Source: Catajapyx aquilonaris (lineage: Eukaryota). From it: a stretch of DNA of 39,800 nucleotides. Positions 1 to 39,800 of the stretch are shown here, one piece after another. Each line of letters opens with the position of its first letter. Positions within the stretch are counted from its first letter, which is position 1. A program made the position numbers and the translations under genes. Location: the NCBI GenBank assembly GCA_000934665.2, contig JYFJ02003605.1:1-39800 (forward strand), written 5' to 3'. Under the pieces are notes generated by a model that made no database searches, was not told the DNA's origin, and saw only the letters and a program-made list of their open reading frames with translations.

Positions 1-232
1 CCCCCCCCAACCTGTGTACTGGGGTCCTTTTACTTATTGTAACTAAAACTTCCACTGGAAGCTGTTCTTTGTGTGTACCTTTTTTTGTACCCCGATCAAG
101 CTTGGAATGGAACTGTAATGGCGCAATTTCTGTTGTCAGTGAAACCACCAGACTCTAAAACGAAGTATCGCGCATGCAGTTTTTTTGTGTTGGACTATGT
201 TCATTCATGTCCCTGGGGTGTGTTTTCATATA

Positions 233-647
233 CAGGGTGGTCATGGAAACTTTGGCAAAAATCACAGGGTGTGTAGAGGCCCCATAGGCAAGTATTTTGA
301 GCTTGGGTACTCATGTCCGGAAATGCCCCCGTACGGGGGTACGGCCATTTCCACTGTTAGTACGTTGCGCCTGGTGGGTATAGGCAACCCATCATACTCG
401 AAGGTTGCGTTCATCGCGTTTTGCACTTGACACTCGCAATTGTTTTCACCTTCATCTCCTCCACACGCGACACACTTGATGAACGCAAGTTTCGAGTACT
501 ACCCACCAGTCGCAACAGACCAAAGGTGGCAACGGACGTACCCCCTTACGGGGGCATTTCCGGACATGGGTACCTAAGCTCAAAATACTTGCCTATGGGG
601 CCTCTACACACCCTGTGATTTTTGCCAGAGTTACCGTGACCATCCTG
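233..647. mobile_element. Tc1/mariner-type MITE with ~110-bp TIRs
   Basis: TA-CAGGGTGGTCATGGAAACTTTGGCAAAAATCACAGGGTGTGTAGAGGCCCCATAGGCAAG... is mirrored at ~536-647. The right TA is mutated to GA. The TIR resembles that of the MITE at 22628-23179. Confidence 0.85.
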
Positions 648-719
648 GATTTGAAATATCCGTGCATTTGCATGAGGGAAATATTGGCCACCACAGAAAT
701 AGAGTAAGATTTGGTTGTG

Positions 720-1443
720 CAGGGTGGGGCAAAAGTCATGGGCGGATAAAAATGATGCAGCACGGCGTAAGTAACGAATGATTATATTTAAAAACATTTG
801 CACTACACAGAGGAAGATATGCTATTTATGGATCAATGTCCAAAAAAGTCACTTCTTGAAAACAACACCGGATAGATGTCCACCTTTGCGGGCAACACAT
901 CCCTGCAAGCACAAACCCTTCATAACGCGCTCCAGCATGTCCAGGGGAATGTTTTTCACGGCATGTCTGACCTGATCCTTAAGATCAGCCAATGACTGAG
1001 GATGTGTGGTGAACACCAAACTCTTCAGGTGCCCCCACAAGAAGAAGTTGGGGGTGGTCAAATGCGGCGGCCATGGAATGTCCCCAAATCTTGAAATGAC
1101 CTGCCCGGGAATCACCCGTCGCAAGACAGCCATGGACTGACTGGCTGTATGAGATGTTGCCCCGTCTTGTTGGAACCATATCTGCTCTCGATTGGCCACC
1201 TCCAGAAGGAAGAAATCTTGCAACATCTGGATGTAGCGATCTCCATTCACTGTGACAGCACGACCGCGAGCATCCTCAAAGAAATACGAATCCATAATTT
1301 CAGAACAAGAAGTGACTTTTTTGGATCTTGATCCATAAATGGCATATCTTTCTCGTGTAGTGCAATTTTAAAAATATATAATCGTTCGTTACTTACGCCA
1401 TGCTGCCTCGCTTTTATCCGCCCATGACTTTTACCCCACCCTG
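720..1443 (-). mobile_element. Non-autonomous DD41D (rosa/Visitor) Tc1/mariner element with a C-terminal transposase fragment
   Basis: ORF 849-1295(-) has WFQQDGATSHT...ISRFGDIPWPP---HLTTPNFFLWGHLK. Restoring the missing RSP gives 41 residues between the last two catalytic positions (the last D is now N). ~140-bp inverted ends begin CAGGGTGGGG. Confidence 0.88.
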
Positions 1444-1713
1444 GTACCTTCAACAGGAATTGCCCAATGGCAACCATTTCCAATTTCAATAGTATTTAAG
1501 CAACTGGACATATGTTTTCTGGGAGAAAAATTGACAGTGACATGTTTCCTGCCATTGTGTACATGTGGGAATAAAGAAAGCTTCTATTGCCATTGATTTT
1601 GTGCAAGGGCAGCTTTAAAATTGAAGGCAGAAGCCGAATTGCACCAAACGCTGCATTTTTATTTGCTACCACATATCCGCACTTTTCAGTGATGGGCCTG
1701 GACTTTACATATT

Positions 1714-2097
1714 CGCCAGTTCATTACTACATAGTTCTAACTCCACTTTTGATCAAGCGGAGATATTTGAAGTCAAAGTTTGGACAGTACAACAATTAGA
1801 CCATGAACATTGAAACGTAATGACTTAATTTTTGCAATACTGTGGCTTACATACCTTAGGCCTACTCATATTTTGTGTTTCACTGTCCCAATGTTGTTGT
1901 CGTTGTCTGTAACAGCAGCAACAATGGTGGAGTTAGAACCTTTTAAATCACCTAATTTGAATTTTTTCAGAATCACAAATGTCTAACTCCAGAGTTAGAA
2001 CTTCATAACACTAATGAAACGTGGCAATGTGGAGTTGCACCTCTTAAGTCACTTTTTCTCAAAATAGGAGTTAGAACTATGTAGTAATAAACCGACG
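1714..2097. mobile_element. MITE with ~31-bp TIRs (possibly Sola1-type)
   Basis: CGCCAGTTCATTACTACATAGTTCTAACTCC ... GGAGTTAGAACTATGTAGTAATAAACCGACG. Internal GAGTTAGAAC repeats at ~1930 and ~1993; ATAT-like flanks. Confidence 0.7.
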
Positions 2098-2227
2098 ATA
2101 TGCATGTGAATGAGCCAACGAACTGGACCCTTTCTCGTAAGGATCATCATCTACAATTTTAGTGGACAGAATCACTTGGGACATTTCAGATTTTTGTGGA
2201 ATTCAGGCTTTGGTATATGGGTATATG

Positions 2228-2595
2228 TGGGGAGGTGTGGTGGCCGTGATGGTAACGTCTCGGCTTGCTGAGTGAAAGGCCCCGGGTTTGATCCCCGCCT
2301 GGGGAACTTTCCTTTCACCTGCGTCAGGAGGGTCTCTCACCTGCACCAAGGAGGTGTCTGGCAACCTAACCTCCTGGGGAACAGCACATGACCCATTAGC
2401 TACGACATTGCACCTTGCACCCATGTTCCCTCCCCAAAAATCCCTATCCTTTCCCATTGTCCCTGTTTCCCTGCACCGGAGAATGAAGCAGAAAATATAT
2501 ACAGAAAACTGATGGTGGTATGCCACCCCCCTATAGCACCCATAAGGGTCATCACGGGGTAAACTAAATAAAACTAAAATAAAAAAATAAAAAAA
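2228..2595 (+). mobile_element. tRNA-derived SINE, family A
   Basis: A box TGGCCGTGATGG, B box GGTTTGATCCC, A-rich tail and 13-bp TSD ATATGGGTATATG (2215-2227/2596-2608). A second copy is at 37427-37796. Confidence 0.9.
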
Positions 2596-2959
2596 ATATG
2601 GGTATATGGGCCTGATTAAATATTATTTAAAGCAGAATACGGTATGTACCGTAGTACATTAGAACATCAGAATATCTCATGGTATTAGGACCATATCCCG
2701 CTTATCGGTGTTTCCCGATTATCCGGGGTCTACGGTACCATTTTTGTGAAGCATTCGCAGCAGTATGTGTGGAGCAGTGCATGTTCAAAGTGTAGCCTAC
2801 CTATTTACTTGAGCACCCTAAAACAGCCTGCTTCATCAAAATCACTTTCACGTGGAAAATCTGCCAGACAGCACCATCAAGGTCTTGTAGTGCAGACGTG
2901 TGGTGACTCGTCTGCCTCCCGTATCGTACCATTACGAGGTTCGTACAAGCTTTTAGAGA

Positions 2960-3512
2960 AGGCCCCCTCTATTGCCACATGAGGAGCGTAGACTGATAAT
3001 ATGGAGTGATCGTTGCGGGGGGCAAAATAATAACTGGAAGATGCTAGCACTTATGTACTGTACCAGTTGATCCATGTTTAGCCTACTCAACCCCAAACTG
3101 TTTAGTCTACTCAAGTTGAACAAAAATTTCTTGTCTCAGGCCACAGCTTTTTACCTTGTGACAGAGACTTTTTCTCACGTAGAGAGAAAGAGGAGAACCG
3201 CATGTCCAATGATACCGAGAGATTGGATACATACAGGTCATCACATCTGCACGTGTTCAGAAGCCATTTTTGGTAATCAACATGACACGAACAAACTTCC
3301 GTGATTTTGGACCTCTGGAGAAGTGGATCAAGAAACCAAAGTTGAAGGTCACTGAGTGTCAGTGGATCAAGTTGGGCAAGTAAGACAGCAGCAGAATTTA
3401 TTCTCGGCAGTCACATAACGTAGCTTTCAGTTGGGACTGCACTCTTCTACCTAAGTCCAAAGAGGACAAGAGGCCGACCGTGGTCAATCCCTCTCGGTAT
3501 AGGGGTGATTAG
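2960..3512 (+). pseudogene. Degenerate DNA-transposon transposase fragment (Sola1-like)
   Basis: Frameshifted reading gives LIIWSDRCGGQNNNWKMLAL...QKFLVSGHSFLPCDRDFSHVERKRR...PRDWI-QVITSARVQKPFLVINM. The SDxCxGQN and GHSxxxCDxxF motifs are recalled from this transposase group. Confidence 0.7.
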
Positions 3513-3778
3513 CTAAGCTCACGGGGGTAGCAATGTACTGGTATAGGGAGCTGGCAGCTGGCCCGACTGGAAAATATTCGCTTCCCGCGAATCGGACAAC
3601 TCTACCAGGAGCAGCGTACATTTTAAAAGGCCAAATTGTTTTACTCCACACCAGTACTCCAGATAAAATTTTAAAATGCTAAAATGTAATATTAATTGCG
3701 AAATATTAATATCATCAAATTATGTAGTGCAGTAGCCACACTAGCCAGGTGAATAACAAATGAGCAGTTCTGGCCGCC

Positions 3779-3786
3779 TATCGATA
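3779..3786. promoter_or_regulatory. DRE motif (TATCGATA), candidate housekeeping core promoter
   Basis: Perfect TATCGATA plus a partial CGATAG copy at 3791. It lies upstream of the acceptor-preceded exon at 5908. Confidence 0.4.
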
Positions 3787-4571
3787 GATGCGATAGATGT
3801 TCGTCGGTATTCGTAAGGAGCGATCACCTATTATTATAATAATTATTATTATAATTACATTGGTAATGGAACAATGTTCTGTACAATAGGTTGCATAATC
3901 CGTCTAGATTGCGCAGTATTAATTTGCCATAAGGATGTATGAGTGCCTGCATTTAGGATTGTGTGACTATATGTCATGTCTAGCGCTAGATTGTAGGGGT
4001 CGTTTGGCCGTTCCATGGTGACTGTTCATTTTAACCTCTCATGAAGGAGATTTCAACGCACTGTGGCACCGGCCAAACAATCAATGCAGTCTTAATGTAG
4101 TCGTAATCTGTGGTCTTGACCGAGGCACAATGTTGTTATGTTGTTTATAAAAAGTAACTAGTAACAGGTACTCGGTGCAAAGAAGTCAGTCTATTTATGT
4201 CTGCATCAAAAGGATTATCTGCTTCCTATTGAAGCAAAGGTCACTCTTTACTGAAGTTATAGTCTAGTCACCCATTCTCAACATTTAAGGCACACACAAT
4301 CTTATAAACCTGAATGGTGCGACTTTTTAAGAATTTTAGAGGGTGTCTACCTTGTTTCTGGTAAAAATGGGCATTCCATGGGAGGAGCCACACATGTATT
4401 GAGTGCAACAGTTCTATATGCTAGGTCATGAGTTAAATTAGACTTAGCTTCAAGGGGGGAAAATGGGAACTGACTGGCATTCTTTTCATCCATTGTTGAA
4501 CATTAGTTTCGAGCAGGGTTTCTTCCTTGTGGTTTACCCTTGCAGAACCCTTAAAATAATATTGATGTCTC

Positions 4572-4622
4572 AAAATCCATCACAGCGTAGGCAATCATTA
4601 GACGGTTCACGAAAAGATGATC

Positions 4623-4688
<66 letters not shown>
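4572..4688 (+). repeat. 3' fragment of SINE family B ending in an (ATT)n microsatellite
   Basis: AAAATCCATCACAGCGTAGGCAATCATTA...GAAAAGATGATCC matches the SINE at 33833-34094; about 21 ATT units at 4624-4688. Confidence 0.8.
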
Positions 4689-4689
<1 letters not shown>

Positions 4690-5275
4690 AAAGCCATTCT
4701 AATTGTTTTATAAAACTGACTGGGGTTGTCGCCACCTACGATTTTTCCCCACCCCCTCGCACTCGCTTGACCTGTGACTCTGATACACCCTGTATTATTG
4801 TGCCAAGTTTCATTCAGCAACTCCATTGACAACACTTACTGTTCCCTTGTATGGTACATTTTTGAAATTGATAGTAGGTGATTCATTTTCTATGACTACC
4901 AGCACTATTCTCAATTTCTCTTGGATCCCATTATGATGAAGGTATTACACAATTAAGACTTTTTTTAAATGATATTTTACTCAAATGCTTCCCTCAGTGT
5001 AGTAAAATCAGCAAGCTGTATCGGTGAATTCCAGATCATCATTATAGTTCCACTGCAGAAAGTAGAATCAGTAGGCTATACAATGAAACCTGAAGCCAAG
5101 GGACAGATGATCCCTGTGAACATAATTTGTGTACATTGTCATTGACCTCTGAATGTTGATTGAATTCTCTAAATATGTCTCATTTTCTGACATTCAAAAT
5201 CTTGGTTGTTAAATTTTAATACATATGCATGTGCTGATTATTATTAACGTTTACTGTGTGCAACTTTATACCTAA

Positions 5276-5515
5276 TAATGGATACCCCGTGATAGGCCTT
5301 GGGCCTCTTAGGGGATCATCTTTTCGTGAACCGACTTTAATCATTGCCTGCGTGTGACGGATTATGATTGCGGTAGGAAGCGGGAGAACCGAGAAAACCC
5401 ACGCGAACACGGAGAGAACCCATCGAAACTCTATCCACATAAGTATCCTCTGCGCGACCCAGGGATCGAACTCGGGACCTTAGAGGTGGAAGGCTGTGGC
5501 GCTAACCACTTCGCT
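5276..5515 (-). mobile_element. tRNA-derived SINE, family B (V-domain-like core)
   Basis: Reverse complement matches 33833-34094, with A/B boxes GAAGTGGTTAGCG and GAGTTCGATCCC. Confidence 0.85.
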
Positions 5516-5933
5516 GCAACTTGATACCTAGTAACATATACTGTAGATCCATTATCACACATTCGCATGACATCTAAAGAACTTTGACAAATTGACAAAA
5601 ATGTAATGTTCACTATCGAACTTGATATTCACTGAGCATTGACAATGAACCCTGGACATTCAGAATATTGGACATTGCCTGAACATTTATTGAACAATGT
5701 GGGTTAGGGCATATAATAGACACTGGATTTATTGTGGAAATTTTATTCCTGGTGCAGGATTTTCAGTGTGTTTCTGTTGCACATAACAAACACATGTTCA
5801 GTAGGGGAAATTTTTCTAGAAAGGAGGGACTCAGTTTTAGGTGGATTTCATTGCAGACCTATATAAACAGCAAAATATGATTTTTATACCATGATTTTTC
5901 TCTTCAGGAGACGAGTGATTTGGGACTGATGTG

Positions 5934-6053
5934 ATGGACGGATGCGATGACGATTTGCCCCATGGACTCAACAAGTGGAGTGACCGAGTTTTCAAAAGCA
6001 GCTCTAATATCTCCTACAGTATTGAAGCAAGTGTTGACCTGCATGAACTTTCA
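5934..6053 (+). CDS. SLC25A38: Candidate distal first coding exon of SLC25A38 (MDGCDDDLPHGLNKWSDRVFKSSSNISYSIEASVDLHELS)
   Basis: Strong acceptor TTTTTCTCTTCAG ending at 5907, ATG at 5934, 40 open codons and a phase-0 GTAGGA donor compatible with exon 11777. The donor is weak. Confidence 0.5.
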
Positions 6054-7464
6054 GTAGGATTTGTGACCTGAACTGCCTGTGTGGGAATGATAATGGAGCA
6101 CATCGATTATTTATCCAGATCCCTGAGTGCATGATACTTGCATGTGCATTAATTAGAGCTTACCATTTGAGCAATTTTCCATGCCTATATTTTGCAGCTT
6201 AAATGCACTCAGAGCAAGCAAACAATGTCAGCTAAACTGTAAGAGTAACGAACAATCAGTGTGTGATAATAGGTGATAAGGGAGCAGACTGCTTGACTAT
6301 TGCTTTCTGACCTTGAGTGACCTAAGTGAAGGGTCACTTACTCCCATTGCTATTTCTCAGTAATCTTTGCTGCGGATCAAGGACTTGCGTGGTTTCCAAA
6401 GGACAGAGGTTATCCTGCCTGAAGTGACATGAAGATTGTGTCTGTGACTGCGTGCTGAGTTTGCAACAAATCAGGGTCACTTGTTTTTCCCTCCCCGCAC
6501 CTCTTGCTTGCCTTTTTGAAAATTGGCATTTTTTCAGTTCAGATCAGGGCAAAATTGGGTCGGGGAACTGGCATTTAGATAACTGCTGAAATGATAATTA
6601 TTGATTTCATATCACATGTGGGAGCACAAGGGCAAGGATCTATTGGATGTGAACCGAAACGACTTGAGTAGTCATTTTGCCGCCTTTGGTAATGCTGTAA
6701 GAGTTTCTGAGTATGAGAAAAACACATCTGTCGCTAAGAGGTAGGCGGGTGAGGGGGATGAAGGAGGGGATTTCTCAATTTTTTTTGGACCAGATTGAAT
6801 AGTAGCCAGATTGTGGCACATGTAATTCCCAGTCAACATGCAACTCCGGATCCAAATGACGCCATCCATGAAATACTGATTAGAAGCCTAAGGAGTCCAT
6901 GTGATGACATCGTGAGAAAAATTGCCTTATTTGCATATGGCAATGTAAATATTGATTATGATAACATCGATCCTGTTATAGTTTTTATTTAACAAAACAA
7001 AATATGTTGCAATTTTGGTGCAAGTATTTTGTGGCTGAAGTTGTGCCATGCTAAAAGCTGGTTGTATGAACTCAAATGGAGGGAAAATCTCTGATTATGT
7101 ATTCCTAGCCATAAGCTGAATTTTTCCTTAATTTATATTGATAGAACCAGCCATAAATGTATATTTAAAGGACAGGCATCTCATTTGCTATATGCAGGTG
7201 CCCCTAAGGTCAGCTGAGATTTAATGTGCTGAAAATGCCACATGTGTTCTTGATTCAAGCAGGCAATCATTAGGAAAGCCTCATGTATATTGCCAGCATA
7301 CATACAGTAGATGCCTTTCACAGGGATGCCAAATTGATTTAGAAATGTAGCTGCAGGGCTGGCATAAGGTGCTGCAGGGCTGGATGGAGAGTCGTGACTC
7401 CTTCCCCATTCCTCGCAAAGGTGCAGAGCCCCTAAAAGCATGGGACCTGGTGTAGTTGCACAGT

Positions 7465-7772
7465 ATAGCTCACAATGGTGGACTGGTGGTTAGTGCGCTC
7501 GCCTCTGGTCCCAAAGTTGTGGGCTCGAACCCGGCCGAGGTCAGTGACTTTTCTCCGGGTGGTAGAAAAGTGAGAGTGCGCCTTCCTTCGGAGGGGAAGT
7601 AAAGCCATTGGTCCCTTGTGCTTGTGACATTGCATGAGTGCATGTTAAAGATCCCCAGAGTTGCCAAATTTCCAGGAGGAGGACCACCCCCTGGCGTTGG
7701 TGTTGAGCCTTGCGGCAGAAATAGGCCGACGTTAAGCCCCACTGAAAAATGAAAAAAAAAAAAAATGAAAAA
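7465..7772 (+). mobile_element. tRNA-derived SINE, family C (Deu/Nin-domain-like core)
   Basis: A/B boxes TGGACTGGTGG and GGCTCGAACCC; core CCTTCGGAGGGGAAGTAAAGCCATTGGTCCC...GCATGTTAAAGATCCCC; A-rich tail; TSD TGTAGTTGCACWGT (7451-7464/7773-7786). Confidence 0.88.
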
Positions 7773-9029
7773 TGTAGTTGCACTGTCTGCACCCCCATAA
7801 TTCCAACCCTGAGTGTAGGAATCTAGGCTTATTTCCACGGATATAGAACTGAGCTCATGATTAATCTGAGCTAATGGCAGCAAGGTGGCCCACCAGGACA
7901 ATTTATGCAAATAACTAAATAAATAAATCACTGAAACCATATTTTTAAATACACATTTTTGTGTAATGGTTTGCAACCATAATATGATGGTTGGGTGTGT
8001 TTGATATTTGCCTACTAGCATTCTGTTGCAATTTGTGATCAAGTCTAATCTCAATAAATATCTTGAAACCTTTTTTACTTGCCAGTGTAGTACCTCTTCC
8101 CTAGGAAACTGGCCATGTTGATGTAAATGAAAGGTGCCACTTGAAATACAAATTGAAATCAGCGTTATCTGCACAGAAAGAATAGTTATGGAAAAAGAGG
8201 AGTGCATGTTGTTGCTCTCTATTTATAATAAATTTTAATGTAGTCAGGTTTGTTGTAGAGTATTGTTCTTACACTGGGTTATGTTGTGTAGATAATACAT
8301 TTTGTTTCATGGAACAAAAAGCCACCACAGGTCATGGTCAGGGGTGTTGCAGAGGGGGTTCAATGGTATACAGTGTAGCCTATACTTGGCCAAAATATTT
8401 CCATGACACCCCTGCTCATGGGCAACCGGTTATAATATAGGTGAAAATGAGTCCATGTATTAAAATGCTGGACTGCTTCCAAATACTGTATATACTGTAA
8501 AATAAAAAGTTTGGCAGTACATATTGTTGCATAATGCCTGATTTATTAATTCAACTAATCCTATTGTGTCATATGAGAAGTGATTGTAAATAGTGCCAGT
8601 CATTTAAAAGCCCAAAATGACCTGAGTCTTACTACCTATGTAATGATGTATCGGGGTAAAAATAATGGAAGTATCATTCCTTGCCATGTCGAGCCCATCC
8701 TGACATTCAGTTGACCGCAGGCCACTTGCCTGTTGCGTTTTGAATGACAGCCAATCTACTTGCTGGATTTGGTTCAAACATAGACGGGTTTGCAAGCTCC
8801 TTTTATGGAGACATTGCATTAGTGGTAATCAGGTCAAATCAGATTGCGCTATGTTGTTTTATAACTGCACAATCTTTGTTTTATGCTTCTGAACGACACT
8901 ATAAACCTTATCATCAAGACAGCCACACTGGTCACCAAGCAATGGATGAAGAAGTGAAACTTGAGCTGAAATTGTTATCTGTGCCGGAAATGCCGGAAGG
9001 GATGGAGTGGGCGTTATGAGTAATAACTA

Positions 9030-9718
9030 CGAGGGCTGTAAATAAAATAGTGGCAACAATTTAATTACTTGGGACTGGAAATACATGGCAGCTTCAAACT
9101 TTCAGAGTCCTCCAATGTAGTCATCAGCGTTGTGTAACATCTGTCATTAGCGATGTGGAAGTTGAAGGATGCCATTGGCAGCCCTGGTTTGGTTGATGTT
9201 TCGTATAGAGTGGTCTAAAGCGCGAAGAAGGTCTGGGATAGTCATACCCAGACGTTTCTTGAGAATGTTCAGGATAGTCATACTCGACAAGCCTGTTTCA
9301 CTGGCTAACTCACGAACTGTCTACCTCTGATCGTTCTCCATCAATGCATCTCCCTTGCATTTGGATGGGGCTCATATGTCACATTTTGCCTTCCCTGATG
9401 GAAGGCTTTTGCCCACCTTGCAACCGTTCTATATGGTAATGCATGTTCCCCACAAGCCTGTAAAAGCTCTTCATGACAAATTTTCTATTTTTAACCAGTA
9501 CCTTTGCTCAAATTTGAAAAACATCACCTTTAGACCTGTTGATCGCAACAGTTCACGTTATACTTTTTACTGTGCATGCGCATATTGAGGTGGGATGATC
9601 CTATTATGTCCTGAGGTTAGATCAAGACCCAACCTATCTGTGGCATAAGCGGTGTAAACTTCCTATATTTCACTGATTTTCTGGAGATGTGTTGCCACTA
9701 TTTTATTTACAGCCCTCG
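9030..9718 (-). mobile_element. Internally deleted mariner element
   Basis: TA-flanked 28-bp TIRs CGAGGGCTGTAAATAAAATAGTGGCAAC. Minus-strand remnants include FEQRYWLKIE, the HTH segment TVRELASETGLSSMTILNILKKRLGM and C-terminal GILQLPHR...DYIGGL. Confidence 0.9.
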
Positions 9719-10953
9719 TACGAGGCTCGTATAAGGCAGAATTTCTGCTCCAAATAGTTCAAACTTGTGTTGTTTGATTTGCATCAATTAGTACATTATA
9801 ACATGAAACAGGTATGGCTGATACCATGAGAGCAGGTGCTTTTAAAAATATTCTTATACATAATTATGTTTTAATTTAACCACTTCATTATTTCTGTAAC
9901 ATTCATGGGGAGGCCTATTAAATTTTTTCCAATTTTTACACTTCACTATTCAATGCTGGGGTAGCCTACTAGTTCACATCCGCACACTCACACAATTTAC
10001 TGCATAGCATATGTCCTAAAAGGCAAATCATGCTTATGATGCTTCTGAGGCCTCTTTGAAATTGGCGCTCTGTGCGGCCGATTCGAATATCCAATCAATT
10101 CATGGTCCTAAAGAGCGTGTGTTGATTCCCTATTGCTTGTGACGACAAAATCAGACGAGAAAGCGGAGACTTGGGCCACTTGGCGAAGAGTCGGGCGATC
10201 AGAGAGGCCAGAGAGCAGTCAGGCAGACAGGATCGTGGATCAGGGAAGGCTAACAATTACGAGTGGAGGGCAAGAGGGCAGTTGCATATTGACGTCAGAT
10301 AAGAGATTGATAGAATCGGAGGGGGAGAAGCGCTGGCTAGCATAAGAGAGAGTAGCCGGAGTGCAAACGGCCTTTTACACCTCAGGCAGCTAGCCATCCA
10401 GCGAGGCAGGCAGGGTAAGAGCGCAAAAAAATTGGCAAGTTGCGTAAGCAAGGGTGGGAACAAAAAGAAGAAGGTAGGACTGGTGGTAGGTGGGTCGGTG
10501 GGGTACGTACAGGAGTGGAGATCAGCTCATTCTGCTCGAGACTGATTGGCTCCAGCTGCTAACACGCCACCTGCACTCGAGGCGGCCTGCAGGCAAAGGT
10601 GACATTGAGAGCTGTGGAGGAGGAGGAGGAGAGGTTGCAGCCAGCTATCAGACCTCCATTCATGTTGGTCTCCAGTTACGTTCCCACTGGTGTTGGTGTG
10701 TGCGCCATGCCCGTCTGCCGCTTGCATCCCTACTTTTACACGGATTATTCTGACACGTGCCCCGCCGGCCTTGCCCAGTGACGCCGGCTACCTAGCTTTT
10801 CATCGCTTCCTTCGTAGCTGCGGGTCACTTGGGACCGAGAGCCTCCGCCTCGGGCAAGCCTTTGCCGAGAGGGTTTAGTGCGTGACAGCGTCTGCTGTGC
10901 CACTCCAGTTGGTTAACATTCCATACCTGCACGCAGGCCGCACACAAAGCTTA

Positions 10954-11040
10954 ATGAAACAGGAAGATCAACAGCCAATTTTGGTAACCAGCGTTGGTCA
11001 GAAGGGGATCCAGCGAAACACAATGGAACTCTTGTCGCAG
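10954..11040 (+). CDS. SLC25A38: SLC25A38 proximal first coding exon ([29 protein letters not shown])
   Basis: Two in-frame ATGs (10954, 11023) and a strong phase-0 donor CAG|GTGAGC. Preceded by a ~0.9-kb GC/CpG-richer, non-repetitive region with CCAAT-like motifs. Confidence 0.72.
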
Positions 11041-14000
11041 GTGAGCTTAGTCAAGTTTGTCATTAGTCTGGCATGATGGCTGAAGCTGATAATATTGCAA
11101 GAACCATGGATTTGATTCATGTGTGTGTCATTGTCAGTTGCTGATGGCATTGAATTATGTAGCTTAGATAGTAGTTAGATGCATGGCCAAAGCTGTTATT
11201 ATATGTTACAAAGTCTCACAAATACACCAAAGATGAATGGTATGTAATATGAGCACTTTTTTCTCTCCCGCCTTTTTGCCTCAAGGCAGAGAAGAATGAC
11301 ATAATTATGCTTATGTGAGTACAGGCCAGTTGACTTTTTTGTTTGTAAATTCCTCCCTCACATGTTGCATAAGGCAATGAGGCCTATGATTTTACAAGTT
11401 ACCTCAAAATTATATTTCACTTCTAATCCATCCGAATAATATTTCTTCATTAATAATTAATGATGCATTTTAAAAACCTCAGGATAAAATTCTTATTTCC
11501 ATGTGTACACAGCTCCATATCTGCAGTTAATTTTCTGCACACCCAGAACCTCTGTAGCTCAGTGGAAGAGCCATCACGTAACTGAGAAGGGTGAAGACCC
11601 AGGTTCGATTCCTGGCAGGGGTACATGTGCAAGCAGAAATACTTAACTGCGACTAAGCATATGGAGCAACACTACCAGAAAGCTTGTAAACTTTGTGGCA
11701 CATCACATTTTCCAAGCAGAGTTGCAGGCAAAGTGCCAGATTAGACTGAAGCAACATGCTATTTCTTTTCTCATAGCACCCTGTCATCAAGTCATTTTTA
11801 GTGGGATCAGTGTCTGGAACATGTTCCAGCATCCTTTTCCAACCTTTGGATCTAGTGAAAACAAGACTGCAAACACCATATGCATTGGGAAGCTTAGGGT
11901 AGGTGTGAAATGAGTTTATAATATTTTAACCCTTTGACGGCGTTTTTTTTTGCCAGTTTTTACCTTGATGAAAATTTGTAGGCGTGATATTAATGAAAAA
12001 CAATATGCTCCAATATTTATCATTTTAACTCGTGGTGGTCCTTTTGAATGTAAAATGCCGAAAAAATTCATCTACAGAGTGTTCCAGAAGTTTTTAAAAG
12101 TGCAATTAACTTTAAATGTAATTAAATTATTAAAAATTTTGAAGTCACTAAAATTGTTACTATGGTTTACAAAATAATACTAAAACACTGCACTATGAGA
12201 CATTCCTAAGAGTCCAGACTTACGGGACACCCAGTTCTGATGCCGAGAGAGGAGGTATGTTTAGCTCACTCTGGGAGGTGGGAAAACTTACATATACCAT
12301 GGCATATACCATGGTAGTTGAGTCCCCTTCCACGAGGTAGTAGGAGCAGTTTGAGTCTCAAACAGCGACATTTCTGTCTAAACTCTGGCGCGCCCAGTTC
12401 AAAAATCAGCAGGCCATCATAATTATGATGTCCATAGGTCTCAAAGGGTTAAAAAGCAGGACCTTGTGTAAAATAGCAATGTAAAGTTTTATTTATTTTT
12501 AAATGTCATGCTAATTGTGAGCAATTTCTTGCAGTACCACGGGAACAGGAATGATGACCATGGTTGGGCACATTTTGAAACAAGAGCGAGTGTCTGGATT
12601 GTGGCGGGGCATGACACCTGTAAGTCATACACTTCCATAATTCTTTACTACTATTGGGGAAGGTTTGTGCCTCTAAAACTCTCTTTCCCATTTAGACGAT
12701 CACCAGGTGTGTTCCAGGTGTGGGACTATACTTTGCCTCACTGGAATGGCTGAAGACCATCTTCACAGACAAAAATGGCGGGCCTGGGCCATTGCAAGCT
12801 GTTGCTCTGGGGATGACTGCTCGTACCATGAGTGGAGTCTGCATGATCCCTATAACTGTCATCAAGACTAGATATGAGGTCAGTTATATGTGATTACTCT
12901 CAAAAGGCTTGTGTACCAACTAACACACACACAAAAGCCATATACACAAAACAAAGTGTAGGGTAGTTAGCACCTGTTTTGTTGTCCACACTTTGTGAGC
13001 AGAGCCAAAATAATTGTGTTTTTAAAAATATTCCCATTAGATCACATAGTTGCAAATAACTTTTAAAATGAAAAAAATAACAACAAAAAAACCGCATTTA
13101 TGGTTGCTATTTGGTTTATTTGTTACATTTGTCGTGCTAGTGGAAACTATTCTTGAGCCATTATGACTGCTCATGGGCCGATTTAATGCATGTGTCTTGA
13201 GGGTCACATTCATATATCTGACCTTCACCTTGAGATTGTGGTAGAGTAATATGATTGTGTGCCAGTGTGGGAATGAAAAAAAAGTGGGCTGATAGGAAAG
13301 GTCAACTGATAATATGGCTTCACCAGTCCACCTGAACCTGACTCAGCTTGGAATTAGATGGGACAGGGAAGTTGAAGTGTGAATTAGAAACTTGGGAGTG
13401 ACTTTATCTCTTTGGCTTATCATTGACACCCTAAAGTGTAAATAATCTGACCACAGATAATTGCAATACAGAATTTTGAATCACTTGAATATATGTGATA
13501 AGATTTTGCAGTCTTGATAAGAGTCTTGCAAAGGACTGCAACAACTAGTGCTTGAGAATCAATGGAACTAATGTCCGCTAAGAAGCATGCAGGTCATGGT
13601 CACTAACAAGTGTTTGGCATTTTGCTATCTTGCTTCATAACCTCAGTGATCAGTATTCTTGGAATGTTCTCATTTCAAGAAATTTTACCAAGGACAAATA
13701 TATGGTTAAGGTGACATTGTTTTTTAGTATATTTCCAAGAAATTTCTTGATTGTGATCTCGTCATGGTGTCAGGGTTTTCGAAAAGCAATGAGTTAATCA
13801 GTCCAATTGTGACTGTCACAAGTTGCGCATAATGTTGACGTCAAGGGGTTGATATGCTGATTAGCAAGATTTGCATATAAGGCATCATTCATGGACACGA
13901 CCATGGTGCATGATAGTGAAAATGGCAATTAATTGGTGTCGACTGCCTCTCCTTTAAAAAACTGATGCAAGATTGTGTGCAAGTGTGTTCACGTGAAAGG

Positions 14001-17000
14001 AACTTCAGAAAGGTCAACCATTAATGTTTTGAAATTAGGGTGACGCACAGATTTTTTAAAAGGATAATATTCTAACGTACCGCCTACATTATATCCATTT
14101 TACTTTTTATTTTACTGAGCAGAATTTATTTAGTACAGGTTGAGCTTATGCAAAATTTTTAAAAAATTAAAATTAAATTAAATATCCGAAAGATCTTTGA
14201 ATGCTGAAATGATGCTCCAGAAATGGGAAATTCCATGTAACTATAAAATGACTAGCATCATTACCTATGTTTGTATGTATACAAAGTTATTTAAAACTTA
14301 TGTTATAAACCTGCAGGTTTAATGTATAACCTCTGTTAAGACATGTATGTGGATATCGTGTCTAGGCCATCCAAAAGATGTCCCATTTTATAGAGGAAAT
14401 TATACATGTATTCCAAAATCCGAAACACTTCCGTTCCCAAAAATTTCTGATAAAGGATTCTCAACCTGCACCAGTTTGTTATGAGCAGTGTGTTATGGGG
14501 CTAATATTTTGCTTGTTTCTGTGCTGCTACTCCCACTCTTTCATTTTTTAATTTTTAATTTTATTTAATTTTTAAGACCAAGCATGGAAATATAGTCTAG
14601 TTTAATGCGTATAATAGTCATCATAGCCGGTCCTATTAGAACAAAATTATCACACTTTCACCTAGAGAGTGTCCACTATAATATTGTGCCAATACTACTA
14701 ATATGCCAGGACAGGAAGTAACTGTTTTATGCTGCTTCATTTCATGGCAATTCACATTAAGGGGGAGATCAAGAGAATTGGTACCTTCGACGAGTTCCAA
14801 CTCTGGCCGAAAGAGGAGACACTCGATGCCACCCTCCCTACATAACAGAAGGGTCGAGTTTGTGGTTGAGCATTCCCTCTAGGCACAAAGGCAAATTAGG
14901 GTTCTCCCTGGTTCTCAAAAGCCCCACGTTAGCGTACAAATCAGACATATTTTGACAAAATTATTATTTGCCCGAATCCTATAGCTAAACATAAAAATCG
15001 GCTTCCATGGTTCGGAGCACCTCTTTTTTCTGCATTTTTGGGTGCTTGTTACGACATCACTTAAAATTTCACAATGGTGTCAATTACTCCCGCATGCAAA
15101 TGACTTTTAAAAACACAGTAAAACTTCTATAAGTCGAATCTCCATGGAACCAGAAAAAAACTTCTAGTTATAGAAGATTCGAGTTAGAGAAGTTTGGAAT
15201 TTTTAAGGCACATAACTCTATAAGGAAGCCTACCTTTATATCCAGAGACGAAAGGTGTTCAAAACTTCAAAATAACTGTCACTATCACACTTGCAATGTT
15301 CCTCGTTGTTTTGGTGTAAAATAAATCTCAGTTATGGACATTCGCCTACTCTTAGATTCAAGGATTCAATTGTCACAATCGAGTCAAACACTTCTTTCAT
15401 TGCGTCTGGTAGACGGAGATGAGGAAATTGAGCCTTTCTGTCCATGTGGCCTACTCTCGACCCTTTGGCTGGGAAATGAGAGAATTTTCCGTACTCGCCA
15501 ACATGAACTTCGACTTAGGGAGACTGAAAATGCATTGATATCCCATCGAAAGGCCCTGCCAGCACTTCGAGTTATGGAGAACTTCGAGTTATAGAAATTC
15601 GAGTTAGGGAAGTTTATTTCCTATTATTTTACATTGCGACCAACCAAGCTCATAATTTTCTTCGACTTATAGAGAACTTCGACTTAGGGAAGTTCGTCTT
15701 GTAGAAGTTTTACTGTACTATATTAATAATATGGGAAAAGTACCACCAACATGTGTAAAAGAGAGGTCAGGTGCACTTACACAGAAAAATTTCCGTTATA
15801 CAGGGTGGTCCAACTTTTTTGTCCGATCAGTTATCGGAAAAGCTTATGTATCTTCTAGCTATGTAGCCAGAATATGCCCCAAAATTTCTGGCACATCCCT
15901 CAACATAAGCTTTTCCGATAACTGATCGGACAAAAAGTTGGACCACCCTGTATCGTTGTTAGTTAGCGAGGACTTTACTCCCAAATTCTCTTTATCACCC
16001 CCTTAACACAGTTTTAAAATTTCCGTTGAAAATGGTTTGAATTTTTTAAATGTGGAAAATTTGAAAATAACAAACCAATATAAACATAAGCACATTGCTG
16101 CAATACTTGTGAGTTGCAACACACTACAGTATAGGCACTTTTTATTTTTTGTGGTGCATTGTGGCAGGATGTACCTGCTGTCCAACAAGAATTGTCGCAG
16201 CGGCAGCGCACGAACTACAGTCTCTTTTTGTCCCTGTGCTCGTAGATTGTAGTTCGTGCGCTGCCGCTGCGACAATTCTTGTTGGAGTGATAGTACAGTG
16301 TTGGACATTAATTGAGGCATTCGAGGCACTGGTGGCTAGCGACATTTTCCGAAGTGCCAGAAGAAGGAATCGAAGATAAAGATGCTTCAAGCCGGGCGAG
16401 CAAGATGTTGCTAGCAGTATCCCTCGATTTATGTCCAACACTGTACAGATATATACAGTACTGGGGGGTGAAAGCACTACCCCAGTTATTTTAAAAAAAA
16501 AAAGATATATACAGTACTGTATTATTGGTCTCTGCTCTCCCCTTAGTTTTGAGCCATTTATACAATAAATTACGTGCACTGCCGTTCTTGCAAAGAAGGG
16601 AAAGGAACCCTCAGAACCCGACAACCCTCAACCTCCTGTTAAGCGTGTGATATAGATGTTACAAATTACTGAGCATTAAAAACAGAAATACTAGTATTGT
16701 CTGTTGGAAAATTGTGTATACAGGGTGTCTGAACTATTTTGTCCGAACAATTATCGGAAACATTGCACTAAGCTGCTTATTTTTTAGCAGTGACTTGCAA
16801 CCAGTGATGCTTCCCTGGCTTTATCAGTTGAGGGATATGCCAGGAATGTTGGGGCATATTCTGGCTACATAGCTAGAAGATACATAGGCTTTTCCGATAA
16901 CTGTTTGGGCAAAAAAGTTTAGACACCCTGTATTTTGGAACCAATCTTATTCGCAAGTTACTGTACACTATAATTTTGTCGCATATTTAAATAAATCCGG

Positions 17001-20000
17001 GTAGTGCTTGGACCCCTCTTGGGTATTGCAAGGACCTTTATTTATTAAATTTTGTTTCATTATCCAATTCACTTTACACTGCTGTGTTGTTGGAACCAAT
17101 TACCGGTATAAAACTGGTATTTCCTGTAAAATTATGTGTGATATGTTCTGTCTCCCACACCTTACAATCTTTGTGGGGTGGGAACGAGTTCACTTAGTTT
17201 ACAATGGTCCAACTATTTGTACAATTACGCATTAAAGAAGTTTCATGAGAGCATAGTATATTATAAGACACTCAATTCAGGATCAATTCAGTAGTATGAT
17301 GATGGAATCATGTAATAGTGAGCTGCTATATTGCATATCCTCGAGCAACCCAGGGTCCACCATCATTCATTGATAACATTTACGAAAAGTGGAATAATAC
17401 TTATATTCACAATTCCAAACCTTGTTAATGAATGTTAATGCTTTGCTAGTTGACATTATCCTCTACTTTCATATGTTTTTGAGAAATTAGGTGAGGGAGG
17501 AAAGGTCCGAGTTAAAGTTGTGATAACATGCATCTTTATGTAGGCCACCTACTCTTGAATACCATGCTCTTAGGGGGAGCAAACAGTCAATTTGGGAGCA
17601 GGATGAAAGCAACACATGCGCTGAGAAGCTTCATGTGCAAGTAGCCTGGTTTCTTGCATGCAAGGAAACCTGGAGACAAATTTCAAACTTTCAAAATTAG
17701 TGTAAACTTCCTCCTCGTAGCACCATAAAATCCAAAGCCTGGACAGGCCCCCACCTTGCCTTTGTTTCTGTGCCCTGTTATCCCACAGAGTCTATAGTGC
17801 ATACCACAACCATGGTGAAAAATCCTACAGGTTCCGTCATAACAACAGTTGCTCCTAAATTGCTGTGGCACACCTGCCATCGAGCGGGAAAACGTGATAA
17901 TTGGAATTCGCATACAGGTTGCTTCGATGCAAGTAGCCGCTTTGCACTCGGCCTTAAATAAAGTGATAGAAGGATGGTGGAAAATTCTTGGTGAGGTCAT
18001 ACCCCAGTTGCCAAAATGCTAGAGTAGGGCTGGAGGCTAGGATCAGTGGCAGTTACTCTCTTTGGCAGCAGGTATTGAGAGCATATTGTATGTGGGCCTA
18101 CAGTATTTCATATGAATTAATAGGCATACAAACTGAAAGGGTGGAAGCAAGCAGGGCTGACTGCAAGAATGGTCCAGTGCAGTGGCATAGGCAGGGGGGT
18201 TGGGGGTGGTTGTAACCNCCCCCCCCCCCCCCCCCCCCCTGGACCCAAAAAATATAGTTCCAATCCGCAATTTTAAGGTGTTAAAACGCACATGTGCAAA
18301 TATTGTAGCTTATGTGTGCTTGAACAGCAAAAAAAAATTCGCCTGCGGCAGGCCTCTTCGTTCTACCCTCATATAACCCCCCCCCCTTACAAATTTCCTG
18401 GCTACGCCGCTGGTCCAGTGTGATGGAAGTAGGTTGTTAACTCATTGCCTGGGAATTAACACTTTACTAACTGCTCTGAGTGTGTGTGACTTTTTTGTTT
18501 AGCAGGGTAAAGGAATTGCGTAACTACATTTTGTTCAAAGTGTACAATAAGTAGGGGAGTTCTCAATTAGTCATTTTTAACAAATGTAGTCACTGTATTA
18601 TGTATTGATTATAAGTTGCTAATTAATGTGAACTTTGGCTGTGTCGAATTATAGGGAAGTCGGATACTTGGCTGATTAGTAACTCATGATTCAAAATGCC
18701 TCTAGTACTTCTTCTCACCTCTGTAGGCTTGTCCTGAGGCAGACTCCTCCTCTTGATGGCCAAGAGACCCTTATCTTCAATATCATAACTCATTTTGTCC
18801 TGCCATCTGATGGGTGACTGTGACCATCAAGAATGAGTTTTTTTGTGGGGTATTTTGAAGGTAGTGGCCAGAAGGAAGCTGTAATTTGCTATATTTAACT
18901 TGGGAGGACCTTCTAGATTCTAGAACATGCCCATGGCCAACCACAGACCTCCATATACCATGCAAGTGAAAAATTAATGGAGACACTATGATTTCACATA
19001 GCCTACCTGATGAAATTGGGAGAGGCAAGGGGGAGTTAGTGAGAGAGAGATCCTGATGACTCAGGAATCAGTCAGAATGCTCAGACAAATGGGAAAACAC
19101 CAGGCAGCTTTGCATGAAATATGTACTATTGCATTAATTGATACAATTTATTGCAGAAGGGGATCTATGAAAATGTTGAGTTTTTAACAAAATTATTTGG
19201 GTGTCACATCTCAATTAGGAGAGTAAAGAACGTCCTACTCACAATCAATAAATGTTCAAAAATTTTGGAAATTGTTTGTGCCAATACTAATGCAGTCCAC
19301 TCCAATCAAAATAGACCAATGTCCAAGATTTTATAATTTTGAGGGGTTCCCAGAAGCTGTCTGCACCATATAGGGTAAAAACAACTTAGATAACTAAAAA
19401 GTGCAAAATATTGCTGCCATTTCTGCAACAAACCCGCTCCAACTGAGGATTGCTGAAACAATTCACAATGACTGTAATGACTTAAGTAAGTCATCAATAA
19501 TTTTTCCAATTGCAGAGTGGTGTCTACGAATATCGCGGCATATTAGCAGCTCTTCGCACCATATATCGCACTGAAGGATTCCGGGGACTTTGCTGTGGGC
19601 TAACACCAACTCTCATCCGAGATGCACCATTCTCTGGCATTTACCTCATGTTCTACACTGAAACAAAGAAGATGGTTCCATCCCGTAAGTATGCTAAAAA
19701 TGCAAGGTCATGTAAATGTCATTTCTACAACTACTACATATCTGCAGAGTGGCTGGATTCAAGCGCTTCAGCTACTGTGCACTTCACATGTGGCATATTT
19801 GCTGGATTAATGGCTTCTGCTGTGACACAGCCTGCTGATGTCATCAAAACCAAGATGCAACTCTATCCAAACAAATTTGATCGGGTTCCAGAGGTCGTGA
19901 TATATGTATACAAGGTAAGAATGAAGCAGGGTTTTTATGCTAGCTTATGAGGAATATCTGTTACCGATACATCATGGGTAATATGACTTTTTCTGCATTT

Positions 20001-20191
20001 AGAAATATGGTCCTCGAGGATACTTCAAAGGGCTGGTACCTAGAATGTTGAGACGCACTTTGATGGCAGCCATGGCATGGACTGTGTATGAGCAGGTAAT
20101 ACTTTGTTACGATACATATTGCATAGTCCACTGATTAAAGACTAACTGAATTCATAAATTGCAGGTGATGAAGAACATTGGAATCAAATGA
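10954..20191 (+). CDS. SLC25A38: Mitochondrial glycine transporter (solute carrier family 25 member 38), spliced gene
   Basis: join(10954 or 11023..11040, 11777..11898, 12535..12619, 12696..12878, 19516..19684, 19748..19914, 20003..20095, 20165..20191). All introns are GT-AG with matching phases; 287 aa from ATG 11023. Three carrier signatures ([30 protein letters not shown]) plus RDAPFSG and [19 protein letters not shown], typical of SLC25A38/Hem25. Confidence 0.95.
11548..11623 (+). ncRNA. tRNA-like cloverleaf with an aberrant anticodon arm, embedded in a longer hairpin (11512-11667)
   Basis: Acceptor stem ACCTCTG/CAGGGGT plus discriminator A; D arm GCTC-AGTGGAA-GAGC; T arm CCAGG-TTCGATT-CCTGG. 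The anticodon arm is only TCAC/GTGA with a 13-nt loop. No adjacent oligo-T terminator, SINE tail or TSD. Confidence 0.7.
11777..11898 (+). CDS. SLC25A38: SLC25A38 exon ([32 protein letters not shown]...)
   Basis: CTCATAG acceptor, GTAGGT donor (phase 2), first carrier signature motif. Confidence 0.95.
11930..12448. mobile_element. piggyBac-type MITE
   Basis: TTAA-CCCTTTGA ... TCAAAGGG-TTAA. Confidence 0.75.
12535..12619 (+). CDS. SLC25A38: SLC25A38 exon (...[14 protein letters not shown])
   Basis: TTGCAG acceptor and GTAAGT donor; phases match neighbouring exons. Confidence 0.95.
12696..12878 (+). CDS. SLC25A38: SLC25A38 exon ([13 protein letters not shown]...[10 protein letters not shown])
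   Basis: TTTAG acceptor, GTCAGT donor, 61 codons. Confidence 0.95.
14136..14468. mobile_element. pogo/Tigger-type MITE, degenerate
   Basis: TA-CAGGTTGAG ... TCTCAACCTG-CA with subterminal AAATCCGAAA motifs. Confidence 0.65.
15116..15715. mobile_element. pogo/Tigger-type MITE with TTCGASTTA subterminal repeats
   Basis: CAGTAAAACTTCTA ... TAGAAGTTTTACTG-TA, with many TTCGA(G/C)TTA units. Confidence 0.8.
15801..15950. mobile_element. Tc1/mariner-type MITE, near-perfect hairpin
   Basis: TA-flanked ~49-bp TIRs CAGGGTGGTCCAACTTTTTTGTCCGATCAGTTATCGGAAAAGCTTATGT with one indel. Confidence 0.9.
16181..16286. repeat. Perfect 39-bp inverted repeat with a 28-nt spacer
   Basis: TCCAACAAGAATTGTCGCAGCGGCAGCGCACGAACTACA (16181-16219) is the exact reverse complement of 16248-16286. 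Confidence 0.9.
16296..16443. mobile_element. Small Tc1-type MITE
   Basis: TA-CAGTGTTGGACAT ... ATGTCCAACACTG-TA. Confidence 0.8.
16721..16930. mobile_element. Tc1/mariner-type MITE related to 15801-15950, in opposite orientation
   Basis: TA-CAGGGTGTCT ... AGACACCCTG-TA; ~16843-16930 approximates the reverse complement of 15801-15900. Confidence 0.85.
18180..18412. mobile_element. hAT-type MITE
   Basis: CAGTGGCATAGGCAGG ... CCTGGCTACGCCGCTG with a perfect 8-bp TSD GTCCAGTG. A related end lies at ~35930-36019. Confidence 0.88.
19516..19684 (+). CDS. SLC25A38: SLC25A38 exon (SGVYEYRG...[13 protein letters not shown]...)
   Basis: TTGCAG acceptor, GTAAGT donor (phase 1). Confidence 0.95.
19748..19914 (+). 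CDS. SLC25A38: SLC25A38 exon (...[13 protein letters not shown]...)
   Basis: CTGCAG acceptor, GTAAGA donor, third carrier signature. Confidence 0.95.
20003..20095 (+). CDS. SLC25A38: SLC25A38 exon ([31 protein letters not shown])
   Basis: TTTAG acceptor, GTAATA donor. Confidence 0.95.
20165..20191 (+). CDS. SLC25A38: SLC25A38 last coding exon (VMKNIGIK*)
   Basis: TTGCAG acceptor in phase 0; TGA at 20189-20191. Confidence 0.9.
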   Translation: MMKNIGIK

Positions 20192-21616
20192 AGAGAGGAG
20201 AATCATCACTATTTTAAAAATACATGCTGCATCTTTTTAGTGCCTTTGCACACATACTTTTGTTATCATTTTATAACTGGTCAGTGTGGTCCTTGGAATA
20301 ATACATTCAGTATAGTAACACCAGTATGTTGATTGCTAGATACTGTCATTAATCCAATGAGAAAAGTGGAAATGCCACATTCCATAGTATACCAGGTTGT
20401 TGGGCACTGGTGATTTACCACATGATTTGCTGGAGAGCTCCTTCAGAAATCTGGTGTGCCTTGGAGCAGGGTTTTGAGTTGTGTAAGCAATCATACTCAG
20501 ATATTAACTATATTTGCTTGTCATTTAGAAGCATTTTCAGTCTTGTTGGTTGTTTGTCCAAATGTGCTTGACCGGACACAAACTCGGGAATTCAGGAGTA
20601 ACTTCTTGCCCATGCATCCAGCTGAGATGCAAACAGGGTATGCACTGGGAGGAACCTCCTCCCAGGTGTCTTCTTTCTTGCATGCAAGAAACTTGGTGGC
20701 TCCCAAGTTGCCTGTTTGCACCCAACCCTATAATTGTGAGTTTCACATAATCAAGCAATTTTTGCAAGCAGAGATTGTTTGTTAAAAGTCAGCACTTCTA
20801 TAGTGACATACCAATGTAGCCCTTGAGTAAGCTGGTGTGCTGCGTATCTGGAGCGAGAAGACTGAATATGGCATTACACAATTATTTTGAAATCTGCAAG
20901 TCATAAAATGTTATTGGATGAAAGGAAAGATCGAGCTTCCCATATTTGACAGTCGAAAACTTAGGGTGTGTTACAAGCTCATGAGAACCATTGTTTTCGA
21001 GAGAATTTGAGGCAATTTAGTGTAAATGGGAGGTCAATGGATGCATGGGGTCGAGAATTTTTATTGCTCACACTCACGCTCATGCTATGACAGTTTCTCT
21101 TGAGTTTGTGAACACGCCTTTAGTAGCCTACTTTAACATCCAACTTTTTTTCAGCAGCTTCATTTTAAATTCTGGTAGACTGGTTTGCCAATTTTGTACA
21201 AAGTGTATTGTCATTGAATGAAGTAGATGCCAAGATTTATATATAAAAATTTTTGCATAGGTTTTTGTCTAATTTGAAATTCCCTCTGTGTTGTTGTTAG
21301 GGCAGTTGATGGGGATGTGTCTCAGGGTGTTTCAGCACTCATGCAGTTTTTTGAGGCCTATTTTTGATGACTAGAAATACAGGGTGATGGAAAACGAATC
21401 GTGTATTTAAAAACCCTATAACTCAAAACCTTGTAGACATATCTAAATGATTTAAGTTTTGAAACGCTAAGAAAGGTCCAAAGTTTTGGTCTTACCATAG
21501 TTTGTTTCGATATGAGCTCCATTTGTCGCTTGAAAAATGCGAAAATACGGTAATCTGTGTCGTGCCTAACCGGTCAGACATGTCTGGTGTTACCTTTGCA
21601 ATCTTTTCCCATAGGG

Positions 21617-21925
21617 CAGGGCTATTCAACTGGCGGACCGCGACAATATACAGGACAGTTTGAAATAGCATGATAAATTACTAATTCATGATTTTTTGGG
21701 AAAAAGTGCTACCAATTTCATCAAATACACACCCATTCAAATCTCCCACATTCACCTAAGCTCGTGTGACCTTGAACCCCCCCCCCCCCACNCCCCCCAA
21801 ATCTAGCTGGCCTTGACGGCTTGTGCTTACGAAATGCCCCTCCCCCTCCTCCTCCTCCGAAATTCTTCTGCCTTCAATGGCCCAGGAAAGGTAAATTCTG
21901 GACCGTGTCATAGTTGAATGGGGTG
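21617..21925. mobile_element. hAT-type MITE inserted in the mariner relic
   Basis: CAGGGCTATTCAACT ... AGTTGAATGGGGTG flanked by CCATAGGG/CCATAGGT; the transposase remnant resumes across it. Confidence 0.7.
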
Positions 21926-22041
21926 CCATAGGTGCTGGAGATGCCTAATCTTTTCACCATACATGTGTCGCCACGAAAAAGTCAATCGGGGTAAGATCTG
22001 GGCCGGCCCCCGGACACTTATACTACGTTCTGGCGTTATCA

Positions 22042-22238
22042 CCTGCCGAGGCATTTTGCAGTGGGTGCTCACCTGAGACCGCCATGAGACATTTCGGAGC
22101 CAGGATCAGTGGCATGTAGCCCTCCCCTTCGTACCTATAAAGTTCAGCCTATAGTCCGGTAGGGTCGCCACTTATCCTGGCTCCGAAATGTCTCATGGCA
22201 GTCTCAGGTGAGCACCCGCTGCAAAATGCCTCGGCAGG
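22042..22238. repeat. 72-bp inverted repeat with a 53-nt spacer
   Basis: Arms 22042-22113 and 22167-22238 differ at 3 positions. Confidence 0.88.
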
Positions 22239-22627
22239 GGGTGGGTGGGAGTGGCCAGACCTTACTTATATGACTGTGATCTGGGCTTTTGGGAGGGTTA
22301 GGCATTGGGGAACTTCTCATTCAAGACTTCGCACACTGGGGCGCCGAACAAAGGAAACTTTCATACTTCAGGTTTGTTTCGTGGATGAGGCGACTTTTTA
22401 TGTGCATCATCAAGAACAATTTGTGTGGCACACAGACCAATCATCTCCAGCACCTACGGGATAGGATTGCAACCGTAACTCCAGATATGATTCAGCGGGT
22501 TTGGCACGAGACCGAATACCGCCTTTTGAAATCTGCAGAGCAACAAATAAAGCTCATATTGAAACAAACTAAAGTGAGACGAAAACTTGAGACCTTTCTT
22601 AGCATTTCAACACTTAAATCTAATATA

Positions 22628-23179
22628 CAGGGTGTTTATTGTAATTCTGCAAAGATTTTCAGGGGTAATAGAGGGGACCAATACAAGTATTTTTGACATA
22701 GGAACCCGTGTCCGGAAACGCCATCTAGAGGGGGTTCATAGACAAGGAACGGGTGCGCTCGGACGCGTCAGGCGAGATGCGCTAGAAGAGCGGACTGTTT
22801 TGTTGGTAGATGGCGCGCAGTTGTTGCCAGGTTATTTCGTTGTAAGTAAACAACAACGCGATACGCCATAACCTGGCAACAACAGAACCGATGTTGACTA
22901 TCCGCGCGTCTCCTAGGAAGTGGACTTTAGTTGCTAGATGGCTCTGCTGTTGCCAGGTTATGACACATCGCATCGCTGTTTACTATCTGAGCGCCATCTC
23001 TCAACAAAATAGTCCGCTCGCATAGCGCCTCCCTCATGAAGCGTCTGAGCGCACCCGTTCCTTGTTTATGAACCCCCTCTAGATGGCGTTTCCGAACACA
23101 GGTTCTTATGTCAAAAATACTTGTCTTGGTCCCCTCTATTACGCCTGAAAGTCTTTGCAGAGTTACAATAAACACCCTG
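22628..23179. mobile_element. Largely palindromic Tc1/mariner-type MITE
   Basis: TA-CAGGGTGTTTATTGTAA...TTACAATAAACACCCTG-TA; inverted similarity extends >200 bp. Confidence 0.9.
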
Positions 23180-23642
23180 TATATAAAGCCCCAATCCGAC
23201 AAGGAGGAGGAGGAGGATGGAAAAGATTTCGCACTTCCCGAGGTCGTAGAGCGCTGGTCGAAATTCCGTTGGATTCCTTGCTCCCGATATACATTGGCCA
23301 AAAATCATCAAAATCCCAAAATTCCCAGCCGTTTTCGAGATGGCCAAAAGTCGACTTTTTCACACGCCACCTGGACCTTTATAATTGATATTAAGGAGGT
23401 TTAATCAATAATAACGTGATTAATTACTTCATATACGTAGCTTACACCTTTAGGAATGTCATCACATTTATGACATCAACTCATCAACATCAACATCAAC
23501 TGCTGTAATTTATTTGGAGTGCAAGGATATTCCTGCCATCATGCAGCCTGATTTCTTCGTGTCTGTTGAGAACCCTGAATTCCACATCAATATACACGAG
23601 ACAAATCTGTAACATTCTGCACAATAAGTGACATACCGTATA

Positions 23643-23849
23643 CAGGGTGGTCCAGGTTCAAGTGTCGTTTTATAACGGCGATTAATAGAAGCGCTTAACG
23701 ATGACGTAGCAGCGACGTGTAAAATTGCCCACTTCGATGGCGCCGAAGATGCGCCGAAGTGGGACATTTTACGCGTCGCTGCTACGTCATCGCAAAATCA
23801 CTGCTATTAATCGCCGTTATAAAACGACACTTGAACTTGGACCACCATG
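23643..23849. mobile_element. Palindromic Tc1/mariner-type MITE
   Basis: TA-CAGGGTGGTCCAGGTTCAAGTGTCGTTTTATAACGGCGATTAATAG mirrored at ~23804-23849, followed by TA. Confidence 0.88.
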
Positions 23850-23990
23850 TATTACAAAAGCGCTTACCGGTACCAAGGATCTTCAAAGTGCAGGGACCGT
23901 GGATATTTCTCGACAATTGCTGTAATGGACATGTCTTGCTCAGTGATTTCTTTCTGCCTGCACACATGCACAGGCAATCACAAAACATAA

Positions 23991-24232
23991 AGAGTCCAGG
24001 GGAAAAAGGGGGAATGTCACACAAAAAATGTTCGTGAGAAATCGAAGAAATTGCTTTATTTCTTCACGTGTATAAGGAATAATAGGGATATCTTCACGTC
24101 ATTATATGCAACTGTCCCCCTTGTACCCATGGAAAGTCTCCAGGTATAAGTGGCACATACGGTACTATTGTACTGTGCACTTGGCAGGAACCCCAATGGA
24201 ATTTGACATTCCCCCTTTTTCCCCTGGACTCT
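23991..24232. mobile_element. MITE with ~29-bp TIRs (possibly PIF/Harbinger)
   Basis: AGAGTCCAGGGGAAAAAGGGGGAATGTCA ... TGACATTCCCCCTTTTTCCCCTGGACTCT; flanks TAA/TCA. Confidence 0.75.
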
Positions 24233-24616
24233 TCATACGCATAGGGTAAATAAATAAATAAAAAATTGAGCGGTCAAAATTTACGCACCACAAATGAAGA
24301 GTTACGATACGCATTTACACTGAGCAGCAGGCGCTATTACCAGCGACTTGATAGGCTGCTTAAAAATGTCAAAAACATCATTATGATGAGGACATTATCT
24401 TCCTAACACCTAACCTCCAGTAATATTATACAATAAGGTGGCCCAAAGGTTCATTGATACGAAGTATTCAAATCCCACACCATCCGCTATAGAGGCCTAT
24501 CGTATTATTAGCCAAATATTGTAGTAAGAATAGGCTACTATAAAAAATAATAACAGACTCGGCAAGCTATAGCTTGCCTGAGTAAGCATGCACAGTTCGC
24601 ATTTTTCACACAAAAT

Positions 24617-24622
24617 TTTATT
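24617..24622 (-). terminator. Candidate AATAAA polyadenylation signal of the MDP1-like gene
   Basis: Minus-strand AATAAA ~1 kb downstream of the stop codon at 25633. Confidence 0.4.
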
Positions 24623-25632
24623 AACACGTGAGTGTCCCAGTCCCTCCTATCCCCCCACCCCACTTCCACAGTCCACACGTCCCACTCTAGAAGCATGCCT
24701 GATCTCTCTTCATGCTCTCACAGGCCACAGGGTCTTCAGTCAAGGGAGGTCCAACACATTGGCCGCCACCAGAATTTCGAGGGAAACTCCGTAGGTAGGC
24801 TGGTAAGCTTGGTCTATGAGGATAAATGGTACCATTTCCTAAACCACCTCGTGTCTCGTCTTGTCTGACACCTGCGGATTCACGGGAGGTTAGAACCGCT
24901 GCATCAATGAAAGGTGTGTAACACTAAGCAATAAATTAGATCGACAAAAATACCTGAGATACGGAAGTGTCAACTGGTGCCAACCACTGCACTTGATGTA
25001 GAGCCCCATGCAATTCACCTCTTCGGAGTAGCCTTCCATAATGTCGCGTTGGAACGTCGTTCTAAAGACGGTGGTTCTAAAGACGGGGCTCCTCATGGGG
25101 CTCCTGGCAGTCTGGCACTCATCACGAGCGTGTGCGCCTGTTGGATGCTGAACGTCTTGGGAGAAGTTAACCAAGTCCGTGCTCAGTCCGTCCTGCTTTA
25201 GAACAGTTAATAGGGAAGCCCCTAATGTCCTATCTATATATACCAGTCCGTCCTGCTGCATTTGTTCCAAGACTCAGTCGAAGCCAGGATTTGGCACCCT
25301 GGTCCTGCCAGGAGCACCTGCTTTCCTGTACATGTCGCACCCCAACGAATAACATGGCAACATCGGTTTCCGTAACTTAAAAAAACATCCAGAATCTTAA
25401 CTCTTGTTGGTGCTTCTGATCCTGCTCTGTCAACCACAAGTCCGGCCTACGCTTCTCCCTAGGCTATGCGCTTGAGGGTTGAGGCTTTGCCCACTAACGA
25501 TTGCGTTCGCTGACAAGGGCGGCATGAAGCACCAGAACACAATAACGACATCAAGATGACACAACACAAACACGTCGTGGTAATGCAACAAAAAAAAAAA
25601 CAAGTGGGCACAGGCCAAAGATGGTTAGGCTC

Positions 25633-25810
25633 TTAGACAACCCTTTTCACTGCATATTCATCTAGGGCCAGGTTCAGGGTCGACATCGTCATCCCTCCTT
25701 CTACCAACACAGAAAATATTCCCATATCTTGCGCGCGCTGAATACCTGCCAGCCCATTGTCGAAGTATATCATCTCCTTTACGTTGGAGAAATGTGAGTC
25801 GAACATGATG
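25633..25810 (-). CDS. MDP1: MDP1-like last coding exon (IMFDSHFSNVKEMIYFDNG...AVKRVV*)
   Basis: TTTCCTCCTAACAG acceptor in phase 2; TAA stop. Confidence 0.85.
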
Positions 25811-26512
25811 CTGTTAGGAGGAAAAATATTTAGGATACTGTAATAAATTATAACAATATTCGAAATGACACGAACCATCAGACCAAGTAACTGTTGTTGA
25901 TTAACTAACTACTGTATAACTAACCTCCATTAAGCGTTGTGTATGCGCCTTTGTCATTATTCCCCTGATGGCTGATGGCATATTTAGCAAGTTTCCCATA
26001 ATATTCGATCAGATATACAAATGTCACGCAGATTTGGAACATGCGACAATCATCCTATAGGTGCAGTTATTTTAATTCAGAAGCTCACAGCCAGTATGTG
26101 TCGTAGTATCGTATATGTACAGTACGTATATTAGTTATTACACTGTTCTACAAAATAACACTTTTTCTATTTTCTGATGATTTCAATAGTGATTCCTATT
26201 GTACATTCTGCGCTGAATCCGAATATCCGATCAGAAGGTTTCTGTCAGGCACAGTTTTTGAGATATATCGTTTTAAAGTTTGGAACGGTTTACTAGGGAT
26301 CTTTCTGAATCAAGTGGACCTAAATGTTGCTAGACCGTCTCGGATCTTGGTGAAAATAATCAGATGTACGCACCTATTCCTTAATGCTGCTTATAAAGTT
26401 TCAGCCATATTGCGAAATACCATGACGAGGAAAAACTCGCAAACATCTGGAAATTGCTGAAAATGAGGCATTTTTTGGAGAATTTTTTTCGCTTAGTGGA
26501 AGTGGTCAAAGG

Positions 26513-26609
<97 letters not shown>

Positions 26610-29600
26610 AAAGAATGAGAAACACCAGGAAAATGCGCCTATGGAATTGGTTTTCCGCTACAATGTAAAGATAAATTTTTATAGCATTTTATTGGCCACT
26701 TTCTCAGTCACATGCCCAGGAATTGTTACCTCAACAATAATATTAGTGAAGTATTTGCGTTACATCAGTCATATTCGGTGACACTAGTTGTGACGGACGT
26801 CACCGCGCGGACAAAGCCCACTAGGGTGCGATAATAACCAGCACCTGCCTCGCCTCCATTGAAGTGGGTCCAGCCCTATATGACTGCTATATAGGCCCAC
26901 GTATAATACTGTACGTATGTACCACATCTGACGAGGACAATCAGGCTTTGGTTAGTGGAGTCGAAGTATACGTGCTGCTTGGATGTGTAAAAAGATGAAT
27001 GCTGATAGAGTTGGCTCAAGAAAAGACTGAACGGCCACGTGTTCTTTCTGACACCTTCCACCCCCCCCCCCCCTCCCAACAGCACCTCGTCCCCTATGTT
27101 TGCCCTGAAGAAAAGAAGTGTACAGATGCTTGGTGGGAAATTTTGTTTTCAAGGTGGGTAATGTTGTATGCCTAGTTTCATGTGTGTTTGGAAGTCGACT
27201 TCCAAATCCCACGAAATCCAGTGCGGGGGGTTTTCCCCCTGGACAGACCATACGATCCGAACTCATGTGAGGTGGCCATCGCGCCTCGGTTAGCGTAGTT
27301 GACGGATGTGTTGAATTTACAGCGATTGTAGCCTATACATGTAAAAAAGAGAGGCGAAAGACTCGCGTCGATATGAATGGTGGCATCTCTATATGGGAAC
27401 ATGAAAAGTGATGGACAATAATTGAGGCGTTGACATGGGAAAGGGCGTAAGTCACAATTAAGATTTTTTTACAGGGGCTAGGCAAAAACCCAGTTTTGAC
27501 AACACCGCTAAGGGCCGGTTGCACCAGTCGCGGTATATGGGACGGTATATGGAAGAACCCTGCACCGCGGGTACACGGTATATGCCATGAAAAACCGCGG
27601 GTTTATTCCATAGCGTTGCACCGGTCCAGATAAACGGGGGGTTTTCGGTAGTACGCTGGCCCATGAGAGACGTAAGCGGGCAAAAATTTTGGAGAGCGCT
27701 GATTGGATCGCAGCACCCGTGACGCAATCCGTGACGTCATGGAAGTATGGCTATTCGACTAGTATCTACGGCAACCATGCGGCAGGGTTGCCACCTGGTG
27801 TCACACAGTACACGAAATCCCTAGCACCATGACGACACCATAAACCCGCGGTATAAGCAACTTGTGCTGCAGGATCGGCGGGTAGATGGATTCGGCGGTA
27901 GATGGGAGGGAGAACGGGCCGTTTTAGAAAAACCGTAGGTGGCGCAACACTTCTCGCGGTATACCGGAGTCAAAACCCGCCGTTTTCCATATACCGCGAC
28001 TGGTGCAACCGGCCCTAAGCAGATTTTATTACACAAAAGATTTCTTATTGTTGGATATTTGTTACACAAAGCCATGAAAAGTCAAAGTAAAAGCAGTTGA
28101 TGAGTTTAACATTTAAATGTAGGCTACTTTTTTTCTATTTTGTGGCACATTTGTTATTGTTCCATGTCAACTCGAGGGGATATTGCTGATATAGATATGT
28201 TGATATTATTACTAAGTGGGATATTGTTGAGGGGAGCAGGGAAATGAGTTACGGGTGTTGTGCGAGTTAGGCTCATTTTCGGAAGCTGAAACACGAGGCA
28301 TTAAATTCCTTGTAAAAAATAACCTCAGGTATGTTAGTTTAAGGCGGTGCGGTGTAGGGGCATTCCCCTGGATTTCTATGGCGAACAAACACACAAACTT
28401 CCTCAAATATATATACAGTTGAATCCAGATATAACAAACTTCAAGGGACAGTGGAACAAGTATGTTATAACCGAGGTCTATTATAGCCAAATAGCCACTT
28501 TTGCAACGAATGCACAAAGTTTTCTGCTTATAATGCACACTACTGCATTTGATAATGAAACTATAGCCACAAACATGCAAAATGAGTTGACCTGTAAATT
28601 AGGCAGGATTTTTTTTCAGCCAATTATCTTCTGCTGTCTCCATGCCAAACATGCCAGAAAAATATTGATTTCGACCTTTTAGGCCAGTGTTAGATCAGTG
28701 GCAGGTGGGAAAATCACTCCCTGTCCCGTTTGTACTATGCAGTGCTTTTTTTCGCACGAGAAAAGAGGTTGAGTAACCAAAAACAGCATATTTTCTCACC
28801 GAAGCGACAAGAAAATGGTATATGTTATATATCAGGAGTTAAAATACACAAGGCCTTATGGATGTCCTGACCGGCCTTTCGAGTATGTTATAACCGAATA
28901 TCTGTTATTGCCGAGGCTGTTATATCCGGATTCAACAGTATGAGATAAGATGAATAAAATCAGTATTTTTCTCTCTCATTATATGCTACATTTTATCCGC
29001 TCCGTCATTCCATTCTCTTTCGAGTCTAATAATTTCCATTTTGTTGAAAAGCACATTTCTGGCGATTGTCATATCGCCAAAAAGTGATGCGTTCGCCATA
29101 TTGCATTTTCGTTCACGATCCGTAATTTGCCCAGTTTTCTTTCTCCGAGTTTATCGCGGACCAGTCAGTAAATAGGTACCGTATGTCACTATGACTTTGC
29201 TTGGAAGTGTCGTTTTTGGAATATTATTCACGCTTGATTTTAAGGAAGGAATATTTCAACTATAAAATGTCATACACAGGAGGGAAAAAAGCAGGAAGGA
29301 AGGGACATGTCCCATCCATTGTTAAACTTGTTCATTTGCGTGCCATTTTCAGGATATTTTGACATGTGCCTTCGTATCCATTAGTGTTACTGTGGTAGAA
29401 TTAGCATGCTGTGATTTATATTGAAGCACTGCACTGGTTGAAAGCTGTCTTCCTTTTCTAAGTTAAGAAACAAAGGTAAGGAGACGGGTGTCCACTGCGG
29501 TGGTCGGCAACTTTGAAAGAACTAGTGGAAATAGGTCTCAATATCACAACATTGAGAAAACAACCACTGCTTCCAGTAGCTTCCCCATGTCTCGCCACTC

Positions 29601-32600
29601 TCCCCTGCTTATTATCAACTAGCGTACCCGTATAGCCAAAATTTGGCAAAACCTGCAATGAGGACGACATGATTGGTAATGAAAAAAATGGAATGGGAGG
29701 GCTCACGTATAGCTGGTCGTAAGACGGGGTTGAAGAATTGAGTTGCATTGAATCAATGGACATATACTGTACACTTCCTGAATCGGACACGAGAAGAGTT
29801 TTCATAACTTATGAAAACTCTTCTCGTGTCTATCGCGAGGTTTGAAACCTCGCGATATGCAACATTGTGTGTAAACATTATGTTGTTGGAGAGAAATGTT
29901 CCTTGTTGAGCAGTGGGAGTATAGTGAACACTTTGACTTGGGTTGGGTTGCGAGACCGGGACAATGTGGCCATGATTGTGAGAAGAGAGGTTCATCCAGG
30001 GAAATGCTTACGTGCGGATCCGGCCCTGCGAGTTGTTGATCGCCATGGCATAGGCTGAGATCACATTATGTCAATGAACATATTCTAAGACTTTTGCATC
30101 CGGATCCAGCAGGCTATGATTAAGGCTTATATAATAATAGCTGATAGGGGCATATTTGAGTGACGCGGCAACATGAGGGATGGAGTTGCCCTTTGTGTAG
30201 GTAGTCAAGATAGGTTTTAGCCTGGAAATTTGAGATAGAAAGCTAATTTTTGGTACAGTTGTCCTTCATGATGTTCTCAAACAGTGTGTAAAAGTCCCGG
30301 AGTGTCCGACGCTTGCTTCGTCCGGGACAACGCAAAAAGTACCTATGTGACACTAGTGCAGGAAAGATACGATAAAATGCCCCATAACCCCCAAATAAAC
30401 TGCAATGGAAATGAACTTTTCACCATTTGTTCAGAGAAATGTGGAGAATAACATATCCAAAGTTCACAGCGATTGGTGGGGGGGAACTCGCCGCCATCTT
30501 GGAAAATGGCGGCGAAAAGGGGTGTTTTGGTTTTAGATTTTTCTCGTAAATGATTGCATGTATGTGGATTTATGTAGAATACAAAATGAAAGATCCCACT
30601 AGTTCGCACATATTCAGTCCCTATCACTATTTTGTAGAGGGAATATCTACAAAGTTATCGCCGATTATATTGACGCCGCATAATCACTCTACGAGGATAT
30701 TATGCACATATTATGCTGTTTCTACTCAAGTGTAATTATGTGAATATTAGTCACTTATCATTACTTACTCTAATAATAGAGACGAGCTATCATTGAGAAA
30801 TGGTTGGTAATGATAATAGCTATTATAGCTATTATAAGTAACTATTCTTAATAAAACAAGTAATCCTCATGTATGATATTTCAGATAGAAAGCTAATTTT
30901 CAGTACAATTGTCCTTCATTATGTTCTCGAACAGTGCGTAAAAGTCCCAGAGTGTCCGACGATTGCTTCGTCCGGGACAACGCATAAAGTACCTATGAGA
31001 CAGCTACTTTAGTACTCGACAGTTTCATAATTATATTAGCATAACCTTCCATCGCTTCCATCAGACCGTCGCATAGACGTCCGCGGAGGCTCGAATGTGT
31101 GGAAAGGAATACTACACACACGTAAACTATCAGAATGCAATTTGATGGCAGTAGTCGCAGGCTCGCGGCACACTGGCAGTAATTTGCGGAGAAAATGTTG
31201 CGAAATTGATACCCGATGGCTTTACAACGGAACATTGGTCGCCTTTGAGCATATACTATGCCTCGGATTAACCGAAGCAGGTTGGCATAGTGGATAAGGC
31301 GTCCGACTGCTAATCGGGAGGTCCTGGGTTCGAATCCCGGGGCCGGCAACTTTGACCGTGGTTTTCTGTGGTTTCCCACGGTCCTTCCAGGAAAATTCCG
31401 GAGTTGCTTCCGTAATTAATAGGCCACAGCCGTTTCCTTCCGTCCCTATGCTATATCCAAAGAGCACAGTGAAATGAAAGCAAAGAGTTCCAGGCAAAAC
31501 AAACTTCCCCCCTAAAGAGCCGATGGCTGATAACGGGGTATGAATTATTATTATTATTATACTACTATGCCTCGGACAGCTCGGTATGTTGTTCTGCGTT
31601 GCTGATTTCTGAGCTCAACGATGCATGTCGATACTTAATGCACCGAAAATTAAGTGCCATACAGAGTGAAGATTGAACTCGCCCAGCGTCCTGGACTATA
31701 CCCTGAGACGTACAAAGGTATCTTAGGTAAGAAAAGTACCCATGGACGGATATAATTTCAATGAAAATGTAACTGTTTCACACGTTTCTGAGGCAATAGA
31801 CACAAGAAACTCAGGATTTCTGCTTGTAGTGGAGGTGACGGGTAATGGATGCCAGTGCTTGGACCATTCATCGGCCTGCAAAAGATACAGATACAGGTTT
31901 CATCATATTGAACTGTAGAGTATAGCATAGGTCAGAGTTCATGCACTGTTATTCTCACTATATACCCAACCTTTTCGGGCCTTCGTACCCCTTTGAGAGC
32001 AGTAATACTTCTCGTAATACACCCTACCAGGATGGAAAATTTACTGAATCCTTGACATTTAACTAATCCGTGATAATCGTGATACCTATACCTTATAATC
32101 AATATTTTGGAACCAGGAGTATGATGAAGTGAAAGATTATTAAATCATTTTTCGATTATAATCCAGCTATATTTTCCTTTGTGCAAGCCACTTATGGGCT
32201 GTGCTATGTAAAAAATGTTTCCATTTGGACTCAGGGGTACTTAGCTCTGTTACCCCAGGAGGGGCACCTCGTACTCCCTGAGGGTACAGGTACCCCTGGT
32301 TGGGAACCCCTGCCTTAGATGTTCCCTTCCTCCTCATATGAATCACTTGCTATGGGAGTGGGACTGTTGTTGCAGTCTCTACCTCGACAGTGTGCACACA
32401 CATTGCCGAACTTGGCAAGTTTGATCACTCGCAGTCACATGAATGGCAGGATGAGGACGAAGGTAACATCTAAGCTTCTAAGATCTAAGGTACCTTGAGA
32501 ATCACAGTGCATGAACTCTGACTTTTACTCTACAGTTCAATATGATGAAACCTGTATCTGTATCTTTTGCAGGCCGATGAATGGTCCAAGCACTGGCATC

Positions 32601-35600
32601 CATTACCCGTCACCTCCACTACAAGCAGAAATCCTGAGTCTCTTGTGTCTATTGCCTCAGAAACGTGTGAAACAGTTACATTTTCATTGAAATTATACGG
32701 TATCAGTTCGTTTAAATCCGTCCATGGGTACTTTTCTTACCTATACCTTTGTACGTCTCAGGGTATAGTCCAGGACGCTGGGCGAGTTCAAAATTTCGCA
32801 ACATTTTCTCCGCAAATTACTGCCAGTGTGCCGCGAGCCTGCGACTACTGCCATCAAATTGCATTCTGATAGTTTACGTGTGTGTAGTATTCCTTTCCAC
32901 ACATTCGAGCCTCCGCGGACGTCTATGCGACGGTCTGATGGAAGGTTATGCTAATATATGAAACTGTCGAGTACTAAAGTAGCCGTCTCATAGGTACTTT
33001 ATGCGTTGTCCCGGACGAAGCAATCGTCGGACACTCTGGGACTTTTACGCACTGTTTGAGAACATAATGAAGGACAATTGTACTGAAAATTAGCTTTCTA
33101 TCTGAAATATCATACATGAGGATTACTTGTTTTATTAAGAATAGTTAGGCTACTTATAATAGCTATAATAGCTATTATCATTACCAACCATTTCTCAATG
33201 ATAGCTCGTCTCTATTATTAGAGTAAGTAATGATAAGTGACTATTATTCACATAATTACTTGAGTAGAAACAGCATTATGTGCATAATATCCTCGTAGAG
33301 TGATTATGTGGCGTCAATATAATCGGCGATAACTTTGTAGATATTCCCTCTACAAAATAGTGATAGGGACTGAATATGTGCGAACTAGTGGGATCTTTCA
33401 TTTTGTATTCTACATAAATCCACATACATGCAGTCATTTACGAGAAAAATCTAAAACCAAAACACCCCTTTTCGCCGCCATTTCCCAAGATGGCGGCGGG
33501 TTCCCCCCACCAATCGCTGTGAACTTTGGATATGTTATTCTCCACATTTTTCTGAACAAATGGTGAAAAGTTCATTTCCATTGCAGTTTATTTGGGGGTT
33601 ATGGGGCATTTTATCGTATCTTTCCTGCACTAGTGTCACATAGGTACTTTTTGCGTTGTCCCGGACGAAGCAAGCGTCGGACACTCCGGGACTTTTACGT
33701 ACTGTTTGAGAACATCATGAAGGACAACTGGACCAAAAATTAGCTTTCTCTCTCAAATTTCCACCTTTAGCTGTTTTTCAGTCTCGATTGACTGGGCGTA
33801 TGGCTATATGGCACAGCAACTGTCATCTGTTGGGCGACACGGTGGCGGAGTGGTTAGCGCCGCAGCCTTCCACCTCTAAGGTCCAGAGTTCGATCCCAGG
33901 ATCGGACAGAGTGTGCTTATGTGGATAGAGTTTCGATGGGTTCTGTCCGTGTACGCGTGGGGTTTCTCGGGGTTCTCCCGTTTCCTCCCACAATCAAAAT
34001 CCATCACAGCGCAGGCAATGATTAAAGTCGGTCAATTATAAGATGATCCCCTAAAAAGCTCAAGGAGGCTTATCACAGGGCATCCATTATCTCCACTGTC
34101 ATCTGTTGTGGCCCCGCCAGGCAGGGTTCGTCGCCCTGCATGATATTTTTAGGTAATTCGGAGCGGAAGCGGAGCTGGGCGACTATTGTGGGTTTTGTAT
34201 TGGCAACATTTACAGTACTGTCCGTCTTGTGGCGGCGGAGGCCAACGAACGTTATTGTGGCTTTGCCAACCTCCAATCCCCTGCTGATCCCACCGCTGAT
34301 ATCTTGTTTGCTTGCTCCGGGAGGTTCATGCGACGCCGCCAAATAAGTCGCGGGTTTACTCTAATCTAAGCTATCCACTGAAAATCATAAAAGTTGCTTG
34401 ATCCTGATCCAAGATGGCGGAATATTTAGAAAGTGGGGCTGAAAGTAGCAGCTTACATGATAGGTTTCTGAATATTCTGTGGCTCAGATTGAAATATTGA
34501 ATCAGTTGGCAGACTTCCATTGGCGGGTAAGGAAATAGGTGGCGGTTAGGACTTTTGGCGAGAAGGGAAAGTGGCGGCCAGATGAATGAGGGCCGTGACC
34601 AAAAGGTAGTGGCAGCACGTACTCCCTTGGCGGCCCCTTGGTGAGTGCTGTGTCACCTTTTGGTCACGGCACTAATTCATCAGGCCGCCACATCTGGAGC
34701 GTTCCGGAGGCGAAAAAAATAAGGCTATTATTATAGGGGGATTATTACGGATTATAACCCAAGACTGCATCGGATGTTTAGACGTTACCATTACATTATT
34801 GTTATGGCTTGTCAAACCTATCACGAAGAGAGACGCAACAGGTATATGATGGTAACGGCTACACTTTTCCTCGCTTTTCCTGTAGCCCTGGATTAGCCAA
34901 CCTATGCACTTCGGACATTTCGGAATATTAAAACGTTAAAATATTATGTGCAGAAGACGCTTACACCTTGAGTAAGACATCTACGTTGTTCCCATACACA
35001 GCATCATGGTATATGTAGTCGTCCCACTCCATCACCTTCTTGATGCATGGTACGGTATCGTTGGATATTAGATGTACACATTTATGGATAACTCCAACCT
35101 GGATTCCCTTATCGAAGAGTTCTTTGAGTACATCGGTTGATTCCTTATGAGGCCACCAGAGGGAGCATATGTCATCTTCAATGTAATGGCCTGATCTGAG
35201 AAAGGCATATAGAGGTATAGGTAAGTTGCTTAGTTTTGACACAAAATATGCATTGATTGCCTTACTCATGGATATGTAGAGGAGGAACAACTTTATCGAT
35301 GTCGAAGTGATTCAATAGAGTTCCCTCTGAAATGAAACGAGTGGTCATTCACTTCGAACATATGTCAGGTAGAATATTATAGTTCAACAATACGAGAGTG
35401 AAGAAGACATAAACATTGAATTAGTGTGTCGCACTAAACTACAGAATATAAACAACTATTTATACAGCATTTAATATTATTTTGTATTTGGTATTATGTA
35501 TAACCTGGTATAAGACTATAGTGATCTAGGGATGATTCATAAGGGAGGATGTGCGTGGGTTTTACACATATTATACTACGCCATTACTTGAGCATCCGTG

Positions 35601-37187
35601 CACTCTAAATTTCAAAGAGTTAATTTATTACTCCTTTTGGGGGTTGATTTGGTTTAACTCACACTTAGTAAGTTCAACACGAAAAAGGGTTATAATATCA
35701 GAGCGTAACGCGTTTTGGGGGTTACATAAACCCTCAAGCTTCAGTTCTGCACTTTAACCATAACTCTTTTGCAGCAGTAGACATAACTGATTTTGAGTAG
35801 GTATCGAAAAACGGGGGGGAAACGCGCAAAAACCCTGTAGACCTGTGCAAAATTTCACTGTTCTATGGGTTCTTTTCCGTTTTGCCCCATTTTAGGTCGC
35901 GAGGAAGGGTTGGGACCTTGAACCGAAAAAATTTCTGCCTGCGGCGGGCCCTGCGCCCCCTCCCCCAGACACAATTTGCGTCCTGGCCCCCCCTAACCTA
36001 AATCCTGGCTACGCCCATGCCTCTTACCAACGACTCCGCCCAAATAAACATTCTTCACAATCTCCTCTTCCTTCATGCCGCTTCATCCTCTCTACATGGC
36101 CAAACCACCTTAGAGTAGACCTACACACCTTATCTTTAACAGTCTCCTTAACATTACACCTCTGCAAAATCTCCTCATTCCTAATCCTATCGATCTTGGT
36201 AACCCCACAAACAGCCCGGAGATAACGCATCTCTGTAGCCAACACCATATTCTTATGCCAATCAGACCAAACCCACGCTTCACTACCATACATAAGTGAA
36301 GGAACAATAACGTGAGAATAGACAGACAACCTACAGGCAGAAGATAAGTCCTTATTTCTAGAAAACTTACTTGTGGCACCTATAACTTATTTAATAATTC
36401 AATTAATATATTGTTCATAAAATAGTATTACTTTACTACACTCTTTCCACTGACAACTGAGTAAATTTCTGTTGCAGCATTGTTAGTATTACAATACTAT
36501 TAGTCTGACTGACATAAATTCTATGACCTCTGTTTCTTGGGGGCAGAAGAGATTTCACCAAATCAATCGGGGTTATTTTAAAAATAATTTAATCTAGTAG
36601 ATACTTGTATGACCTTTTCCTATGTATATCAAGTGCATATTATTGAACATAATAAAATTACAGTATTGTCATATCTGTTGCGCTCTGTCCCGCTGTGGTA
36701 TTTTCTATCTGCCCAGTTTCAGCTGTACAGTAATTGCTGGTGAAGCGGTGGTACCACACAGCTGAATTAATGCACTACGGGATTTCTTTCGCTGAACAAT
36801 GCATATCCAGATTCAAGTGATATCTGATATGTTTTGATGCCAAATTGAAAAGGGGAAGACCACGCAACACAAGCAGTGTCCGTATAGCTTGAAGATCTAG
36901 CCATCAATAATATTCGAATGTACCACTGCTAATCCCCTGACAAAATATTACGTCAACTCGAGACGAGGGGAGTAGTGGGGGATAGGGGAAGGGAGGTGGG
37001 ATGGCGGGAAAAGGGGCTGGCATGCGGAGTGAGAAGAGGAGGTGCGGGGAAGGACATACCTCGTACATACAATCATAAAGGTATTTACAAACTTTGCCTC
37101 TTATAAATATACAAATTCGCACTACTTACCCAGATAAAAAACGGCGATCTTTGGCAGAATTTTAAAGGATGAAATCGGTTCAGGCAT
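25633..37187 (-). CDS. MDP1: Magnesium-dependent phosphatase 1-like HAD protein, catalytically degenerate paralogue, 175 aa
   Basis: complement(join(25633..25810, 34965..35195, 35266..35326, 37130..37187)); GT-AG introns in phases 1/2/2. LPKIAVFYLEGTL..VVPPLH..DVLKELFDKGI..MIYFDNG..GMTMSTLNLALDEY aligns with recalled MDP1 LPKLAVFDLDYTL..VDPPFH..EVLKRLQSLGV..MIFFDDE..GMNLQTLSQGLETF. Confidence 0.85.
26516..26607. repeat. (AT)n microsatellite, ~46 units
   Basis: Uninterrupted alternating AT run. Confidence 0.97.
27512..28015. mobile_element. PIF/Harbinger (Tourist-like) MITE
   Basis: TAA-GGGCCGGTTGCACCAGTCGCGGTATATGG ... CCATATACCGCGACTGGTGCAACCGGCCC-TAA. Confidence 0.92.
28416..28938. mobile_element. 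pogo/Tigger-type MITE
   Basis: TA-CAGTTGAATCCAGATATAAC ... GTTATATCCGGATTCAACAG-TA; internal GTTATAACCG repeats. Confidence 0.85.
29619..30060 (-). mobile_element. Helitron 3' fragment (PIF1-like helicase C-terminus plus CTAG end)
   Basis: Minus-strand AYAMAINNSQG (cf. AxTINKSQG), ISLDEPLFS and THNVAYREV (cf. TxNVVYxEV). A small hairpin GCCAAATTTTGGC is followed by CGGGTACGCTAG|T ending at 29619. Confidence 0.75.
31268..31562 (+). mobile_element. tRNA-derived SINE, family D
   Basis: A box TGGCATAGTGG, B box GGTTCGAATCCC, (ATT)n tail and 14-bp TSD TACTATGCCTCGGA. Confidence 0.9.
31965..32312. mobile_element. hAT-type MITE, left end truncated, in the foldback spacer
   Basis: CCCAACC ... GGTTGGGAACCCCTG with GTACCCC subterminal motifs. 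Confidence 0.6.
33833..34094 (+). mobile_element. tRNA-derived SINE, family B, full length
   Basis: A/B boxes TGGCGGAGTGG and GAGTTCGATCCC; 14-bp TSD ACTGTCATCTGTTG. Confidence 0.9.
34571..34691. repeat. Imperfect inverted repeat (small MITE-like hairpin)
   Basis: GTGGCGGCC-GATGAAT..GCCGTGACCAAAAGGT mirrored by ACCTTTTGGTCACGGC..ATTCATC-GGCCGCCAC. Confidence 0.65.
34965..35195 (-). CDS. MDP1: MDP1-like coding exon 3 (SGHYIEDD...VDVLLK)
   Basis: CCTTTCTCAG acceptor, GTAAGC donor, 231 nt, phase 2/2. Confidence 0.85.
35266..35326 (-). CDS. MDP1: MDP1-like coding exon 2 (EGTLLNHFDIDKVVPPLHIH)
   Basis: TTTCATTTCAG acceptor, GTAAGG donor, 70-nt downstream intron. Confidence 0.85.
36022..36385 (-). 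mobile_element. RTE-clade LINE fragment (C-terminal part of RT ORF)
   Basis: VPSLMYGSEAW...EMRYLRAVCGVTKIDRIRNEEI...LRWFGHVERM is the characteristic RTE post-RT region. Confidence 0.9.
37130..37187 (-). CDS. MDP1: MDP1-like coding exon 1 (MPEPISSFKILPKIAVFYL)
   Basis: ATG at 37187, GTAAGT donor (phase 1); possible acceptor TTCATTCTAG 11 nt upstream of the ATG. Confidence 0.8.
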
Positions 37188-37426
37188 ATCTCTCTTACCT
37201 AGAATGAATAGACTCTGTTACTTTCGCTGTCAAGTGATGTTGTCATTGTTGGTTAGCCTACTTATTTCATACGGCGTACAGTGGGAGAAATTAATGGAGT
37301 ATACAAGTATTGCCGCCTGGCGGAGCTTTTCCTCAACATTAGTGGTTCCCAACCCTTTCGGGTCATGGCCCGCTTTTATGAGAGTCAAGTAACCTGCGAC
37401 TCCCCCTCCCCTCCTCCTCCTCCGAG

Positions 37427-37796
37427 AATTTTTCTAATTTTTTATATTTATTTTACCCCGTGATACAGCTGCAAGCCGTTATAGGGGGTGGCATACCACC
37501 ATCATGTTTTCTAGTGTTTTTGCAACTTTTTCTTAATTCTCCGGTGCAAGGAAACAGGTACATTGGGAAAGGATAGGGATTTTTCGGGGAGGGGACACTT
37601 GTGCAGGTGCAGTGTCTTAAACGCTTGGGCCATGTGCATTCCCCCAGGATGTTAGGTTGCCAGACTCCTCCAAGGTGCAGGTCTGACACCCTACCGACGC
37701 AGGTGGAAGGGAGCACCGCCCAGGCGCAGGCGGGGCCTTCTGGGCCCTTCCACTCAGCAAGCCGAGACGTTACCATCTCGGCCACCACACCTCCCC
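37427..37796 (-). mobile_element. tRNA-derived SINE, family A, inserted in the first tandem unit
   Basis: Reverse complement of the 2228-2595 family; TSD CTCCTCCGAG; absent from unit 2. Confidence 0.88.
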
Positions 37797-38452
37797 CTCC
37801 TCCGAGTATTAGTAGAAGATTAATGAAGTGTAGACATGTGAAAACATATTTTTTTAAAAACCTTCGTGGTAAAATTTCCTATACAATTTAAAATTTTTGC
37901 AAGTACGCGTAAAAATTACCGTGGCACCGCGCGACCCCCCAGAAAAGGCTTTGCAACCCCCAAGAGGTCGCCACCCACAGGTTGGGAACCAAGCTGCTCT
38001 ATACATGAAGCAGCTTCATGTAGAGGAAACGCTCCGCCTGCTTGTGCTTCTCCATTAATTTCCCCCGCACTGTACGTCTGTACGCCGCTGAGTTCAGGAA
38101 TGTAATTACTGAGTACGTTGCTAAACTCAGCGGCCGAATCAGTGACTGTCATGACCGATGAGCTCACCTATTGGCCAATACTTACTGGAAATGACAACGC
38201 TTTTGATCTTTAGCTTCACTTCTCCAAATGAATGACCCACTTGTCAAAGCTAACAACAATCACTGGCCCTACGCCTGGCAACCGACTTGTTTATCTCTGC
38301 TAAGGCAACCCATGAGTTTAATGAGTTACTTATTTCATACGGCGGAGAGTGGGGGAAATTAATGGATAAGCACAAGTATTGCCGCCTATACCGTAGCTTT
38401 TCCTGTACATTAGTGGTGCCCAACCTTTTTCGGGTCGTGACCCCCCTTTTAA

Positions 38453-39080
38453 CACTTAACTACCGACGTGAACCTGCCATACATTGGCTACGACGTGGGG
38501 TATTTTTCTACCCCACGCGGTTTTCATTTTTTAAAAAAATTTGCCTTAATAGCACTAAAGCCATTCTTCCGCGCTAAATTCGGCCTGCATTCTCATCTGT
38601 ATGTGTAAAAAAAATCGATCTCCTGTGACCATTAGTTGAGTCATAAGGGACCTGAGACTCCGTTATCGCACCTTCTTAGCCTTCCAGTTCGATGCCGTAA
38701 GTAATGGCTTATAACGTAAACATTCCCAGCTGCAGCGTCTGCAAGATTTTAATTCCTAGCAATATTTATTGCTGAATATCAACATTCACACTTTATAAAA
38801 TACAATTTTGCTGTGATGCGCTGAGATGTGCTCTCTAAAGAATTATGTACATTGGCTACGACGTGGGGTATATTTCTACCCCACAGGGACGCTTAGCAGC
38901 AGAAAAGTACCGGTAACTCCGGAAAAAATTTCTACTAATGTCAAAAATTTTCTTTGGGTCGAAGAAAGTATGTCTGAGGAATATAGGCCTGCCATTTTTC
39001 ATTTCATACAAAATTTATTAATCGCGATAGTATTATCTACATTGTGGGGTAGAAAAATACCCCACGTTGGTAGTTAAGTG
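38453..39080. mobile_element. piggyBac-type MITE inserted in the second tandem unit
   Basis: TTAA-CACTTAACTACCGACGTG ... CACGTTGGTAGTTAAGTG-TTGA with subterminal GTGGGGTATTTTTCTACCCCAC repeats. Confidence 0.82.
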
Positions 39081-39800
39081 TTGAGAGTCAAGTACCCTGC
39101 GACCCCCCCCCCCGCCCCGCCCCCTCCTCCCCCTCCGAATATTAGTAGAAGATTATTGAAGTGTAGACATAATTATGAAAACAATTTTTAAAAAACACAC
39201 AATTTTTGCAAGTACGCGTATAAATTACAGTGGCACAGAGAGACCCCCAAGAGGTCGCGGCCCACAGGTTGGGAACCACTGCTCTACATGAAGCAGCTTC
39301 ATGTAGAGGAAAAGCTCCGCCTGCTTGTGCTTCTCCATTAATTCCCCCCGCACTGTACGTCTGTACGCCGCTGAGTTCAGCAATGTAATTACTGAGTACG
39401 TTGCTAAACTCAGCGGCCGAATCAGTGACTGTCATGACCAATGAGCTCACCTATTGGCCAATACTTACTGGAAATGACAACGCTTTTGATCTTTAGCTTC
39501 ACTTCTCCAAATGAATGACCCACTTGTCAAAGCTAACAACAATCACTGGCCCTACGCCTGGCAACCGACTTGTTTATCTCTGCTAAGGCAACCCATGAGT
39601 TTAATGAGTTACTTATTTCATACGGCGGTGAGTGGGGGAAATTAATGTATAAGCACAAGTATTGCCGCCTATACCGTAGCTTTTCCTGTACATTAGTGGT
39701 GCCCAGCCCCTGGACACTTCTATCCCAGCGCAATAGAAAAGGCCGATCCGTTATTCCTTCCCGCAGCGGCGCTAGTAAAAACAATGGAATCTCGCTGTGC

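Follow-up and report, generated by a model that had tools for sequence, protein, structure and literature searches.

A divergent MDP1 homologue with an intact four-exon frame and degenerate catalytic motifs in Catajapyx aquilonaris: a candidate HAD-type pseudophosphatase

Dead homologues of enzymes are common, and to our knowledge few of them have been described in the HAD phosphatase superfamily. The magnesium-dependent phosphatase 1 (MDP1) enzymes are capless HAD phosphatases of the Pfam family Acid_PPase, and MDP1 was reportedly characterized by Fortpied et al. in 2006 as a protein-fructosamine-6-phosphatase. MDP1 is classed as a C0-type HAD phosphatase (PMC8069645). Each HAD motif has its part in catalysis: in motif I (DxDxT) the first Asp acts as the nucleophile and the second as the acid/base, the Ser/Thr of motif II and the Lys of motif III stabilise the intermediates, and the acidic residues of motif IV hold Mg2+ (PMC8069645). 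For pseudophosphatases, a 2026 survey names TIMM50 as the only known human member within the HAD family and also includes one from a fungus, a protein with a NIF domain and the motif DXNXT (PMC13216928). Our literature search found no paper that joins the terms "magnesium-dependent phosphatase 1" and "pseudophosphatase", and a wider search on HAD pseudoenzymes gave none on MDP1 among the matches listed.

Here we analysed a minus-strand locus of Catajapyx aquilonaris in a window of 39,800 nt (the whole stretch of DNA under analysis; contig JYFJ02003605.1, assembly GCA_000934665.2). From its sequence, the predicted product is best filed as an HAD-type pseudophosphatase candidate that by descent is a member of MDP1/Acid_PPase and lacks every enzymatic hallmark. 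With Tim50/TIMM50 it would share the status of an HAD-type pseudophosphatase. Tim50/TIMM50, however, is a member of the NIF/FCP1-like family and not of Acid_PPase; it is an ancient, conserved and essential protein with a membrane anchor, whereas the Catajapyx product is small, seemingly soluble and without relatives found so far. The fungal NIF-domain protein, which like Tim50/TIMM50 is of the FCP/NIF branch and outside Acid_PPase, resembles the Catajapyx product as an HAD-type protein that is confined to one lineage and has a degenerate motif I; there only the second Asp is changed, whereas in the Catajapyx product the changes extend to the nucleophile itself and to motifs II-IV. A tapeworm relative of MDP1 (P0080) has a milder pattern at the six catalytic positions (DNSKDD), similar to the fungal DXNXT.

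The gene model is given in Table 1. Four exons are joined into a frame of 528 nt that encodes 175 aa without a stop, comparable to the ~155-190 aa of MDP1 proteins. All three introns carry consensus GT-AG signals and six out of six splice dinucleotides are intact; the uninterrupted four-exon frame proposed in the preliminary description is thus present with every join of the GT-AG type. Exon 1 contains the first half of a degenerate motif I (..KIAVFYL) and exon 2 the remainder (EGT), followed by LNHFDIDK in place of the family loop WPFWVDTH. Because intron 1 splits motif I between FYL and EGT, the string FYLEGT is missing from every single reading frame. The motif IV position in exon 4 is followed by what would be the C-terminal strands and helix. 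An in-frame stop is located 10 codons 5' of the ATG of exon 1 (ORF 37122..37217). To evaluate the splicing model, every GT donor and AG acceptor in the vicinity of the six splice sites was tried, and the 10,800 combinations yielded 64 distinct stop-free in-frame proteins; the 175-aa model has the highest score among them against the MDP1 profile described below (64.7 bits). The second-best variant uses an in-frame acceptor at 25837, 27 nt upstream of that in the model, and encodes 184 aa (9 additional residues, 58.4 bits). The two exon 4 acceptors at 25810 and 25837 may both be usable. The nearest AATAAA on the strand of the gene is found ~1 kb beyond the stop.

Table 1. Features of the MDP1-like gene and its introns, listed in the direction of the gene (positions refer to the window)
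Feature	Position	Length (nt)	Strand	Remarks
Start codon ATG	37187-37185		-	
Exon 1	37130..37187	58	-	codons 1-19 and first base of codon 20; donor G/gtaagt
Intron 1	35327..37129	1803	-	GT-AG; includes interspersed repeat
Interspersed repeat in intron 1	~35850-36450			very high copy
Exon 2	35266..35326	61	-	acceptor tttcag/AG; donor GA/gtaagg
Intron 2	35196..35265	70	-	GT-AG
Exon 3	34965..35195	231	-	acceptor ..tctcag; donor gtaagc
Motif II position (exon 3)	35089-35078		-	IHKC
Motif III position (exon 3)	34996-34982		-	YGNNV
Intron 3	25811..34964	9154	-	GT-AG; (TA)n tract and large near-perfect inverted repeat
Exon 4	25633..25810	178	-	acceptor ..ctaacag; ends in TAA
Motif IV position (exon 4)	25767-25753		-	YFDNG
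Stop codon TAA	25635-25633		-	

The family relationship was established with profiles. Metagenome contigs were scanned with a degenerate pattern representing motif I of the family, which gave 112 loci, and 27 full-length frames were taken from these. A profile of the 27 metagenome frames aligns the spliced product end to end with 27.2 bits. The five metagenome frames closest to the product were then aligned for a profile search of a protein collection, in which 2571 proteins were found at E <= 0.001. The best 120 of the 2571, used as the relatives throughout this work, are nearly all named magnesium-dependent phosphatase 1, are mostly of arthropod origin and all carry PF12689. Their profile matches the spliced product with 64.7 bits from product residue 6 to 172 (profile positions 10-171); the match is colinear over the full length with no frameshift, while 1000 shuffles of the product reached a maximum of 7.6 bits against the same 120-protein profile. 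With this profile, an unbiased search of the 2064 stop-free segments in the six frames of the window gave two significant segments and no others, the frames of exon 4 (E 3.9e-8) and exon 3 (E 0.0034, hmm 56-108), which lie in colinear order on the minus strand; the frames of exons 1 and 2 have noise-level scores at the correct colinear profile positions. Judged by the full-length profile match, the predicted product is a true MDP1/Acid_PPase homologue.

Pfam's own model was applied to the single exons. Exon 4 alone matches PF12689 (Acid_PPase) at E 1.3e-5 with 25.5 bits, below the cut-off of 27, over positions 124-167 of the 169 in the model; exon 3 alone matched no Pfam family. Among the solved structures, exon 4 has a weak match (E 0.096) to human MDP1 (2wm8_A), in which the C-terminal 43 residues of the product align with residues 138-180 and kemiYFDNG pairs with sqmiFFDDE. 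The five matches of exon 3 to solved structures were all weak and unrelated. An exhaustive representative search with exon 4 gave three matches, all to long repeat proteins of bacterial type (SdrD_B and the like), which were rejected as spurious.

When the catalytic positions were compared with those of the best 120 of the 2571 proteins, 117 of the 120 read D-D-S-K-D-D whereas the product reads Y-E-H-N-D-N. Of the other three, two are gapped at these positions and one is the DNSKDD protein of the tapeworm. In motif I, D18 and D20 (119/120 each) are replaced by Y and E within Y-L-E-G-T, and the product does not have the DxDxT signature of HAD phosphatases. The WPFWVDTH loop after motif I, whose residues each occur in 111-120 of the 120 proteins, is replaced by LNHFDIDK, so this mark of the MDP1 subfamily is also gone. 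Motif II, A-S-R-T at 76-79, has become I-H-K-C with His77 in the place of a Ser found in 120/120, and the Ser/Thr of this motif is lost. At the position of the motif III Lys (120/120), MAFFT aligns Asn110 and the HMM aligns Val111, and the Lys is missing in both alignments. Motif IV, F-F-D-D-E at 132-136, has become Y-F-D-N-G; Asp134 is kept, position 135 is Asn versus Asp in 119/120, and the acidic pair is therefore incomplete. A lysine, Lys116, is found six residues downstream of the motif III Lys position.

The preliminary description had assigned the product to MDP1 and had listed the changed motifs as FYLEGT, IHK, GNN and YFDNG; the assignment agrees with the profile scores, shuffles and exon 4 Pfam match given above, and all four changes are present when the contrast is redone against the 120 MDP1 proteins. 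According to the alignment, five of the six catalytic residues are lost, and the predicted product cannot operate the aspartyl-phosphatase mechanism. A role as a phospho-substrate trap is unlikely, since the residues that hold phosphate and metal are lost along with the nucleophile. A pseudophosphatase combines homology to active phosphatases with loss of catalytic residues, and both are found here. Conservation among the best 120 of 2571 reaches 85% or more in 57 columns, of which the product has kept 24 and changed 33. The kept residues are mainly hydrophobic, Gly or Pro, and the shared core includes V16, F17, L19, T22, L23, P34, P35, D47, W97, Y100, G108, F133, D134, G147 and G156. Replacement has affected 5 of the 6 catalytic positions versus 28 of the 51 other conserved positions (best 120 of 2571), so the catalytic loss could be part of general drift and not a targeted change.

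The product is only distantly similar to its relatives: its identity to the best 120 of 2571 is 20-31% (median 26%), compared with 32-99% (median 56%) among the relatives themselves, and at such protein identity synonymous sites are saturated versus canonical MDP1 coding sequences. A tree was constructed from the product and 57 of the 120 listed relatives, which were either taxon-named or nearest to the product (the remaining 63 were left out). The product is placed inside the animal clade, where its terminal branch is 5.03 changes per column versus a median of 0.23 (~22x). No sister group is claimed, because the position within the clade is loose and the product joins another long branch. The terminal branch also fits relaxed constraint.

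We then compared the frame with a neutral expectation, in which random substitutions (point substitutions only) were introduced into two real MDP1 coding sequences in 2000 runs each. Of the 2000 runs, 22 for one sequence and 10 for the other were still stop-free at 50% identity; the numbers decreased to 10 and 4 at 40% identity and to 4 and 0 at 30%. Together with a stop-free frame at 20-31% identity, this suggests that most of the divergence arose while the frame was protected. The frame is too intact for a neutral build-up of the divergence. The hydropathy of the product follows that of the family with r 0.55 over 150 columns and with r 0.41 at the 108 columns that differ from the consensus, values reached by 0/10,000 shuffles in either case, in a test that is to some extent circular, as similar residues are already favoured by the alignment. 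Of the earlier statement that length, hydrophobic pattern and splice sites are preserved, the part on hydropathy agrees with this tracking of the family, and the splice sites are preserved only insofar as they are canonical.

The same picture would result from a gene with a long functional past and a recent death. The locus might be a relic with an intact frame, functional for most of its history and perhaps already non-catalytic, that has by now fallen silent or only lately become a pseudogene, with no disabling mutation acquired so far. The very long end branch would fit such a history, as would the repeat-loaded introns (the high-copy repeat in intron 1 and the 1.5-kb inverted repeat in intron 3), the distance to the nearest same-strand AATAAA and, as a weak point, the absence of a related protein or of a prediction for the gene itself from the protein collection. 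Against it, 175 codons have remained without a stop and without a frameshift versus the profile, and the six splice dinucleotides are intact in good consensus context. With frame and splice sites intact, a neutral phase, if there was any, was short relative to the total divergence, and we consider a relic unlikely. The preliminary description had called the product a selected non-catalytic protein and not a decaying one; the loss of the catalytic residues holds, and the argument for selection is that of frame integrity. If the locus is silent, it is simply a well-preserved relic.

Our preferred explanation, to which we give a probability of roughly 0.55, is that the locus encodes an HAD-fold protein which is maintained, lacks catalysis and acts by binding; the sequence is best read as the outcome of long-term selection for a non-catalytic product. 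The locus is here read as a real intron-bearing gene descended from the animal MDP1 family. The change of the nucleophile Asp to Tyr and of the acid/base Asp to Glu is predicted to leave no aspartyl phosphatase activity. The phosphate-binding Ser is replaced by His and the Lys by Asn or, in the other alignment, Val; motif IV has Asn in place of one of its two Mg-binding Asp, and the MDP1-specific substrate loop is lost as well. Selection would have kept the frame open through most of the divergence. The small Rossmann-like HAD fold has probably been retained in the product, which is predicted to bind via the remodelled face of the former active site, by analogy with the dead HAD domain of Tim50; a role as binder or regulator is a conjecture. 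Provided that the gene is expressed and conserved in relatives, MDP1/Acid_PPase would have its first dead member here, and its product would illustrate in compact form (175 aa, no cap) the reuse of a minimal HAD fold.

Whether the product is a second MDP1 or the only one bears on this explanation. Among the 120 listed relatives, catalytic MDP1 proteins with normal branch lengths are found in insects, crustaceans, chelicerates and one myriapod. From this presence of canonical MDP1 across arthropod groups we infer a second, catalytic copy in the same genome, of which the product would be a paralogue. Alternatively, the product could be the sole MDP1 of its lineage, evolving fast after loss of the original role, an idea that overlaps with a maintained non-catalytic protein. 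The profile scan detected no second MDP1-like segment within the window, and the tree, which puts the product in the animal clade without a defined sister, would be compatible with a single gene. Retention is the rule, however, as each of the arthropod groups represented in the 120 listed has a catalytic MDP1, and a sole diverged copy appears quite improbable to us. For the divergent form itself, word-based searches with exons 3 and 4 among longer proteins found no relative, and an exact look-up of three frame pieces in the protein collection found none of them, results that carry little weight. The gene is seemingly missing from the searched protein collection and may be unannotated.

It is very improbable that the active site was rebuilt, with Tyr18, Glu20, His77, Lys78, Cys79 and Asp134, and possibly also Asn110 and Asn135, forming a new catalytic, metal-binding or nucleophilic centre on the HAD scaffold for a non-aspartyl chemistry or for a lineage-specific sensor or ligand-binding role: the replacements are polar or ionisable and not random hydrophobic residues, Asp134 and Thr22 are kept and the frame is maintained, but there is no precedent among the 120 listed MDP1 relatives and general drift explains the replacements equally well.

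The DNA of the window is of animal type, and its introns are long and rich in repeats. Four neighbouring frames, which we take to be transposon remnants, matched no Pfam family at E <= 0.01. The inverted repeat of intron 3 is 1.5 kb long and near-perfect. Depth was taken from contigs of the four runs listed as containing the stretch, all of them DNA from one sample, which is possibly the source of the assembly itself; one of the runs (X5) covers only the interspersed repeat of intron 1. The contig depth reaches ~70,000 in this repeat versus 15-34 in the exons, and exons 1-3 are at single-copy depth (15-34) with zero variant letters in these DNA contigs.

Among the best 120 of the 2571 matches to the MDP1 profile, a substituted catalytic residue was found in one protein only, P0080 from a tapeworm, in which Asn takes the place of the second motif I Asp, giving the catalytic set DNSKDD where MDP1 relatives usually have DDSKDD. 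Its branch, at 1.33, is the second-longest in the tree of 57 of the 120 listed relatives plus the MDP1-like product. P0080 may be another MDP1 in the course of losing catalysis. The top profile score among the same best 120 of 2571 matches (357 bits) belongs to P0004, a psyllid protein of 330 aa, about twice the usual MDP1 length, which could consist of two MDP1 domains in tandem or result from a fused gene prediction.

The other features of the window are collected in the table below. The mitochondrial carrier exon, in which Pfam matched two Mito_carr repeats, lies on the opposite strand from the MDP1-like gene, about 5.7 kb past its 3' end.

Other genes, frames and repeats in the window
Feature	Position	Strand	Basis or remark
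Mitochondrial carrier gene, one exon	19501-19947	+	Pfam Mito_carr, E 1.9e-23
172-aa frame	849-1367	-	Likeness to mariner-type transposase
Interspersed repeat, very high copy	about 35850-36450 (intron 1) and 37236-37400		Contig depth
Frame in the intron 1 repeat	36024-36386	-	
(TA)n microsatellite, long	about 26500-26610 (intron 3)		YIYIYI... in several frames
Inverted repeat, large, near-perfect	30223-31922 and 32526-33763 (intron 3 of the MDP1-like gene)		

Summed contig depth over the high-copy repeat reaches about 70,000, versus 15-34 in the unique DNA alongside. The frame within its intron 1 part looks like the C-terminal portion of the reverse transcriptase of a non-LTR retrotransposon, and the 172-aa frame resembles a mariner-type transposase in its C-terminal half; Pfam assigned neither frame to a family at an E value of 0.01 or below. 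The inverted repeat in intron 3 consists of five colinear arm pairs, each of 153-261 nt and with 98-100% complementarity, and 603 nt separate the innermost arms. This structure could be an element of the foldback type or have arisen by a recent inverted duplication, or it could be an artefact of the assembly.
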